Shown: positions 1 through 40,227 of the stretch, in pieces | How positions within the stretch are numbered: the first letter of the stretch is position 1 | How the letters are laid out: every line of letters begins with the position of its first letter | Virus genome (UHGV): UHGV-0148877 | Origin: a virus | DNA length: 40,227 nucleotides | Reading direction: 5' to 3' (one strand) | Program-made: the position numbers and the translations under genes | Notes under the pieces: generated by a model | What the model was told of the DNA's origin: nothing | The model's database searches: none | What the model saw: the letters and a program-made list of their open reading frames with translations, nothing else

Positions 1-483
1 CTATCTGGTCAGGGTGTCGTACTGTTTTTCACAGACTCTTCCGGCTTCGGCTGCCCGGTCAGCATACTCTGCCAGTTGTCTGTTTCTCTCGAGAGATTTA
101 CTGAGCACGTCGGCAAGCAAAACTCCGGTGTCTGCGGCTGACGTCCCAGCGCCGACAATGGCGTTATACTGCCTGAGCTGCTCACGGATGGCAACGAGCT
201 GTTGCTGCAACCGGCCAGCGCGAGCGGCAGCATCAAGAGCATCATTGCGCGCCTGGTCGATCCTCTGCTGCGCTTCACGTTCATTGATCGCTTTCTCCTG
301 TTCGTAGTGCTGACGAATTCTCTCATCTTCGGTTTTGCGGTCTTCTTTCGCCTGCGCATACCCGGCGTCGTACTGACGACTGCCGTGTACACTCCAGGCA
401 ACAACTCCTGATATGACCAGAACAGCAAGCACCGCCATGATAATCAACTGTTTCCGGTATGCTTTTACGAATGCCCAGATCAT
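1..483 (-). CDS. Rz-like inner-membrane spanin (i-spanin)
   Basis: 160 aa; N-terminal TM segment ([17 protein letters not shown]) followed by a charged coiled-coil-like region; ATG at 483 overlaps the endolysin stop (ATGA); contains an embedded +1-frame lipoprotein ORF. Stop codon is at positions 1-3. Confidence 0.6.
9..284 (-). CDS. Rz1-like outer-membrane spanin lipoprotein, embedded in the Rz gene
   Basis: Alternative frame inside Rz; ATG at 284 gives [26 protein letters not shown], i.e. a basic n-region, hydrophobic core and LAGC lipobox, then a Pro/Ser-rich mature part. Embedded architecture as in lambda Rz/Rz1. Confidence 0.55.
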   Translation of the reverse strand: MNVKRSRGSTRRAMMLLMLPLALAGCSNSSLPSVSSSGSITPLSALGRQPQTPEFCLPTCSVNLSRETDNWQSMLTGQPKPEESVKNSTTP

Positions 484-1109
484 ACCGCCAGCACCTTACT
501 GGCATTGATGTATCGCGCGCGCCGGTCGTCGATGCCGTTCCGGCCACCATTGATAATCAGAGTTACACGTGCAATATCGCCGGTATACTTCATGCATCCT
601 TTGCTGGCAAAGAACCACGCCGCGCTACGAGCCGCGTATTCGTCCTGCGCCAGCAGTTCAGGACTCTCCAGCAGGTCAACCTTAAGACCGTTTCCACAGT
701 CACGATAGTTATTCAAACCGGTAACCTGGATAAGCCCGCGCCCACGGTAGTTCCAGCCATCACCAGGGGCATTGTTCCCCATGCGTTTGCTGTACACCAG
801 ATTGGCAATCGCTCTCTGGCGCTCAAGTGGCAATGGTGGTTCGCCTGCACGTCGCCCCAATGCGTTGGCCTGTCCCTGAGTGAGACGCCCAGCCCGAACA
901 AAGTTAGCCAGTCCGCTGACGCTGTAGTTGAAATTCTCCTGCAACCGGGTGAAGCCTCCAGACTCATGCCCGACCTGAGCAATAAACATAGCCTGATCTT
1001 CTGGTTTGCTGATACCAAACTCTTTCATCGCAGAAGTTATATGCGAGAACCAGCGTGCGGCCAGTGCCTCGCTGATACCAGCAGCTCGCTGGAATTGTTT
1101 AATCTCCAT
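480..1109 (-). CDS. Endolysin, GH19 (chitinase-like) family
   Basis: 209 aa; motifs [24 protein letters not shown] and INGG recalled as typical of GH19-type phage endolysins; ATG with GAGG RBS; last gene before Rz/Rz1. Confidence 0.85.
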
Positions 1110-1407
1110 GTTTAGACCTCGATACTTTGAAAATTTGAACGACGTTACCGCGCGTTTTAATAACCGCAGCTAGCATGACAGCGTTGATAATGACCTCAGA
1201 TAAATCCACAGCCATTGGCGTACGTAACCAGATTGCATAGGCGACACGAACAGGAATACTGGCCGCAGCAACAATCAGGAAATAAGCAAGCCATCCTCCC
1301 CACCTTCGGTGTTGAGAGCCGTTACGCCGGAATGTGACAACGCGAATTGCTATGCCAGTGCAAATAACTGCATTGGTGATAAGCAAAAAAAACTCATGCG
1401 TTACCAT
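1099..1407 (-). CDS. Holin-like small membrane protein (holin or antiholin)
   Basis: 102 aa with about 3 predicted TM helices; ATG at 1407 with GGAG RBS; overlaps the endolysin start by 11 nt. Confidence 0.5.
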
Positions 1408-1798
1408 CGTCTTTTCTCCCCGGAATTAACTCGCGTGGATTATCGGAACGGTGATAGAGCCATATACCAATACGCACAGCGACAATTGCTGACACGAATG
1501 CGCCTGCAGAGAAAACAATCCCTTTTTCAAAAGAGTCCTGCGTGATGGTAGGGATCAGGCTGGCTATGCCGATAAGAATTGATGCTGCTGGTTTGTAAAA
1601 GAGAAGGCCGCAAAGAAAGCTGAGCATCGACAGGAGCACCCGGCGACGGATGGGGTACTCTACTGCAGAGGTAACAAAAATTACCGCTCCAGCCAAAGCA
1701 CCCAAAGCAACCTCAGGAGGAACTCCTGCTATCACCGCCGCCAGAGAACTCATGCTAAGCCACTGATTTAAAGTTTCACTGGTTAGTTGAGCTGACAT
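1394..1798 (-). CDS. Putative holin (membrane protein)
   Basis: About 134 aa with several TM helices, immediately upstream of the lysis genes; ATG at 1798 preferred over the track's GTG at 1807. Confidence 0.5.
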   Translation of the reverse strand: MSAQLTSETLNQWLSMSSLAAVIAGVPPEVALGALAGAVIFVTSAVEYPIRRRVLLSMLSFLCGLLFYKPAASILIGIASLIPTITQDSFEKGIVFSAGAFVSAIVAVRIGIWLYHRSDNPRELIPGRKDDGNA

Positions 1799-2000
1799 GT
1801 TTTCCACCGTTTATATGCATAACAACCTCCTGAACAGTAAAGCATTACGCATAATAAACCATTTATGGTTTTTTGTTACTTTAACATCGTCAATTCCCTG
1901 TTTTTCATGCCGAGAATAAAGCTCACCTTTTACATGACTCTGAAGAAACAAACAGTGAAGAGCAGGTTGAATACCGCACCATTTAATGGCGCGGTAGCAG

Positions 2001-2297
2001 TCAAATAGAGAAATAAACACAAAAACAAAAAACAACAGGAACAGCAAAATCCAACAGACTTCCCACATCCCACACGCGTGGATCAAAACCTCCCCACCAC
2101 GGCATGTTGATACGTTTCCCTTTCCCAAACTTTTCTATCCAGCGATATTCTGCCTGGGTGTGTTCACGCGCAATGAAGAACGTACAACCGGCTATCGCAC
2201 CGTAAGCCCAGTTTCCGGTAAAAATACCAACCAGTACCTGAGCCACAAAAGCGCAAAGCGAGTGAAGAAATGGAGTGACATCAATGCTCTTAATCAT
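2001..2297 (-). CDS. Small membrane protein translationally coupled to the tailspike gene
   Basis: 98 aa; ATG overlaps the tailspike stop (ATGA); two hydrophobic segments; function unknown. Confidence 0.45.
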   Translation of the reverse strand: MIKSIDVTPFLHSLCAFVAQVLVGIFTGNWAYGAIAGCTFFIAREHTQAEYRWIEKFGKGKRINMPWWGGFDPRVWDVGSLLDFAVPVVFCFCVYFSI

Positions 2298-4483
2298 GAA
2301 ACTTCCCCATTGGTTGAAAATATGGCTCCTCCAACGCCAAGTGTATTTCGTGTTGTGCTCAACCTCAGAGGGCTGGAGTCAGAATTAGAATATCCTGTAG
2401 CAGAAATAAAAGATCCTCCACTAATAGTCAACTGCGGAACATCGGCTATATCTGAATAAGTTCTGTCAGCAACAGTATTATTTATAGCCACATATGATCC
2501 AAAAAAACTTCTTATTGTTTGGTTTTTAACTTTACTTCCTTCAATGGTTATCCTACTACCACAGTCGGCAATAAATCCTGAATCTGCATCCAGCGTTGCA
2601 TTCATAAAAGAAGCTTCAGCTCTCTCTACATCAATCCATCTAATATCTTTTGTGGGATTTGCACCAAATACATGACAAATATTAGAGTTAAACCTTACAC
2701 CATCTTGGAGGTGCATTAATTTTTTTATATCTGTACCCCATAGCCTTGGAAAATTAACAGATGCTCCTGCATGGCAATCAAATCCCAGCTCAGCCCCTGA
2801 GATATCTACAGCCTTTCCTGAAATAACAGCACCAGTGTCTGCATTAACGGCTGTTCCACAATTGCGCATATCATTACCAGCAACATCAACGCAACCCGCA
2901 CCATCAATACGCACACCAAGTGCACATCCATAAAAACCTTTTTCAATATTTGGTTCAAGGACTTTACCACTTGTTTCTGCATCACTTTCTTCAACGTCAT
3001 GTCGTCTTGCATCAACATATGCTGTATGAATGCAGGTTAATCCACGATATGAGCAATGTATAGTTTTATGGTCGCGTATATTAACATTTGAACCATCTCT
3101 TACATTCCATCCTATATAACAATAGCTTGCACTTGACCCCTGAAAATCTGCTTTAACATTATAAATACAATTAACTGACGCAACCGTACTCTCTGTGCAC
3201 CGTTCAAACTTGCTTACAGGCATTGATGCCTTGACATTATTTACCAGTTGCAGGGAAGAGTATCTGCTATAAGAAAAATCACATACGTAATACCCTTCTG
3301 GCATATATGCAGCAACACTTTCCTCATCAGGAGCACATCCGGTATGATATGCACTAATTTTTGCACCAAAACTACCATGAATTCCAACGTAGAACTTTCG
3401 AGCACCTGAATACGGATAGAAATTAAGTTCAGCTTTTTGAGTTACAATAAATGCACAAACATCGCTATCATCTCTATTTTCTTCGATCTGAATAGCAAAT
3501 ACAGGACTTTTTGCTGCATCGCAAATGTAAAATAAATACTTGTATTCGTAATACGTTCTAACGATTTTAGTAAACAAACGAGTGTCAGAGAAAACCACTG
3601 AGTCTTCTGATGTTATTTTAATCCAAGACAAATCAACACCTGAACTGAATTCAATTTGATAGTTGATAATATGCCCGGTCTTAATTCTTATTTCGCAGAA
3701 AGCATTACCACCATCCCACATAGGTCTCATTGACTGGGCTGCAATGATTGCATCTTTGAGTGTAGGGTAATCACCCCATTCGCCAACAGTAATAACAAAA
3801 GTATAATATGAGTTAAAAACAGCGGCATTTTTGCCTTTGGATATCAACTCCTTAATCATAAAAATATTATCTTCGTAATCACAAGGAGAAATTATATCCC
3901 TCATTTTGCTTTGAAATGTTCGTTGTCTTGCCCCGCTTCCTGACGGTATAAACCAACCAAAACCACCAACAACCCCGGCGATTGCAGCATCGACATAATT
4001 ACGCATTGAGCGATTATTTACAGCGTCCTGCTCAAATGATGGATCTGCAAGGTTAGAAATTTTGTTTTGCTTTGCATCGTAATATTTTGCAAGCAAAGAT
4101 GGTTTCATCAATGCACGTCTGAACCACCCAAAACATCGCTGGATCAGCATCGTCAGGTAGTCAAATGCATCTTCATGAACTTCGGGGAAAAATTTTCCCT
4201 GATTGCGAAGATCAGTCTCCTGCACCACATCAAGCACACGCTCTATCGTAATTCGCCAGCCAGCAGCAAGCGGAGACGGAAGAACCACAGAACCGCCACT
4301 ATAAGTGCCCGCCCCAGTTACCGTATAACCGGTATCCAGAACCAATTCTGTTACGTTCCCGTTCAGGTCAGACACCTGAACAACCAGGTCTGATTTTTTG
4401 AAAATACGAAAAGTATACGGAAACGATGTCGTAACGCCGTTACCTGTGTATTCGTTGTGGTCAACTTCGGTTGAGACCGTCAT
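2294..4483 (-). CDS. Tailspike / receptor-binding protein
   Basis: 729 aa; N-terminus MTVSTEVDHNEYTGNGVTTSFPYTF resembles the conserved particle-binding domain of podovirus tailspikes; rest is Gly/Ser/Asn-rich as in beta-helix depolymerases; ATG with GGAG RBS; the C-terminal two thirds is visibly more AT-rich than flanking DNA. Confidence 0.8.
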   Translation of the reverse strand: MTVSTEVDHNEYTGNGVTTSFPYTFRIFKKSDLVVQVSDLNGNVTELVLDTGYTVTGAGTYSGGSVVLPSPLAAGWRITIERVLDVVQETDLRNQGKFFPEVHEDAFDYLTMLIQRCFGWFRRALMKPSLLAKYYDAKQNKISNLADPSFEQDAVNNRSMRNYVDAAIAGVVGGFGWFIPSGSGARQRTFQSKMRDIISPCDYEDNIFMIKELISKGKNAAVFNSYYTFVITVGEWGDYPTLKDAIIAAQSMRPMWDGGNAFCEIRIKTGHIINYQIEFSSGVDLSWIKITSEDSVVFSDTRLFTKIVRTYYEYKYLFYICDAAKSPVFAIQIEENRDDSDVCAFIVTQKAELNFYPYSGARKFYVGIHGSFGAKISAYHTGCAPDEESVAAYMPEGYYVCDFSYSRYSSLQLVNNVKASMPVSKFERCTESTVASVNCIYNVKADFQGSSASYCYIGWNVRDGSNVNIRDHKTIHCSYRGLTCIHTAYVDARRHDVEESDAETSGKVLEPNIEKGFYGCALGVRIDGAGCVDVAGNDMRNCGTAVNADTGAVISGKAVDISGAELGFDCHAGASVNFPRLWGTDIKKLMHLQDGVRFNSNICHVFGANPTKDIRWIDVERAEASFMNATLDADSGFIADCGSRITIEGSKVKNQTIRSFFGSYVAINNTVADRTYSDIADVPQLTISGGSFISATGYSNSDSSPLRLSTTRNTLGVGGAIFSTNGEVS

Positions 4484-4586
4484 GTTAAATCTCCAGATAG
4501 TCGCAGCACCCGTTGCGCCGCATATCTGGTTATTCTATTACCTGAAAAACCACATATGGATAGAAAGGATGTAAATACGAATAGAT

Positions 4587-4603
4587 ATTACCTTTCGGGT
4601 AAT
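4587..4603. promoter_or_regulatory. Operator palindrome ATTACC-TTTCG-GGTAAT
   Basis: Perfect 6+6 inverted repeat, about 75 nt upstream of the SOS-regulated small gene; an upstream hybrid copy ATTACC-TGAAA-AACCAC lies at 4538-4554. Confidence 0.55.
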
Positions 4604-4639
4604 TTGCAAAACGTGCTGGATAGCAAACAAATTATTTGC

Positions 4640-4659
4640 TACTGTATAAATATACAGTT
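4640..4659 (+). promoter_or_regulatory. LexA (SOS) box TACTGTATAAATATACAGTT
   Basis: Perfect CTGT-N8-ACAG with AT-rich spacer and TA flanks (core 4642-4657), 23 nt upstream of the ATG at 4680. Confidence 0.7.
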
Positions 4660-4679
4660 ATTGCATGGAGAAGATTAAG

Positions 4680-4937
4680 ATGCAGCAGTATCACTATCCA
4701 CTGGAAGACGGATTTACCGAAAGGATTCACACGCCAGAAGGCGTCAGGTCACTGGTGGAGGGATCGCACTTGATGAAATTACTCCGGGATCTCGATAAGG
4801 ATGGATTTAATGTCGATGGCCCACTTGCCGAACTGACTGCACTGATTAACTACGTCACCAGCTCACAGATGTCTATGCAGGATCTGCAAACACATCTCGA
4901 CTATTGTGCCGAACAATTACGAAAACAAACCCGGTAA
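4680..4937 (+). CDS. Small SOS-regulated protein paralogous to the antirepressor C-terminal domain (candidate antirepressor)
   Basis: 85 aa from the ATG at 4680 (GGAGAAG RBS); LexA box directly upstream; aligns by eye (about 40% identity over about 40 residues) with the C-terminal about 70 aa of the Bro-N antirepressor at 6083-6769 (IHTPEGV/IHSPSGV, AELTALINYV/AELTTMFCYI, DLQTHLDY/DIQTHAEY). Confidence 0.5.
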   Translation: MQQYHYPLEDGFTERIHTPEGVRSLVEGSHLMKLLRDLDKDGFNVDGPLAELTALINYVTSSQMSMQDLQTHLDYCAEQLRKQTR

Positions 4938-4939
4938 AT

Positions 4940-4975
4940 TTAAAGGCCGCAAGAGCGGCCTATCGTTTCGCTTTG
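4940..4975. terminator. Bidirectional hairpin terminator between convergent genes
   Basis: AGGCCGC-AAGA-GCGGCCT hairpin flanked by A/T-rich runs on both sides, between the 4680-4937 (+) and 4960-5688 (-) genes. Confidence 0.5.
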
Positions 4976-5688
4976 TGCTCATCCCAGCACGTTTTGCACC
5001 ATGCCATTAAGCCGTCCGCATTTTGATTATTAGGGTAAAAGCTGGTTCGTTTTCTGCGGACATTACAAATTGGGCACCACTTCATATGGCGTGTATTCTT
5101 TGGGCCATCGAGACACCTTGCACACCACTTAGTCAATCCATCTGGATTTTTTGACGATTTCCTGAATTTTTCATATGGAAGGTTTATTCTGCATCGCAAG
5201 CACTGCTTGCTACCACTTGAAACTCTGTTAGCTGATTCTTCTTTTGGCGGCGATACAGAAGGTATTCTTGCTGGCTCTGATACTGCCTGAGGTGCTTTTT
5301 TAGATGACTGAGACGATATGTCATCACCAGGGAATCTTCCATGATATGCCGGACGCGTTGACACTCCAGGTGGAAGCTCAGCTGTAAACGGCTTTGGCTG
5401 AATCAGTTGCCTCTCTTTTGCTAACTCCTGCTGTTTATAATATGTCTGGATTACCGCACTATCATAAGCAGGAGGTGCGGAAATATTAGGCGCATTACCT
5501 CCAGTTTTTTGAAACTGAGTAGAGGTGTGTTCTATCACCTGTGTACGATTAATCGTTATCTCCCCATCTTCGGTCTTTATCGTTTTGTTATGATTAACGA
5601 CCGTACGATCAGAGATCTTAGTCTTGTTCTGGTTGATAACGTAAATAATCACCGCAACCACACCAACAACTATCCAGAAAACTTCCAT
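4960..5688 (-). CDS. Membrane-anchored protein with tandem Cys-rich (zinc-ribbon-like) C-terminal repeats
   Basis: 242 aa; N-terminal TM helix (VFWIVVGVVAVIIYVI), Pro/Ser-rich linker, then two repeats of C-x2-C ... DGL-x2-WC-x2-C (CLRC...DGLTKWCARC; CPIC...DGLMAWCKTC); AT-rich; no family recognised. Confidence 0.55.
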   Translation of the reverse strand: MEVFWIVVGVVAVIIYVINQNKTKISDRTVVNHNKTIKTEDGEITINRTQVIEHTSTQFQKTGGNAPNISAPPAYDSAVIQTYYKQQELAKERQLIQPKPFTAELPPGVSTRPAYHGRFPGDDISSQSSKKAPQAVSEPARIPSVSPPKEESANRVSSGSKQCLRCRINLPYEKFRKSSKNPDGLTKWCARCLDGPKNTRHMKWCPICNVRRKRTSFYPNNQNADGLMAWCKTCWDEHKAKR

Positions 5689-5707
5689 TGCTTTTCCTCA
5701 CAATAAC

Positions 5708-5724
5708 ATTACTTTAAAGGTAAT
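5708..5724. promoter_or_regulatory. Operator-like palindrome ATTACT-TTAAA-GGTAAT
   Basis: 9/10 core match, 20 nt upstream of the start of the minus-strand membrane-protein gene (5688). Confidence 0.4.
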
Positions 5725-5800
5725 ATCTTGCTTTCAGGTGATCAAGCGTTAAACGCAATCAACCAAATACGGTTGATTTTAATATTTCTTCGCGTTTATC

Positions 5801-5817
5801 ATTACCTTTGCGGTAAA
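5801..5817. promoter_or_regulatory. Operator palindrome ATTACC-TTTGC-GGTAAA
   Basis: Perfect TTACC-N5-GGTAA core in the divergent region between the membrane-protein gene and the antirepressor gene. Confidence 0.5.
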
Positions 5818-6082
5818 TTTACATCGCACTCCTCTTGTGCCATAGTAATCGGGCACTGGCAAAATCCAGTGCCGGGATTGGCGTCCCGAGTTACTACAGA
5901 GGCACATATGCCGCATAAGCGGTTTTTTTATGTGTAAAGCGCACCTATTCTATGGTGGGCTGTGTGGGGGCACCGAAAGGTGCGCCGGGTCCTTTGTAGC
6001 CGGTTACGCCAACCCTGCACAGTTCACCACCAACCGATTGGCGTCGGTAGTGGTGATTAACCTAACTACAAAGGTGATCGCT

Positions 6083-6769
6083 ATGACTGCTAACGTAACC
6101 CCATCTGTTTTTCATTTTGAATCAGAAGCAACCATTCGAGCCATTGTTATTGATGGAAATCCTTGGTTTGTTGCCAAAGACGTTATTAAAGCTCTTCAAC
6201 TGACAAACCCCACTATGTCAATAAAATCTCTTGATGATGATGAAAGGGCTAAATTTAACTTAGGCCGTCAAGGCGAAACCAATATTATCAACGAGTCAGG
6301 CCTCTACACACTGATCCTCCGCTGCCGCGACGCAGTGACACCAGGCACTATCCCCTACCGCTTTCGTAAATGGGTTACAGGTGAGGTTCTTCCTCAGATC
6401 CGCCGCACCGGAAGTTACATTAAAAACTCGCTCCCGCAGGAAGAACGCATAAAGATGGTTGCCGACCAGGTAGCCAACGCCACGGCGTCAGCAGTAATGC
6501 AGGCGATGAAGATAGAGAACAAAACCTACAGTGCCCCACTGAAGCCCGGCTACCGCAGCCTGATTCATTCGCCGTCTGGTGTTCTCGGCCTGACGGAGAA
6601 CTCACTGCTGATGAATCTGCTGAACCAGTTACAGGACGACGGGCACGACGTATCGGGCGCGGCGGCGGAGCTGACCACCATGTTCTGCTACATCGTCGGT
6701 GTGAGCAAATGCCTGCGTGATATCCAGACGCACGCGGAGTACATCAACGACAAGGCAGGGTTCTTCTGA
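6083..6769 (+). CDS. Antirepressor with Bro-N domain
   Basis: 228 aa from the ATG at 6083 (AAGGTGA RBS); N-terminus IRAIVIDGNPWFVAKDVIKAL matches the Bro-N pattern; C-terminal domain paralogous to the 4680-4937 product. Confidence 0.8.
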   Translation: MTANVTPSVFHFESEATIRAIVIDGNPWFVAKDVIKALQLTNPTMSIKSLDDDERAKFNLGRQGETNIINESGLYTLILRCRDAVTPGTIPYRFRKWVTGEVLPQIRRTGSYIKNSLPQEERIKMVADQVANATASAVMQAMKIENKTYSAPLKPGYRSLIHSPSGVLGLTENSLLMNLLNQLQDDGHDVSGAAAELTTMFCYIVGVSKCLRDIQTHAEYINDKAGFF

Positions 6770-6777
6770 CGGGCGGC

Positions 6778-6800
6778 GGCACAGGGATGTGCCTTTAAAT
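6778..6800 (+). terminator. Possible intrinsic terminator after the antirepressor gene
   Basis: GGCACA-GGGA-TGTGCC hairpin followed by TTTAAAT. Confidence 0.35.
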
Positions 6801-6813
6801 AATTCTGTACAGA

Positions 6814-6842
6814 TTGCAGACTGTGGGTGAATAGCGTACTAT
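6814..6842 (+). promoter_or_regulatory. Sigma70-like promoter (TTGCAG-17-TACTAT) overlapping an operator
   Basis: -35 TTGCAG at 6814-6819, 17-bp spacer, -10 TACTAT at 6837-6842; the palindrome at 6841-6857 overlaps the -10 and start region. Confidence 0.45.
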
Positions 6843-6857
6843 TACCTCAAGGGTAAA
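6841..6857. promoter_or_regulatory. Operator palindrome ATTACC-TCAAG-GGTAAA
   Basis: Perfect TTACC-N5-GGTAA core overlapping the -10 of the promoter that reads into the toxin-antitoxin-like pair. Confidence 0.5.
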
Positions 6858-6916
6858 CGGATTGGTTTCATTTTTATTAATCCGTGTAATGAACTTATGA
6901 GATATGAGGTAATGTC

Positions 6917-7096
6917 ATGCGAAACGAAAAATTGCAGATGCGTAGAGCGCAAGCTGCCGCAAGACGTTCTTTCAATGGAAGCGTAGAGTGCGTAAAAGTT
7001 ACTATGACAAAAGATCACGCAAGTCGCGTATCCCGCGCTTTCTTTGATTCTCGTAACAATAAGGAAAATTATGAGTTCGTCTGCGTCGCAGAATGA
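6917..7096 (+). CDS. Small basic protein, candidate antitoxin (below the ORF-track cut-off)
   Basis: 59 aa (MRNEKLQMRRAQAAARRSF...), ATG with GAGGTAAT RBS; overlaps the start of the downstream toxin-like gene by 26 nt, the usual antitoxin-toxin arrangement. Confidence 0.3.
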   Translation: MRNEKLQMRRAQAAARRSFNGSVECVKVTMTKDHASRVSRAFFDSRNNKENYEFVCVAE

Positions 7097-7616
7097 TAAA
7101 AATCAAATTGTCAGATATAAGGGTCGAGTATTGCATACGCAAAATTTCTCGGCCCTTTGTGCATCTGATCTTGAGCTGAAGAAAGTATCTGATGCCTTTA
7201 CCCAGTATTGGAAAACGGGATACCATCCATCTCTTGGTAAAGATGCTGCATTTGCTCGTCCGACAGAAATGCTTAAACTAAATGTCAGGCATACTCATGT
7301 CGATAACCAAGACTATATTCCAGAAGATAGTGATAAAAAACACACTGGTAAAAAATCATCTTGGGATGCATGGAAAAAAATAGCGTCTGTGCAAGTAAAA
7401 TGCATACCAACAAGTAATTGCTTTTTAGTTTATTCGGTAAATCACAATCGTGATGCGCTGGTTATGTTTTTTGTTGACGCAGATGCCCACAACATAACTG
7501 AGCAAGAAGAGTTTAAAGAGGCAGCAATCACTATCAGTTATCAATTCTTTGAGAAAACAAAAACAGAACCAATGCCTTTAGAAGAAGATCTTTTTTCTGA
7601 TAAATGGAAGGAATAA
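7071..7616 (+). CDS. YafO-like toxin-family protein (putative ribosome-dependent mRNA interferase)
   Basis: 181 aa from the ATG at 7071 (AAGGAAAA RBS); segments DAFTQYWKTGYHPSLGKDAAF, LKLNVRHTHV and CFLVYSVNHNRDALVMFFV resemble the conserved blocks I recall for YafO-family toxins; AT-rich; family assignment is from memory. Confidence 0.45.
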   Translation: MSSSASQNDKNQIVRYKGRVLHTQNFSALCASDLELKKVSDAFTQYWKTGYHPSLGKDAAFARPTEMLKLNVRHTHVDNQDYIPEDSDKKHTGKKSSWDAWKKIASVQVKCIPTSNCFLVYSVNHNRDALVMFFVDADAHNITEQEEFKEAAITISYQFFEKTKTEPMPLEEDLFSDKWKE

Positions 7617-7711
7617 GCCCGCGCCGCGGGCTTTTTTGTGGACGAAACAAAAGTCAGTGCTACACTCATTGACGCCACATTGAGGTGGATTATAGATGGA
7701 AATTTTTCACA

Positions 7712-7873
7712 ATGAAAAAAGCATTTGCTGCACTGTTCGTTTTGTTGTCTCTGGTAGCTTCAACTCAGGCCTTTGCCGGTCGTTGTCAGCACGACAGCGA
7801 TACTGCCGCTGACGGCTCCCGCTGCGGTGGGCGTTCTGCGGATTCCCGTCCGGGCGGCGGTGGCATTCGTTAA
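7712..7873 (+). CDS. Small secreted peptide (signal peptide plus about 31-aa Gly/Arg/Asp-rich mature part with 2 Cys)
   Basis: MKKAFAALFVLLSLVASTQAFA then GRCQHDSDTAADGSRCGG...; classical signal peptide with AFA-G cleavage site; followed at once by a hairpin terminator. Confidence 0.4.
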   Translation: MKKAFAALFVLLSLVASTQAFAGRCQHDSDTAADGSRCGGRSADSRPGGGGIR

Positions 7874-7900
7874 AAACAAGGCCGCGAAAGCGGCCTGTTT
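7872..7900. terminator. Bidirectional intrinsic terminator
   Basis: AAGGCCGC-GAAA-GCGGCCT hairpin with A-run upstream and T-run downstream, between convergent genes 7712-7873 (+) and 7903-8754 (-). Confidence 0.6.
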
Positions 7901-7902
7901 GA

Positions 7903-8754
7903 TCACTGTGCAGTTTTCGCTGATCGATTTTCAGCTCTAAATTCAAGAACCGTTTCAATATTTCTTTCCTTCAGCATATCAATAACATTTTTATTCATTT
8001 GACTATCACTGGTTAATAACTGGTAAACGTTGCTTCTCTCTTTATCAGAGTTTTCTTTAACAGCTGCTTTGCATGCCAAATGCTTATTGAAATTTTCTAC
8101 ATCGCTAGTACAGGAATTTACGGCTGCTGATGAAATATCAGACGCTGAAGAAACACCGTCATCCAAACGTTTTATAGCATTTTCTATACATGAGTTAAGG
8201 GAATAAACGACAACTGAGCGATACCCTTCAGACGCACACCATTCTAAATTTCTTGAAGGATCGAGTGGTTTTACTTCGCTGGATTGAATTAACTTGTCAA
8301 AAACTGACTTATATTCAATCTGTTTTTTATCTATAGCCCATACTTCAGTAGCTGATTTATAATTCCCCGTATGCCTATTAACATCAAATCCATGTTTTAT
8401 AAGCAAATCTGCCCATGAAAGATTTATTGATTCATTGTTATGAGGCCATTTTCCTGTCAGAACCGCCCCCATAGACCCCATATATCCGCCATATGATGGT
8501 ATAGCACCATGGCTCAGTAACTTCTCTGCAACCACAGGGCAATTAATTACATAAGAGGCGTAAAGCCCATTCCATAAAGCCCCTCTATAGTAATCGCCAC
8601 GATTAGGTTCTTTTAAGTCGATAGCCTTTGATAATTGTTCGCACGTTTTGCATGCATCAAAGTTATCCTTATTGCATTGCAATGAACTGGCAGCTGTAGG
8701 ATTTACAGAGACTATTGAAAGCACTATGCCAAAAAACAAATTTATTTTTTTCAT
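7903..8754 (-). CDS. Secreted Cys-containing protein of unknown function
   Basis: 283 aa; N-terminal signal peptide MKKINLFFGIVLSIVSVNPTAASS; about 8 Cys; strongly AT-rich relative to the structural genes; ATG 1 nt after the stop of the 1129-aa protein gene. Confidence 0.6.
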   Translation of the reverse strand: MKKINLFFGIVLSIVSVNPTAASSLQCNKDNFDACKTCEQLSKAIDLKEPNRGDYYRGALWNGLYASYVINCPVVAEKLLSHGAIPSYGGYMGSMGAVLTGKWPHNNESINLSWADLLIKHGFDVNRHTGNYKSATEVWAIDKKQIEYKSVFDKLIQSSEVKPLDPSRNLEWCASEGYRSVVVYSLNSCIENAIKRLDDGVSSASDISSAAVNSCTSDVENFNKHLACKAAVKENSDKERSNVYQLLTSDSQMNKNVIDMLKERNIETVLEFRAENRSAKTAQ

Positions 8755-8755
8755 C

Positions 8756-11700
8756 CTATTTCATCTGCTCTTCAACTTTATTTAGTAATGGTGATATCGC
8801 CCACAGATTCTGAAAAGGTAGCATTTTACGGACAGCGTGGGTTTGCTGGCTGTCAAATTCTCCGTTAAGTACACCATTTGCAACCGTCGCGGCATCACCG
8901 CCAAGATCAAAGGTAGGACCAAGTAAAGCACCAATAGCATTACGACTCTGAAACCTTGATACCGGAGGCGCACCAAACATCGCGCCAAGACCAAACCTAC
9001 CGCCGCTTATGTTCTCAACGGTATTCAGCGGCTCAGAGAGCCAGCCAAGCATTCCGCCCCGGTCGATCCCCTCTTTCACAAGGTTATTCCAGCTGTAGTC
9101 GATATCGCGACCGCTTAACTTCTGTTTCATCATATAGACCATTGAGCCAAGCGCAATCGTGCCAAGCGCACCAAGATAGAATGCAGCATCGCCCTGCTGG
9201 ATACCAGATACCAGCACCCTGTTATGCTGTGCGAAGATAAACGTTTTGAACTGCGTGATCATCTTCCAGCCTTCTTTACTAAAAAACAGCGGTGTATCAC
9301 CTACGCCAGGCGTTACAATCACTGAGTCTACATCTTTCAGCACTGCAGACTGGAAAATCTCTCTAGCGAAACGGTCATCCCACAGATGACTATGCCCGGT
9401 TAACAGCCCGTCCATATCCTCTCCGTGCTTCCCGAATTGCTCCCCGATTCGGCGCAGAACATCTTCATTGATGCCGACCTGTGCCATCTTCCGCATTTCA
9501 CTTTTGGAGAGCGTGCCACCAGCAGAAACTTGGCGAGCCGCGTCAAGTATCCTCGACTGCACTATCATCCCAGACCATGATTTAAGTGCGCTGTTCCACT
9601 GATTCATCAGCGTCCAGTTACCGAATTTCTGCGTCATCCAGTTCAGACCTCGCTCAGCGGCGCTTCTCCGGCTATAGGGGTCAGTAAGATCCGCTATAGC
9701 CTTTGTACGCGTAGACAGGACATAATCAAGCCCAACTGCCATTTCTCGCAAATCCCTGGTTGCAATTTTCACTGAGTCCATATTTTTAAGCATGCTTACC
9801 ATTGGTCCGAGAGATTTTCTCAGGCCATGCTGCATCATCGGTCGCATCAGATCAGTTGCAGCGGAGACAGTCATTCCACCAAGCAAACGGAGGAAGTTAA
9901 TATTCCTAGCAACTCGCCCGGCACGAACAAAGAAACTGCGTGGATCTTGAGGTGCACCGTAAGTACCAAGCAGTCGATCACGCATAGCCGTAATATCCCT
10001 AATATCAGCCTCCCGTTGCTTCTCAAGAACTGCACGTCGTTTAGGTGTTTTAGCCTCTTTTATTAGCCGGGTATATTCCTCACTAACCTGACGGATTTGC
10101 TCCCCCATATCTTTACGGCCAAACTGCGCAGTCAGCTCAATTTCTGGTGCCACCTGCCGGAGATAACTTTCCATGATGTAGTTAACATCTGATTCAAGAA
10201 AATCTTCTATACGCTCATCAGGAATAAGCAGCGTTCTGCTTTTAGTGAAACCAGCCCGACCAACGAGTCTCTCTGGGATAATATCGGCTGGTACAAGCCC
10301 GGAAGGTGCGCCTATTATTTTATTCACGATCTCGTCAGCAGCGTCCTCTGCTTCCTCTCGGGATAGAGGCTCCATCTGCTTCAGTGCTCGCTCGCGGCTT
10401 GCATTCAGCCTTGTGGTTGAATTTGCCCGTTTTTGCAGTCGGCGAAGCTCAGAACGATATTTCCGTGGATTATCCAGCAACTCCATATGGCGCTGATAGA
10501 CAGGAAGCTCACTCTTTGCCTGCGCTATATCATCAAGGCGTGTTTTAAGGTCAGAGCTTTCTTTCATCATTCTTGCCTGAAGTTTTTCTGATGAAGTCTC
10601 GGCCAACTCTTTTTCTATTCTTGTAAGACGCGCCTGTGTGTCAGTCTCCTGAGATATAAGCTTATTTCGTTTATCCAGTTCTTCCATGAGTAGAATTTTT
10701 TTACCAGACCATTTCTCCGCTTCAGCGATTTCACTAGCGAGAGCATCAGCGCGCGGTGCTGATTCCTCTGCAGTTTTTAGCAATGAATTTATCTTTTCAA
10801 TTCGCTGACCTGCTTTGTCAGCACCTTTGGCACTAATCACTTGTATCCAGTTGGCAATTCGCCCTCTGAATTCAGTGCGGTCGGAAAGTATCTTATCGAA
10901 CTTATAAATGCGGGGAAGATAACTCTTCGCCGTCACGACATCGATATCCTCAGGAAGGATCCCCAATTCCTGCATACGGGCTTTTGTGGTCTCAAAAATG
11001 GGGCGGATTCTGGCGGCTGCTTGTGAAACCTCAGGAATATCACTCTGATCACCACGGCGCATAGCCATGCCAACAGCTTCATTGAAATCAATAAAGTTCA
11101 TCCTCTTCACGCCGCGGGCGCTGACAGATTTGCTGTACTGCTGGTAAGCATCACGAGTAGCTTCCATCTGCTTATAAAGCATGGCGTCGTATTGCTTAAT
11201 CTTAGTCTCGACTGCCGTAAACGTAGCCAACCCCTCATCATTTTTGGCGAAGAAATAGTTATTTTCGGCAAGCTGCTGGTTAATCTGACGGGAGACAAGA
11301 GATGGTGATTGCGCCAAGCGGCCAGCAGGAGTGACACTCAACGTTTTGTTAGCAAGTCCAAGTCCAGCGAGCTGTTCCTGATCGAGTGTGGTATTGAAAA
11401 CCTGAGCTGCACCAATGCTTTGAGGAGAATCCATACCTCGCAAATGATTACCTACTGAGTTAACCACTGCCTCGCGCGCGCTAGGTCCAGCAAGTAGCTG
11501 TGCACCAGCACCAAGGATCCCACCAACGAGAGCATCAACAACAACGTTCGATACGCTCTCCATCGGTGAGCGAGCTTCCTGAGTGGCCTGTAATGCGGCT
11601 TCTGATACTCCCCCACCAGCAGCATTCGCCAGGGCAAAACGCCCTGCCGTCTCAGCAATACTTCCTCCACGCGCTACCGCCCCTACAGGGATGAACATTG

Positions 11701-12145
11701 CAGCCACATTAACCGGGTCTATCATTCCCATTGCTAAGCTTGAAATAGTACCAGCACCACCCATTTCAGATAGATATTCTCTATCTGTTCTTTGCTTATC
11801 GATTCGATGTTTAATTGCCATTGTTTCTTCATGCGAACCGGAGTTGATAAACGAATCTGCAAAATCTTCATAGCCTTTAATATCTGCTGCATCGTTATCA
11901 AATGGGTTATATCCTTCAACCCTGTCAAACTGACTGAAAGGAGCACTGGCAATAAAGCTACCCAGCGTGTTATCTATACGAAATGCTGCTTGTCTAGACC
12001 TTTGAACGCGTTGATCACTGGTAAATGGGTTCACAGCAGAAAGCAAAGAAGGTGTTTCCATATAGAAATTACTGTCATCAGGTGCTGCTATTTGCTGAAT
12101 ATCCTCGCCAAGCAACTCTTTAGGATCCTGTTCATATATCGGCAT
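8756..12145 (-). CDS. Large internal virion / ejection protein
   Basis: 1129 aa, largest of three consecutive big proteins after the tail-tube genes, the arrangement used for podovirus internal core (ejection) proteins; long coiled-coil-like central region. Confidence 0.65.
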   Translation of the reverse strand: MPIYEQDPKELLGEDIQQIAAPDDSNFYMETPSLLSAVNPFTSDQRVQRSRQAAFRIDNTLGSFIASAPFSQFDRVEGYNPFDNDAADIKGYEDFADSFINSGSHEETMAIKHRIDKQRTDREYLSEMGGAGTISSLAMGMIDPVNVAAMFIPVGAVARGGSIAETAGRFALANAAGGGVSEAALQATQEARSPMESVSNVVVDALVGGILGAGAQLLAGPSAREAVVNSVGNHLRGMDSPQSIGAAQVFNTTLDQEQLAGLGLANKTLSVTPAGRLAQSPSLVSRQINQQLAENNYFFAKNDEGLATFTAVETKIKQYDAMLYKQMEATRDAYQQYSKSVSARGVKRMNFIDFNEAVGMAMRRGDQSDIPEVSQAAARIRPIFETTKARMQELGILPEDIDVVTAKSYLPRIYKFDKILSDRTEFRGRIANWIQVISAKGADKAGQRIEKINSLLKTAEESAPRADALASEIAEAEKWSGKKILLMEELDKRNKLISQETDTQARLTRIEKELAETSSEKLQARMMKESSDLKTRLDDIAQAKSELPVYQRHMELLDNPRKYRSELRRLQKRANSTTRLNASRERALKQMEPLSREEAEDAADEIVNKIIGAPSGLVPADIIPERLVGRAGFTKSRTLLIPDERIEDFLESDVNYIMESYLRQVAPEIELTAQFGRKDMGEQIRQVSEEYTRLIKEAKTPKRRAVLEKQREADIRDITAMRDRLLGTYGAPQDPRSFFVRAGRVARNINFLRLLGGMTVSAATDLMRPMMQHGLRKSLGPMVSMLKNMDSVKIATRDLREMAVGLDYVLSTRTKAIADLTDPYSRRSAAERGLNWMTQKFGNWTLMNQWNSALKSWSGMIVQSRILDAARQVSAGGTLSKSEMRKMAQVGINEDVLRRIGEQFGKHGEDMDGLLTGHSHLWDDRFAREIFQSAVLKDVDSVIVTPGVGDTPLFFSKEGWKMITQFKTFIFAQHNRVLVSGIQQGDAAFYLGALGTIALGSMVYMMKQKLSGRDIDYSWNNLVKEGIDRGGMLGWLSEPLNTVENISGGRFGLGAMFGAPPVSRFQSRNAIGALLGPTFDLGGDAATVANGVLNGEFDSQQTHAVRKMLPFQNLWAISPLLNKVEEQMK

Positions 12146-14892
12146 TATTTGCCCCCTGCGTATATATTGCTCGGAAGGTAATTGGCTGAACCATAACCGA
12201 ATGGTTTGGTCAGATCTGGAGGAGTATATCCATCTTTATTGCTGAACTGCGGCAGCGGATTGCCTTCTCTCCGCACTCTAGCCTCATCAACACGCTGTTG
12301 CTGGAACTGAATGGTTTGCCTGTACATTGGAGATGTCAGCTGATCCGGCTTGAAACGAACAGGGAGACCATTTTCTCCAATATAATTTCTCGGTTCTATC
12401 GCTCCGTTTGCGTCAGGCTGTAAAACCATAACAGCATAACTCCTATCCCTTGCCGTAAGGCCATCAGAAACAAGTATTAAGTCCGTATCACTGCGAGGAC
12501 CGCCAAAGGATTTTGATTTAAGCTCGCGTTTTTCCTGCTCCCACTGCCCCTGTATCCAGTTACCAGCACCATTATTTACTCCGTACAATGCCTCAGGTGC
12601 ATACTTCATAACCTCTGCTTTGCCATTAACTGTAGAAACTCCCCAGGTGGTTCTGATCATGGCATTGGTCATTTTCTCAGCCTGTTCTGCATCGCCACCT
12701 GTCTGTACAAAGTTAGCATCGTAAATTGTCTGGTAATCTCGCTGATAGGCCGCATTTGATTTTCCTGGATCGGTAATATCCGGAGACCACGAACCAAAGG
12801 AAGTCAGACTGCTGGCGTTATTTTGTGCAGCAGTTGCCCTCGCCGCGACATATTTTTTGTCTCGCATGGCAGTGGAAAGCATCTGTTTCATTCGGTCATC
12901 CTGTTGGAACACCTGGCTGTAAGCCATATCAACAGCCTTATCCTCCGGCACGCCAGCGCGGGAATAATCGTAAACCTTGCCGTAAAATGCCATCGTACTT
13001 TTATCAAGTGTTGCCGCTGCCGCCGGATTATTATCGAATAACTGACCGTAGAATTTTGCCATCGGGACAACCAGCGCAGGATCTCTTGATGTTGCTCCAC
13101 TGTTAAGCATTGTTTTAACCTGAGTTGGTATCATGCCGCTTTTAGTTGTGGCGGTGACCAGTGTATTGATGCTCTGCGGATCAGATATGGAAAACGAAGG
13201 CGCGATATCCTGCGCGAAATAACGGTCTACCGCTGCCTGATTGTTTTTGTCGTTAGGGTCCAGCGGGAAGTTATTTTGCATTGAAGACACGAACCTGTTT
13301 CTTCCCTGCTGAATCTCCCACTCCCTATCCATCTCTTTAAATTTGGCCTGCATTTTCTCCCAGCGTTGCTGGTTAGCTGCAAATCCAGGAGCATTTGGAT
13401 CCTGTGGACGTAAACGTTCAAGAATGTCTTGTCGTCCTTCTGGAGTGAGGTCTTTAGCGGCACCAATGACACCTCCATATTGTATCTGCGCCTGCATATC
13501 CTTCCACTTCATAGCGCCAATGCGCGGACCATTGGCCCGGATAAAATCGTCCTCAGAAGGTAACTTCTCAGGTTTCAATCCTTCATCAAGGGCTGAATAT
13601 GCATCTTTAACTACGGTGCTAAGCTGGTCCGCATACTGCTGGCGGTACTGATTTCTCAGCTCATTAGCCTGCCTCAATGCCTGTATTTGCATTTGAGGGC
13701 TCATAGCGTCAAATGCCGCATTGCCCGTATAACGCTTAGGTGAATCAAGGTTAGTTAGACCAAGGGCTGCCGAGATACCAGTTTCAAGCTGTTCGGTGCT
13801 ATAAGGCATACTGCCATTTTCGTGTTTAATAATCCCAGCACATAAAGCAGCTAGTGTCTTTGGGTTAGAGATATCAAGCTGATCATTCTCCCCAACACCA
13901 AGCTCACTACACAATGCCCTAATATAAGCATCAGTATTATTACCATCACTAGCCGGAGCATAGCGATTAACAATCTCGCTAACGGTGTCATAGCCTTGAC
14001 GCTGGTAAGACAACATATTTTTACCCAACGCGCGGATTCCATGCTCAGGGGTAGCAAACGTTGCAAAACGTCCATCGCTACCGATCTGACCTTCCCACGG
14101 GTTAGATTTGCTCGCTTCAATATTACCAGGGTTATTATTACGTAAACCACGAGCATCCAATGAATTACCATGTGATATTGCACGACTCACACCATCAAGA
14201 TCCCCTGGCTCTCCATTAACCTGAAGAAACTCGTTGTATTTTTGAGCGATATTTCCTATCCATGCTTGCTGCCCCATTTGTTCCTTGAGCTGAGTTTTCT
14301 GCTGAACACGCCACTCATCAGGAAGCCCATGCGCATCAGCGTATTGATCAATAGATTCAAATCGCTGCTTGGCTAAATCGACAAATGCTTGGTTATCGCT
14401 ATATAGCCCCGCAGACTGAGTGACAGCCAATGCATTTCCTGACAAATACGTTTGATCTTGGAATTGCTGAAACTGCCCAACTTCATATCGACGTGCCTGA
14501 TTGTAATAAGACTGCATAGACTGCTGGAGTTGAAAGGATAATTTATTCCTTTCCTCACTTTCAGGAATTGAGCCTAATAATGCCTGAGCCCTTTCCTGCA
14601 TATTTTTCATAACAGCGTCACTCTGACCAAGAGCGTTTTTACCCTGTTTAGAAATCAGCCCATTTTCAGGGTTGTTAATCTGGTCATCTGCAAATTGGTT
14701 AAATTGCAGTAACGCCTCCTGGGCCATAGCAACATTCGCTTTCTGCCTAGCTTCACCATATGCCACCGCATACTGATCTGCGACATTCGCCAGCACCTGA
14801 CCTGCTTGAGGAACATCGAAGGTCTGAAAACCACCGGTTTGCACACCACGACTTTGCACCTGGCGTCCGGATGTAGTAGGAACAACAGGCAT
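12145..14892 (-). CDS. Internal virion protein with putative peptidoglycan-hydrolase domain
   Basis: 915 aa; contains GLRNNNPGNIEASKSNPWEGQ...FATFATPEHGIRALGKNML, recalled as a virion-associated muralytic-domain signature; start overlaps the downstream gene stop. Confidence 0.65.
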   Translation of the reverse strand: MPVVPTTSGRQVQSRGVQTGGFQTFDVPQAGQVLANVADQYAVAYGEARQKANVAMAQEALLQFNQFADDQINNPENGLISKQGKNALGQSDAVMKNMQERAQALLGSIPESEERNKLSFQLQQSMQSYYNQARRYEVGQFQQFQDQTYLSGNALAVTQSAGLYSDNQAFVDLAKQRFESIDQYADAHGLPDEWRVQQKTQLKEQMGQQAWIGNIAQKYNEFLQVNGEPGDLDGVSRAISHGNSLDARGLRNNNPGNIEASKSNPWEGQIGSDGRFATFATPEHGIRALGKNMLSYQRQGYDTVSEIVNRYAPASDGNNTDAYIRALCSELGVGENDQLDISNPKTLAALCAGIIKHENGSMPYSTEQLETGISAALGLTNLDSPKRYTGNAAFDAMSPQMQIQALRQANELRNQYRQQYADQLSTVVKDAYSALDEGLKPEKLPSEDDFIRANGPRIGAMKWKDMQAQIQYGGVIGAAKDLTPEGRQDILERLRPQDPNAPGFAANQQRWEKMQAKFKEMDREWEIQQGRNRFVSSMQNNFPLDPNDKNNQAAVDRYFAQDIAPSFSISDPQSINTLVTATTKSGMIPTQVKTMLNSGATSRDPALVVPMAKFYGQLFDNNPAAAATLDKSTMAFYGKVYDYSRAGVPEDKAVDMAYSQVFQQDDRMKQMLSTAMRDKKYVAARATAAQNNASSLTSFGSWSPDITDPGKSNAAYQRDYQTIYDANFVQTGGDAEQAEKMTNAMIRTTWGVSTVNGKAEVMKYAPEALYGVNNGAGNWIQGQWEQEKRELKSKSFGGPRSDTDLILVSDGLTARDRSYAVMVLQPDANGAIEPRNYIGENGLPVRFKPDQLTSPMYRQTIQFQQQRVDEARVRREGNPLPQFSNKDGYTPPDLTKPFGYGSANYLPSNIYAGGK

Positions 14893-15467
14893 CAGTAACC
14901 TCCTATTTTGAATCGGGAGTCAGAATTCATAAAACCTGAGTTAGATAACATTGGCGTCCCACCACTAGATGTACTTCCTTTAGAGAACGGACTCCACGTC
15001 CCACCAAACATCTGGTACGCACCGTATGCCTTCAGAGGCGCAGTGAGCAATGTTGTTGCTGCTCCCACATTCCCCTGTTTACGGGCTGAACTGGCTTCTG
15101 CTTTATAGTTGGCAGCCTGAACCTGATAACCGTAAGCCTCGCGTTGCGCGTTATTCACCGTCGTCAGAGAATCAAGAGCGCCAAACTGGGCAGTGTCGCC
15201 AAATATATCCAGCGCGTTACCTGTAGATAAATCAGCGCCGGTAGCCCCCATTGTCGCCGCCTGTGTACCAAGCCGCTGTCGGGTCTCTCTGCGCCGTTGC
15301 TCAGCTTCAGCGTTACCTCTGTTTATTGCATCATTTGCCTGAGCAGTGGCTATATCTGCGTTCGCTTCTGCAACCTTCGAGGCATACTTTCCCTGTTGGT
15401 ACTGGGTGTATGCCTGAATGCCACTCATGGCGAGCATTGCGCCACCAGCAATAACCGGATCGCACAT
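14892..15467 (-). CDS. Internal virion protein (small core protein)
   Basis: 191 aa, Ala/Gly/Gln-rich; position between tail-tube gene and the large ejection proteins. Confidence 0.5.
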   Translation of the reverse strand: MCDPVIAGGAMLAMSGIQAYTQYQQGKYASKVAEANADIATAQANDAINRGNAEAEQRRRETRQRLGTQAATMGATGADLSTGNALDIFGDTAQFGALDSLTTVNNAQREAYGYQVQAANYKAEASSARKQGNVGAATTLLTAPLKAYGAYQMFGGTWSPFSKGSTSSGGTPMLSNSGFMNSDSRFKIGGY

Positions 15468-15931
15468 TATTTTCTCTCCATGTGAAATCTGTGGAAATTA
15501 AGACCAAGAGCACCATAAGGCGCGGCCTCTTCAAGCCTGAATCCAAGCCAGTGCAGCCATGCTTTGGCAACATGGTTTCGCTCGTCGACGTAGTTTTCCA
15601 GGCGCGGATAAATTGCCAGCATCTGCTGCAATACCGGGCGGCAGTGGCGCAGAAATGTCTTCTGATATTTTTCAATACGGCTTGTCCCGACCAGCCATGG
15701 CGTACCATTGCCACCGATCATTGACGCCGGAGATACACCAAACATGGTTACCAGTTCTCCGTTCGCAAATCCTGACCAGGCCATAGTCGCAGTGCGCAGA
15801 CCAACACGCAGCGCATCTTCGGTAGTCATCAGCGATACCGCATACAGTTCGTCAATATCAGCCTGACGAACATCCGGCAAAATCATCTGAAGATGCTCTT
15901 CGGTTGCGGGAATAATTTGAACATCGATCAT
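15467..15931 (-). CDS. Hypothetical virion-module protein
   Basis: 154 aa ORF tightly packed (overlapping start/stop) within the structural operon; no family recognised. Confidence 0.45.
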   Translation of the reverse strand: MIDVQIIPATEEHLQMILPDVRQADIDELYAVSLMTTEDALRVGLRTATMAWSGFANGELVTMFGVSPASMIGGNGTPWLVGTSRIEKYQKTFLRHCRPVLQQMLAIYPRLENYVDERNHVAKAWLHWLGFRLEEAAPYGALGLNFHRFHMERK

Positions 15932-18396
15932 CAGAATCCCCCAACAGTAAGGCGAGGAATAACGGCAAGAACAGACAGCGGCAACGGATCAAGCTGACGG
16001 ATTTTTACACGCCCGTTTTTGCCCCAGTTACTGTCCAGTTTCACTTCTACTTTTCCGGTAGCATCATCAACAGGATCATCGTAGAACTCGAATTCACGCT
16101 GTGGATATTCGTACCATTTACCGCCGGGCGTAGTCGCCCAGATGCCGCGACTGGCATTCACAACCAGAGTAACGGAGGGGATCACCTGTTTTTTGTCCAG
16201 CAGCGTTTCCTGTCCGTTAATGTTGATATCCAGTGTTTCGAATTCAGCAGTTATTGGCAGGCCGATGTGCACTACAGCCCCCGGAGATTCCAGCGTGACG
16301 GCACCTCCGGAAACCACTTTCTGTGGTTCCACGTTCGCATCAGAGAGAATGTTTACGGTCTGGCCTTCAAGATGAGACAGGCCTCCAAATGTCCGGCGCG
16401 CCATCTGCCAGTTCGTGGTGGCCACATTCCTGAGGGATGGCGGGACGTTCCTGTTAGCACGAACCACTACAGCGGTATTACTGGTTACAGAAATAATGTC
16501 GCAACGTAATTCTTTTGACACCTCATCGCCAGTATCAGGTCCGGTATAAGGGAACTGTAGTTGCGCGCCGACATCACTACTGGTGAAGTACGCACCACCA
16601 GAAACACTGATTGTATATTCCGCGCGGTAATCCCATTCGCCAGAACCACCAGTGATGATCATCGTTCTGTCAGACGTATTTCTTCCATCATAGCTAAGGC
16701 CAGAATCAACAAAGAAAGCATCTTCATCGCTGGTAAATAAACGGCTGGACAGTCGCTCGATGTATCTCACTGTTTGCCCGTTAACGGTTCGGTTAACGAC
16801 GAAATACACCGCATCTTCATTGCCTTCGCTGATACTGCATGTGCTTTCATATTTTCCGGTACTGGATTGTGGTGCCCATGCAAAAACCTGCTGATCACGC
16901 AAATAGGTCATCACCAGTAATTTACCGTCATCACGAATGCAGAAGGCACTGGAGTAAGGGACAATCGAGAAGCACCAGTCAACAATGCTGTGCTTCTGAA
17001 AAAGATGATTGGCAAGGATGGTCAGGTCGTTCCCCTGATAGCCGTCAACATCGAATGAGTAGGCCAGATCACGGACAATGCTGCCTTTCTCCTGGACGAA
17101 CAGAGCAATATTCGCCACGGCAATTGGCGGGACGTTGCTTGAGCCATTTGATCCCTGAGAGCTGAATGCAAATGATGATGGGGTTAACACTTTGTTCTGG
17201 TCGCCGGTGATGACGTACTCACCTCCGGAAGTCAGCGCCACCAGAGAACCAACATCAATCAGGTGGCGGATCTCATTAACCTGACGTCCGGCATAGGTGT
17301 AGATAATTCTGTCGTCATCCTGCGTAGGATTGCTTTTGCCAAAATCCTTATAATCCCCGGTACGGCTGGCCCAGATAGTCTGAGGAAACGCAGTCGATGC
17401 GGCGAAGTAAAGACGTTGTTGATAATAAACAACAGTGCCAGGATAACCATTAACACTGTTCCAGGCATATTTAGCCCATTTATAGCTGGCATTATCCTCG
17501 CCAACGACCTGCGAAGGGATATAGGAAATCACCTCGGCAGTTGCAGTAGTTCCATTTGCAGCAGTGATACGGGCAATGCCAAAACCACTGTGCAGATATT
17601 CCCACTCAATGCCAGTATCATCATCACCGGATCCGCCCCAGCCATCCCATGATGTGCCTTCTGTATGCGAAGGGCGCAAAGTACCTGTTTTGCCTGCTGT
17701 AACGGCGCGATAGTAGTTACTGTCTGCACGGCGAATATCGCCAATCGACGTACTCTTACTGGTTTCCCATACCGGCACAGAATCCACTGCAGGCTGTTCC
17801 AGATAGAACAATTTGCCTACCTGCTCCGCGCCAAAAATAGAGGCGCTTGCCGTTAACGTAATTGTCCCGGTGCTGGCGCTGGCATAAACCGTCACTGACT
17901 CGTCAATATTGATATCTTCAAATGGCCCGTTCTTCGTTACCACATCAACCAGTTGCCAGTTGTCATGAGCATATCGGCGCAACTCTTTCGGCGGGTATGC
18001 CGGGTGAACCAGCGTAAGCACGTCGGCGCTTTGCGTGAATTTAATTCGGAACAGATCGGCTTCAGTATATGGCGTGGCAATTTCATAAATAACATTGCTG
18101 CTGTTCAGCACCAACGCACCATCTTTGATAACGCGCATGTACTGGTGTCCGAACTCCAGAGCATAGGTCTGAACCGTCGAGAACTGGAACGGGATCAGGC
18201 GGCATTTCCGATTTGGGTATTTGGCGGCACCGACAAAACGCGTACCAGGTCGATTCTCAACGCCGCCATACTGCCGCACGATAAAGTTATCGCACTTGCG
18301 CAATGCCACCTGGTACTTCGCCATGTCAATACGCCCGTACAACGACGGTCCAATCTCACCACCGGCAAAGCTGGGCTGGATCCAACTGATAGCCAT
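15931..18396 (-). CDS. Tail tube / nozzle protein (tail tubular protein B-like)
   Basis: 821 aa, directly after the 202-aa adaptor-like gene, size and order as in podovirus tail tubular protein B; assignment by synteny. Confidence 0.55.
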   Translation of the reverse strand: MAISWIQPSFAGGEIGPSLYGRIDMAKYQVALRKCDNFIVRQYGGVENRPGTRFVGAAKYPNRKCRLIPFQFSTVQTYALEFGHQYMRVIKDGALVLNSSNVIYEIATPYTEADLFRIKFTQSADVLTLVHPAYPPKELRRYAHDNWQLVDVVTKNGPFEDINIDESVTVYASASTGTITLTASASIFGAEQVGKLFYLEQPAVDSVPVWETSKSTSIGDIRRADSNYYRAVTAGKTGTLRPSHTEGTSWDGWGGSGDDDTGIEWEYLHSGFGIARITAANGTTATAEVISYIPSQVVGEDNASYKWAKYAWNSVNGYPGTVVYYQQRLYFAASTAFPQTIWASRTGDYKDFGKSNPTQDDDRIIYTYAGRQVNEIRHLIDVGSLVALTSGGEYVITGDQNKVLTPSSFAFSSQGSNGSSNVPPIAVANIALFVQEKGSIVRDLAYSFDVDGYQGNDLTILANHLFQKHSIVDWCFSIVPYSSAFCIRDDGKLLVMTYLRDQQVFAWAPQSSTGKYESTCSISEGNEDAVYFVVNRTVNGQTVRYIERLSSRLFTSDEDAFFVDSGLSYDGRNTSDRTMIITGGSGEWDYRAEYTISVSGGAYFTSSDVGAQLQFPYTGPDTGDEVSKELRCDIISVTSNTAVVVRANRNVPPSLRNVATTNWQMARRTFGGLSHLEGQTVNILSDANVEPQKVVSGGAVTLESPGAVVHIGLPITAEFETLDININGQETLLDKKQVIPSVTLVVNASRGIWATTPGGKWYEYPQREFEFYDDPVDDATGKVEVKLDSNWGKNGRVKIRQLDPLPLSVLAVIPRLTVGGF

Positions 18397-19004
18397 CAGG
18401 ACAACCTCGCAATGGTAAACTCATCAACCGGTGGCTGTGGTTCCTGTGATTCATTCTGGCTATGCGAGCCAGCACTAAGAATCACGCGATTGTACATATT
18501 GAGGGCAAACGTACCGAGGTCTGCATTCCCAGTCAGCGCCATGTTAATGGCTGCCGCAAGACGCCAGGCCAACGCCTCCATAAAAATGGCATCAAACATG
18601 TTCACATCTGTAACGCGAGAGACATACTTGAGCCATGCCTGAGGCTGGTCTGTGTAGATCAACTTTCCTGTTCCGTTGGTGTCTGCACCAACTTCGTACT
18701 GAACGCGCATTGCTGCTGTTGGATTGCGTACACCAGGAAGCATAATTTCAGTAATGCGCAGACAATCTGACGGGTACTGGTACGCATATTCCCAGTCAGG
18801 CGGTGGATTGCTCGTATCTGCAAGCGCCACGCGTTTGGTAGCAAAGTTCCAGTCAAAATCAGAAAGCACAGCATCACGGCAGGCCTCAAAGTGCAGCGAA
18901 CATTCCCCCGCTTCCTTGCTGGCTTCCGTCAGGCTGTTAATGCTGCGGCTGTTGCCAATATTGGACAGCGCACGATTACAGATCTCTACTACAGAGGCCA
19001 TCAC
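18396..19004 (-). CDS. Head-tail adaptor / tail tubular protein A-like
   Basis: 202 aa; size and position match gp11-type tail tubular protein A. Confidence 0.5.
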   Translation of the reverse strand: MMASVVEICNRALSNIGNSRSINSLTEASKEAGECSLHFEACRDAVLSDFDWNFATKRVALADTSNPPPDWEYAYQYPSDCLRITEIMLPGVRNPTAAMRVQYEVGADTNGTGKLIYTDQPQAWLKYVSRVTDVNMFDAIFMEALAWRLAAAINMALTGNADLGTFALNMYNRVILSAGSHSQNESQEPQPPVDEFTIARLS

Positions 19005-19330
19005 TCACCTCCGTTACCGTACAGAGTTTCAGCCGCTGATTTTTCTACATCCCCGGAAACAGGAGCGATCGCCATATCAGTGATCTGCAGATCGGCGCTG
19101 CGATTAACACCATCGTCAGTTTCTCTGGCAGACAGGCCTCGAATAACAGCCTTTGCAGTTATCATCACTTCTGTTCCGACGCCCTGAGGTTGCGCCTTCA
19201 GCTTATTCAATGTGTCGTTATTAAGAGTGATGCACAGCCCCCACGGGTATTCATCGCGAGTTCTGGTTTCTCCGCTCTCATCCTGGTAGCTGTCAGTGCC
19301 GGTTTTGAGGTTTACGAGTTCCATATACAC
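19001..19330 (-). CDS. Small head-associated structural protein (possible decoration/staple)
   Basis: 109 aa ORF in the capsid-to-tail gene block; function by position only. Confidence 0.4.
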   Translation of the reverse strand: MYMELVNLKTGTDSYQDESGETRTRDEYPWGLCITLNNDTLNKLKAQPQGVGTEVMITAKAVIRGLSARETDDGVNRSADLQITDMAIAPVSGDVEKSAAETLYGNGGE

Positions 19331-19374
19331 TCCTGCAATAAAGGGGCCGAAGCCCCTTGTCTGATCCGCGAGGC

Positions 19375-19719
19375 TTACACGCCCAGTTCTTTACGCTTAT
19401 CTGCGATCTTCTCGCGGAGCGTTTCGGCTTTGGCGTTATGGTGTGGCTTCTCGTTAAAGAGCAATTCGTACTCTTCACGGAGCTTATCCAGTTCACCATC
19501 ATCTGACACATCGTTGATGATTTTGGTGCTGGTTGCTGCCATTGACACCTTTCCTGCAACTTTTGCTTTTGCCTGTCTGGCTGCATCGTTAACAGGTTCC
19601 AGTGCGCTACCAGGCTCACCTTCGTATTCGATTTCTGCCCCCTCCGGCCACAGAGTGTTATGGATATGAGAGAGGCGCAGAACGCGGTATCTTGGTTTCT
19701 CACCTGACATCGATATCAC
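19375..19719 (-). CDS. Hypothetical structural-module protein
   Basis: 114 aa ORF immediately downstream of the 145-aa gene; no motif recognised. Confidence 0.4.
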   Translation of the reverse strand: MISMSGEKPRYRVLRLSHIHNTLWPEGAEIEYEGEPGSALEPVNDAARQAKAKVAGKVSMAATSTKIINDVSDDGELDKLREEYELLFNEKPHHNAKAETLREKIADKRKELGV

Positions 19720-19720
19720 C

Positions 19721-20158
19721 TTAACCAGTTACTTTTGAGCGGATCGGATACGGCGTATTGGCATCAACATCAAGACTGATACCAGCAGTGAATTCGCCAG
19801 CCGTTAGTGGGCCAGTTGCGACGGAGTAGTTAACACGCAGATATCGCTGAACACCGGCAGGCACCTTTGCAGAAACAACTCGTTTACCTGCTGTCAGGGC
19901 GGTCTTTGCCAGTGCGCCACTATCATAAATAGTGGTCCATGAGCTGTTATCCTCACTCGTCTGCAACTGGATGTTTACAGTTGCATCACCGCTTGCCGCG
20001 GCGGCTGTGTTAACCAGCGCCCAAAACTCAAGCGGGTAACCCACGCCGATATCACGACGTTTTCCGTCAATTGGACCGAGATCGATTACGTCAGTAGAAG
20101 CCGCGGTATTCGTAACCGCCTGAGCTTCGGAGAACATCAACAGTTTGTCGGTGATCAT
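19721..20158 (-). CDS. Putative capsid decoration / structural protein
   Basis: 145 aa, Ala/Thr/Gly-rich beta-type composition, directly downstream of the major capsid gene. Confidence 0.45.
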   Translation of the reverse strand: MITDKLLMFSEAQAVTNTAASTDVIDLGPIDGKRRDIGVGYPLEFWALVNTAAAASGDATVNIQLQTSEDNSSWTTIYDSGALAKTALTAGKRVVSAKVPAGVQRYLRVNYSVATGPLTAGEFTAGISLDVDANTPYPIRSKVTG

Positions 20159-20209
20159 CTTCTTTCTCCATTAGTGGGTCTGTTACGACCCACAGGTTAA
20201 TAACAGGCG

Positions 20210-21196
20210 TTACACCACGCGGGCTTCTGTTTCCAGAAGCGCATCAGTTTCACGGATTGGTACACCACGGAATGAAGTCCACCACTCGCCTTCAGTCTCT
20301 TTTACGCTGATAGCCAGAGATGTTTTCTCCAGAGATTGCAGATCAAGAGCCTGGCCTACAGTGCGGTTCATGTAGAACACCGGGCGGCCCATGCCACGGT
20401 TTGGAATGCGATGCAGTGCTTTAACCATCAACTTCGCAATATTTGCGGCAGAGGAAGGTTCTGAAAGATTGCTGACATTGATGTTTGCAATGCGAACAAC
20501 ATAACGCCAGTCACGCAGAGCAAGTCCGTTATCCCATTTGTAATGGGTGCGATAGCCTTCGTACTTGCCGCCATTAGCATCTTCCAGTGTCACCTGGCCT
20601 TTATCTTCCATCTGGATGCCAGCCTTCTGCCCTTTCGGGAAGATGCCATGCACGGTGTTTTCGCCCCACACCACTAACCAGATTGAGGTGTTATCTGTAC
20701 CCGTGCCACCAGCATCAATGATGTTCTGAGCATTACCCGCAGACAGGCTGGAATAGCGGGAGGACAATCCCATAAACTGCTGAGGGTTAACGCTGGAATC
20801 ACCATAAAACAACGTCTGCGCCATCTGCTGATTCATCGCTTCAATAAATGCGCGGTCTTCAGACAGGCGGAATTCGGCGGTATTACCGTTCAGATCAGCC
20901 AGTGACTTATCGACTTCAGCATAGGTTTCCAACATGCCAACGGAATCGGTGACCTGCACTGTGGTTGATTTGCTTGGTTGTACGCCATAGTTCAACAAAC
21001 GCCAGGTAGCTGAAGGTAAACCAGAACGAATGGTGGTTCGGTGTCCGGTAGGAAGGTTCCCTTCGACAAAAGGCATATCCTGAAGGATCGGGTTAGTTTG
21101 ACCGAGAAGCTCGATAATCTTATCGACTTTCCCGTTTGGATCGACGCGCTTACCCCAGTCAGCCAGCGTTAGCGCAGTTAAGCCTTTAACAGCCAT
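20210..21196 (-). CDS. Major capsid protein
   Basis: 328 aa; immediately follows the scaffolding gene; composition and size consistent with an HK97-fold podovirus coat protein. Confidence 0.8.
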   Translation of the reverse strand: MAVKGLTALTLADWGKRVDPNGKVDKIIELLGQTNPILQDMPFVEGNLPTGHRTTIRSGLPSATWRLLNYGVQPSKSTTVQVTDSVGMLETYAEVDKSLADLNGNTAEFRLSEDRAFIEAMNQQMAQTLFYGDSSVNPQQFMGLSSRYSSLSAGNAQNIIDAGGTGTDNTSIWLVVWGENTVHGIFPKGQKAGIQMEDKGQVTLEDANGGKYEGYRTHYKWDNGLALRDWRYVVRIANINVSNLSEPSSAANIAKLMVKALHRIPNRGMGRPVFYMNRTVGQALDLQSLEKTSLAISVKETEGEWWTSFRGVPIRETDALLETEARVV

Positions 21197-21210
21197 TGTT
21201 ATTTCCTCTC

Positions 21211-21906
21211 TTATTTGCCATAGAGCACTTCGGCCGCACTACGCTGGCCTTCATTACCACCGGTGACCATGCCATCTTCAGACATAGCCTTTCCGATTTT
21301 CACAAACGTTTTGACCAGATCAGGGTGATTACCCAGCCCGGTGGTGTTCAGATATTCTTTGAGTTCAGGTGTCCCGAACTGGTCAAGCGCACGCTGTGCG
21401 GCGCTAAGGTTAGAAATCAACTTGTCGCCACCGATTTCTTTGTCAGCTTTTACATCCGCAGCCCACTGCTCGGTTGTTTTCTGCCAGGCTTCTGCCTGGC
21501 GCTGCTGAACACCTGCCAGAATCTTCGGATAAGCATCAACCAGCTTTTGCGCTTGCTCGTTGGTCAGGTTAAGTTCTCGCGCCACCGGCTCGAATTCCTT
21601 CAACGCTTCTGTATCCAGCTCTACGCCTTCGGCAGCCTGAAACTCGTACTTCTCAGGCGCACCCTCTGGTTTATCGCCGTCCTTTTTTTCATCCTGCTTA
21701 TCGTTTTCAGGCTTTTTGTCATCAGCAGGTTTATCGCCATCAGCAACAGGTTGTGGCTTATCACCTTCATGTTGTGATGGATCACCAACTGGAGCAGGGT
21801 TATCACCTGCAGGCGCTGACGGTTCTGACGCAGCCGGAGCTGCTCCACCATCGACTGGTTGCTCATTGCAAAGACGGTAGTTAATTAAAGAATCAAATAA
21901 ACTCAC
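21211..21906 (-). CDS. Scaffolding protein
   Basis: 231 aa; acidic, Pro/Asp/Lys-rich low-complexity N-terminal half and helical C-terminal half; sits between portal and capsid genes. Confidence 0.65.
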   Translation of the reverse strand: MSLFDSLINYRLCNEQPVDGGAAPAASEPSAPAGDNPAPVGDPSQHEGDKPQPVADGDKPADDKKPENDKQDEKKDGDKPEGAPEKYEFQAAEGVELDTEALKEFEPVARELNLTNEQAQKLVDAYPKILAGVQQRQAEAWQKTTEQWAADVKADKEIGGDKLISNLSAAQRALDQFGTPELKEYLNTTGLGNHPDLVKTFVKIGKAMSEDGMVTGGNEGQRSAAEVLYGK

Positions 21907-21917
21907 GATCTTTCCCC

Positions 21918-22205
21918 TTAAGCCATAATCCCGGCTGCCTTTAACTTGGCCAGCAGAGAATTAAAATCAGCAACGACTCCACTAACATCGCTCGCGACAG
22001 AATTAGCTTGTGTTGCAGCTTTCTTGACGCCACCTATAACTGATTCAGTTGCCGCAGGCGGCGTAAATGTTTCAGGCTTTTCCTGAATATCACTCCAGGA
22101 AACAGAAGCATCATCACCAATGACACTTACTTCAGCGATGGTGCTGTCTCCATCAAGCCTGATCGGTCTAATTTTATTTAAAGACATTTGCCTACCTCTG
22201 TTCAC
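21918..22205 (-). CDS. Hypothetical head-module protein
   Basis: 95 aa ORF between portal and scaffold genes. Confidence 0.4.
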   Translation of the reverse strand: MNRGRQMSLNKIRPIRLDGDSTIAEVSVIGDDASVSWSDIQEKPETFTPPAATESVIGGVKKAATQANSVASDVSGVVADFNSLLAKLKAAGIMA

Positions 22206-22488
22206 TGGCCTCTTTGGCCATCTTTAAATACTGTTCAGGGCAATGCGCCATAACGCGCTGAAACAGTTCCAGCGCCAGATTGCGTTGCCCCTCATTAAAT
22301 GCCATAGCCATAGCGTCCATCGGTGAGATAGCAGAAAACACACGGCCTTTCTCCAGCACCGACCAGACAACGCGACGCCCCTGTTCACTGCTCATGACAA
22401 AGCGAATGTCATCAATTTCACGCTGTGCCATGTCACGTTGCTTACGGGCGTTTTCTTCTTTCAGTTGATCGTCTTCGTAATCTGTCAT
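22192..22488 (-). CDS. Hypothetical head-module protein
   Basis: 98 aa ORF whose start overlaps the portal stop. Confidence 0.4.
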   Translation of the reverse strand: MTDYEDDQLKEENARKQRDMAQREIDDIRFVMSSEQGRRVVWSVLEKGRVFSAISPMDAMAMAFNEGQRNLALELFQRVMAHCPEQYLKMAKEASEQR

Positions 22489-24164
22489 TGTGATTGCCCA
22501 CCCTGACCACTAACTGCATTCGCCATAGCTGACAAAACACTCGGATCCGAAGTTTTAGCTTCGCTTAGCGTCTTGGCACCCTGTGCCGCCGCCATCCCCA
22601 TCGCCATCATTTGTTGCTGCTGTTGTTGCTGTGCCCGTTGCTGGCGAGCCTGCTCAACCTGTTCCTGCGGAACAATGACGGTTGGAGACACTCCGGACAT
22701 ATCAGCGAATGCATCGATCGCCTGATCAACGTTGAGTTTGTCGAGAGCTTCTGGTTTCGCTTGCGCAAGTTGACCAATGAAGTTGACCGTGGATGCCAGA
22801 CTGGACAGGCCGATAGACTTCTGCGCCTGAGCCATGACGGAAATGTATTCGACCTTCAGGGGCATACCTTCCATCGCGTCAGGCGGTGGCGGCAGCATGT
22901 TTTTACGCACCATCATCGAGAAAGCGCGGTCAATGAGAGGATTAAGACATTCGTCGTTCAGACGCTCCAGAACCGGCCCCAACATCAGAAGTTTTTCTTC
23001 TTTCATTTCGATCACCGCTTCAACAGGCATCGAGCGGGTATTGATGTTCTGCAACATCATGAACAGATCGACAAAGTAGGCGCTGTTAATGATTTGGCGA
23101 GTGTCCTGAATGTCTGCCACCAGATCTGCTGTACTGGGGTTAACCAGATAAGCAGGCCTGAAACCATCCTGACCAGTAATCTGATCGATATACGTGATGT
23201 CGCCAGGAAGAAGGGAGGCGCGCTGATTCTTGAGGGAAGTCGGAGCAACCATCGGCGGATTGGTGGCTTTATCAATCAACTGCGACTTGCGCTTCTGGAG
23301 AAGCTGCAATGCCTTAACAGGTCCAAGCGCCAGCATACCCGGGCATGATGATCCATAAACATCTTCGCCATTAACTTCCCAGCGCGGAGCCATAATTGGA
23401 AACTCATCGAATCCGGACTCACGCAACAACTTGTCGTTATCGCCACCAACCTCGTAATAAACCGATTTGAATGGCTTGTTCTTGCTATCCAGCTTCGATG
23501 TATCGCGGTCAATGTTCGGGTAAACCGAATGCATCACTTCGATCCACTTCTCGTAGGTGCCGCTTTCCCACATGCTTTTTACGGATTCGCTGACGTTATT
23601 TAGCCCGAACTCCTGAACAAGCTGACGAACAGTCATAGAGAACTTGCGAAAACAGGTGTCAACACTGCCACGAGGTGAGTTAGCCAGGTAGTAACTGCCT
23701 ATCGGGAATGGCATTGTGCGAATGATGTCCTCGTCATCCTCCAGCACTGCCATTGCACCGGTGCTGTATGTGCCGAGGCTTCCGTATAACTGCGGAAGAG
23801 ACTGGTAGAGATTCGACTTATTGAACATATCGTTCATGCGGTTCTGCACCGCCTCAAGCCACAACTTAACAGGGCCATAATCCATCATTTCAGGATCTGG
23901 CGTAGCCAGGCGAAACCACGGACGCGCGGGGCTTGTGATGCCTGACATCATGCCGCTGGCGAGAGTGCGCGCCGCCATAGTCCCGGTCGAATCAATAATA
24001 CGTGTATTGCGTCGATCGTTACGGTTGACCTCAGAAGTCAGAAAGCGGGAACCACGCGGGTTGATGTAATCACTCAACTCGCGCCAGTGCGGCTCGAACG
24101 ACTGACGCTCGCTTTCAAGTTGTGCGAACTGTTTGTTCAATCGCTCTTTAGTTGTTTCCGCCAT
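22485..24164 (-). CDS. Portal protein
   Basis: 559 aa; placed after TerL; C-terminal poly-Gln/Ala tail (QARQQRAQQQQQQQMMAMGMAAAQGA). Confidence 0.8.
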   Translation of the reverse strand: MAETTKERLNKQFAQLESERQSFEPHWRELSDYINPRGSRFLTSEVNRNDRRNTRIIDSTGTMAARTLASGMMSGITSPARPWFRLATPDPEMMDYGPVKLWLEAVQNRMNDMFNKSNLYQSLPQLYGSLGTYSTGAMAVLEDDEDIIRTMPFPIGSYYLANSPRGSVDTCFRKFSMTVRQLVQEFGLNNVSESVKSMWESGTYEKWIEVMHSVYPNIDRDTSKLDSKNKPFKSVYYEVGGDNDKLLRESGFDEFPIMAPRWEVNGEDVYGSSCPGMLALGPVKALQLLQKRKSQLIDKATNPPMVAPTSLKNQRASLLPGDITYIDQITGQDGFRPAYLVNPSTADLVADIQDTRQIINSAYFVDLFMMLQNINTRSMPVEAVIEMKEEKLLMLGPVLERLNDECLNPLIDRAFSMMVRKNMLPPPPDAMEGMPLKVEYISVMAQAQKSIGLSSLASTVNFIGQLAQAKPEALDKLNVDQAIDAFADMSGVSPTVIVPQEQVEQARQQRAQQQQQQQMMAMGMAAAQGAKTLSEAKTSDPSVLSAMANAVSGQGGQSQ

Positions 24165-24178
24165 TTCAATGACTCCGG

Positions 24179-24385
24179 TTACTGACCAAGTAGCGTTTTA
24201 CCGCTGGTATTAGCGGTTGATGTGTCGCCCTGAGAACCGGTAAGCAGCGTAGAACTACGACCAGCAGCAGCGCGACGGCGACGTGTTTCTTCGTCGCGGG
24301 CATCAACAACGGCGGCATCCTGCTCCTGTGGTGCTGCCTGAACTTCTGGTGTTGCAGGCACTGATGGTGAGCTACCCATGCACAT
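24179..24385 (-). CDS. Small low-complexity protein upstream of portal
   Basis: 68 aa, Ala/Arg/Pro/Thr-rich; ATG with GGAG RBS 9 nt upstream; ends 12 nt before the portal start. Confidence 0.3.
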   Translation of the reverse strand: MCMGSSPSVPATPEVQAAPQEQDAAVVDARDEETRRRRAAAGRSSTLLTGSQGDTSTANTSGKTLLGQ

Positions 24386-24474
24386 ATCAATGACTCCGTA
24401 CGCAATTAAATTATTACCAATTTAACCACATATGATTTATTTATCGTAGATAGTTGACATTTAACGCACAAATT

Positions 24475-24491
24475 ATTACCTTTCAGGTAAC
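24475..24491. promoter_or_regulatory. Operator palindrome ATTACC-TTTCA-GGTAAC, with a TTGACA hexamer at 24454-24459
   Basis: Perfect TTACC-N5-GGTAA core; same TTGACA-then-palindrome arrangement as at 34689-34733; oriented toward the plus-strand tRNA. Confidence 0.55.
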
Positions 24492-24812
24492 TAAAGAGTT
24501 CATTCCGGTTGCTAACCTGACTGGCTTGTCGTTAAATTGAACAGGTGGAGTGAGCTTTTGTTTTGAGCAGTACGGCGTATGGCACATGCGCCGATAGCGG
24601 TCTGGATACGTTTAAGGGGCACCCTCCCTTGCTCGGGCAAACGAACCAGGTAGCCGGAATGTGCAAGTCGAGCGGTTTTATTCCGCGCACGGGGATTCAC
24701 CATCCCGGCGATTCGGTGTGACGCCTCGGAAGAGACGAGGGTACAACGATGAGAGCATTTATGGAGCCGCGACAAAGTGTGGCGCCTTAACAGGCTAAGT
24801 GCTCTCAGCGTT

Positions 24813-24889
24813 GTGGCATTAGCTCAGTTGGACAGAGCAACCGCCTTCTAAGCGGTTGGTCGCAGGTTCGAATCCTGCATGCCACGCCA
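24813..24889 (+). tRNA. tRNA-Arg (anticodon UCU)
   Basis: 77 nt folded by hand: 7-bp acceptor stem GTGGCAT/ATGCCAC, D stem GCTC/GAGC, anticodon stem ACCGC/GCGGT with loop CTTCTAA (anticodon TCT), T stem GCAGG/CCTGC with loop TTCGAAT, discriminator G, encoded CCA. Confidence 0.9.
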
Positions 24890-24932
24890 GAATCACGCCT
24901 AAGGACCGTGATGCCAGAAGTTCCAGGTGCTT

Positions 24933-24975
24933 GGCGGTGATGGTTTCCCTTGAAGGACTATCACCGCCCTTTTTA
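24933..24975 (+). terminator. Intrinsic terminator downstream of the tRNA
   Basis: GGCGGTGAT...ATCACCGCC inverted repeat followed by CTTTTT. Confidence 0.5.
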
Positions 24976-25052
24976 CAGCAGGACGCCATTGCGATGACTT
25001 CATGCTGTAAACCAGTACAGCCACGGAAGGCATAACTCATTGCTTCCAGTTC

Positions 25053-25076
25053 GCCCGGTTCGCCGGGCATTTTTTT
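25053..25076 (+). terminator. Intrinsic terminator (second, stronger)
   Basis: GCCCGG-TTCG-CCGGGC perfect 6-bp stem with tetraloop, followed by A and TTTTTTT. Confidence 0.6.
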
Positions 25077-25205
25077 AAGGTGTGAATCATGAAATACGAA
25101 TTCGATGGATTTTGATGTCGTGACATGTCACAAACAGCCAGCCGATGAGCTGGCTTTGTTTTATCCTCACCAGAGGATATCAGCAGCATTATCCCCTCCA
25201 GAGGA

Positions 25206-26681
25206 TTAAGCATAGGGATCGTAATCTGTAATGGCCTTGCCTTGCTGGTTCTGCTGACCGGGAATTCGCAGACGCTTCGACACCGGGAAAGCAAACGTCA
25301 GCAGTAGCGCATCGCCTTTACCCGGCGAACGCCCAAGCCGCTCCTTGATATCTTCCTTCGGTTCGATAACGATTTTACCGTCCACGCGAACTTTGTACTC
25401 TGCCGCCGACAGGTCGTCCGCTGTTTCCTGGTCATCCAGCATGCCGCCCAGCCTCAGCCATGTCTTGCATGCATTGAACATCTCCCCACGCTTGTTAAGC
25501 ATCTGCGGGTCAGTGGACGCACCGCCGAACGGAACAAGTTGCCATGTACGTCCCCAGCCATCACCGATTGACTTCAAACCGGTTCCGTAACCGAAGTCGA
25601 TGAACACCGCGTCAGCCTGGTACTGGTCTTCAAAGTCAGCGATACGCTTCGCCATAATCAGATCGTCGGTGGTCTTGTTGCCAGTCCACAACACCTTACT
25701 GTGCAGCCCCTGCCGCAGGTATATCACAGCGTCATCAACGCCGGAGTATGCAGGGTCAACGCCGATTATCACCGGAGCATGTGCCACCTGCGCAGCAGTT
25801 ACCACCCGTTTCATTGCCTCGTCAGTAAGACCGGTAGGGATAAACTGCAATTCAGATGCATCAGGGAATATGCCGCGCACACGGATTTTAACGAAGTCGC
25901 TGTCTTCCCCGTAGTCATCAACCCATTTCTGCAACTGCTGTTTGTTGGTGCCTTCCACCGTCCGGCTGTCAATCTGCGCAGTTTTCCAGCGGTGTTTATA
26001 TTTGCGGAAACATTCGCGGAAACGCCCGGTATTACGCGTCGGGTTCCCGAACGCCACCCAGATGATTTCGGTGTCTTCGTCCGTCAGCGCACCCTCTGCT
26101 ACCTCCCACACCAGATCGGCAATGTTGGATGCTTCGTCGAAAACCACGATGATGCGTTTGCGCTCGTTGTGTAGTCCGGCGAATGCCTCAGTGTTGTGCT
26201 CAGACCAGGGGATTGCGTCAGCTCGCCACCGCTTGTCGTGCCCAGGATCATTGCTGTACATCGCGGTAGCGGTACAGGTAAACCAGTCTTTCGTGATGGC
26301 AAGGTTCGACCACTTGATAATTTCCGGCCAGGTCTTCGTTCGTAGCTGGTTGTCGGTGTTGGCGGTCACCACGACCTTACAATCCTCGCAAGTGGACATG
26401 CCCCAGTTGATCAGCATTGAGATGAATGCGGATTTACCAATACCGTGACCAGAAGCGCGTGCCAGCATAAGCGGCTGATATCGCGTCTCTGGATTCTGCA
26501 GGTGATCACGTATCTCTCGGAACGCATCGGCCTGCCACTGACGTGGACCGGTGGCATGTGCCAGTTCAGTACCCTCTTCCCCCCACGGGAACGCATAGAG
26601 GGCATAGCCAAGCGGATCGTGAGTGAACCCTGCAATATCCTCGATCAACTGCTCTTCAGGAGATAACGCTGTATCTGTCAC
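25206..26681 (-). CDS. Terminase large subunit
   Basis: 491 aa; N-terminal ATPase region with a Walker A-like GHGIGKS and C-terminal nuclease-like region; start (GTG with AGGATGG RBS) overlaps the TerS stop. Confidence 0.85.
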   Translation of the reverse strand: MTDTALSPEEQLIEDIAGFTHDPLGYALYAFPWGEEGTELAHATGPRQWQADAFREIRDHLQNPETRYQPLMLARASGHGIGKSAFISMLINWGMSTCEDCKVVVTANTDNQLRTKTWPEIIKWSNLAITKDWFTCTATAMYSNDPGHDKRWRADAIPWSEHNTEAFAGLHNERKRIIVVFDEASNIADLVWEVAEGALTDEDTEIIWVAFGNPTRNTGRFRECFRKYKHRWKTAQIDSRTVEGTNKQQLQKWVDDYGEDSDFVKIRVRGIFPDASELQFIPTGLTDEAMKRVVTAAQVAHAPVIIGVDPAYSGVDDAVIYLRQGLHSKVLWTGNKTTDDLIMAKRIADFEDQYQADAVFIDFGYGTGLKSIGDGWGRTWQLVPFGGASTDPQMLNKRGEMFNACKTWLRLGGMLDDQETADDLSAAEYKVRVDGKIVIEPKEDIKERLGRSPGKGDALLLTFAFPVSKRLRIPGQQNQQGKAITDYDPYA

Positions 26682-27274
26682 TGATTACCATCCTGACGTT
26701 CTTTGAGTCGCTTCCTGGCTGCTGCTATGCGATCAGCAATTGTCACATTCACATTAACATCCAGACGTTCTTTGAACGCGTTGACATCAACATGCTTACC
26801 AATCAGTTCTAGGTTCTTCACCTTGTCAGGCCATTTAATTTTTTTGAGGATTGTCTCTATCGAATCCTCGTTCATGTTCATGATGGTCGATGACAGATCA
26901 AAGCCACTAAGCGTAGTGCGCCAGATTTTCGGCCACTCACGGATTGGTTTAAGGCTCCCATCGTCGTTGAGGATGTCGATCACGTCCATCTGGTCGATCT
27001 CCACCAGGCGCATGAGAACGTAATCAGCACTGACGCGCATTCGTTTGTTGCGCTCCTCCATCAACTCGGCAATCCGTTTCTGAATGCGTTCATCGCGCAT
27101 CATGACACTGGCTTTAACTGCCGCTGTATTTGGGGAGAATCCTGCGTTAATCGCTGCCTGAGTCTGGTTTTCAGGCGTTTTGATGTATGACTGGCAATAA
27201 GCCTCCTGCATTGCAGTTAGTGGCTTAAATTGCGTTGATTTGCGTTTATAGGTTTTAGGTTCAGCAGGCATCAT
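26678..27274 (-). CDS. Terminase small subunit
   Basis: About 198 aa from the internal ATG pair at 27274/27271 (MMPAEPKTYKRK...); immediately upstream of TerL and overlapping its start; the track's longer N-terminus would run through operator-like repeats. Confidence 0.6.
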   Translation of the reverse strand: MMPAEPKTYKRKSTQFKPLTAMQEAYCQSYIKTPENQTQAAINAGFSPNTAAVKASVMMRDERIQKRIAELMEERNKRMRVSADYVLMRLVEIDQMDVIDILNDDGSLKPIREWPKIWRTTLSGFDLSSTIMNMNEDSIETILKKIKWPDKVKNLELIGKHVDVNAFKERLDVNVNVTIADRIAAARKRLKERQDGNQ

Positions 27275-27290
27275 AACCACCGTGGTAATA

Positions 27291-27307
27291 GTTACCGTTG
27301 TGGTAAT
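27291..27307. promoter_or_regulatory. Operator palindrome GTTACC-GTTGT-GGTAAT before the late (terminase) genes
   Basis: Perfect TTACC-N5-GGTAA core; part of a 14-bp direct repeat (GGTA(C/A)CTATTACCAC x2 on the minus strand) between an early-operon terminator and the TerS start. Confidence 0.5.
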
Positions 27308-27316
27308 AGTACCATG

Positions 27317-27346
27317 CAAAATAAAGCCGCCATAGTTGGCGGCAGT
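27317..27346 (-). terminator. Intrinsic terminator between the early/nin-like block and the terminase genes
   Basis: On the minus strand GCCGCC-AACTAT-GGCGGC hairpin followed by TTTATTTTG. Confidence 0.5.
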
Positions 27347-27392
27347 ATTCAAAACCCATCAAATTCATCATGCATAATCTACTCGTGACATT

Positions 27393-27734
27393 TCACACTA
27401 TTAATTTCGTTTCATGCCAGCCTTTAGTCACCCAGCATTGCGAGTCACCATTACAAGGGCATGAATTAACTGGAACTCTCTCGCCGCACTTACCGCAACG
27501 TTTTCTGCTGATCGATTTTATACGCCCGCGCACGCGTGCATCATCCTGGCGGATCAGTAACGCTATATACTCACCAAATTCGTAAGGCGCACGCCCGGGG
27601 CGACGCGTGGCACAGTTACGCTCCAGCATTTCAATTTCCTGAGCATCAAGCACAATTTCCAGCTTACGCACACCAGATGCAGCTTGTCTTGCTCTCTGAG
27701 CGGCTTTGCGCTCTGCTGCTGATTTAGCCATCAA
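27393..27734 (-). CDS. Small regulator-like protein with Cys-rich zinc-finger-like C-terminus
   Basis: 113 aa; basic N-terminal region then CGKCGERVPVNSCPCNGDSQC; last gene before the terminator that precedes TerS. Confidence 0.45.
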   Translation of the reverse strand: MMAKSAAERKAAQRARQAASGVRKLEIVLDAQEIEMLERNCATRRPGRAPYEFGEYIALLIRQDDARVRGRIKSISRKRCGKCGERVPVNSCPCNGDSQCWVTKGWHETKLIV

Positions 27735-28005
27735 TATTTACCTTTATCGCGTACACCTTTACCGGCTTATCGCCGAAGTGCGGATGTGTGATTGTTTTCA
27801 CTTCATATCCGTTATACGGGACATCAATTCTGCGACTGAAGTCGTCGCGCTTCGGATATCCCTTTGTGATAATCAGGCGGTCATACTTACGGTTAACGAG
27901 GCGCTTTTTCCAGTAGTCATTACACAGGCGATACTCTTCCGTTTTCTCTCCGCGAATCATGGCATCGAAGTATTCACCTTTAACGGCAAGTTGCAGGTTA
28001 GCCAC
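27724..28005 (-). CDS. DUF3850-like (ASCH-fold) protein
   Basis: About 93 aa from the GTG at 28005 (AGGTGG RBS), which removes the track's 137-nt overlap with the upstream gene; LAVKGEYFDAMIRGEKTEEYR matches the recalled DUF3850 N-terminal pattern. Confidence 0.45.
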   Translation of the reverse strand: MANLQLAVKGEYFDAMIRGEKTEEYRLCNDYWKKRLVNRKYDRLIITKGYPKRDDFSRRIDVPYNGYEVKTITHPHFGDKPVKVYAIKVNIDG

Positions 28006-28801
28006 GGTTAACCACCTGCTTCGGTGCTGCTGGCATTTCACGCCAGTGCGTAACTGAGTGCGGATCCGGATATTCGGTGCCATCATCCCAGCGATTACCA
28101 TTCCACATTGCAGACCACATCTCACCGTCTTCATACATGACCATTACCGGAATTAACTTATCCGGCATTCGCTCACTACAGCTTATCCAAGCATCCGGAG
28201 TTACCGGAGAATTGCCACCCTGAACAGTAGGCATATCCGGACCTTTGCGAATCGCCCTGGCAAGATCGATTGGGTCGTCGTACAACCAGTCACCTGTTTG
28301 CGGATGATTGGCTTCTGCCAATTGTGCAGCCCACTCCAGGCCGTCTTTGTGTCCTTGCAGATAGTCCAGCGGTAACTCATCACTATTACTTACAGGTTCG
28401 GCCTGAAGCATGGCGGCGCGATAGGCGTTCCAGCCGACAGCTTTTCCGTGTTCAAACGCGCTGTCAAAGTCATCATCCATTTCCATCGCAGCGGGCACAG
28501 ATACCGGCGCTGGAGGGACGGTGTAGAGCGGCATTACCTCAATATTGAAGATATCCCCCTCGCTTGGACACGCCTCTGCGCTACCGTAAACCCAAGGGTG
28601 AACGACTCCGTTACGCTTGTTGATTAATCTGTGCGCCCACGCCACAGGCTCCGCTTCGAGCGATGCCAGCGCGATACGCGCATTATTAATCAGGAGGCTA
28701 TCAGCAGGAGATAAAACAACATGAGCGTTTCCCTCCGCATCAATTTCAGAATTCGTAATTTTTCTGAACAGCTTTGCCAGTTCTTTGGTAATAGTGCTCA
28801 T
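27998..28801 (-). CDS. DUF551-domain protein
   Basis: 267 aa; C-terminal WISCSERMP...WDDGTEYP...VTHWREMP resembles the DUF551 signature recalled from lambdoid accessory regions. Confidence 0.55.
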   Translation of the reverse strand: MSTITKELAKLFRKITNSEIDAEGNAHVVLSPADSLLINNARIALASLEAEPVAWAHRLINKRNGVVHPWVYGSAEACPSEGDIFNIEVMPLYTVPPAPVSVPAAMEMDDDFDSAFEHGKAVGWNAYRAAMLQAEPVSNSDELPLDYLQGHKDGLEWAAQLAEANHPQTGDWLYDDPIDLARAIRKGPDMPTVQGGNSPVTPDAWISCSERMPDKLIPVMVMYEDGEMWSAMWNGNRWDDGTEYPDPHSVTHWREMPAAPKQVVNRG

Positions 28802-28804
28802 GGG

Positions 28805-29239
28805 TTAGTCCTCACCTTTCTGTTGCACTACCGGAACCGATAAATCGACGCACCAGGAGATAACGCCGAATTGATCATCGTTCTGCGCTTCACCCCAAAC
28901 GTAATATTTTGATCCTGGCCGACCCATTGCCGGGTCAAATACTTCTATGCCGCGTTCTGCCGTTAACGACATCAGAATCTGATGCAGGCCGCCTTTGATG
29001 TTCAGTGACGGAACGGTCAGGAAGTAAATAAACCCGTAAAGCAATTCGGCCTTGCGCTGGCTTCCGTAAAAATACGGGATTTTGTAATAATCCAGCGCGT
29101 CGTCGAGCCAGTCTGTTTTGTCGTGGAATTTCTGATGCCAGCGTTCCACTACCTCATCGACAGGTTGACCGGCAACCATTGCAACGCAGGTAGCCATGCA
29201 GGTGTTAAATGTTGGCTGCATTTGATGTTGAAGCATCAC
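28805..29239 (-). CDS. Hypothetical protein
   Basis: 144 aa ORF packed tightly in the nin-like block; N-terminal Cys cluster (NTCMATCVAM); no family recognised. Confidence 0.45.
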   Translation of the reverse strand: MMLQHQMQPTFNTCMATCVAMVAGQPVDEVVERWHQKFHDKTDWLDDALDYYKIPYFYGSQRKAELLYGFIYFLTVPSLNIKGGLHQILMSLTAERGIEVFDPAMGRPGSKYYVWGEAQNDDQFGVISWCVDLSVPVVQQKGED

Positions 29240-29931
29240 TCCCCCTTACCGATGCCGGCGGCGCGGTCTATGCGTTCGATTTCAGCCAGAATTAAAGCCC
29301 CTGCTTTTACCAGGTTGCGACGGCGGGCATTTGGCTTCCACCATGAAGCATCCCAAGGCCACCCCCACGGCTTGCCACCATTGCGGTTAACAGTTTCTGT
29401 TTCGTTTATGTAACAAACCGCCGCCATTGCCAGTTCCCCGTTGCAGTGTTCGTCATCATGCTCTGGCATCCACCCATCAACCGATTGTTGCCGCTGGCGC
29501 TCTGCTATCACATCCAGAATTGCAGGATTGAATGCACGCGCTTCCAGTTCAGCGATTCGCTTCTCTGCGGCTTCCAGCTCAACACGCAGCTTCCCTACAG
29601 TTAGCGCAATTTCCTCGTTCTCCTGATCGCGGCGTTTTATGTATTGCTGGTTTCTTTCCCGTTCATCCAGCAGCGCCAGCACGGTAGCTGGATTGGCTGC
29701 GGCGATGAATTCAGCATTGGCCTGCTGTTCCATTTGGAAATCTTCATAGAAACGGCTTTCTGGATGCGCTCCTTCAATTCTGCAAATAGGAATATATCCA
29801 GCAACCTCGCGATGAATTAGTGCATCATCACCATCAAATCGTCCCTCTCCATATTCGAGCGACCACACACCACACGTTGCTTTCTCTGCCTTTTCACGCA
29901 GTGCCTGATAGTCAATTGTCATTCTCGCCAT
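29236..29931 (-). CDS. Ead/Ea22-like protein
   Basis: 231 aa; central coiled-coil (KLRVELEAAEKRIAELEA) and C-terminal Trp-rich WGWPWDASWWKP, recalled as typical of Ead/Ea22-like proteins. Confidence 0.55.
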   Translation of the reverse strand: MARMTIDYQALREKAEKATCGVWSLEYGEGRFDGDDALIHREVAGYIPICRIEGAHPESRFYEDFQMEQQANAEFIAAANPATVLALLDERERNQQYIKRRDQENEEIALTVGKLRVELEAAEKRIAELEARAFNPAILDVIAERQRQQSVDGWMPEHDDEHCNGELAMAAVCYINETETVNRNGGKPWGWPWDASWWKPNARRRNLVKAGALILAEIERIDRAAGIGKGE

Positions 29932-30596
29932 CCTTCACAGTTGTAATCACTACAGCCTTCAAAATCATATGGGCTGTACTGCCAGGTTATTTTTCCGCAA
30001 TGCGGACAATTCCAACGCACCTTCCCGCTTCGCGACTTCTTTCTTCTGTTCTGCTCTTTCAACCAGTCAGGCATGACCAAACCTGCGCCCTGAACCATTG
30101 TTCTGCGATTAAAGTTATTGATATTGAACGTCCGGCGCTTTGCTGAATCAGCAATGGAAAATGGCAACCAAACTATTCCTGGTTCGTTTTTGTTGGCGAC
30201 GCTAAAGATGGTCGCTTTACTGAAGTCATCTGTTGGCAATCCACCGTGTTGAAGCCAGTAAACATCGTTGCCGTTCCAGCTACCTTTTTTGTAGGCCACA
30301 TACGCAGTGCAATCTGGCTCAATCAGGTTTTCTGTAGGGATGTACTGGCAATCAACGTGCCACACAGCCATTGCATCCACGATATCAGCGCAAACAGGCT
30401 GATCGATATCTCGACCACAATTCCAGGCTTTTTGGGCTTCTTCCAGCGTGTAAACATGAGCGCGATCGATATTAGAACTGTAACCATTGCCGTTATGGCA
30501 ATGGAATGAAGCGTTATTACCCACAGTTTCACGCAAGCACATCATGTAAAAGCGGTTATTCACTGGCTGCTTCCTTTGCGAATCTGTTCCGCCCAT
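29919..30596 (-). CDS. Hypothetical Cys-rich protein
   Basis: 225 aa (start uncertain; an internal ATG pair at 30545/30542 is an alternative); C-terminal WNCPHCGKITW...CSDYNCEGW zinc-ribbon-like motifs. Confidence 0.45.
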   Translation of the reverse strand: MGGTDSQRKQPVNNRFYMMCLRETVGNNASFHCHNGNGYSSNIDRAHVYTLEEAQKAWNCGRDIDQPVCADIVDAMAVWHVDCQYIPTENLIEPDCTAYVAYKKGSWNGNDVYWLQHGGLPTDDFSKATIFSVANKNEPGIVWLPFSIADSAKRRTFNINNFNRRTMVQGAGLVMPDWLKEQNRRKKSRSGKVRWNCPHCGKITWQYSPYDFEGCSDYNCEGWRE

Positions 30597-31141
30597 TCTT
30601 CAAGGGATTTCTCCGCATATTCACCAGACAGGCCATCAATCGGATGCGCTTCATTAGCCAACTCTTCTTTCGCTGACAAAATCATGCGTGTAACGTCGAA
30701 AACTTCACGCAAAGACTTATTGATAAATCCGTGATTGAACGCAGCAGCAAGACGGCTGGCGGTATAGTTAATCCCCTCGTTGCGTGCTTCCGCACGAATT
30801 TCAGACAGGAAAGCATCGGTGGCTGGGGTGTCTGATTGCATAGACTTTGCGCGATAATCATTCCACCCTCTTGCATATATGGGATTAACTTGCACCCCAT
30901 CTTTTACGCAATATGCCTGACCTCCACGGTTGATAACCTTGATTTCGTCCATAGCGCCAGACTTCAGCCCCGCATTCTCCGCCGCCAGCGCATTAGCACG
31001 CACCAGTTGCACTTCCAGTTGCGTTGCCAAATCGCTGATCAGCTTTGCCACACTACGCATATCAACGGCACCACATTCAGCTTTCAGTTCCGAAGCCATC
31101 TCATGCCCGGCGGCAACTAACCCTTTGATATTACTTTCCAT
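30560..31141 (-). CDS. Hypothetical protein
   Basis: 193 aa ORF in the nin-like block; no motif recognised. Confidence 0.45.
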   Translation of the reverse strand: MESNIKGLVAAGHEMASELKAECGAVDMRSVAKLISDLATQLEVQLVRANALAAENAGLKSGAMDEIKVINRGGQAYCVKDGVQVNPIYARGWNDYRAKSMQSDTPATDAFLSEIRAEARNEGINYTASRLAAAFNHGFINKSLREVFDVTRMILSAKEELANEAHPIDGLSGEYAEKSLEEWAEQIRKGSSQ

Positions 31142-31202
31142 CTTTACCCTCGCTTATCCACATAACTTATTGATTACATTGATAACTAAAAAGATCGTCG
31201 AT

Positions 31203-31547
31203 TCAGAACTTTTCGATGTTCCAGCCACCACCTGCTTTCTTTGGTTTAACCGTTACCCCGATGATTCGGAACGGATACTGATCTGCGGCGACTTTGGTTT
31301 TCACTCTGGCGTCGTCGGTCCAGAAACCTTTCACTTCGTGCAGTTCCATCTCGCCGGAGGCGAGCATCACAGCGAAATCGGGCGTATAAAACGTGTTATC
31401 AGCTAACCGCAGCTTGATACCCTCGAACCGATACCAGGCGATTTCCCCTGCACGTTTACGCTGCTCAAGGTGCTGGCAATACGCAGATTCTGTTTTGTTC
31501 ATCTGGCCTGTTTTGAGTCGACCAAGAGCCTGTATCTGTTTTCTCAT
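31203..31547 (-). CDS. Hypothetical protein (possibly DUF1064-like)
   Basis: 114 aa; first gene downstream of P; two operator palindromes lie at and just upstream of its start. Confidence 0.45.
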   Translation of the reverse strand: MRKQIQALGRLKTGQMNKTESAYCQHLEQRKRAGEIAWYRFEGIKLRLADNTFYTPDFAVMLASGEMELHEVKGFWTDDARVKTKVAADQYPFRIIGVTVKPKKAGGGWNIEKF

Positions 31548-31549
31548 GA

Positions 31550-31566
31550 TTTACCCCTGAGGTAAT
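31550..31566. promoter_or_regulatory. Operator palindrome TTTACC-CCTGA-GGTAAT
   Basis: Perfect TTACC-N5-GGTAA core abutting the start codon of the 31203-31547 gene. Confidence 0.5.
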
Positions 31567-31611
31567 TAAAAACCACATAAGACACGAAATCAATAGATTT
31601 TAGAATATTTT

Positions 31612-31628
31612 ATTACCCAGCAGGTAAT
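31612..31628. promoter_or_regulatory. Operator palindrome ATTACC-CAGCA-GGTAAT
   Basis: Perfect 6+6 inverted repeat with 5-bp spacer in the P to nin intergenic region. Confidence 0.55.
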
Positions 31629-31664
31629 CATCGAGACGTAAAAAAATGCGCTATCGCGCTGGTA

Positions 31665-32465
31665 TTACTTGATAAATCCTGCCGCCTTTCCCCGCCTGTA
31701 TTCCTCCATCAGCCACTGCGCCGGTGTTATTCCCCCAAGGGTGGCGGCGTTAGGCATGCACCCGAAACTTCGCCCTGGTGGATGGTAAACGTCTCTCCCT
31801 GTGTCCGGAGGTGTACTCATGGGTTCTGGCTTTGCCTGTATGCTGATCACCGGATCGGGTATCTGCTGTCCGGAAGCCACCTTTTTCGCCCAATCATCGA
31901 GCAGCCTGCGCGCGTGTTTCTCAACCTCAATCTCGCTAAGCTGGCGCTGATACATTGCACGGCGGGTATCACATACGACCCAGTACATAACCGGATGCCG
32001 CCACGGGAATCTTTCGGGACCACCAGGATATAAACTTTTTTCCTTGCTGTACCGGTGAAACTCCGCCATCACATCGTCAATGGTGACGCCAAGAACCATC
32101 TTGCTGTCTTTACACCACTTGATAAATTGCCCTGGCGACGGCCAGAACGGAGATTCACTGGCGCGGGCGTGGCGCATACCAGCAGAAACCTGTTCACGGG
32201 TTCGGATCCCCCCTTCGGCAAACGCAGCAATCCACTGCTGTTTTGCAGCAACTTCCTGCTCTGGCGTCTTCAGGTTGGTTACCACTGCCGCCGGAAACAG
32301 TTGTTTCAGCTGTTTGAAAAGGGCATCAACAAGCCTCTCTGCTGACATGTTCACTACGTTGTCATTGTTGGTGTACTGATGCTCATAACCTGACATGCGA
32401 GAAAGGGCTTCTCCGTCACGGTTTTGTATTGCGGTAAAAACGTTGTTCACAAGAAATCCTCCCAC
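31665..32465 (-). CDS. Replication protein P-like (DnaB helicase loader)
   Basis: 266 aa; block LFPAAVVTNLKTPEQEVAAKQQWIAAFAEGGIRTREQVSAGMRHARASESPFWPSPGQFIKWC closely parallels my recollection of lambda P. Confidence 0.75.
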   Translation of the reverse strand: MGGFLVNNVFTAIQNRDGEALSRMSGYEHQYTNNDNVVNMSAERLVDALFKQLKQLFPAAVVTNLKTPEQEVAAKQQWIAAFAEGGIRTREQVSAGMRHARASESPFWPSPGQFIKWCKDSKMVLGVTIDDVMAEFHRYSKEKSLYPGGPERFPWRHPVMYWVVCDTRRAMYQRQLSEIEVEKHARRLLDDWAKKVASGQQIPDPVISIQAKPEPMSTPPDTGRDVYHPPGRSFGCMPNAATLGGITPAQWLMEEYRRGKAAGFIK

Positions 32466-33262
32466 GCTTCAGGGCTGTTCCAGTGCGGAACGTTGTTATC
32501 AGGTAATGTTGATTGCTTCTGTCTGCTAATCTGCAGCCGCCTTGCCAGCTTCTGCTCCCACTGTGCCTGATGGTATGCCTTACCCTCAGCCATCCAGTAA
32601 ATTCTGAACTCTGCAAGTTCCTGTGCCGTTGGCAGACTGTCCAGGTAGATCCCCTGCAATGAGCTTTTCCGAAGAAAGTCATCTGATGGCTGCCATTTTT
32701 CATGCATGACAAATTTGCCTAATTGCCCTGGCCCACCAGGAGGAACAAAGTTATTCATCACGGCGTTGTTTGCGCCGGGGTCATGATGCACAGAATCCCC
32801 GTTTTTTGTCCTGCTCTCCCTCTCTTGGTTAAATGACTGGTTATATGACTGGTTCTGGATCCCGTTTTTGGGATCATTCAACATCCCGTTTTTGGGATCA
32901 TTCAACATCCCGTTTTTGGGTATATTCCCGTTTTCGGTAACATTACCGTTTTCGGGTTCATTGCCCCCCTCTCGGTTGCCTTTAATGTTCCCGTTTTTGG
33001 TTATATTAAGAGAGAAAACCCGCACTCTTTTTGTCGCTCCCTTTCTCTCCCCGGTATCTGAAATAAGCCCCATTTTCATGAGCGATATAAGTCCGGCCTG
33101 CACGGTTTTTTTATTCAGGCAAGTGTCTTTAACGAGGCGTTCTATGCTGGGGTAGCAGAGGTTATATTCATCGGCTCTGTCAGCCATCGAGAGCAGTATG
33201 AGCTTTAATGACGAGCTACCTGGATCTGTCTCCCAGGCCCAATCTGTTGCATGTCTGCTCAT
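32447..33262 (-). CDS. Replication initiator O-like protein (iteron-binding) with internal origin
   Basis: 271 aa; N-terminal HTH-like domain, central repetitive Asn/Gly-rich linker encoded by the iterons, C-terminal domain; directly upstream of and overlapping the P-like gene. Confidence 0.7.
   Translation of the reverse strand: MSRHATDWAWETDPGSSSLKLILLSMADRADEYNLCYPSIERLVKDTCLNKKTVQAGLISLMKMGLISDTGERKGATKRVRVFSLNITKNGNIKGNREGGNEPENGNVTENGNIPKNGMLNDPKNGMLNDPKNGIQNQSYNQSFNQERESRTKNGDSVHHDPGANNAVMNNFVPPGGPGQLGKFVMHEKWQPSDDFLRKSSLQGIYLDSLPTAQELAEFRIYWMAEGKAYHQAQWEQKLARRLQISRQKQSTLPDNNVPHWNSPEAWEDFL
32859..33005. repeat. Replication-origin iterons inside the O-like gene
   Basis: At least five direct repeats with core CCGTTTT(T/C)GG at roughly 24-bp spacing; the first two 24-mers ATCCCGTTTTTGGGATCATTCAAC are identical (32859-32882, 32883-32906). 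Confidence 0.7.
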
Positions 33263-33277
33263 GATTAATCTCCGCTA

Positions 33278-33478
33278 TCAGCTTGAATGTTGTGGGGAGG
33301 AATTAATCATGATCTGCTTAATCTCTGCCCTGATACGACGGTTTGATTCCATGGTGCACTCAACACAGTGTCCGTTGTAAACCCAGCGTTCACTGTCATG
33401 TCCGTGCTTACATGTTTTTCCGGTGTAGTAGCGTTTAAGTCCGCGCTTTGCGGCATCAATACGTGTAATGATTTCCAT
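33278..33478 (-). CDS. Small Cys-containing protein between cro-like and O genes (cII position)
   Basis: About 66 aa from the internal ATG at 33478 (MEIITRIDAAKRGLKRYYTGKTCKHGHDSERWVYNGHCVEC...); C-x3-H ... C-x2-C spacing suggests a zinc-binding motif. Confidence 0.4.
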   Translation of the reverse strand: MEIITRIDAAKRGLKRYYTGKTCKHGHDSERWVYNGHCVECTMESNRRIRAEIKQIMINSSPQHSS

Positions 33479-33557
33479 GGTAAGCCCTGTTATTAGTATT
33501 GGGATTACGGTTATTTTGTGCTGACACAAAAAAAAGATCAACCACATTTGGTTTTTT

Positions 33558-33574
33558 ATTACCTTTGAGGTGCG
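33558..33574. promoter_or_regulatory. Operator variant ATTACC-TTTGA-GGTGCG
   Basis: Perfect left half, variant right half (GGTGC, also seen at 33937-33942); upstream of the 33278-33478 gene. Confidence 0.35.
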
Positions 33575-33628
33575 AATAGATATGAAAAGACCGCCGGATG
33601 GCGGTCTACAGAGGGTTGTGGCTGGATA

Positions 33629-33859
33629 TCATGAGTAGAAGAAGTATGCCAGTTCTGCTTTTGAGCGCAGCCATTGTCTTGATTTACAGGCTTTAAAAAG
33701 CCCATCCATCAATACCTTACCTGGCATTTTGCGCTTACCTGTTAAGTGAGTCTGGATATAGTGACTCGTCGTTCCGGCTTCCTGTGCGAAGGCTTCACGC
33801 TCATCCGGAGTAAGTGCAAGCCAGTGCTTTTTGAAATCGAAATGTCCGTTATCGCTCAT
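33629..33859 (-). CDS. Cro-like early regulator (HTH)
   Basis: 76 aa; divergent from the repressor gene across a region with three operator palindromes; HTH-like segment EREAFAQEAGTTSHYIQTHLTG. Confidence 0.6.
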   Translation of the reverse strand: MSDNGHFDFKKHWLALTPDEREAFAQEAGTTSHYIQTHLTGKRKMPGKVLMDGLFKACKSRQWLRSKAELAYFFYS

Positions 33860-33894
33860 AGCTATTGCCTGATATTTATTTCAGATAATAAATA

Positions 33895-33959
33895 TTCACC
33901 TATAAGGTAACAAAAATCAAGGATAGTTACCCATGAGGTGCATTTACCTGTTGGGTAAT
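33895..33959. promoter_or_regulatory. Tripartite operator cluster between the cro-like and repressor genes
   Basis: Three palindrome copies: TTCACC-TATAA-GGTAAC (33895-33911), GTTACC-CATGA-GGTGCA (33926-33942), TTTACC-TGTTG-GGTAAT (33943-33959), in the 154-bp divergent intergenic region. Confidence 0.6.
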
Positions 33960-34013
33960 ATTGCTTTAAATTGAATCATCTTCTGATTCAGATATGAGGC
34001 GATTTTCCAGAAA

Positions 34014-34598
34014 ATGAAAAGTATCCAGGACGTCCGCAGGCAAAATCTCAACGACTTGATCGACCGTGAATTCAATGGTGTTCAGACGCGGATGGCTGAA
34101 AAACTTGGAACTCAGGCAAATCTGGTAAACCGCTGGGCTCTTGGCAAGAAGGTTATCGGCGACCAGGTTGCGCGAAAAATTGAAGCTGCCGCCAATAAAC
34201 CCCGTAACTGGCTTGATATCGATCGCTCGCTTTCTCAGGAAGGTTTTCAGCCTGTCGGCCCGAGTGATATAGGTCAGCTGGCTGCTCACAACCTGGAACG
34301 CTGGATGAGCGAAAGCCGCGACCTTTCAACGCAGGGAAAACTACACCGCGCATCCGGCGTCGCCCAGGTGACAATCAGCCGCCTGTTAAACAATGAGGTC
34401 AGCGTTTCCATTTCCACCCTGGAGAATGTTGCATCCGCATTCGGGCGTCATGGCTATGAATTACTGATTCACCCGCACGACCCTGCGACTATCAACTATG
34501 ACCGCTCGCGCTACGCATTGTTACCCGAAACCGAGAAAGCAAAGATCGAAAGTTACATTGAATTTGTCATCAACCAGAACGAAAAAAACAAACAATAA
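34014..34598 (+). CDS. Prophage repressor (CI-like, HTH; no S24 peptidase domain evident)
   Basis: 194 aa; N-terminal HTH (GVQTRMAEKLGTQANLVNRWALGKK) and a second HTH-like segment (ASGVAQVTISRLLNNE); divergent from cro-like gene; flanked by operator clusters; followed by a terminator. Confidence 0.7.
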   Translation: MKSIQDVRRQNLNDLIDREFNGVQTRMAEKLGTQANLVNRWALGKKVIGDQVARKIEAAANKPRNWLDIDRSLSQEGFQPVGPSDIGQLAAHNLERWMSESRDLSTQGKLHRASGVAQVTISRLLNNEVSVSISTLENVASAFGRHGYELLIHPHDPATINYDRSRYALLPETEKAKIESYIEFVINQNEKNKQ

Positions 34599-34616
34599 AA
34601 TCATATTTTTCAGTAA

Positions 34617-34643
34617 GTAAGCCGCCTTCTGGCGGCTTTTTTA
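34617..34643 (+). terminator. Intrinsic terminator after the repressor gene
   Basis: GCCGCC-TTCT-GGCGGC hairpin followed by TTTTTTATT. Confidence 0.65.
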
Positions 34644-34654
34644 TTGCCTACTCG

Positions 34655-34671
34655 ATTACCTAACGGGTAAT
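34655..34671. promoter_or_regulatory. Operator palindrome ATTACC-TAACG-GGTAAT
   Basis: Perfect 6+6 inverted repeat immediately after the repressor terminator. Confidence 0.55.
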
Positions 34672-34688
34672 TTTTTTAACTCATATCT

Positions 34689-34733
34689 ATTGACATCAAA
34701 CCAGATACGCATAATTATTACCTCAACGGTAAC
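34689..34733 (+). promoter_or_regulatory. Left-arm promoter region with TTGACA and operator ATTACC-TCAAC-GGTAAC
   Basis: TTGACA at 34689-34694; palindrome at 34717-34733; extra GGTAAC half-site at 34741-34746; precedes the first plus-strand early ORF. Confidence 0.5.
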
Positions 34734-34751
34734 AGACCGAGGTAACAAGTT

Positions 34752-34904
34752 ATGCAGTGGAAAATCATCAACGGTTGGTACTGCGTTACTGCATGCGGAT
34801 TCATGAGCTGGAAGTTCCGCACATTACAGGAAGGCATTAAGTGGGCTTTCGTCAGCAAAGAAGCTCGCGATGTAGCCAACGATAACGAGATATGGGAGGG
34901 CTGA
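34752..34904 (+). CDS. Small ORF, first in the left-arm early operon (below the ORF-track cut-off)
   Basis: 50 aa (MQWKIINGWYCVTACGFMSW...), GAGGTAACAAGTT upstream of the ATG; stop 2 nt before the next gene start. Confidence 0.25.
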   Translation: MQWKIINGWYCVTACGFMSWKFRTLQEGIKWAFVSKEARDVANDNEIWEG

Positions 34905-34906
34905 TA

Positions 34907-35206
34907 ATGAACGTTAATCAGCAGAAAAATCTTCAAAAAATCATGCTGGCATTCGACAAGGACTACCGTCTGTCAGAACAGCTATATGACCGACAAGTTG
35001 AACTGATTGAGAGTATCCGGCTTCATCAACTGGCATCAACTTTCGACGTTGTAACAGTTAAAGGCGTTCGCCAGGAAGTACTGGAGGCCGCTAAAGACAG
35101 CCCTGAGTTCGAAGAACTAATGGATGCCTACCGGCGCGAGGCAATGGCAATTATCGCCCGCTGGGATCTGGCTGATCAGCTTGATGGGCAGAGGGACGCG
35201 GCATGA
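34907..35206 (+). CDS. Hypothetical early protein
   Basis: 99 aa from the ATG at 34907 (GGGAGGG RBS); stop overlaps the start of the exonuclease gene (ATGA). Confidence 0.5.
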   Translation: MNVNQQKNLQKIMLAFDKDYRLSEQLYDRQVELIESIRLHQLASTFDVVTVKGVRQEVLEAAKDSPEFEELMDAYRREAMAIIARWDLADQLDGQRDAA

Positions 35207-36024
35207 AACCGGGAATTTATTTCGACATCAGCAACGAAGACTACCACGCCGGTGACGGCGTGAGTAAGTCGCAACTGGACATGGTTGCCAAGAATCCGGC
35301 GCTTCTTAAATGGGTTCAGGCAGCACCAGAAGACGAAGAGAAAAAGTCTGCACTGGATATGGGAACCGCATTGCACTGTCTGCTTCTGGAGCCTGGAGAG
35401 TTCGACAAACGCTTCATTGTTTCACCGAAATTCGATCGTCGGACGAAACAAGGTAAAGCTGACGAAGAGGAATTTCTTCGTGATGTGGCGGATATGGGGA
35501 TTACGGTACTTGATGCCGAGCAGTGGCGGAAACTGGAGCTGATGCGTGATAGCGCAATGGCTCACCCGGCGGCACGCTGGATGCTGGAAGCACCTGGTTA
35601 CTGCGAAGCATCAATGTACTGGAACGATGAAGAGACGGGGGAGTTGTGCCGAATTCGTCCAGACAAATGGCTGAACGAGCACAACGTGATCGTCGACGTG
35701 AAAAAGGTTGCAGATATGGACCGTTTTGCACGCCACATCGAGGAATTCCGCTACCACGTGCAGGACGCAATGTACCGCGAAGGCGCAATGAGGGTTACTG
35801 GTCAGCCGCATGGTTTTTTCTTTCTTGCCGTGAGCGAAAGCATTGATTGTGGTCGGTATCCGGTACGCGTGTTCGAGCTGGATGCGCAGGATGTCGATGC
35901 CGGGCACGCTCTGTTCCGCCGGGATCTGAATACCTATCACGAATGCCGCATCAATGATGAATGGGGCGGTGTGGAAATCATTAAACGCCCTGAGTGGGCA
36001 CGCAAACAGGATATGTACATATGA
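35203..36024 (+). CDS. PD-(D/E)XK-family exonuclease (RecE-like recombination partner)
   Basis: 273 aa; motif IRPDKW...VIVDVKKV consistent with a PD-(D/E)XK nuclease; translationally coupled (ATGA) to the RecT gene. Confidence 0.65.
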   Translation: MKPGIYFDISNEDYHAGDGVSKSQLDMVAKNPALLKWVQAAPEDEEKKSALDMGTALHCLLLEPGEFDKRFIVSPKFDRRTKQGKADEEEFLRDVADMGITVLDAEQWRKLELMRDSAMAHPAARWMLEAPGYCEASMYWNDEETGELCRIRPDKWLNEHNVIVDVKKVADMDRFARHIEEFRYHVQDAMYREGAMRVTGQPHGFFFLAVSESIDCGRYPVRVFELDAQDVDAGHALFRRDLNTYHECRINDEWGGVEIIKRPEWARKQDMYI

Positions 36025-36962
36025 GCAACGACATCGCAAACATCAACGCACCAGTAGACACAGCAATCGCTGGAACTGCTGCAACTATTTTCAGCCCAGA
36101 CGGCTTGAACCAACTGATGAAATTCGCCGAGGTAATGGCGCAAAGCCGCGTAACTGTACCGGCGCACCTCGCCGGGAAACCAGCTGATTGCATGGCCGTG
36201 GCAATGCAGGCTGCGCAGTGGGGAATGAACCCGTTTGCCGTGGCTCAGAAAACCCATGTTGTGAACGGCACGCTAGGTTATGAAGCCCAATTAGTAAACG
36301 CAGTTATCTCAACGATGTCGCCAACAAAAGATCGCATCAACTACGAGTGGTTCGGGCCGTGGGAACGCGTGATCGGTAAGTTTGTTGAGAAAACATCCAA
36401 AAACGGCAATCCATATATCGCACCAGGCTGGACTCTAAAAGACGAAGAAGGCTGCGGTGTTCGCGTATGGGCAACCATGAAGGGCGAGGATCAACCTCGA
36501 GTGCTTGAGTTAATGCTGTCTCAAGCACAGGTAAGAAACTCCACACTTTGGGCCAGTGATCCGAAACAACAACTCGCATACCTTGCGACAAAACGCTGGT
36601 CTCGCCTGCACTGTCCTGACGTAATCATGGGCGTCTACACCCCAGACGAATTACAGGAAACGGCACCGCGCGTTGAGCGAGACATTACTCCGCAAACGAC
36701 CACTGCTGCGGGAATGAACAGTCTGATCAACGCTAAACCAGCGAAAAAGCCTGATGAGCAAACGCGTAAATCGGACAGCCGTGATCCAGAAGAAATGCTG
36801 ATGGCCTTTACCAGCGCAGCGATTAATTACAGCACTGTCTCCGAACTGGATAAGGCTTACAAATACATTGCACAAAAACTTTCAGATGATGACGAACTGC
36901 TGGCAAAAGCCACCGACGTTTACAGCGTTCGTCGGGAAGAATTAAACGAAACATCTATGTAA
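36021..36962 (+). CDS. recT: RecT-family single-strand annealing protein
   Basis: About 313 aa from the ATG at 36021; conserved-looking RecT core (NPFAVAQKTHVVNGTLGYEAQL..., LWASDPKQQLAYLATKRW) and acidic C-terminus; paired with the upstream exonuclease. Confidence 0.8.
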   Translation: MSNDIANINAPVDTAIAGTAATIFSPDGLNQLMKFAEVMAQSRVTVPAHLAGKPADCMAVAMQAAQWGMNPFAVAQKTHVVNGTLGYEAQLVNAVISTMSPTKDRINYEWFGPWERVIGKFVEKTSKNGNPYIAPGWTLKDEEGCGVRVWATMKGEDQPRVLELMLSQAQVRNSTLWASDPKQQLAYLATKRWSRLHCPDVIMGVYTPDELQETAPRVERDITPQTTTAAGMNSLINAKPAKKPDEQTRKSDSRDPEEMLMAFTSAAINYSTVSELDKAYKYIAQKLSDDDELLAKATDVYSVRREELNETSM

Positions 36963-37011
36963 CCACCACCGCGGCGCCACGCGCGCCGCACTGCAACCAA
37001 GAGAGGTATTT

Positions 37012-37260
37012 ATGAAAGGTGCATTAGGTAAGAAGGAACTCCTGGCGGTGGTTCCACTGTCATGGAGCACTATCGACCGTATGGAGCGCGCAGGGGAATT
37101 TCCTAAACGCTGGTATATCACCGATAAACGCTGCGCATGGAACCGTGATGAAGTTGAGCGTTGGCTTGATGAACGTCAGGCAGCAAGCCCGGCAGAGTTC
37201 CAGGGTAAAAAGCCTCCTGTTCAGCAACGTGTATATCGTCCCGTGAGCAACGCTGCATGA
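37012..37260 (+). CDS. AlpA-family transcriptional regulator / excisionase-like protein
   Basis: 82 aa; LLAVVPLSWSTIDRMERAGEFPKRWYITDKRCAWNRDEVERWL matches the AlpA/Xis small HTH pattern. Confidence 0.7.
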   Translation: MKGALGKKELLAVVPLSWSTIDRMERAGEFPKRWYITDKRCAWNRDEVERWLDERQAASPAEFQGKKPPVQQRVYRPVSNAA

Positions 37261-37373
37261 GTGAGCTGCTAAGGCACTGGAGCAAATGGTCAGGATGGTA
37301 CTTATTCCTGGCCTCTGTTTCAGCATGGCTTTATCTACTGGCATTAATTTTCAGAGAGGGTTGGATTAAGTGA
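37257..37373 (+). CDS. Small hydrophobic peptide (below the ORF-track cut-off)
   Basis: 38 aa (MSELLRHWSKWSGWYLFLASVSAWLYLLALIFREGWIK), one predicted TM helix; ATG overlaps the AlpA stop (ATGA) and its stop overlaps the next start (GTGA). Confidence 0.25.
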   Translation: MSELLRHWSKWSGWYLFLASVSAWLYLLALIFREGWIK

Positions 37374-37669
37374 GAAAGTTAAGCCGACTTGAAAAATATC
37401 ACATGAATAAGGTTTCAATGCGCAGTCCGTCAAAGATTGTCGCCGTTACTCCTGCGGCGATAGAGATCGAAAAACGCGCGATTGAAAGAGAGAAAAAAGG
37501 GCAATTCCGCATTGCCGCTCACCTTTGGCTTCAGTGTATGGATGTTGCTTCTGGTGATGTTGAACGTGCAAGGATCGCGGTTCGCAGGGACCAATGTATC
37601 ACAAAAGGTAACGGCCTTCGCCGTGGCGACTATAGCGGAATAGGATGTTGTGGGGTGGTTTATGACTAA
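37370..37669 (+). CDS. Small regulator-like protein (PerC/ANR-like pattern)
   Basis: 99 aa; AAHLWLQCMDVASGDVERARIAVRRDQCI resembles the A-x2-LW-x2-C...ER...AR...C pattern I recall for small PerC/ANR-type regulators; low-confidence family call. Confidence 0.35.
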   Translation: MRKLSRLEKYHMNKVSMRSPSKIVAVTPAAIEIEKRAIEREKKGQFRIAAHLWLQCMDVASGDVERARIAVRRDQCITKGNGLRRGDYSGIGCCGVVYD

Positions 37670-38312
37670 GAAATACACACTAATCTATGCAGATCCACCC
37701 TGGGTATACCGGGACAAAGCCGCAGATGGTAATCGCGGTGCCGGTTTTAAATATCCGGTTATGAGTGTGCTGGATATCTGCCGCCTTCCTGTGTGGGATT
37801 TGGCCGATGAAAACTGTCTGTTGGCCATGTGGTGGGTGCCAACACAACCACTCGAAGCACTAAAAGTTGTTGAAGCCTGGGGATTCCGTCTGATGACGAT
37901 GAAGGGCTTCACGTGGATAAAATGTGGTAGTCGACAACCAGATAAACTGGTTATGGGTATGGGACACATGACTCGCGCCAATAGTGAAGATTGCCTGTTT
38001 GCGGTAAAGGGAAAACTACCTACGCGCATTAATGCAGGGATCGTTCAGTCATTTACCGCACCGCGGCTTGAGCATTCAAGAAAGCCAGATATCGTTCGTG
38101 AAAAACTTGTGCAATTATTAGGCGATGTTTCTCGCATTGAACTGTTCGCCCGCCAGACGTCTCATGGATTCGATGTTTGGGGTAATCAGTGCGAAGACCC
38201 GGCAGTGCAACTACACCCTGGATACGCGTTGGATATCGGCGGATTAACAAATGCATTCAGCAATGCTCCGCTGTCACCAACAGACAACCAGGGGCGGGAG
38301 CGTGCAGCATGA
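37662..38312 (+). CDS. MT-A70-family N6-adenine DNA methyltransferase (orphan)
   Basis: About 216 aa from the ATG at 37662; catalytic DPPW motif (YADPPWVY) near the N-terminus; no restriction-endonuclease-like gene adjacent. Confidence 0.85.
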
Positions 38313-38968
38313 ACCTATATCAACGCATCAATGGCGCTGACTGGTGCAATATCTTCGTCGTCGGCGATCTGCATGGGTGCTACACGCTGCTGATGAACGA
38401 ACTCGACAAAGTTTCATTCGACCCGGCGCGCGATTTGCTTATTTCCGTTGGTGACCTTGTTGACCGCGGCGCTGAAAACGTCGAATGCCTGGATTTGATT
38501 ACTATGCCGTGGTTCCGAGCTGTTCGTGGCAACCATGAGCAGATGATGCTGGATGCACTGGTCAACGGCGGAAGTTTCGGACATTGGATGTCAAACGGCG
38601 GTGGATGGTGGCACCAACTTGATTCTGAGCAGGATGTGCAACTCAAATACCTTCTGCCAAAGGTTGCCAACCTCCCGATGATTATCGAACTGGTTACCGG
38701 CAATAAGAAGGTCGTCATCTGCCACGCAGACTACCCGCACAACGAATACGCATTCGATAAGCCAGTACCGGAAGAAATGGTGATATGGAATCGTGAGCGG
38801 GTTAGCGACGCGCAGGACGGTATTGTCTCGGAGATAACCGGTGCCGATTTGTTCATCTTCGGTCATACGCCAGCACATCACCCACTGGTGTATGCAAACC
38901 AAATGTACATCGACACCGGCGCAGTGTTCTGCGGAAATCTGACGCTTACCAAAGTCCAGGAAGGATAG
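38309..38968 (+). CDS. Ser/Thr protein phosphatase (lambda-phosphatase / calcineurin-like family)
   Basis: About 219 aa from the ATG at 38309 (overlaps MTase stop); metallophosphatase motifs GDLHG, GDLVDRG, GNHE. Confidence 0.85.
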
Positions 38969-38970
38969 AA

Positions 38971-40227
38971 TTATTTATTACTGTCTTCCATCCACTTCTC
39001 AAACTTCGACGGGGAGAACGGAATCAGATCCGTATGCTCCCCGTCAATCCAGGAATCAATCATATCTGCCCACTGCTGCAACATGTAGGCGCGCTGTCTG
39101 GCGTATTCCGCTTTGTTATATACGGCGCGCACACCTTTCTGCTCATGTGCCAGAGCCTTTTCAATCCAGTCTGAAGGATAACCAGCCTCATGCAACAACG
39201 TACTGGCTGTACGGCGCATATCGTGTACGGTGAAGTCCTGAATATGCTCACCATCTTCATTTATTATTTTCACCGTTCTGTCGATCAGAGAGTTCAACGC
39301 GGCATTAGATAATGGCTTACGGAAATTGTAACGACCAGGAACCAGGTATTCACTTCCACCAGCGCACATCTGCAACCCGACCAATATATCCTGTGCCTGT
39401 TTAGGCAGGTAAATAACGTGCGCCCGGCTTCCTTTCATGCGGTCTGAAGGAATTGTCCATGTCCATTTTTTAAAATCTATTTCATCCCACGTTGCATTGG
39501 TGAATTCGCCTTTACGAACCATAGTGATAAGCACCAACTTTAAAGCCATTTTCATAGTGCCCATAGCACCAATGGCATCCAGCGTGCGGAAGAACAGGCC
39601 AATTTCTTCTGGCGTCAGTGTTCGCTCTCGTGGTTTAAATATGGCGATAGACGAAGGTTTAATGTCAGCCGCAGGATTAAACAAACCATGACCACGGTCA
39701 TTGGCGTGACGGTATACGCTGCTGATGATCTCCCTGGCCTGCACTGCTGTTGCCCGACCACCGCGTTCGACAATCCGGTCACACAAATCACGAACCATCG
39801 ATGTGGTAATTTCAGTCATCATTTTGTTGCCAAGAACCGGAAGTATGTCACGGTCGATCACCGCCTGCTTCATTGCGCGGGTACTGTCAGCCAGGATGAC
39901 ATGTTTCATATAACTGTCGGTATGTACCGCAAACGTCTCGGCACCACGAATCTTTTTGATACCGTCACGTTTAGCCGCAGCCGGCGACTGGCCTGCTTTA
40001 AGCAGCTTCTTTGCAGCAATCAGTTCTTCTCGCGCTTCTGCCAGGCTGATACCGTCACGCCCATACTGCCCGATTACCAGTGTTTCGCGGCGACCGTTGA
40101 TACGGTAGTCATAGCGAAACGAGACCGTGCCTGACGTAAGCACAGCTACATACAGCCCGTCACGATCGGAGACCTTATAAAGTTTGTCCTGCGGCTTGAG
40201 GTTTTTTAATTTTGTATCGGTAAGCAC
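38971..40227 (-). CDS. int: Tyrosine integrase (site-specific recombinase)
   Basis: 418 aa; N-terminus LTDTKLKNLKPQDK...SFRYDYRINGRRETL and C-terminal catalytic region (HDMRRT...HE...Y) typical of phage integrases; ORF starts at the window edge (GTG), so the first codon is uncertain. Confidence 0.85.
   Translation of the reverse strand: MLTDTKLKNLKPQDKLYKVSDRDGLYVAVLTSGTVSFRYDYRINGRRETLVIGQYGRDGISLAEAREELIAAKKLLKAGQSPAAAKRDGIKKIRGAETFAVHTDSYMKHVILADSTRAMKQAVIDRDILPVLGNKMMTEITTSMVRDLCDRIVERGGRATAVQAREIISSVYRHANDRGHGLFNPAADIKPSSIAIFKPRERTLTPEEIGLFFRTLDAIGAMGTMKMALKLVLITMVRKGEFTNATWDEIDFKKWTWTIPSDRMKGSRAHVIYLPKQAQDILVGLQMCAGGSEYLVPGRYNFRKPLSNAALNSLIDRTVKIINEDGEHIQDFTVHDMRRTASTLLHEAGYPSDWIEKALAHEQKGVRAVYNKAEYARQRAYMLQQWADMIDSWIDGEHTDLIPFSPSKFEKWMEDSNK

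Follow-up and report, generated by a model that had tools for sequence, protein, structure and literature searches.

Eight small genes between the replication and terminase genes of an Escherichia coli prophage correspond, as judged by sequence comparison, to phiV10 gp45-gp55, and they appear to form an ordinary mosaic early-right accessory operon. As a whole explanation, a distal early-right accessory operon of the phiV10 type, gated by the phage repressor, is the reading that we consider probable. The region is ordinary, with two modestly interesting orphan genes coding for a C39-like peptidase and a phrog_2457 zinc-ribbon protein.

Position and gene content of the block

The window, which is the whole stretch of 40,227 nucleotides analysed (UHGV virus genome UHGV-0148877), is a Uetakevirus (phiV10/epsilon15-like) E. 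coli prophage, tied by megablast and annotation to phiV10, PAS61, phiv142-3, ZX5, TL-2011b and epsilon15. The block separates a lambda-P-like helicase loader gene (31665-32465; Pfam Phage_lambda_P, 1.5e-56) from the small terminase gene (Terminase_2, 1.4e-29). Its eight genes are all on the minus strand, co-oriented and translationally coupled:

31203-31547, minus strand: gene 1, DUF1064 PD-(D/E)XK nuclease (114 aa; motif PD57 ... E70-V-K72)
30560-31141, minus strand: gene 2, Eae-like protein (193 aa; phrog_614; no Pfam family)
29919-30563, minus strand: gene 3, phrog_2457 protein (214 aa from GTG 30563)
29236-29931, minus strand: gene 4, Ead/Ea22-like N-terminal and coiled-coil part (aa 5-128) fused to a C-terminal phrog_19550 module (231 aa)
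28805-29239, minus strand: gene 5, stand-alone C39-like papain-fold cysteine peptidase, activity predicted (143-144 aa; phrog_4049)
27998-28801, minus strand: gene 6, N-terminal phrog_660/5117 module and C-terminal DUF551 (267 aa)
27724-28005, minus strand: gene 7, ASCH-like protein (93 aa from GTG 28005; phrog_625)
27393-27731, minus strand: gene 8, homologue of phiV10 gp55 and epsilon15 gp49 (112 aa; phrog_536 'transcriptional regulator', 8.3e-55)

The eight packed reading frames listed in the initial annotation are present, and since all of them match PHROG families (E <= 1e-42) they are real genes. Starts were moved from 30596 to GTG 30563 for gene 3, which creates a GTGA overlap with the upstream stop, from 28134 to GTG 28005 for gene 7 and from 27734 to ATG 27731 for gene 8, while gene 5 probably starts at ATG 29236. 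For gene 7, the phrog_625 match spans aa 44-135 of the long reading frame and the substitution pattern supports strand and frame.

Two of the domains recognised at the outset, DUF551 (aa 204-261 of gene 6; Pfam 4.9e-17) and Ead/Ea22-like (gene 4; Pfam Ead_Ea22 5.8e-32), proved right. The third, a DUF3850-like call for gene 7, goes only as far as ASCH-like: the Pfam ASCH match is sub-threshold (E 0.055), and RefSeq labels proteins of 89-90% identity as ASCH. That only these three frames match domains was an undercount, gene 1 having been overlooked although its DUF1064 match (2.8e-7) passes the Pfam cut-off. Genes 2, 3, 5 and 8 belong to no family in the Pfam and NCBIfam scans.

Conserved genes at both ends

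Genes 1 and 8 behave as the conserved core of the genus. By tblastn the DUF1064 gene was found in seven of eight relatives, epsilon15 having a RuvC resolvase at that position, and gene 8 in all eight, with 96-98% identity in the seven E. coli relatives and 78% in epsilon15.

Gene 1 probably codes for a branched-DNA or Holliday-junction endonuclease. It matches phrog_190 'Holliday junction resolvase' (2e-42), and its YTPDF ... E-x-K-G-x-W aligns with the catalytic motif of T7 endonuclease I in a weak match whose overall similarity is not significant (E 0.17). To our knowledge, no DUF1064 member has been characterised biochemically. The family is classed as PD-(D/E)XK (PMC1189080).

Gene 8 likely combines a YbfE-like ribbon-helix-helix N-terminus with a TraR/DksA-like zinc finger. 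Its family shows weak TraR/YbiI matches (E 0.07-0.1), and 15 of 45 members match NCBIfam PRK11675 (YbfE; best 5.6e-5), all of these similarities being under curated thresholds. The zinc-ribbon-like Cys cluster pointed out earlier in this gene is partly borne out by the homologue alignment, in which the first two Cys are invariant and the third nearly so but the fourth is variable. A role as late activator is doubtful, because N15, which has a homologue of gene 8 (gp46), also has a separate late activator.

Mosaicism of the middle genes

phiV10 gp45-gp55 and epsilon15 gp43-gp49 occupy the same place as the block, with the lambda-P-like gene on one side and the small terminase gene on the other, and they have in common with it a terminator-operator-promoter-operator leader and a trailing terminator. 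In phiV10 the first gene, DUF1064, is 97% identical and the last gene 98%, and both phages carry Eae-like, Ea22-like and DUF551 genes among those in between. In contrast, the combination of middle genes seen here was absent from the searched records: among 50,697 phage records and 5,426 complete E. coli genomes, none covered at least 80% of this middle part. Comparison across related prophages, which the initial annotation had called for, showed that gene content differs among the eight relatives and that the middle is a mosaic hotspot. There, gene 2 occurs in eight of eight (33-78% identity), the phrog_2457 gene in one and gene 5 in none (tblastn).

The six middle genes include exchangeable cassettes of one gene or one module that also occur in the nin and exo-xis regions of lambdoid phages (Eae-like, Ead/Ea22-like, DUF551, ASCH-like). 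The PHROG matches of gene 4 are modular, and mosaicism of Ea22 has been described (PMC10834534). Gene 4 resembles the Ea22, Ead and Eae proteins of the lambda/P22 exo-xis (ea) region in joining an Ead_Ea22 N-terminal and coiled-coil part to swappable C-terminal domains, of which DUF551 is one (PMC10834534). It differs from them in place, since the genes of the block follow the replication genes in the rightward operon instead of standing between exo and xis, and its phrog_19550 module is unlike the solved C-terminal domain of lambda Ea22 and has no PDB sequence match.

The label "Nin-like" given at first to the block holds as a positional analogy with a genetic basis in common cassettes. As in the nin regions of lambda/P22-type phages, small, dense and mosaic genes lie 3' of the replication genes and 5' of the late genes, with a junction-type nuclease where nin regions have NinG or RusA. 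Moreover, genuine nin regions of lambdoid E. coli prophages (ren ... NinE, NinG, Q) carry an identical copy of gene 5 flanked by Ea22-like and DUF551 genes, so that the Ea22 - peptidase - DUF551 module occurs there too. On the contrary, Pfam and PHROG scans found no NinB, NinE, NinG, NinH or Q in the block, the terminase genes follow it directly, and it apparently has its own repressor-controlled promoter as opposed to antiterminated read-through.

Transcriptional control

The flanks of the block carry the following elements:

31640-31660, minus strand: putative rho-independent terminator after the P-like gene (GCGC-GATA-GCGC, then seven T; weak 4-bp stem)
31613-31627: operator O1 of the block promoter (TTACCTGCTGGGTAA on the minus strand)
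31565-31593, minus strand: predicted sigma-70 promoter (-35 TTGATT 31593-31588, 17-bp spacer, -10 TTTAAT 31570-31565)
31551-31565: operator O2 (TTACCTCAGGGGTAA on the minus strand), abutting the -10
27318-27343, minus strand: rho-independent terminator closing the block (GCCGCC-AACTAT-GGCGGC, then a T-rich run)
27314-27306: candidate extended -10, TGgTACTAT, 5' of the small-terminase operators
27292-27306 and 27274-27288: two adjacent operators before the small terminase gene (true start ATG 27274)

The two operator palindromes described initially are real and immediately 5' of the block. They belong to a TTACC-N5-GGTAA family of which the window has 13 sites where chance would give 0.52, none of them inside the genes assigned in this analysis. 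The family counts 14 sites in phiV10 and 15 in epsilon15, and many of them match in position, among them those 5' of the block, 5' of the small terminase gene and in the repressor-cro region. Across eight phages the arms of O1 are conserved and its 5-bp spacer is variable. That the repressor binds these palindromes is taken from the annotation of the epsilon15 RefSeq record, in which seven sites are labelled 'protein_bind: repressor', among them the O1 homologue (35906-35922); the counterpart of the small-terminase operators (12-27) is also annotated as a repressor site.

The repressor of the window (34014-34598) is 100% identical to phiV10 gp40. The epsilon15 record cites the repressor of the Salmonella phage SPC32H, a tetramer on palindromic sites (PMC9638917), as structural match for the epsilon15 repressor, and in the Uetakevirus ZX5 repressor overexpression abolished lytic transcription (PMC9782041). 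The epsilon15 repressor is just 42% identical, yet the half-sites are identical and the Cro-like protein is 80% identical, so that Cro or another protein may be the main reader.

Terminators and operators on both flanks lead us to read the block as a separate, repressor-gated lytic operon. Transcription from the replication genes would meet the terminator at 31640-31660, and the block would be transcribed from its own sigma-70 promoter, bracketed by O1 and O2, as one translationally coupled mRNA ending at the 27343-27318 terminator. In the lysogen the repressor would probably occupy both operators, most likely as a bridging tetramer, so that the eight genes would be silent in the prophage and expressed in lytic growth only. 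The closing terminator was found by scan, is kept through epsilon15 and is annotated in phiV10 and epsilon15. The upstream one, which is also kept through epsilon15 and annotated at the homologous site in phiV10, was passed over by the scan because its stem is under 5 pairs. In the same way, the promoter scan did not call the block promoter because of its non-canonical -10 (T at position 2).

A true nin-type region would instead have no separate promoter; its genes would be reached from the early-right promoter by read-through or antitermination, and the palindromes would be only roadblocks or translational operators. This is unlikely, even though the 4-bp stem of the upstream terminator is weak, O2 covers the Shine-Dalgarno as well as the expected transcription start and lies 3 nt from the start codon, and an operator likewise overlaps the ribosome-binding site of the small terminase gene. 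Against it, the genes examined between 26.6 and 34.6 kb included no evident N- or Q-type antiterminator, and the -35 and -10 hexamers, 17 bp apart, are kept through epsilon15 while the flanks diverge. Moreover, the block module mirrors a canonical TTGACA promoter elsewhere in the phage. The leftward early promoter region has a like design (TTGACA-17-AATTAT) and has the ATCTATTGA motif in common with the block promoter, and the module after the repressor gene resembles it in its operator spacing and has a TTGACA -35 hexamer, O1 and O2 being 62 bp apart centre to centre, as is the pair at 34656/34718. Within the repressor-gated operon that we favour, transcripts that start at the early-right promoter in the cro-repressor region may still pass the terminator after the P-like gene, given its 4-bp stem, and contribute to expression.

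Orphan genes and possible functions

The fold of gene 5 is that of a papain-like (C39-type) cysteine peptidase, and Q8, C14, H86 and D102 are invariant. The N-terminal Cys cluster noticed earlier does exist, as the nucleophile motif of this fold instead of a metal site. The closest known counterparts are the C39 domains of bacteriocin ABC transporters (PCAT1, ComA, LahT). In the family of gene 5 the invariant Gln precedes the invariant Cys by six residues and the invariant His precedes the invariant Asp by sixteen, a spacing that we take to correspond to the catalytic residues of ComA. Unlike these domains, the gene 5 protein is stand-alone (143 aa), cytoplasmic, phage-carried and without a transporter; Pfam C39 models do not recognise it, and no Gly-Gly leader peptide gene adjoined gene 5 or its homologues in the neighbourhoods examined. 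Homologues occur in nin regions, ea regions and large lytic phages with no conserved neighbour.

Gene 3 codes for a confidently folded protein that combines two tandem copies of a beta-hairpin domain of ~80 aa with a basic linker and, at the C-terminus, a C4 zinc ribbon; the fold search found no structural relative for it. The zinc-ribbon-like Cys residues first reported here stood up to alignment, CxxC-14-C-4-C being invariant or nearly invariant in homologues, which occur in prophage ea regions and on plasmids.

One proposal is that the block is a hotspot whose variable genes inhibit immunity or modulate host physiology, expressed early so as to precede defence. The highly mosaic middle, the movement of single cassettes among early regions of unrelated phages and plasmids, the rarity of the peptidase (9 of 5,426 complete E. 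coli genomes) and the presence of a protease and of a zinc-ribbon protein without known structural relative, both plausible effector types, are consistent with it. PADLOC, however, found no defence-system homology in the block, and no similarity to characterised anti-defence proteins emerged from PHROG, Pfam and NCBIfam, from PDB sequences (8/8 proteins) or from fold searches (two proteins), these being general libraries and none a dedicated anti-defence one. In addition, the characterised relatives (Ea22) are tied to the lysis-lysogeny decision and not to defence (PMC7093339; PMC10834534), and both end genes are conserved core. We hold the proposal to be rather improbable as an account of the block, and an anti-defence or host-modulation role of the middle genes is speculation. 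A lysogenic-conversion (moron) cluster expressed from the prophage to the benefit of the host is very improbable: Ea22-type proteins do shift lambda and Stx phages towards lysogeny (PMC7093339; PMC10834534), but the eight genes are embedded in and co-oriented with the lytic early operon, their sole promoter candidate is bracketed by repressor operators, and the scan showed no internal promoter-terminator pairs of the kind typical of morons, its three promoter-like sites in 7.8 kb being fewer than in shuffled sequence.

In a repressor-gated accessory operon, the DUF1064 endonuclease would most likely resolve branched replication or recombination intermediates ahead of packaging, and the predicted DNA-binding protein of gene 8 would probably tune transcription at the early-to-late transition. 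Finally, the C39-like peptidase and the zinc-ribbon protein would presumably act on host or phage targets in infection.

Gene content and gene starts

The block at 27393-31547 is a known and annotated kind of gene cluster, namely the distal operon of the early right region of Uetakevirus phages with its repressor sites. An ORF listing of 25-34 kb recovered eight minus-strand ORFs at the coordinates of the initial annotation. They are not chance ORFs, because all eight match PHROG families (E 1e-42 to 1e-118). The helicase loader (Phage_lambda_P, 31665-32465) and a DnaT-like initiator lie upstream of the block, and the small and large terminase subunits lie downstream. In transcription order, the genes are:

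31203-31547, minus strand: gene 1, DUF1064 nuclease
minus strand, between genes 1 and 3: gene 2, Eae-like
29919-30563, minus strand: gene 3, phrog_2457
minus strand, between genes 3 and 5: gene 4, Ead/Ea22-like
28805-29239, minus strand: gene 5, phrog_4049
minus strand, between genes 5 and 7: gene 6, DUF551
27724-28005, minus strand: gene 7, ASCH-like
27393-27731, minus strand: gene 8, gp55-like

Several starts were corrected by comparison with homologues. The ORF at 29919-30596 starts at GTG 30563, forming a GTGA overlap with the upstream stop, the ORF at 27724-28134 at GTG 28005 and the ORF at 27393-27734 at ATG 27731. In the same way, the ORF at 28805-29239 probably starts at ATG 29236. The true start of the small terminase gene (26678-27352, minus strand) is ATG 27274 (MMPAEP...) and not TTG 27352, and it is so annotated in three relatives. 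The mechanical call was thus 78 nt too long at its 5' end and crossed two operators.

Consecutive genes of the block overlap by 1-13 nt or are separated by 3-nt gaps, with the single exception of a 61-nt gap after gene 1. Such junctions are typical of translational coupling within one operon. Direct and inverted repeats within the block are short two-copy chance matches. Rfam detects no RNA family between 26.5 and 34.5 kb, an NCBIfam scan of the eight block proteins returned nothing useful for the window proteins themselves, and PDB sequence searches with all eight gave nothing significant.

An antisense ORF at 27706-28011 (plus strand), opposite the ASCH-like gene, was rejected as a real gene despite its match to phrog_20945 (7e-50) on the basis of its substitution pattern. 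Against three homologues its changes are almost all non-synonymous and one homologue carries a stop, whereas substitutions in the ASCH frame are mostly at third positions. As this ORF is a non-coding shadow, phrog_20945 was probably assembled from mis-called genes.

Place in Uetakevirus and mosaicism

By megablast the window belongs to Uetakevirus, a genus of temperate podoviruses resembling phiV10 and epsilon15; several relatives from E. coli match 70-83% of 20-40 kb, with an identity near 97%. The counterparts of the block are gp45-gp55 in phiV10 and gp43-gp49 in epsilon15. As in the phiV10 operon, the block stands between a lambda-P-like replication gene and the small terminase gene, it begins with a junction nuclease and ends with a gp55/gp49 homologue, and TTACC-N5-GGTAA operators and terminators flank it at both ends.

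The block was compared by tblastn with eight relatives (seven from E. coli, including phiV10, and epsilon15). Genes 1 and 8 are 96-98% identical among the seven E. coli relatives; gene 1 shares 97% identity with phiV10, and gene 8 shares 98% with phiV10 and 78% with epsilon15. In epsilon15, a RuvC resolvase occupies the slot of gene 1. The Eae-like gene 2 is found in all eight relatives in diverged form (33-78% identity), while the Ea22 and DUF551 proteins have only modules in common with their counterparts. The ASCH-like gene 7 is carried by four of the eight, the phrog_2457 gene 3 by one and the phrog_4049 gene 5 by none. Because the content of middle genes varies in this way, at least 80% of the 4.2-kb block was found in one place in no searched phage record and in none of 5,426 complete E. 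coli genomes.

Genes 2, 4 and 6 match PHROG families as modules that are fused in other combinations elsewhere, phrog_250, phrog_368, phrog_14548 and phrog_60 each covering parts of two of the three. Ea22 proteins have been described as mosaics with a shared N-terminus and coiled coil and with variable C-terminal domains including DUF551 (PMC10834534), and the apparent modularity of genes 2, 4 and 6 agrees with this picture. Pfam assigns gene 4 to the Ead/Ea22 family (PF13935, 111.6 bits, threshold 27) and gene 6 to DUF551 (PF04448, 63 bits, threshold 22). For gene 7, Pfam ASCH reaches 14.6 bits (E 0.055), below its cut-off of 21.2, RefSeq names 89-90% identical proteins ASCH, and the DUF3850 model does not match.

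What is new here is modest: the combination of genes, the papain-like/C39 assignment of phrog_4049, the orphan fold of phrog_2457 and the composite prediction for gene 8. Gene 8 is carried by 637 of 5,426 complete E. coli genomes, and the annotation is thereby fixed for a region that about 12% of these genomes contain in one form or another.

Operators and control

With one mismatch allowed, the pattern TTACC-N5-GGTAA occurs at 13 sites in the whole window against 0.52 expected, and most sites are paired. The 15-bp sites start at:

4588, 5709, 5802, 6842, 24476, 27274 and 27292
31551, 31613, 33896, 33944, 34656 and 34718

They lie before the block (31613-31627 and 31551-31565), before the small terminase gene, in the repressor/cro intergenic region, after the repressor gene (34014-34598), around a Bro-N antirepressor-like gene and before other structural or lysis units. 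None of the 13 lies within an assigned gene, the pair at 27274/27292 being inside only the over-long terminase call from TTG 27352. Many precede transcription units and two pairs are spaced by exactly 62 bp. The pattern recurs 14 times in phiV10 and 15 times in epsilon15, with many of these sites at matching positions. Seven of the epsilon15 sites bear a repressor-binding annotation in the RefSeq record, among them the one heading the homologous block and the one preceding the small terminase gene.

On the coding strand, the leader of the block (31548-31664) reads in order:

stop codon of the P-like gene, then a short GC hairpin and a run of seven T, then TTACCTGCTGGGTAA
AAAATATT ... CTA-TTGATT, 17 nt, TTTAAT
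TACCTCAGGGGTAA, then ATC-ATG

When the leaders of eight phages are aligned, the operator arms are invariant, and nearly every genome has a different 5-bp spacer in the upstream operator. Even epsilon15, where the flanks have diverged, retains the -35/-10 elements. Terminator, operator, promoter-like element and second operator are arranged in the same way behind the repressor gene, with ATCTATTGACA, 17 nt and AATTAT abutting the TACC of the second operator and a centre-to-centre spacing of 62 bp. In front of the small terminase gene, a TGgTACTAT element also abuts the TACC of an operator.

These operators, the conserved -35/-10 elements, the mirrored module and the repressor annotation lead us to infer a separate promoter for the block and to read it as a putative insulated, repressor-gated operon. 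The terminator upstream of the block is weak. The window repressor matches phiV10 gp40 at 100% identity and epsilon15 gp38 at 42%; as structural match of gp38, the epsilon15 record cites the repressor of Salmonella phage SPC32H. The SPC32H repressor acts as a tetramer on palindromic sites (PMC9638917), a mode of binding that the paired operators fit. The Cro-like protein (33629-33859), for which phiV10 and epsilon15 share 80% identity, might just as well be the reader of the operators. If they are read by the repressor, the distribution of sites suggests that one repressor may gate most phage promoters, beyond the two early promoters flanking its own gene. In the lambda model the post-replication region is transcribed by antiterminated read-through, whereas the arrangement here suggests that in phages of the epsilon15/phiV10 type it is a separately gated operon whose operators belong to a set of repressor sites spread over the genome.

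Conserved genes at the ends of the block

Gene 1 matches DUF1064 (31.4 bits, Pfam cut-off 24.7), carries the D ... (D/E)xK motif and falls within a PHROG labelled Holliday junction resolvase. DUF1064 has been placed in the PD-(D/E)XK superfamily (PMC1189080). The gene 1 segment P56-D57 ... E70-V-K72 shows a weak alignment with T7 endonuclease I that coincides with the catalytic segment (gene 1 has YTPDF ... E-V-K-G-F-W, the T7 enzyme YTPDF ... E-T-K-G-L-W), a match that was used as supporting evidence only. The presence of the RuvC resolvase in the same slot of epsilon15 argues for a predicted junction-resolving role of gene 1.

The gene 8 family comprises about 150 clusters at 50% identity, and nearly all of the 726 closer homologues have a length of 112 aa. 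In the family alignment, a basic N-terminal arm, a short strand and two helices are followed by C-x2-C ... C ... C, in which the second Cys pair is not CxxC. The LexA-regulated protein model PRK11675 (YbfE) of NCBIfam is matched by 15 of 45 family members (best E 5.6e-5), and the window protein itself reaches E 0.052 and 14 bits, below the cut-off of 62. YbfE is a CopG/ribbon-helix-helix (RHH) protein. A few members weakly match Pfam RHH_5, RHH_1 or RepB, a few match TraR/DksA zinc-finger models, and the family profile aligns weakly with TraR and YbiI chains (E 0.07-0.1); none of these RHH and zinc-finger matches reaches a curated threshold. The homologues of N15, ZF40 and Vibrio phages lie at or adjoin the end of a run of co-oriented genes. 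A role as late-gene activator was downgraded and is not claimed for gene 8, because N15 has a separate late activator (gp40) besides the homologue gp46.

A perfect 12-bp palindrome, GTGACATGTCAC, recurs near operon 3' ends across the genus. Its copies are at:

window: 25120-25131 and 27385-27396
phiV10: 2262 and 19493
epsilon15: 2142, 19517 and 39612

Those copies whose surroundings were inspected adjoin rho-independent terminators. The copy after gene 8 overlaps the gene 8 stop codon and has one mismatch in the window.

Orphan genes in the middle of the block

Gene 5 (143 aa) is assigned to the papain-like/C39 fold with an apparently intact catalytic set and is predicted to be active. Its product has a papain-like fold, and the putative catalytic Gln/Cys/His/Asp set (Q8, C14, H86, D102) is invariant in 21 sequences; the His-Asp segment of the family aligns weakly with the PfhB2 chain (PDB 6u8t) in a profile search. 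Reading the Cys pair as a metal site was rejected, as the invariant residues and the fold fit a catalytic site. Pfam PF03412 and PF13529 do not match the window protein at E <= 10, and the Pfam C39 models match one of 21 relatives (E 0.075). Gene 5 is a stand-alone gene, with neither an ABC transporter nor a double-glycine leader substrate beside it. It has different neighbours in each of the contexts inspected, which are nin regions in prophages of E. coli and Serratia and, in Enterobacter, an ea region beside a TraR-like gene. Just 32 relatives are detectable in a set of 5.8 billion proteins, the source-named ones all from Enterobacterales. By tblastn, 195 phage records including large lytic phages match at less than 60% identity, and nine of 5,426 E. 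coli genomes carry the gene. A literature search for phage-encoded C39 peptidases found nothing relevant. Gene 5 is an experimentally tractable orphan, a predicted active papain-like peptidase carried by phages without a transporter. One genome, E. coli ABWA45 (NZ_CP022154.1), is reported to have seven places matching gene 5 in full or in part, the median being one among genomes with any match.

Gene 3 has 219 relatives, and the source-named ones come from Gammaproteobacteria, on chromosomes and plasmids. Its predicted model is confident (pLDDT 91.2) and consists of an internally duplicated beta-hairpin domain; an invariant zinc ribbon is present at the C-terminus. Among 5,426 E. coli genomes, 280 carry the gene, with 181 of its 290 matching places on plasmids, possibly phage-plasmids. 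According to the model, gene 3 would also be a tractable orphan, a confidently folded zinc-ribbon protein without structural relatives.

Relation to the nin region and to anti-defence

The likening of the block to a nin region holds as resemblance, for both position and cargo are like those of lambdoid phages. It fails as true membership: NinB/Orf, NinE, NinG/Rap, NinH and Q were not found in the eight ORFs with Pfam and PHROG. In the lambdoid region the nin genes are followed by the Q antiterminator, whereas here the next downstream gene is the small terminase gene.

The region had also been proposed as a hotspot of anti-defence and host-modulation genes. PADLOC defence-system models match none of the eight proteins, and there is evidence neither for nor against an anti-defence role of the block. 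A bolder joint reading, which we consider improbable, would make gene 5 the founding phage-borne stand-alone C39-like peptidase, a single-gene cassette of the early operons of temperate phages, with homologues in large lytic phages, that cleaves a host target after a Gly-Gly-type motif in counter-defence or host takeover; phrog_2457 would be a new fold, and gene 8 a DNA-bound RHH regulator contacting RNA polymerase through a TraR-like zinc finger. Were it true, the target of gene 5 could be some component of immunity, such as a ubiquitin-like conjugate. The results overturn no current understanding, and their value lies in the annotation and in candidates for accessory-gene screens.

Other features of the window

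A tRNA-Arg gene (anticodon TCT; 24813-24889, plus strand) lies between the portal-side genes and the large terminase gene, on the opposite strand, and the related A0 34/86 prophage also carries a tRNA-Arg. The product of the ORF at 4960-5688 (minus strand, 242 aa) has a hydrophobic segment in its N-terminal part and several CxxC pairs in its C-terminal region; the ORF adjoins the operator pair at 5709/5802 and is divergent from the Bro-N antirepressor-like gene (5930-6769).

Follow-up and report, generated by a model that had tools for sequence, protein, structure and literature searches.

The DNA analysed here, a stretch of 40,227 nucleotides that we call the window, is the genome of a phiV10-like E. 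coli phage. It contains an initiator gene with an array of repeats inside its coding sequence, followed by the gene for a helicase loader of the lambda P family, which overlaps the initiator stop codon by 4 nt. The features of the locus, in window coordinates, are:

32447-33262, minus strand: initiator gene, 271 aa, with an HTH_36-type N-domain, a repeat-encoded linker and a DnaT-like C-domain
33002-33262, minus strand: putative origin-binding domain at the N-terminus (aa 1-87), the presumed reader of the repeats
32988-33003, minus strand: iteron 1, coding strand TAACCAAAAACGGGAA, with a 45-bp step to iteron 2
32943-32958, minus strand: iteron 2, coding strand AACCCGAAAACGGTAA
32925-32940, minus strand: iteron 3, coding strand TTACCGAAAACGGGAA
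32907-32922, minus strand: iteron 4, coding strand TACCCAAAAACGGGAT
32883-32898, minus strand: iteron 5, ATCCCAAAAACGGGAT, with fully complementary 5-bp arms
32859-32874, minus strand: iteron 6, ATCCCAAAAACGGGAT, with fully complementary 5-bp arms
32821-32856, minus strand: tandem 12-mers AGAACCAGTCAT and ATAACCAGTCAT plus a partial copy (TRF 32826-32854, period 12, 2.4 copies)
32796-32811, minus strand: weak, degenerate seventh iteron-like copy, GGACAAAAAACGGGGA, with one core mismatch and arms matched at 1 of 5 positions
32468-32722, minus strand: DnaT-like C-terminal domain, aa 181-265 (phmmer, NCBIfam)
31665-32450, minus strand: lambda-P-family helicase loader gene (Pfam PF06992, E=1.5e-56)

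The initiator gene shares 97.5% DNA identity with phiV10 gene p43, and its product matches PHROG 1032, 'replication initiation protein' (E=4e-108). The loader, whose start codon we set as in the phiV10 annotation, shares 31% identity with lambda P (E=2e-36) and 86% with the P of Enterobacter phage Tyrion. The part of the RefSeq entry for phiV10 examined here has no origin annotated, and we found no description of the origin proposed here in literature on phiV10, epsilon15, Uetakevirus origins or HTH_36 with iterons.

The sequence CCGTTTTYGG occurs seven times in the window against 0.10 expected, a count reached in none of 100 shuffles, and six of these cores are clustered on the plus strand within 139 bp (32862-33000, with starts at 32862, 32886, 32910, 32928, 32946 and 32991). 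The lone extra core, at 36397-36406, is without dyad arms and was taken as a chance match. A repeat search joins the clustered copies into one six-copy family starting at 32859, 32883, 32907, 32925, 32943 and 32988. The first-pass annotation had described at least five such repeats at a spacing of about 24 bp, including two identical 24-mers: six clear copies can be counted and the identical 24-mers are indeed present as the first two copies of the array by coordinate, whilst the spacing holds for the first two steps (24 and 24 bp) but not for the rest (18, 18 and 45 bp). The tandem-repeat finder it had suggested as a check reports both a period-24 array (32859-32920, 2.6 copies, 100% match) and a period-18 array (32908-32962, 3.1 copies). 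At TRF scores of at least 40, the whole window yields only the iteron array, the adjoining 12-bp repeat and a weak two-copy 12-bp repeat (26000-26023, score 41), and the iteron array is by far the strongest tandem-repeat cluster. The span first assigned to the array, 32859-33005, holds all six copies but misses the 12-bp tandem repeat (32826-32854) and the degenerate seventh copy. A sequence resembling the latter, AAACGGGGGAT, lies in the same place in a Superficieibacter locus (L098).

Within the copies, CC-N6-GG is invariant (6 of 6), and the 5-bp arms are perfect in two, with 2-4 of 5 positions paired in the other four; clear dyads are also found among the repeats of relatives, such as ATCCCAAAATTGGGAT and GTACCAAAAGTGGTAC. 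Each dyad is centred on an A5 tract, and successive copies lie 18-24 bp apart, or about two helical turns. Terminator-pattern matches inside the array were discarded, as they consist of the arms of neighbouring repeats and a T-run, on the antisense strand.

The protein itself is of mixed make-up. Pfam places HTH_36 at aa 18-67 (E=1.8e-10) and a DnaT domain at aa 184-252 (E=1.5e-15), and phmmer matches the C-domain to the solved DnaT C-domains 6aep, 4ou6, 2ru8 and 9zbt at E about 1e-20. The DnaT equivalog NF002770 (NCBIfam) matches residues 181-264 only, with 84.7 bits where its cut-off is 201. Pfam PF04492, Phage_rep_O, gives no initiator match at E<=0.01, against E=5.7e-36 for lambda O itself, and BLASTP of the initiator against lambda O is not significant, C-terminus included; the two are linked only remotely, both matching PHROG 678 and 345 at overlapping profile positions. 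Sequence searches of the PDB returned no significant match to the N-domain profile and no match at all to lambda O, and AlphaFold2 run on the single sequence gave a mean pLDDT of 37, so that its model of the N-domain structure was unusable. Judged by these profile matches, the initiator is a protein outside the Pfam lambda-O family that combines HTH_36 with a DnaT-like C-domain. The earlier label 'O-like' suits the gene's position and probable role, but not its family, with neither a Phage_rep_O domain nor a lambda-O C-domain.

The repeats encode initiator residues 88-134 (TKNGN...EPENGN VTENGN IPKNGM LNDPKNGM LNDPKNGI), in line with the first proposal that they lie inside the initiator gene (ORF 32447-33262) and code for its Asn/Gly-rich linker. 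This peptide is a tolerant linker of variable length: amongst 79 near-identical phages, copy number ranges from 4 to 9 with a mode of 6, and changes always by 18- or 24-bp units. (The viral-contig scan behind these figures gave near-identical relatives only, and was used for copy-number variation, not diversity.) Such in-frame changes are what slippage in a tolerant linker predicts, and all six window copies share one reading frame and code for x-N-G peptides. Both observations would suit an explanation at the protein level only, in which a low-complexity Asn/Gly/Lys linker has grown by replication slippage and the repeats have no role as DNA. As the window copies all lie in one frame, the argument from frame rests on relatives. 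These are 85 loci with a homologous N-domain (40-87% identity) from many proteobacterial genera, spanning Enterobacterales, Vibrio, Pseudoalteromonas, Acinetobacter, Marinomonas, Burkholderiales and Sphingomonadales, and defined by the N-terminal HTH_36-type domain as their only shared feature. There, the stretch from +200 to +640 nt carries CC-N6-GG at a density of 9.1 per kb and other positions at 0.24 per kb, a 38-fold difference, and 69 of the 85 loci hold at least three copies. Matches fall into the three reading frames as 223, 68 and 43, and, according to the frame, the exact core CCAAAAACGG is translated as PKNG, TQKRE or DPKTEQ. A core that relatives read in all three frames, into unrelated peptides, largely refutes a role confined to the linker. 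Moreover, the DNA core persists between genera in which the domain beside it is just 40-57% identical in protein, the dyad symmetry of the best copies is meaningless for a peptide, and dopC genes, which share the architecture, reportedly have no repeats (PMC5509034). The distribution of repeat variants, which follows the N-domain and not the C-domain, and the linkers without repeats that accompany the same C-domain beside another N-domain, point the same way, and we hold a purely protein-level explanation to be very unlikely.

That distribution is sharply drawn. In an Acinetobacter N-domain clade (34 loci), we count 115 repeats of the CCAACAAYGG type against one of the window's type, and in three N-domain clades that include the window's (24 loci), the CCRAAAAYGG type prevails by 109 to one; both types are present within the genus Acinetobacter. 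The window's N-domain is 46-57% identical to those of PPompW, GF-2, Vibrio phage H20 and Acinetobacter phage AP22. Relatives that share the C-domain only (SPN1S, Tyrion, ZX5 and Rac YdaU) show no array at settings that recover lambda's four annotated iterons; Tyrion shares the window's C-domain and has a P 86% identical to the window's, together with an unrelated N-domain and no repeats. Edwardsiella phage GF-2 presents the converse combination: a window-type N-domain (57% identity) and five repeats are joined to a genuine lambda-O C-terminal half (62% identity to residues 156-299, E=2e-67), and the product of the next gene, also a P protein, shares 55% identity with that of lambda. The junction in GF-2 falls at the end of the stretch that holds the iterons and AT-rich tract in lambda. 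As far as sequence comparison reaches, these patterns establish that the repeats are constrained as DNA, hold a fixed place after the N-domain and co-vary with its clade, and that two modules, N-domain plus repeats and C-domain plus P, are inherited independently.

The repeats might instead be sites for some other factor or process, for example for a host protein such as DnaA, IHF or SeqA, for the repressor of the phage, for packaging, or for recombination as a hotspot. Three GATC sites lie within 42 bp of the array, whose copy number is readily variable, and either could be cited in favour. However, DnaA boxes in the window are at chance level, with no cluster, none inside the array and a single perfect box at a distance of 1.7 kb; the repressor gene, the Cro-like gene and the space between them are found at 33.6-34.6 kb, some 1 kb from the array; and a site for a host factor should not switch with the phage N-domain clade inside the genus Acinetobacter. 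We give this explanation hardly any credence.

Directly after the last iteron come the tandem 12-mers. An element xRAAYCNNYCA is kept at the same position in related loci, with at least two copies in 51 of 85, usually 12-13 bp apart; it accompanies both iteron variants and occurs in two reading frames. It is a candidate unwinding or loading element. Since it stays unchanged whilst the iteron variant changes, its recogniser could differ from the surface that reads the iterons, and it could be a sequence-specific element for unwinding or helicase loading. In base composition, the segment 32820-32849 is 63% AT (z=1.9, 95th percentile of the window), against 83% AT in the lambda tract (z=3.4), which is the least stable 30-bp window of its region. 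As the tract adjoining the array reaches only 63%, a strongly AT-rich unwinding tract of the lambda type is not evident beside the repeats. The minimum of the cumulative GC skew, at about 32-35 kb, was rejected as origin evidence: it coincides with a switch in the direction of transcription and is thus uninformative.

The modest AT content of this tract would favour a further explanation, namely that initiator-bound repeats serve autoregulation or copy control (through titration or handcuffing, or as an obstacle to the polymerase that transcribes the initiator and P genes) and that replication starts elsewhere. Plasmid iterons, which have control roles besides their origin roles, provide a precedent, and our comparison ties the repeats to the N-domain and not to the start of DNA synthesis. 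Against this, no comparable repeat cluster and no cluster of DnaA boxes exists elsewhere in the window, and in GF-2 the cassette sits where lambda has its origin, within an O/P pair otherwise of lambda type. The repeats are also flanked by a second conserved element of non-coding type, as is usual for origins, and an 8,461-bp circular E. coli record whose sole replication genes are a related initiator and P argues weakly in the same direction. On balance, we judge a role in control alone to be improbable.

We consider it likely that the six iterons are the binding sites of the initiator's own N-domain, and that together with the 12-bp element they form a replication origin. The comparison of loci supports this origin reading well, and the lambda-style origin suggested at the outset is supported: the predictions that could be computed held, with dyad symmetry seen in the best copies, although a lambda-type AT-rich tract is not evident. 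We posit that an early promoter near 33.9 kb, placed by a consensus match, transcribes the initiator and the P-like loader, whose gene order is plain. By analogy with lambda, initiator dimers on the CC-N6-GG dyads would assemble an O-some-like nucleoprotein complex, and the promoter-distal 12-mer region flanking it, which is weakly AT-rich, might then open. The DnaT-like C-domain would recruit the P-like loader with the host DnaB it carries, and perhaps contact the exposed single strand; with the helicase loaded, theta replication could begin, as the lambda O-P-DnaB pathway and the known ssDNA binding of DnaT would lead us to expect.

The likeness to lambda is one of arrangement. In both phages the array occupies the central part of the initiator gene and codes for the linker that joins the DNA-binding N-domain to the C-domain, which recruits the loader in lambda and would do so in the window; a P-family gene comes next, and N-domain plus repeats form one module, C-domain plus P another. 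To this extent the first-pass annotation, which had equated the arrangement with the lambda origin, was right, but a strongly AT-rich tract is not evident in the window, where the position is taken by a conserved tandem 12-mer. The lambda repeats, and the best copies in the window, are dyads with an A-tract on the coding strand (ATCCCTCAAAACGAGGGA in lambda, ATCCCAAAAACGGGAT in the window), and the repeats of both phages are spaced by about two helical turns (20, 24 and 23 bp in lambda, 18-24 bp in the window). In contrast, the window has six repeats of 16 bp where lambda has four of 18-19 bp, its N-domain belongs to Pfam HTH_36 and not to Phage_rep_O, and its C-domain resembles DnaT and not lambda O. 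Iteron number is four in lambda and six in Stx phages (PMC7466680). Indeed, the Stx phages 933W and P27 also carry six iterons in O, in numbers that vary among close relatives (PMC7466680), but unlike the window they have true lambda-O family initiators and iterons of lambda-type sequence.

Other systems share parts of this organisation. The initiators of iteron plasmids (RK2 TrfA, pPS10 RepA, F RepE, R6K pi) are likewise winged-helix proteins acting on directly repeated sites, which adjoin an unwinding element of short repeats such as the RK2 13-mers (PMC4081077). Plasmid iterons, however, lie outside the rep gene, and we detected no homology between the window initiator and any of these four proteins. 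E. coli DnaT (primosomal protein I) is matched in its C-domain by the C-terminal 85 residues of the initiator, but the window protein is without the DnaT N-domain, is phage-encoded and is paired with a P-type and not a DnaC-type loader. The DopC/DopE pair of Cellvibrionales and Oceanospirillales has the same two-gene architecture, with HTH_36 and a DnaT C-terminal motif followed by a lambda-P-like protein (PMC5509034). Brezellec et al. (2017) derived this pair from the O and P genes of lambdoid phages, and by HHpred they likewise assigned HTH_36 to the N-terminal part of lambda O (PMC5509034). The chromosomal, domesticated dopC genes are reported without iterons and away from the replication origin (PMC5509034), whereas the window initiator lies in a phiV10-like phage genome and has iterons; it is therefore the phage counterpart, and not a dopC. 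A Marinomonas locus (L111) considered as a dopC negative control was set aside, its context being phage-like by inspection, with no obvious P-like gene.

More tentatively, and with rather less conviction than for the origin itself, we raise the possibility that an HTH_36-type domain, linker-coded CC-N6-GG iterons and the tandem 12-mer xRAAYCNNYCA together constitute a widespread, portable and apparently undescribed cassette. This cassette may have been joined to many unrelated C-domains, including DnaT-like domains with P, lambda-O-C with P, partners of DnaB-like helicases, and others. If so, the type of phage ancestor that gave rise to the bacterial DopC/DopE pair would be identified.

An iteron array inside an initiator gene is a feature type already well known, and the accepted view of how such origins work is unchanged. 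What the analysis adds is a place, 32.8-33.0 kb, for the probable replication origin of phiV10-type phages. These Uetakevirus phages serve as reporter and typing phages for E. coli O157, and the location may be of use in annotating and engineering them and in building replicons. The analysis also supplies an iteron-bearing phage counterpart for the domesticated DopC/DopE helicase-loading pair, and a simple sequence signature by which origins could be predicted in hundreds of prophages: an HTH_36-type domain, then a CC-N6-GG array, then a tandem 12-mer. The rule set by lambda, whereby an initiator's binding sites reside in the codons of its own linker, would extend to a different initiator family across the Proteobacteria.

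The window is a phiV10-like Uetakevirus genome that shares, over its initiator gene, 96-99.6% identity with phiv142-3, EC.W1-9, PAS61, phiV10 and others. The phiV10 RefSeq record names this gene 'replication initiation protein' but annotates no origin feature in the stretch 30423-37250, and our literature search found no paper on the origin of a phiV10-type phage or on the CC-N6-GG motif of the window. The relevant features are:

32447-33262, minus strand: initiator ORF, 271 aa, carrying the repeats
aa 18-67 of the initiator: Pfam HTH_36 (E=1.8e-10)
aa 184-252 of the initiator: Pfam DnaT C-terminal DNA-binding domain (E=1.5e-15)
Next gene on the same strand: lambda P family (PF06992, E=1.5e-56)
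Starts at 32859, 32883, 32907, 32925, 32943 and 32988: six copies of one unit found by repeat search, spaced 24, 24, 18, 18 and 45 bp
32821-32856: two and a half tandem 12-mers (AGAACCAGTCAT, ATAACCAGTCAT and a partial third) between the sixth and a degenerate seventh copy
32796-32811: the degenerate seventh copy

The DnaT-like domain also matches solved DnaT structures (E about 1e-20), and the P-like protein is 31% identical to lambda P. The lambdoid early-right layout is found here on the minus strand: the initiator is preceded by a small ORF, a terminator-like site, a Cro-like gene, a promoter-like site near 33.9 kb and a repressor gene in divergent orientation. The initiator itself was rejected as a Pfam lambda-O member, having no match to PF04492 and no significant BLASTP match to lambda O. 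Remote homology of the two winged-helix domains is nevertheless plausible, since the N-domains of both proteins match PHROGs 678 and 345 at overlapping profile positions, and HHpred matches to HTH_36 have been reported in lambda O (Brezellec et al. 2017, PMC5509034). Single-sequence AlphaFold2 modelling of the N-domain reached a pLDDT of only 37, and sequence searches of the PDB with this domain found nothing.

The first-pass annotation had described CCGTTTTYGG copies, including two identical 24-mers, inside the initiator gene, and this is correct; its 'at least five' repeats are six clear copies, spaced 18-24 bp rather than uniformly 24. The pattern occurs seven times in the whole window, against 0.10 expected by chance, and six of these matches fall within 32862-33000. 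Tandem Repeats Finder fits the array, in which the first two 24-mers are identical, with a period of 24 (2.6 copies, 100% match) and with one of 18 (3.1 copies), and reports a 12-bp repeat at 32826-32854; over the rest of the window, at score 40 or more, its one further find is a weak 12-bp repeat of two copies at 26000-26023 (score 41). Read on the coding strand, the full unit ATCCCAAAAACGGGAT is a CC-N6-GG dyad around a central A5 tract; its 5-bp arms pair perfectly in the two identical copies and at two to four of five positions in the other four. The cores encode T/P/E-K/E-N-G within residues 88-134, so the array forms the linker between two folded domains.

Three GATC (Dam) sites within 42 bp (32858-32899; background 3.9 per kb) come from the GGGATC arm of the iterons, and two terminator-pattern matches on the plus strand (32869-32888 and 32893-32912), antisense to the initiator gene, consist of facing arms of adjacent iterons followed by a T5 run and are likely incidental. 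A 95-aa antisense ORF (32868-33155, plus strand), starting MGSFNIPFLGSFNIPFLG, is a side effect of the repeats; phage YDC107_2 has the corresponding stretch annotated as 'putative membrane protein', in a record whose initiator gene is broken by homopolymer indels. The single exact CCGTTTTTGG core outside the array (36397-36406, minus strand; context ATCCAAAAACGGCAAT) lies within a RecT-like gene (35994-36962), lacks the dyad arms and is probably there by chance.

In 79 near-identical initiator genes, the window's and 78 from viral contigs, the number of cores ranges from 4 to 9; the mode is six, found in 54 genes with exactly the spacing of the window. Lengths differ only by 18- or 24-bp units, and the protein therefore tolerates changes in linker length. 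The phage BP9 record has one 24-mer fewer and phiV10 one extra 12-mer; for comparison, lambda has four iterons and Stx phages six (PMC7466680). The BP9 module sits in a 138-kb record classified as Vequintavirus (PP488543.1, 133.4-137.2 kb), and another phiV10-like replication module in a 115-kb 'UNVERIFIED_ORG' record (phage PH444, PP350014.1); both records are probably chimeric assemblies or contamination.

Are the repeats constrained as DNA, or could they be purely a slippage repeat at the protein level? In tblastn searches with the initiator, some phages match its N-terminal part only and others its C-terminal part only. The N-domain relatives, at 46-57% identity (Enterobacteria phage PPompW, Edwardsiella phages GF-2 and Edno5, Vibrio phage H20 and Acinetobacter phage AP22), all carry arrays of the same core directly after this domain, and scanning one genome per species brought in 80 more loci, spread over many proteobacterial genera, for a total of 85. 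Across these, degenerate CC-N6-GG reaches 9.1 per kb at +200 to +640 nt, counted from the N-domain start, against 0.24 per kb in the rest of the loci, and 69 of the 85 have at least three copies. Each of the three reading frames is represented (223, 68 and 43 matches), and the exact core CCAAAAACGG is read as PKNG, TQKRE/TQKRD or DPKTEQ depending on the gene; what is constrained is therefore the DNA sequence rather than the peptide. The repeat variant, moreover, tracks the N-domain clade: a 34-locus Acinetobacter clade with a 7-residue N-domain insertion has 115 CCAACAAYGG-type repeats to one like the window's, the 24 loci of three other clades, the window's among them, have the CCRAAAAYGG type (109 to one), and smaller clades have further variants, such as GTACCAAAAGTGGTAC. 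Frame independence, dyad symmetry and this co-variation contradict protein-level slippage, and the switch of variant with N-domain clade within one host genus likewise contradicts a site for a host factor or repressor. The repeats are a non-random, DNA-constrained array tied to the N-domain, and the linker in which they lie belongs to an initiator with a P-type loader gene behind it. In SPN1S, Tyrion, ZX5 and Rac YdaU, which are related through the DnaT-like C-domain only, the N-domain is a different one and an array of this kind is absent.

In the 34 variant loci, almost all Acinetobacter (within L117-L170 of our locus set; e.g. L125, ~1800-1930), the iteron is ACAGTNCCAACAAYGGNAC; its copies are 17 and 22 bp apart, occur in each of the three reading frames and in some cases have one arm replaced.

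The gene's two halves have also parted company. The initiator of GF-2 (1501-2343 of its locus), like that of Edno5, combines a window-type N-domain and five repeats with a C-terminal part that, from residue 137, is 62% identical to lambda O 156-299 (E=2e-67), and the P protein that follows is 55% identical to lambda P. In lambda O, codons 117-145 contain the iterons and codons 149-158 the 30-bp window of lowest stability, so the GF-2 junction falls at the end of the lambda origin segment. GF-2 is in effect a natural replacement, in an otherwise lambda-type O/P pair, of the lambda N-domain, iterons and AT tract by a window-type N-domain, repeats and 12-mers. Conversely, the P protein of Enterobacter phage Tyrion is 86% identical to that of the window (window 31665-32450; Tyrion locus 1812-2597), but its initiator resembles the window's in the C-terminal domain alone, down to an identical tail, VPHWNSPEAWEDFL; the Tyrion N-domain is unrelated, and the phage has no repeats. 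Many unrelated C-terminal regions stand behind the cassette of N-domain and iterons (L098-L177), some DnaT-like, some lambda-O-like and others of several further types, and in AP22 the cassette is followed by a DnaB-like helicase gene instead of a P gene. In classical lambdoid phages, as known from hybrids of lambda, 434, phi80 and 82, the N-domain and repeats form one unit, and the C-domain and loader another; the window's type has the same two modules, and they recombine independently.

A second element, xRAAYCNNYCA, follows the last repeat immediately, usually in tandem at 12-13 bp: the 85 loci have about 170 coding-strand matches, 123 of them at +300 to +500 nt, with at least two copies in 51 loci. 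It is found with both repeat variants, in two reading frames, and is absent from the first-pass annotation. The claim of the same arrangement as the lambda origin within O holds for the repeats in the initiator linker. At 63% AT (z=1.9), against 83% (z=3.4) in lambda, the window's 12-mer tract is not evidently a lambda-type AT-rich unwinding element. The 12-mers are, in our view, the best candidate for the unwinding or loading site.

The earlier reading of a phage replication origin is supported by the DNA-constrained array, its linkage to the N-domain and the independent recombination of the modules. We therefore favour a lambda-style origin within the initiator gene, built from other protein domains and another repeat sequence. 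By analogy with lambda, initiator dimers would bind the dyads to form a bent nucleoprotein complex, and the adjoining 12-mer tract would open; the DnaT-like C-domain, which may hold single-stranded DNA, would bring in P-DnaB, and the helicase would be loaded. That the repeats are binding sites for control only, with the origin elsewhere, is disfavoured by the GF-2 substitution and by the lack of any other candidate cluster in the window. GC skew was rejected as origin evidence, being confounded by transcription direction. DnaA boxes in the window are at chance level; one perfect box, TTATCCACA, lies at 31154-31162 (plus strand), ~1.7 kb from the iterons and just past a DUF1064 gene.

Circular E. 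coli 'plasmid' records offer weak circumstantial support for autonomous replication. One of 8,461 bp (NZ_CP148379.1), for which no replicon type is given, has a short P gene and a PPompW-type HTH_36/DnaT-like initiator as its sole replication genes, and two more (NZ_CP079771.1 and NZ_CP079768.1; 41,027 bp) carry an identical N-domain in a DnaT-like gene and, going by their length, probably are themselves phiV10-like genomes.

A lambda-style origin in the initiator gene is of a well-known kind, of which the probable origin described here is a new member. The same tool recovered the annotated lambda iterons, ATCCCTCAAAACGAGGGAAA on the coding strand at 20-24 bp spacing, against the window's unit at 18-24 bp, and the designs are plainly alike. 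The architecture is also that of DopC (HTH_36 and a DnaT C-motif) beside the P-like DopE, described as lambdoid O and P genes that were domesticated on bacterial chromosomes; dopC, in which no iterons could be found, is reported not to be an origin (PMC5509034), whereas the window holds the phage form with iterons. Most worth following up are this link to DopC/DopE and the conserved cassette of N-domain, iterons and 12-mers across the Proteobacteria.

Follow-up and report, generated by a model that had tools for sequence, protein, structure and literature searches.

Two small and very probably genuine genes in the early-left operon of an epsilon15/phiV10-like Escherichia coli prophage

Do two short open reading frames in the early region of a temperate phage, ORF-A (50 aa) and ORF-B (38 aa), code for proteins, and what might such proteins do? 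The question was raised by a stretch of 40,227 nucleotides (UHGV virus genome UHGV-0148877, here called the window), which is an epsilon15/phiV10-like (Uetakevirus) temperate podovirus prophage integrated in E. coli. Open frames of this size are not rare by chance, with probabilities of (61/64)^38 = 0.16 for 38 codons and (61/64)^50 = 0.09 for 50 codons, so the case for genes has to be made from conservation and not from openness. On that evidence both are very probably genuine coding genes that belong to the early-left (PL-type) operon, ORF-A being the ortholog of epsilon15 gp37 and phiV10 PhiV10p39, and ORF-B that of gp32 and PhiV10p35. This high confidence covers the genes and their family assignment; the functional proposals below lie outside it.

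Table 1. Features of the early-left region, in window coordinates
Feature	Position	Strand	Basis
Intrinsic terminator, end of repressor gene (34014-34598)	34619..34646	+	Directly upstream of early-left promoter
Early-left promoter and operators	34655..34733	+	Promoter scan, palindrome count, epsilon15 record
ORF-A, 50 aa, first cistron of early-left operon	34752..34904	+	phrog_898, conservation, prior annotation
99-aa gene, epsilon15 gp36-like	34907..35206	+	phrog_856 (E=5e-55); annotated in phiV10 and by PGAP
PD-(D/E)XK exonuclease	35203-36024	+	ORF list; annotation of identical DNA
RecT	36021-36962	+	ORF list; annotation of identical DNA
GC-rich hairpin GCGGCGC-CACGC-GCGCCGC	36971..36989	+	Between RecT and alpA
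alpA-family gene, 82 aa	37012..37260	+	PF05930 E=3.1e-5; phrog_66 E=2e-16
ORF-B, 38 aa, predicted single-pass membrane peptide	37257..37373	+	phrog_17484, conservation, prior annotation
perC-like gene, 99 aa, GTG start 37370	37370..37669	+	PF06069 E=6e-7; phrog_868 E=5.7e-62

The layout of the region is given in Table 1. An earlier note on this DNA had placed a promoter/operator before ORF-A, and a sigma-70 promoter with flanking operators was confirmed there: the promoter scan returned a -35 box TTGACA (34690-34695) and a -10 box AATTAT (34713-34718) separated by 17 nt, a 10/12 match, with one ATTACC-N5-GGTAAT palindrome on either side, ATTACCTAACGGGTAAT at 34655-34671 and ATTACCTCAACGGTAAC at 34717-34733. 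This palindrome motif was counted 15 times in the whole window against 1.2 expected, and three repressor sites are annotated at the same place in the epsilon15 record. The terminator has an 8-bp stem with 6 GC pairs and a T run after it, and a rho-independent terminator is annotated at the equivalent place in the phiV10 record. The exonuclease and RecT form a recombination pair (35203..36962) linked by 4-nt overlaps. The hairpin that follows marks the only sizeable intercistronic gap seen within the operon part 34752-38968; its RNA fold (-17.3 kcal/mol, z -1.65) is not significant, and its equivalent is labelled 'transcriptional pausing' in the epsilon15 record. The product of the alpA-family gene is likely an excisionase/regulator.

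ORF-A lies exactly where the earlier note had seen it, between the promoter/operator and the first annotated gene, with its ATG at 34752, a TGA at 34902-34904 and the Shine-Dalgarno (SD) sequence GAGGT (34739-34743) 8 nt before the ATG. The gene that the note counted as the first annotated one is the 99-aa gene at 34907..35206. The ORF-A product (WP_001198620.1) is 100% identical to PhiV10p39 (YP_512294.1) and 79% identical to epsilon15 gp37, and its residues 1-50 align with positions 1-50 of the 50 in phrog_898 (E=1.9e-38). It shares with these two proteins its size and its position after the promoter/operators, and no substantive difference was found, the window copy being an ordinary member of the family. 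ORF-A heads the operon, behind the repressor gene and early-left promoter, in annotated loci of phages and of E. coli, and likewise in the metagenomic loci and the Citrobacter werkmanii and Pseudocitrobacter prophages where it was located; in two loci (L014 and L016) it comes second, with one extra 50-aa gene ahead. The promoter region upstream has been swapped between lineages, and ORF-A is conserved from its start codon on. The tight coupling proposed for it held only in part: ORF-A does contain, in its 3' end, the SD of the next gene (GGGAGGG, 34894-34900; ATG 34907), but in the window the two genes do not overlap.

For ORF-B, the 38-aa hydrophobic frame proposed between the AlpA and PerC-like genes was found as described (ATG 37257, TGA 37371-37373), with the predicted overlaps at both ends, ATGA at 37257-37260 with the alpA stop and GTGA at 37370-37373 with the perC start. 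Its residues 1-38 match phrog_17484 over positions 1-38 of 38 (E=1.4e-26), with identities of 97% to PhiV10p35 (YP_512290.1; Q286Y2) and 79% to epsilon15 gp32. The overlaps are kept along with the frame: among 16 diverged loci the upstream one is ATGA or GTGA in all 16 and the downstream one is (A/G)TGA in 15, and both ATGA and GTGA are present at 80/80 ORF-B loci in IMG/VR. Metagenomic and Citrobacter/Pseudocitrobacter relatives with as little as 54% identity also retain the synteny and the overlaps, and the alpA-orfB-perC block stays unchanged while surrounding genes come and go.

Both frames were present in every relative examined, from Escherichia, Salmonella, Klebsiella, Enterobacter, Citrobacter and Pseudocitrobacter. 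ORF-A was found in 36 phage records, ORF-B in 35 plus a diverged copy in BUCT554, and this type of perC in 36; the three sets have the same host breakdown, and the listed records coincide. An exhaustive phmmer search of 1.84 billion representative proteins returned only 6 relatives, and a scan of species-representative genomes returned only Citrobacter, Pseudocitrobacter and Klebsiella prophages together with one likely false match. In IMG/VR, ORF-A was intact in 72/72 copies, with polymorphic sites distributed 2/2/10 over the three codon positions, and ORF-B in 80/80 (0/1/6). The earlier note had proposed conservation and dN/dS as a check, and had named loss of the reading frames in homologous regions as evidence against the genes; both were run, the frames are kept, and the outcome favours both genes. 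Pooled Nei-Gojobori counts put dN/dS at 0.12 for the sense frame of ORF-A (codons 1-35), compared with 0.32-1.9 for the five remaining frames; for ORF-B it was 0.19-0.23, compared with 0.32-1.7 in other frames. The neighbours gave 0.10 (alpA) and 0.12 (perC) by the same measure. Purifying selection acts on ORF-A (codons 1-35) and on ORF-B in the proposed frames only. The tail of ORF-A has a pN/pS of 0.66 and exists in frame-shifted versions; from these comparisons, selection on this protein is limited to the first ~35 residues, the tail evolving freely and mainly housing the ribosome-binding site of the next gene.

The same measurements bear on other ways of reading the two frames. An antisense gene of 72 aa (34718-34936, minus strand) is annotated in place of ORF-A in the YDC107_2 and Tyrion (gp39) records, and ORF-A could be its shadow, since the antisense frame that shares third codon positions with ORF-A is open in all lineages. 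Its dN/dS is nevertheless 0.32, the value expected of a shadow frame, against 0.12 for the sense frame; its stop-to-stop extent (52-164 codons) and its first start codon vary by lineage, and it would enter the PL promoter and has no SD, whereas ORF-A runs in the operon's direction from a fixed ATG behind a strong SD. The dN/dS and the variable extent lead us to reject the antisense gene, to which we leave hardly any chance. At the other end, ORF-B would be no gene if perC in truth began at ATG 37295 in its own frame and so covered most of ORF-B. Versions of 122-124 aa are annotated in PAT1, vB_KpnP_BUCT711, ST512-KPC3phi13.3 and VB_ST_E15, and most relatives outside E. coli have 28-101 stop-free codons in the perC frame ahead of its start. 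In the window, in phiV10 and in the other decoded E. coli-type loci, however, a TAA (37367-37369) shuts this frame just before GTG 37370; the junction I-K-stop with GTGA is found in 80/80 IMG/VR copies, and in BUCT554 perC is in a wholly different frame. The upstream part of the perC frame has a dN/dS of 1.35-1.67, indicating no protein constraint, against the 0.19-0.23 of ORF-B, and, counted from GTG 37370, the product covers the 99-residue PHROG profile of this perC type in full (1-99 of 99). The 16 N-terminal residues of perC counted from 37370 are conserved as protein in all relatives, with an ATG start at that place. These findings bring the longer perC close to refutation, and it is exceedingly improbable.

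A subtler alternative accepts that the frames are translated and takes the peptides themselves to be functionless, ORF-A serving as a leader and ORF-B as a bridge that deliver ribosomes to the genes downstream. In both ORFs the last codons do contain the SD of the gene downstream (codons 33-35 of ORF-B, AGAGAGGGT, are also the SD of perC), the GTG start of perC is weak in the E. coli lineage, and the tail of ORF-A is relaxed and tolerates frame-shifted versions. Part of the conservation at the 3' ends of ORF-A and ORF-B may accordingly come from the embedded SD rather than from the peptide. Against this reading, amino-acid purifying selection spans the whole of ORF-B and residues 1-35 of ORF-A and is as strong as in the neighbouring genes, and synonymous sites, with a pS of 0.52-0.59, show no reduction in divergence and hence no sign of RNA-level constraint. 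In BUCT554, ORF-B is diverged (dN 0.6) and uncoupled from perC, which lies in another frame preceded by GAGAGGAT, possibly an SD of its own; yet the open frame of ORF-B and its hydrophobic helix are kept. We consider functionless peptides quite improbable. An RNA element overlapping the ORFs was ruled out by the normal synonymous divergence and by the absence of any Rfam family match in 34600-37700.

If ORF-A and ORF-B are thus taken as genes for functional products, their predicted structures give some indication of what the products may be. ORF-A is not a membrane peptide. Its AlphaFold2 model from 25 sequences is beta-beta-beta-alpha with a pLDDT of 68.7, a moderate confidence, and a model from a shallower alignment had two helices instead; with moderate confidence, the first ~35 residues may fold as a three-stranded sheet with a helix. 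The motif V-T-A-C at residues 12-15 does not make it a lipoprotein, as Cys15 is Ser in five relatives (L012, L013, P0048, P0050 and P0053) and residues 5-11 form no hydrophobic core. ORF-B is predicted to be a hydrophobic peptide with a single helix long enough to span a membrane. The best 19-residue window of the copy studied here is residues 14-32, with a mean Kyte-Doolittle value of 1.92, and the mean is 1.6-2.3 across 16 lineages (residues 16-34 in L013 and L015). With charges of +1 to +3 in the N-terminal flank and 0 to +1 in the C-terminal one, the topology is ambiguous.

Database searches for a function matched only the PHROG families. Neither ORF had a match in Pfam, NCBIfam or PADLOC, and no toxin family was matched in Pfam or NCBIfam; at E<=1 there was no Pfam match to Lambda_CIII (PF02061) or Kil (PF06301) and no match to the PADLOC defence profiles. 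Searches of solved structures by sequence returned only chance matches (E about 1), and a literature search by accession or locus tag found no paper naming the two proteins. For the earlier note's idea that small membrane peptides of this kind are often host-killing or cell-division-inhibiting factors, these searches gave no evidence in either direction.

Among known proteins, ORF-A was compared with lambda CIII, an FtsH inhibitor. As a counterpart of CIII, ORF-A would be an early-left product that inhibits FtsH and tips the lysis-lysogeny decision. The sizes are similar (50 aa against 54 aa), both genes are small and lie upstream of recombination genes in an early-left operon, and a faint resemblance can be seen by eye, MQ[YW]xI..GW at the N-terminus and R.L.[DE]G.K in the middle of the protein. 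Homology is nevertheless rejected by BLASTP, which gave no alignment, and by profile-profile comparison, in which hhalign gave a probability of 0.5% (25-sequence ORF-A alignment against a 26-sequence CIII alignment); neither family similarity nor the conserved ESLLERITRKLR.GWKRL core of CIII was found in ORF-A by Pfam, BLASTP or hhalign. CIII contains an amphipathic helix segment, and this segment is predicted as beta strands in ORF-A. A CIII-like role is very improbable, a shared function by convergence being conceivable. Lambda Kil, the Caulobacter SidA-type peptides and the type I toxins TisB and Hok are similar in size to the two ORFs, but none of them has sequence similarity to either. 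Kil also shares the location in a phage early-left operon, though as a protein outside the membrane class. A single transmembrane helix, predicted in ORF-B, is common to SidA and the type I toxins. Type I toxins are transcribed from a promoter of their own and paired with an antisense RNA; ORF-B, by contrast, is translationally coupled inside an operon, overlaps both neighbours and lies where no RNA family matches. On these grounds, and with no toxin family matched in Pfam or NCBIfam, it was rejected as a toxin of the Hok, TisB, Ldr or Ibs type.

The arrangement of the genes suggests how they would be expressed. Once the repressor leaves the operators that bracket 34690-34718, the transcript would carry ORF-A, with its strong SD, as first cistron; its product is most likely small and soluble, a protein with a binding or regulatory role that is made first after derepression. 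Ribosomes ending alpA would re-initiate on ORF-B, and those ending ORF-B would re-initiate on perC, so that the three products would be made together. ORF-B would then enter the inner membrane through its one tryptophan-flanked helix (residues 14-32), a face of which has conserved small residues (A19, S22/A23 and A29); this face suggests that ORF-B acts by binding another membrane protein. The partner may belong to the host: it is possible, and we put it forward tentatively as our best guess, that ORF-B hits the division, envelope or protease machinery and disturbs the host transiently. A more specific version, in which ORF-B is a new transmembrane micro-protein made in lock-step with AlpA and PerC that binds a host inner-membrane machine (divisome, FtsH or a transporter) by the small-residue face of its helix, and ORF-A a first-expressed beta-sheet mini-regulator with a new target, is unlikely; if true, excision of the prophage would be linked to a temporary block of division or of envelope function in the host. 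ORF-B could also serve the phage itself, for instance by excluding superinfection at the inner membrane in the lytic cycle or as a tether or modulator of the regulators AlpA/PerC. Other phages are known to encode small early membrane proteins that keep out superinfecting DNA, such as T4 Imm and HK97 gp15, and the linkage of ORF-B to alpA and perC is strict in all lineages. It has no similarity to exclusion proteins or defence models, though, and its gene is within the repressed early operon, so that a lysogen would not be protected by it; we regard such a role as rather improbable. The invariance of the alpA-orfB-perC block makes ORF-B a reasonable and cheap target for toxicity and localisation work.

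Neither ORF is new to public records, in which both are already catalogued as hypothetical proteins (epsilon15 gp37 and gp32, PhiV10p39 and p35, phrog_898 and phrog_17484). For public annotation, the claim that the ORF track had missed them holds only in part: ORF-A is called by PGAP and in most annotated phage records, but PGAP left ORF-B uncalled in the E. coli chromosome record that was examined in full. None of the 30 best-matching E. coli records has a membrane protein in its listing, and ORF-B is annotated ('membrane protein') in the RefSeq records of phiV10, epsilon15, SPN1S and Tyrion; some GenBank phage records have an over-long perC instead. In the fully examined E. coli record, PGAP also starts perC at 37418, 16 codons late with respect to GTG 37370. 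The practical value of the present analysis is in annotation, given the omission of ORF-B, the late perC start and the wrong alternatives in several phage records; the operon is present in about 430 complete E. coli genomes. To a phage specialist, ORF-A and ORF-B will be unsurprising, as two among many conserved phage micro-proteins.

The ORF-B of the window shares with epsilon15 gp32 and PhiV10p35 the length of 38 aa, the one hydrophobic helix and the 4-nt overlaps on both sides, with alpA and with perC. It differs from them in a change of Ala3 to Glu, which is absent from a collection of 15 billion proteins and was seen in only one other sequence, IMG/VR locus L023.

The two small plus-strand frames flagged in the earlier note lie exactly as it described them: ORF-A, first after the early-left promoter, and ORF-B, whose start overlaps the alpA stop codon (ATGA) and whose stop overlaps the perC start codon (GTGA). 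Both are members of the early-left operon of this epsilon15/phiV10-like prophage, where the plus-strand order is repressor gene, terminator, promoter and operators, ORF-A, a 99-aa gene, exonuclease, RecT, alpA, ORF-B, perC, MT-A70 methylase and metallophosphatase. By megablast, 34600-37700 is 93-99.5% identical to Uetakevirus genomes such as phiV10 and the E. coli O157 typing phages 9 and 10, and about 78-81% identical to Enterobacter and Salmonella relatives (Tyrion, SPN1S, epsilon15). The same DNA is carried by 564 of 5426 complete E. coli genomes.

Coordinates of the two frames, their neighbours and other features of the window
Feature	Coordinates	Strand	Remarks
Palindromes ATTACC-N5-GGTAAT	span 1439-34733		e.g. 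4587, 5708, 5801, 6841, 24475, 27273, 27291, 31550, 31612, 33943, 34655, 34717
isrK	5853-5929		Rfam, above gathering score; adjoins C4 antisense RNA
C4 antisense RNA	5948-6034		Rfam, above gathering score
tRNA gene	24813-24886		Rfam, above gathering score
Repressor gene	34014-34598	plus	opens early-left region
Promoter TTGACA-17 nt-AATTAT	34690-34718		upstream of ORF-A; 10/12 positions match
ORF-A	34752-34904	plus	50 aa; dN/dS 0.12 (codons 1-35)
GC hairpin, perfect 7-bp, without U tract	36971-36989		in the 49-nt recT-alpA gap
alpA	37012-37260	plus	dN/dS 0.10
ORF-B	37257-37373	plus	38 aa; dN/dS 0.19-0.23
perC	37370-37669	plus	dN/dS 0.12
Calcineurin-like metallophosphatase	38309-38968	plus	between MT-A70 methylase and integrase; PF00149, E=1e-15
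P4-type integrase	38971-40227	minus	one end of the window, lysis genes at the other

A frame stays open by chance in about 16% of cases for 38 sense codons and about 9% for 50; since openness alone is weak evidence, the case for genes rests on comparison with relatives. Homologous regions were compared from nine phage genomes, one E. coli chromosome, five metagenomic contigs, four species-representative genomes and 80 IMG/VR contigs, the hosts being Escherichia, Salmonella, Klebsiella, Enterobacter, Citrobacter and Pseudocitrobacter. ORF-A was intact in every fetched locus covering its region, and ORF-B in all fetched regions but one, that of K. pneumoniae ATCC 13883, which keeps a deletion remnant. 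In pooled Nei-Gojobori estimates over 8-10 lineages, both frames had dN/dS below that of the five alternative frames of the two ORFs (0.32-1.9). Synonymous divergence was normal (pS 0.52-0.59), so there was no sign of overlapping RNA constraint, and Rfam gave no match in the ORF-A/ORF-B region. In the near-identical E. coli population ORF-B was intact in 80 of 80 copies, each of which had both junctions, ATGA and GTGA; by codon position its polymorphic sites number 0/1/6. ORF-A was intact in 72 of 72, with 2/2/10. The comparison of conservation and dN/dS proposed in the earlier note thus came out in favour of the frames, and its view of both as genuine coupled genes is well supported by intact frames, in-frame selection and kept overlaps.

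Remnants were also seen: a deletion/frameshift product in a degraded E. coli prophage (P0038) fuses ORF-A to ORF-B, another degraded prophage (P0139) has a frameshifted alpA running into ORF-B, and the K. pneumoniae ATCC 13883 locus (L020, 4001-4227) joins ORF-B residues 1-24 to perC from residue 45 onward.

Two competing gene models from public records fail. Four phage records have a perC of 122-124 aa from the equivalent of 37295, swallowing ORF-B, which is read in a different frame. In the E. coli lineage a TAA at 37367-37369 ends this long frame, in BUCT554 it does not match the register of perC, and its dN/dS exceeds 1. Judged by conservation, the true perC start is GTG 37370, because every relative conserves its first 16 residues at the protein level; their perC starts at the ATG within an ATGA overlap, and phrog_868 matches residues 1-99 of 99. 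PGAP puts this start at 37418 in the one E. coli chromosome that was read completely. The other model, an antisense ORF (34718-34936, minus, 72 aa), replaces ORF-A in YDC107_2 and as Tyrion gp39. With a dN/dS of 0.32, versus 0.12 for sense, and ends that vary among lineages, it is by these measures the usual shadow frame.

That the two genes had been missed does not hold as a claim of novelty. ORF-A is 100% identical to PhiV10p39 (YP_512294.1; RefSeq WP_001198620.1) and ORF-B 97% identical to PhiV10p35, with gp37 and gp32 as the epsilon15 counterparts; neither is new, both having long been annotated as hypothetical proteins in a phage genus that is well sampled. It does hold for ORF-B in the one fully read E. 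coli chromosome, where PGAP leaves it uncalled; nor is it listed in any of the best 30 E. coli records. The main useful yield is annotation corrections.

The ORF-A ATG is preceded, 8 nt upstream, by GAGGT. The protein matches phrog_898 end to end (E=1.9e-38), the protein collection has its exact sequence on 1000 contigs or more, and its family comprises 52 clusters, exclusively from Enterobacterales, without names or a Pfam domain. Residues 1-35 are strongly conserved, with a core W-x-I-I-N-G-W-Y-C-V-T followed by G-L-M-S-W-K-F and L-x-E-[AG]-I-x-W-A-F. Constraint on the tail is relaxed (pN/pS 0.66): versions read identical nucleotides in differing frames, and these nucleotides are the SD of the following gene. 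A metal site or lipobox was rejected because the cysteines vary among relatives; a likeness to lambda CIII, seen in operon position and in two short motifs, was rejected on testing. An AlphaFold2 model from 14 sequences was unusable, and one from 25 (pLDDT 68.7) had three strands plus a helix. In two metagenomic relatives an extra 50-aa gene (MKTAHYYASRGTKFLVIGVDGK...) lies between the promoter and the ORF-A homolog (L014 1196-1348, L016 2067-2219); others have a 319-aa or 62-aa gene after ORF-A.

Two of the palindromes bracket the ORF-A promoter. The window holds 15 copies versus 1.2 expected, at both early promoters, around the antirepressor region and at several further places, a spread which suggests repressor control at many points of the prophage; in the epsilon15 record, repressor sites are marked at the position equivalent to the window operators. 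The Salmonella/Klebsiella lineage has a wholly different promoter region, yet ORF-A is conserved from its ATG on. The recT-alpA gap is the one intercistronic gap of sizeable length in this stretch of the operon; the folding energy of its hairpin is unexceptional (z -1.65), and the epsilon15 record labels the equivalent "transcriptional pausing". The metallophosphatase gene overlaps the methylase stop, whereas phiV10 and YDC107 have a DUF1382 gene in its place, a swap that is cargo variation at the operon end.

ORF-B has the character of a membrane helix: an N-terminal flank R-H-W-x-K-W-S-G-W, hydrophobic residues 14-32 (Kyte-Doolittle 1.6-2.3 in all lineages) and a short C-terminal tail ending E-G-W-[IL]-[KR]. 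It matches phrog_17484 end to end (E=1.4e-26), and its ortholog PhiV10p35 is annotated as a membrane protein with one C-terminal transmembrane helix. Positions 19, 22/23 and 29 repeatedly carry small residues, which may form a helix-packing face. Codons 33-35 also serve as the perC SD.

Upon derepression, ORF-A would be the first protein made; ribosomes finishing alpA would restart on ORF-B and then perC, so that the three would be co-produced, and ORF-B would insert into the inner membrane and bind a partner there. A literature search found no paper on either protein, and the host-killing or division-inhibiting function put forward in the earlier note is a guess; that the partner is a host machine is a tentative proposal, rather doubtful as it stands. 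That ORF-B serves the phage itself, for instance in exclusion or in tethering a regulator, seems less probable still. Least probable is that the frames are mainly couplers. The alpA-orfB-perC block keeps both 4-nt overlaps while its flanking genes vary (HNH, DUF1317, winged-helix, DGQHR, Dam or MT-A70), the exception being BUCT554, where the ORF-B peptide is divergent (dN 0.6), stops early and has lost its coupling to perC. Because a hydrophobic ORF is kept there nonetheless, this genome argues, at the sequence level, that the ORF-B peptide itself matters and not coupling alone.

ORF-A, ORF-B and this perC type are each found in 35-36 phage records with equal host breakdown, apparently one set. 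Searched exhaustively, a set of 1.84 billion representative proteins yielded only six relatives of ORF-B, with identical genomic context where checked. The window has Glu3 in ORF-B (37263-37265), a position that is Ala in nearly all E. coli copies and Val in two; elsewhere the Glu form was seen only in the IMG/VR contig IMGVR_UViG_3300045988_084410 (L023). The large protein collection contains the Ala3 and Salmonella forms but lacks Glu3. Outside the operon, the isrK and C4 pair points to an immI-type antisense control region.

Follow-up and report, generated by a model that had tools for sequence, protein, structure and literature searches.

An MT-A70 methyltransferase and a NinI-type phosphatase apparently juxtaposed by cassette exchange in a phiV10-like Escherichia coli prophage

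Two neighbouring genes at the integrase end of a 40,227-nucleotide stretch of viral DNA (the whole stretch analysed, hereafter the window) encode an MT-A70 adenine methyltransferase and a lambda-type protein phosphatase. Comparative evidence indicates that they are unrelated accessory genes juxtaposed by gene-cassette exchange, and that their pairing is ordinary. We consider it probable that the locus comprises two independent accessory genes, one for a Dam-like GATC DNA methyltransferase and the other a NinI captured by such an exchange. The two families are familiar among phage accessory genes, some deposited phage genomes already annotate both genes side by side, and their coupling is generic.

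Layout of the locus and integrity of the two genes

As judged from genome alignments, the locus forms the distal end of the early-left (recombination) operon in an E. coli prophage of the phiV10/epsilon15-like type (Uetakevirus). Phages PAS61 and BP9 share 98% nucleotide identity with the window and carry the identical methyltransferase–phosphatase pair, annotated as such in both, while phiV10 matches the window at 98% nucleotide identity up to position 38,314. A promoter-like sequence found purely by consensus scan (TTGACA-17-AATTAT; positions 34,690–34,718, forward strand) is a candidate for the start of the operon that ends in the two genes; the repressor-gene terminator at 34,619–34,638 lies 5' of it, and an equivalent terminator is annotated in phiV10. 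At the other end, a P4-type tyrosine integrase (38,971–40,227, reverse strand; Pfam Arm-DNA-bind_3, Phage_int_M and Phage_integrase) is convergent with the operon, lying 2 nt past the phosphatase stop codon and having its start codon at the end of the window. The integrase gene is 98% identical in nucleotide sequence to phiV10 int, and its position bears out the placement of the two genes next to an integrase that had been proposed from the letters alone.

The methyltransferase gene (37,662–38,312, forward strand, ATG to TGA) encodes a single-domain MT-A70 (beta-class) N6-adenine methyltransferase of 216 aa. The protein matches Pfam MT-A70 (PF05063) across profile positions 1–172 of 172 (E = 2.6e-22; 80 bits against a cut-off of 23.9) and PADLOC MTase_II (E = 2.7e-77), with Tetrahymena MTA1 (4e-13) and METTL3 (6e-06) as its best matches in the PDB. 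Catalytic motif IV, DPPW, can be read directly at aa 11–14 (37,692–37,703, forward strand) and occupies a column that is invariant or near-invariant across 20 homologues; the assignment to MT-A70 with a DPPW motif made in the sequence-only reading is confirmed. The motif precedes the SAM-binding region, with the RIELFAR / WGNQ block at aa 158–176, in the circular permutation of the beta class, and the columns of that block are invariant among 20 homologues. In the homologue from phage phiPA8, mutation of DPPW to APPA abolishes function (PMC10810198). The alignments mark the C-terminal tail segment (aa 188–216; 38,223–38,312, forward strand) as a mosaic boundary: it is approximately 95% conserved at the nucleotide level even beside methyltransferase cores with just 52% identity. 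Compared with the enzyme of locus L041, the gene has a pN of 0.10 and a pS of 0.69, and purifying selection acts on it.

The downstream gene (38,309–38,968, forward strand, ATG to TAG) encodes a NinI / lambda-type Mn-dependent Ser/Thr(/Tyr) protein phosphatase of 219 aa. As the earlier reading had supposed, the enzyme is of the lambda-phosphatase family: it aligns without gaps to lambda phosphatase (1G5B; residues 1–217 to 1–217, E = 9e-100, 67% identity), and D20, H22, D49, R53, N75, H76, H139 and H186 are identical in the two proteins, leaving all catalytic residues and the dinuclear-metal active site intact. The PPP motifs GDLHG, GDLVDRG and GNHE are all present, and the protein matches Pfam Metallophos (E = 1e-15), PHROG 246 'NinI-like' (E = 6.6e-108) and the NinI of HK225 (80% amino acid identity). 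The host enzymes PrpA/PrpB (PphA/PphB) were rejected as identifications, with both NCBIfam equivalogs scoring below cut-off (265.9 against 326 bits for PRK11439 and 221.3 against 332 for PRK09968). The enzyme presumably dephosphorylates host phosphoproteins, and a literature search for an in vivo role of NinI returned nothing past its non-essentiality. For both genes, homologues support the ATG starts given here instead of GTG 37,650 and GTG 38,189, with which the mechanically listed longest open reading frames begin. With their catalytic motifs intact, and with the methyltransferase under purifying selection, both genes look functional.

A stop/start overlap at the edge of an exchanged cassette

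The two genes overlap by 4 nt, ATGA, at 38,309–38,312, as had been read from the sequence, and GGGAG precedes the overlap at 38,296–38,300. A three-way alignment shows that this stop/start overlap lies within an 8-nt microhomology, CAGCATGA (38,305–38,312, forward strand), which is common to the window, the methyltransferase–DUF1382 junction of phiV10 and the ninE–ninI junction of HK225, and which forms the left breakpoint of an exchanged cassette. The cassette itself spans 673 bp (38,315–38,987, forward strand); its flanks are 98–99% identical to phiV10 and its interior is unrelated, phiV10 having a 203-bp DUF1382 segment in its place. The right end of the cassette alters the final few codons of the integrase, which reads ...KWMEDSNK in the window versus ...KWMAGE in phiV10. 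A NinI orthologue would thus have been captured from a lambdoid nin region through recombination at the 8-nt stop/start overlap, and the phosphatase would now occupy a polymorphic cargo slot between methyltransferase and integrase in which most relatives carry DUF1382.

The distribution of the two genes is in line with such a slot. Among E. coli records matching at no less than 95% identity, the phosphatase is found in 144 of 543, the remainder being nearly all DUF1382 in the sampled records, and 20 IMG/VR loci with a methyltransferase at least 96% identical comprise 5 with the phosphatase, 14 with DUF1382 and 1 with other cargo. Each is often found where its neighbour in the window is missing. 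NinI homologues in a nin context reach up to 91% amino acid identity to the phosphatase (L140), and in all 26 of the phosphatase homologues at or below 91% identity that have no adjacent MT-A70 gene, an integrase of this type is also absent. Junctions of the window type recur in L090 and L136–L143, and those of the ninE type in L140 and L141. No methyltransferase–phosphatase pair was found outside the epsilon15-like backbone in 80 methyltransferase-centred and 80 phosphatase-centred IMG/VR loci.

The sequence-only reading had proposed that the tight coupling may reflect a host-takeover module. In its strongest form, this would make the methyltransferase and phosphatase a co-evolved, translationally coupled unit with mutually dependent activities, which we regard as extremely improbable. 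The ATGA overlap and the GGGAG Shine–Dalgarno sequence inside the methyltransferase gene do guarantee co-expression, 143 of 5,426 complete E. coli genomes have the arrangement, and it persists with integrases at 80–90% and phosphatases at 84–96% identity. Furthermore, the order methyltransferase–phosphatase–integrase is kept down to approximately 80% amino acid identity beside three different methyltransferase cores (L136–L138, L142 and L143), and since it is kept in diverged lineages, the pairing is no one-off accident and selection for it is possible. On the other hand, approximately three-quarters of the prophages with this methyltransferase carry DUF1382, not the phosphatase, at the identical junction; phosphatase homologues at or below 91% identity occur without an MT-A70 neighbour, those of L140 and L141 having junctions of the ninE–ninI type, as in HK225; and, among the 80 methyltransferase-centred loci, MT-A70 genes of more distant kinship have no phosphatase beside them.

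Nor does the overlap single out this pair. Overlaps occur at seven of the eight gene junctions of the operon, five of them an exact [A/G]TGA, and this generic packing weighs against reading the coupling as a takeover module. In phiV10, and in approximately three-quarters of the E. coli prophages with this methyltransferase, the same ATGA links the methyltransferase gene to a DUF1382 gene encoding 64 aa; in lambdoid nin regions, NinI is ATGA-coupled to ninE; and elsewhere MT-A70 genes are flanked by 4-nt overlaps beside dozens of unrelated neighbours. The claim of a functional methyltransferase–phosphatase module is therefore not supported either, since NinI comes with an ATGA that it already had at the ninE–ninI junction of lambdoid phages and each gene is common alone. 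The overlap appears to reflect generic gene packing and swapping in this operon and gives no sign of joint enzyme action. Under independent capture of the phosphatase, the locus offers a clean, base-resolved case of modular exchange at stop/start overlaps, in which the 8-nt CAGCATGA would double as translational-coupling signal and recombination joint.

Substrate of the methyltransferase

The methyltransferase had been called an orphan with no restriction endonuclease beside it, and the search for an adjacent cognate enzyme with Pfam, PADLOC and PHROGs upheld this: no restriction-endonuclease-like protein was found in the non-structural open reading frames of this 40-kb prophage, a result to be read with the provisos that profiles can miss restriction enzymes and that five open reading frames lack annotation. 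The rest of the window aligns to the annotated phage PAS61. What the search for a cognate endonuclease hit was a RusA/DUF1064-type resolvase, the RecE-like PD-(D/E)XK exonuclease that belongs to the recombination module and, at 4,960–5,688, a weak Lar/EndoVII-like match of the Zn-ribbon kind. The description 'anti-restriction or regulatory orphan' is plausible and needs updating with the published relatives.

The closest of these is M.EcoPA8orf6770P, the gp5 protein of the Stx2a phage phiPA8 (Gong, Chakraborty & Koudelka, NAR 2024; PMC10810198). Over aa 1–187, the window protein is identical to the phiPA8-type enzyme in L041 at 155 of 187 residues (83%), L041 being taken as phiPA8-type from the published gp7–gp6 terminator sequence that it bears. 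To methylate 16S rRNA in 30S subunits, M.EcoPA8orf6770P must be bound to PNB-2, the product of a gene directly upstream that overlaps its own by 4 nt; gp5 together with PNB-2 raises spontaneous prophage induction, and the purified enzyme barely methylates DNA in vitro, dam- DNA included (PMC10810198). M.EcoGV, from an O104:H4 Stx phage, is given as methylating GATC in vivo in PMC10810198 and in Table 3 of PMC6602927, and the former describes it as 'highly similar' to M.EcoPA8orf6770P; the phiPA8 authors consider its GATC methylation to be possibly an over-expression artefact (PMC10810198). Serratia phage BZS1 p32 and M.EfaBMDam of Tn1549 are likewise GATC-specific MT-A70 enzymes (PMC7556043). 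An HK639 homologue of BZS1 p32 is 45% identical to the window methyltransferase, too distant for a safe transfer of specificity. The non-specific phage adenine methyltransferases Hia5/Hin1523 were ruled out as MT-A70 relatives, being alpha-class, DPPY and Dam-like (PMC3299994).

By analogy with these enzymes, we favour GATC methylation of DNA, with partner-dependent RNA methylation as its main rival. Against GATC as the target stand the scant DNA methylation by the purified phiPA8 enzyme and the doubt of its authors about M.EcoGV. The methyltransferase would belong to the M.EcoGV / M.EcoPA8orf6770P clade, be produced from the early-left operon and, reasoning from its relatives, methylate the adenine in GATC on DNA, a Dam-like activity supplied by a different structural class from that of host Dam. 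Replicating or recombining phage DNA may in this way be kept fully GATC-methylated and hence shielded from GATC-directed restriction and from nicking by MutH. Elsewhere, MT-A70 genes adjoin other orphan DNA methyltransferases with DPPY, PCQ or a second DPPW, an association that fits a role in DNA modification. The window contains 157 GATC sites (approximately 3.9 per kb; observed/expected 0.75), an unremarkable number that argues neither way on the target. If the target is GATC, a comparison of lysogen and cured methylomes in a Dam+ host would yield no new motif.

If the enzyme modified DNA without being specific for GATC, through either a new short motif or a relaxed specificity, it would act as a classical anti-restriction 'vaccine'; we hold this to be very unlikely. 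The protein is very small, at 216 aa, and a separate target-recognition domain is absent; prophage-encoded methyltransferases are frequently promiscuous (PMC4659465); and the loop at aa 87–102 has at least two variants and an insertion form within the family, so that specificities may differ. The window enzyme nevertheless carries the same loop variant as the Stx-phage / M.EcoGV type. Moreover, as far as the sources cited above report, M.EcoGV, BZS1 p32 and M.EfaBMDam are all the MT-A70 enzymes of bacteria and phages with a reported DNA target, and all three recognize GATC.

Unlikely, by our estimate, is that the protein is the catalytic subunit of a phiPA8-like, partner-dependent RNA methyltransferase with a partner other than PNB-2. 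The 83% core identity to the phiPA8-type enzyme, variable loop included, speaks for this explanation, as do the general requirement of MT-A70 enzymes for partners and the directly upstream, overlapping position of the phiPA8 partner (PMC10810198). An upstream gene overlaps the methyltransferase in the window too. It runs 8 nt into the methyltransferase gene and encodes a small PerC-like protein, 99 aa from a GTG start (37,370–37,669, forward strand; Pfam PerC PF06069, E = 6e-07), which is the obvious candidate for the partner. The protein matches PHROG 868 'transcriptional activator' (E = 5.7e-62) and is assigned to the PerC family in RefSeq genome annotations; in phiV10 the annotation starts at an internal ATG and gives 88 aa. 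Further weight comes from two in-frame PerC::MT-A70 fusions that occur naturally (P0003 and P0001), along with a wHTH+PerC protein encoded in L078 upstream of an MT-A70 gene whose product is 44% identical; Pfam gives PerC for the L078 protein and a weak HTH_11 match for PNB-2.

Several observations count against an RNA-methylating holoenzyme. Searches of the window by tblastn with the 143-aa form of PNB-2 from L041 (3,573–4,004) and with a 76-aa variant returned no PNB-2 homologue. The PerC-like protein was considered as a diverged PNB-2 and set aside, as BLASTP detected no similarity between them. The approximately 27-aa C-terminal tail of M.EcoPA8orf6770P has been proposed to mediate formation of the PNB-2 holoenzyme (PMC10810198), and the tail of the window methyltransferase differs from that of the Stx-phage enzyme. 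In related phages, genes for DUF1382, DUF1317 or DGQHR proteins separate PerC and methyltransferase; the adjacency of the two therefore belongs to the phage backbone and does not define a fixed pair. The PerC::MT-A70 fusions, for their part, are single-contig events for which one frameshift in the 8-nt overlap would be enough.

A broader proposal, which we judge improbable, is that the MT-A70 protein, small as it is, works as a plug-in catalytic subunit whose substrate, be it GATC DNA, rRNA or another, is set by a small nucleic-acid-binding protein encoded immediately upstream. That protein would be PNB-2 in Stx phages, the PerC-like protein in the window and DGQHR/ParB-like or DUF1317 proteins elsewhere, with the backbone-specific C-terminal tail serving as the docking element. 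If this were true, the methyltransferase of the window would join with the PerC-like protein in a regulator that works by methylation, has not been recognised before and controls prophage induction or the expression of host genes.

This prophage lends itself to deciding if the clade by default methylates DNA in the manner of Dam or methylates RNA, a matter that bears on the spontaneous induction of Stx and other prophages. The methyltransferase allele occurs free of a PNB-2 partner in approximately 10% of complete E. coli genomes (5,426 in the collection; 543 of 624 matching records, those at 95% identity or more).

Comparison with characterized enzymes and phages

M.EcoPA8orf6770P resembles the window methyltransferase in being a single-domain MT-A70 protein with an N-terminal DPPW and the same type of variable loop, and in the place of its gene, which lies towards the integrase end of a temperate phage of E. 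coli and has its start overlapped by an upstream gene. The two differ in that the alignment stops at aa 187, the tails beyond it being unrelated; in that DUF1382 is the usual downstream neighbour of M.EcoPA8orf6770P, whereas the phosphatase lies downstream in the window; and in their phages, phiPA8 having a 933W-like lambdoid backbone and the window being a phiV10-type podovirus. M.EcoGV, PhiBZS1_p32 and M.EfaBMDam share with the window protein the Pfam family, small size, orphan status and a phage- or transposon-borne position near an integrase (PMC7556043; PMC6602927). However, the BZS1/HK639 branch is only approximately 45% identical, and the kinship of M.EcoGV with the window protein runs through its published likeness to M.EcoPA8orf6770P, as described in the source cited for it above.

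For the phosphatase, the likeness to lambda NinI (orf221; 1G5B) and to the NinI proteins of HK225 and phi80 is full-length, with metal-binding and catalytic residues all kept, and HK225 NinI is ATGA-coupled to its upstream gene, as the window phosphatase is. In HK225, NinI stands in the canonical ninE-ninI-...-rusA-Q context of the nin region, with the replication genes on one side and Q on the other, whereas the window phosphatase closes the early-left operon, between methyltransferase and int and outside any nin region. A location in the nin region is a positional and not a biochemical feature, and its absence is therefore no argument against NinI orthology. The nearest relatives of the locus as a whole are phiV10, PAS61 and BP9, with which the window shares 98% identity in the backbone, the methyltransferase, the integrase and the PerC-like gene; in phiV10, gp33–gp32 are the methyltransferase and DUF1382, which at the same junction takes the place of the phosphatase, as it does in most relatives.

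The prophage and its rightward operon

The window is a phiV10/epsilon15-like (Uetakevirus) E. coli prophage, clipped so that position 1 falls at the Rz lysis gene and position 40227 at the integrase start codon. Alignment to phage vB_EcoP_PAS61 covers approximately two thirds of the window, mostly at 96–99% nucleotide identity with two segments at approximately 87%; the tail/tailspike and cargo region (approximately 5–15 kb), the O-antigen-modification region (approximately 1.9–4.1 kb) and part of 28.2–30.6 kb do not align. PAS61 lacks a four-gene cargo island (4665–8754) that lies between tailspike and tail genes in the window. The island comprises genes for a Bro-N protein (5930–6769), for a protein with a membrane anchor and two Zn-ribbon repeats that weakly resemble the N-termini of Lar restriction-alleviation proteins and EndoVII (4960–5688, minus strand) and for a 283-aa product whose sole assignment is PHROG 6118 (7903–8754, minus strand), together with an ORF weakly similar to the YafO toxin (7044–7616).

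The methyltransferase and phosphatase genes are the last two of a nine-gene rightward operon, which starts past the terminator of the repressor gene (34619–34638) at a promoter-like site (34690–34718). As the sequence-only reading had described, they share an ATGA overlap (38309–38312) and lie at the integrase end. A GGGAG Shine-Dalgarno lies within the methyltransferase gene, 8 nt before the overlap, and a P4-type integrase (38971–40227, minus strand) converges on the pair 2 nt past the phosphatase stop. The likely excisionase of this integrase is an AlpA-like gene (37012–37260). No plus-strand terminator is predicted from the phosphatase stop to the convergent integrase (38968–40227), and early-left transcripts would therefore cross int in antisense orientation.

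Overlaps occur at seven of the eight operon junctions, five of them exact 4-nt [A/G]TGA overlaps, including the recE-like/recT junction at ATG 36021, and the PerC-like gene (37370–37669) runs 8 nt into the methyltransferase start. Among 80 methyltransferase-centred IMG/VR loci, MT-A70 genes likewise carry 4-nt overlaps on both sides, with dozens of unrelated genes as neighbours. The methyltransferase–phosphatase coupling is generic.

In the same operon, the recE-like PD-(D/E)XK gene (35203–36024) and recT (region 35203–36962) occupy distinct ORFs, in different reading frames, that meet at an ATGA. At this place a single 586-aa RecE-RecT fusion is annotated in phiV10 and two 'RecT' genes in PAS61, a discrepancy that may reflect a frameshift in one record or a real fusion in phiV10.

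Exchange at the phosphatase slot

Identity between the window and phiV10 is 98–99% through 38314 and resumes at that level from 38988; between these flanks phiV10 has a 64-aa DUF1382 gene starting at the identical ATGA. A three-way alignment finds CAGCATGA (38305–38312) common to the window, the methyltransferase–DUF1382 junction of phiV10 and the ninE–ninI junction of the lambdoid phage HK225, which therefore places the left crossover in this 8-nt microhomology, itself a stop/start overlap. ATGA coupling to the preceding gene is also seen for the phosphatase in its nin-region context, where homologues reach 91% amino acid identity (IMG/VR locus L140). At its right end the cassette changes the final few codons of the integrase gene.

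Across complete E. coli genomes, a query made up of the PerC-like gene, methyltransferase and phosphatase has 543 matching records at 95% identity or more. The phosphatase is also covered in 144, and almost all of the sampled remainder carry DUF1382. The order methyltransferase–phosphatase–integrase recurs in diverged lineages (phosphatase-centred loci L136–L138, L142 and L143), with integrases 80–90%, phosphatases 84–96% and methyltransferase cores 52–83% identical. The last approximately 30 methyltransferase codons (38223–38312; approximately 2410–2504 in L136–L143) stay approximately 95% identical in nucleotides, even beside a core with only 52% amino acid identity and a 24-aa insertion. 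This pattern marks a mosaic or recombination boundary, located at the WGNQC block, which is conserved; the methyltransferase tail travels with the downstream cargo and integrase, not with the core. Since both the order and the tail are retained in diverged lineages, the phosphatase allele is an alternative of long standing in this phage group, inherited stably.

The pair is already annotated in PAS61, BP9 and 143 RefSeq genomes. The pairing is not a one-off, yet each of the genes is also common in the absence of the other; this, the operon-wide overlaps and the DUF1382 gene at the same ATGA speak against the proposal that the two are functionally coupled as a host-takeover module. No line of evidence links the phosphatase to the methyltransferase.

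Other neighbours recur beside MT-A70 genes. A DUF1317 small protein (approximately 50–60 aa) is encoded directly upstream with a 4-nt overlap, the ORF extending 3 nt past the methyltransferase start, at L026, L028, L029, L031, L046, L049, L051, L052 and L080, the L080 methyltransferase being only 44% identical to that of the window. For DUF1382, linkage to MT-A70 genes takes three different forms and occurs in two phage types. A 355-aa DGQHR/DndB-like (ParB-fold) gene lies between the PerC-like and MT-A70 genes in E. coli VTB96929v (L087, 1899–2966) and Salmonella phage SPC32H (L088, 1437–2504), overlapping the methyltransferase start by 4 nt; its product may be an alternative nucleic-acid-binding partner.

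Candidate functions of the two enzymes

The phosphatase (ATG 38309 to TAG 38968, 219 aa) gives a gap-free alignment with lambda phosphatase 1G5B (E 9e-100, 67% identity) in which all metal-binding and catalytic residues are conserved, and is predicted to be an intact lambda-type Mn-dependent phosphoprotein phosphatase. The literature establishes no in-vivo role for NinI. PrpA and PrpB, its paralogues in the host, act as modulators of envelope-stress signalling, and the phage enzyme may reset host phosphorylation during lytic growth.

The methyltransferase (ATG 37662 to TGA 38312, 216 aa) matches Pfam MT-A70 over the whole profile (E 2.6e-22), with DPPW at aa 11–14; among solved structures its best matches are Tetrahymena MTA1 and human METTL3. 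Comparison with the Stx-phage allele indicates purifying selection (pN 0.10 versus pS 0.69). Both family assignments made from the sequence alone are borne out, as is orphan status: no restriction-type nuclease adjoins the gene, and Pfam, PADLOC and PHROGs found none in all ORFs outside the PAS61 annotation, a result that, with five ORFs lacking any annotation, amounts to absence of evidence. Several Stx2a phage records (LC616075.1, LC616042.1 and others) match only aa 94–187, a pattern that fits the gp5 allele reported for phage phiPA2, which is interrupted by IS629.

The MT-A70/DPPW protein gp5 of Stx2a phage phiPA8, studied by Gong, Chakraborty and Koudelka (PMC10810198), has almost no DNA methyltransferase activity in vitro when alone. 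Its partner in a 1:1 complex is PNB-2, a winged-helix protein whose gene lies immediately upstream, and the complex prefers 16S rRNA and 30S subunits; the gp5 gene also raises spontaneous prophage induction. Partner-dependent RNA methylation is the main rival reading for the window enzyme, with the upstream PerC-like protein as the obvious candidate partner. Two natural in-frame PerC::methyltransferase fusions, P0003 (297 aa) and P0001 (263 aa), each on a single contig, are weak hints in this direction; they could signal an interaction in Rosetta-stone fashion or have arisen by simple frameshifting within the 8-nt overlap. The PerC-like protein is, however, unrelated to PNB-2, and in sister phages DUF1382, DUF1317 or the DGQHR/DndB-like gene separates it from the methyltransferase.

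By analogy with characterized relatives, we favour Dam-like DNA (GATC) methylation, a specificity that a methylome comparison of lysogen versus cured strain would miss in a Dam+ host. M.EcoGV, highly similar to the phiPA8 enzyme, methylates GATC in vivo when over-produced (PMC10810198), the MT-A70 enzyme of Serratia phage BZS1 is GATC-specific (PMC7556043), and the same specificity is cited there for M.EfaBMDam of Tn1549. The BZS1 enzyme has a homologue in HK639 that shares 45% identity with the window protein. The phiPA8-type enzyme (L041–L043, recognized by the published terminator sequence) is 83% identical over aa 1–187 and shares the variable-loop type, but its C-terminal tail differs. 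It is this different tail, together with the failure to find a PNB-2 homologue in the window prophage and the recurrence of GATC across the whole bacterial MT-A70 clade, that favours a Dam-like activity over the RNA-directed one of the phiPA8 complex.
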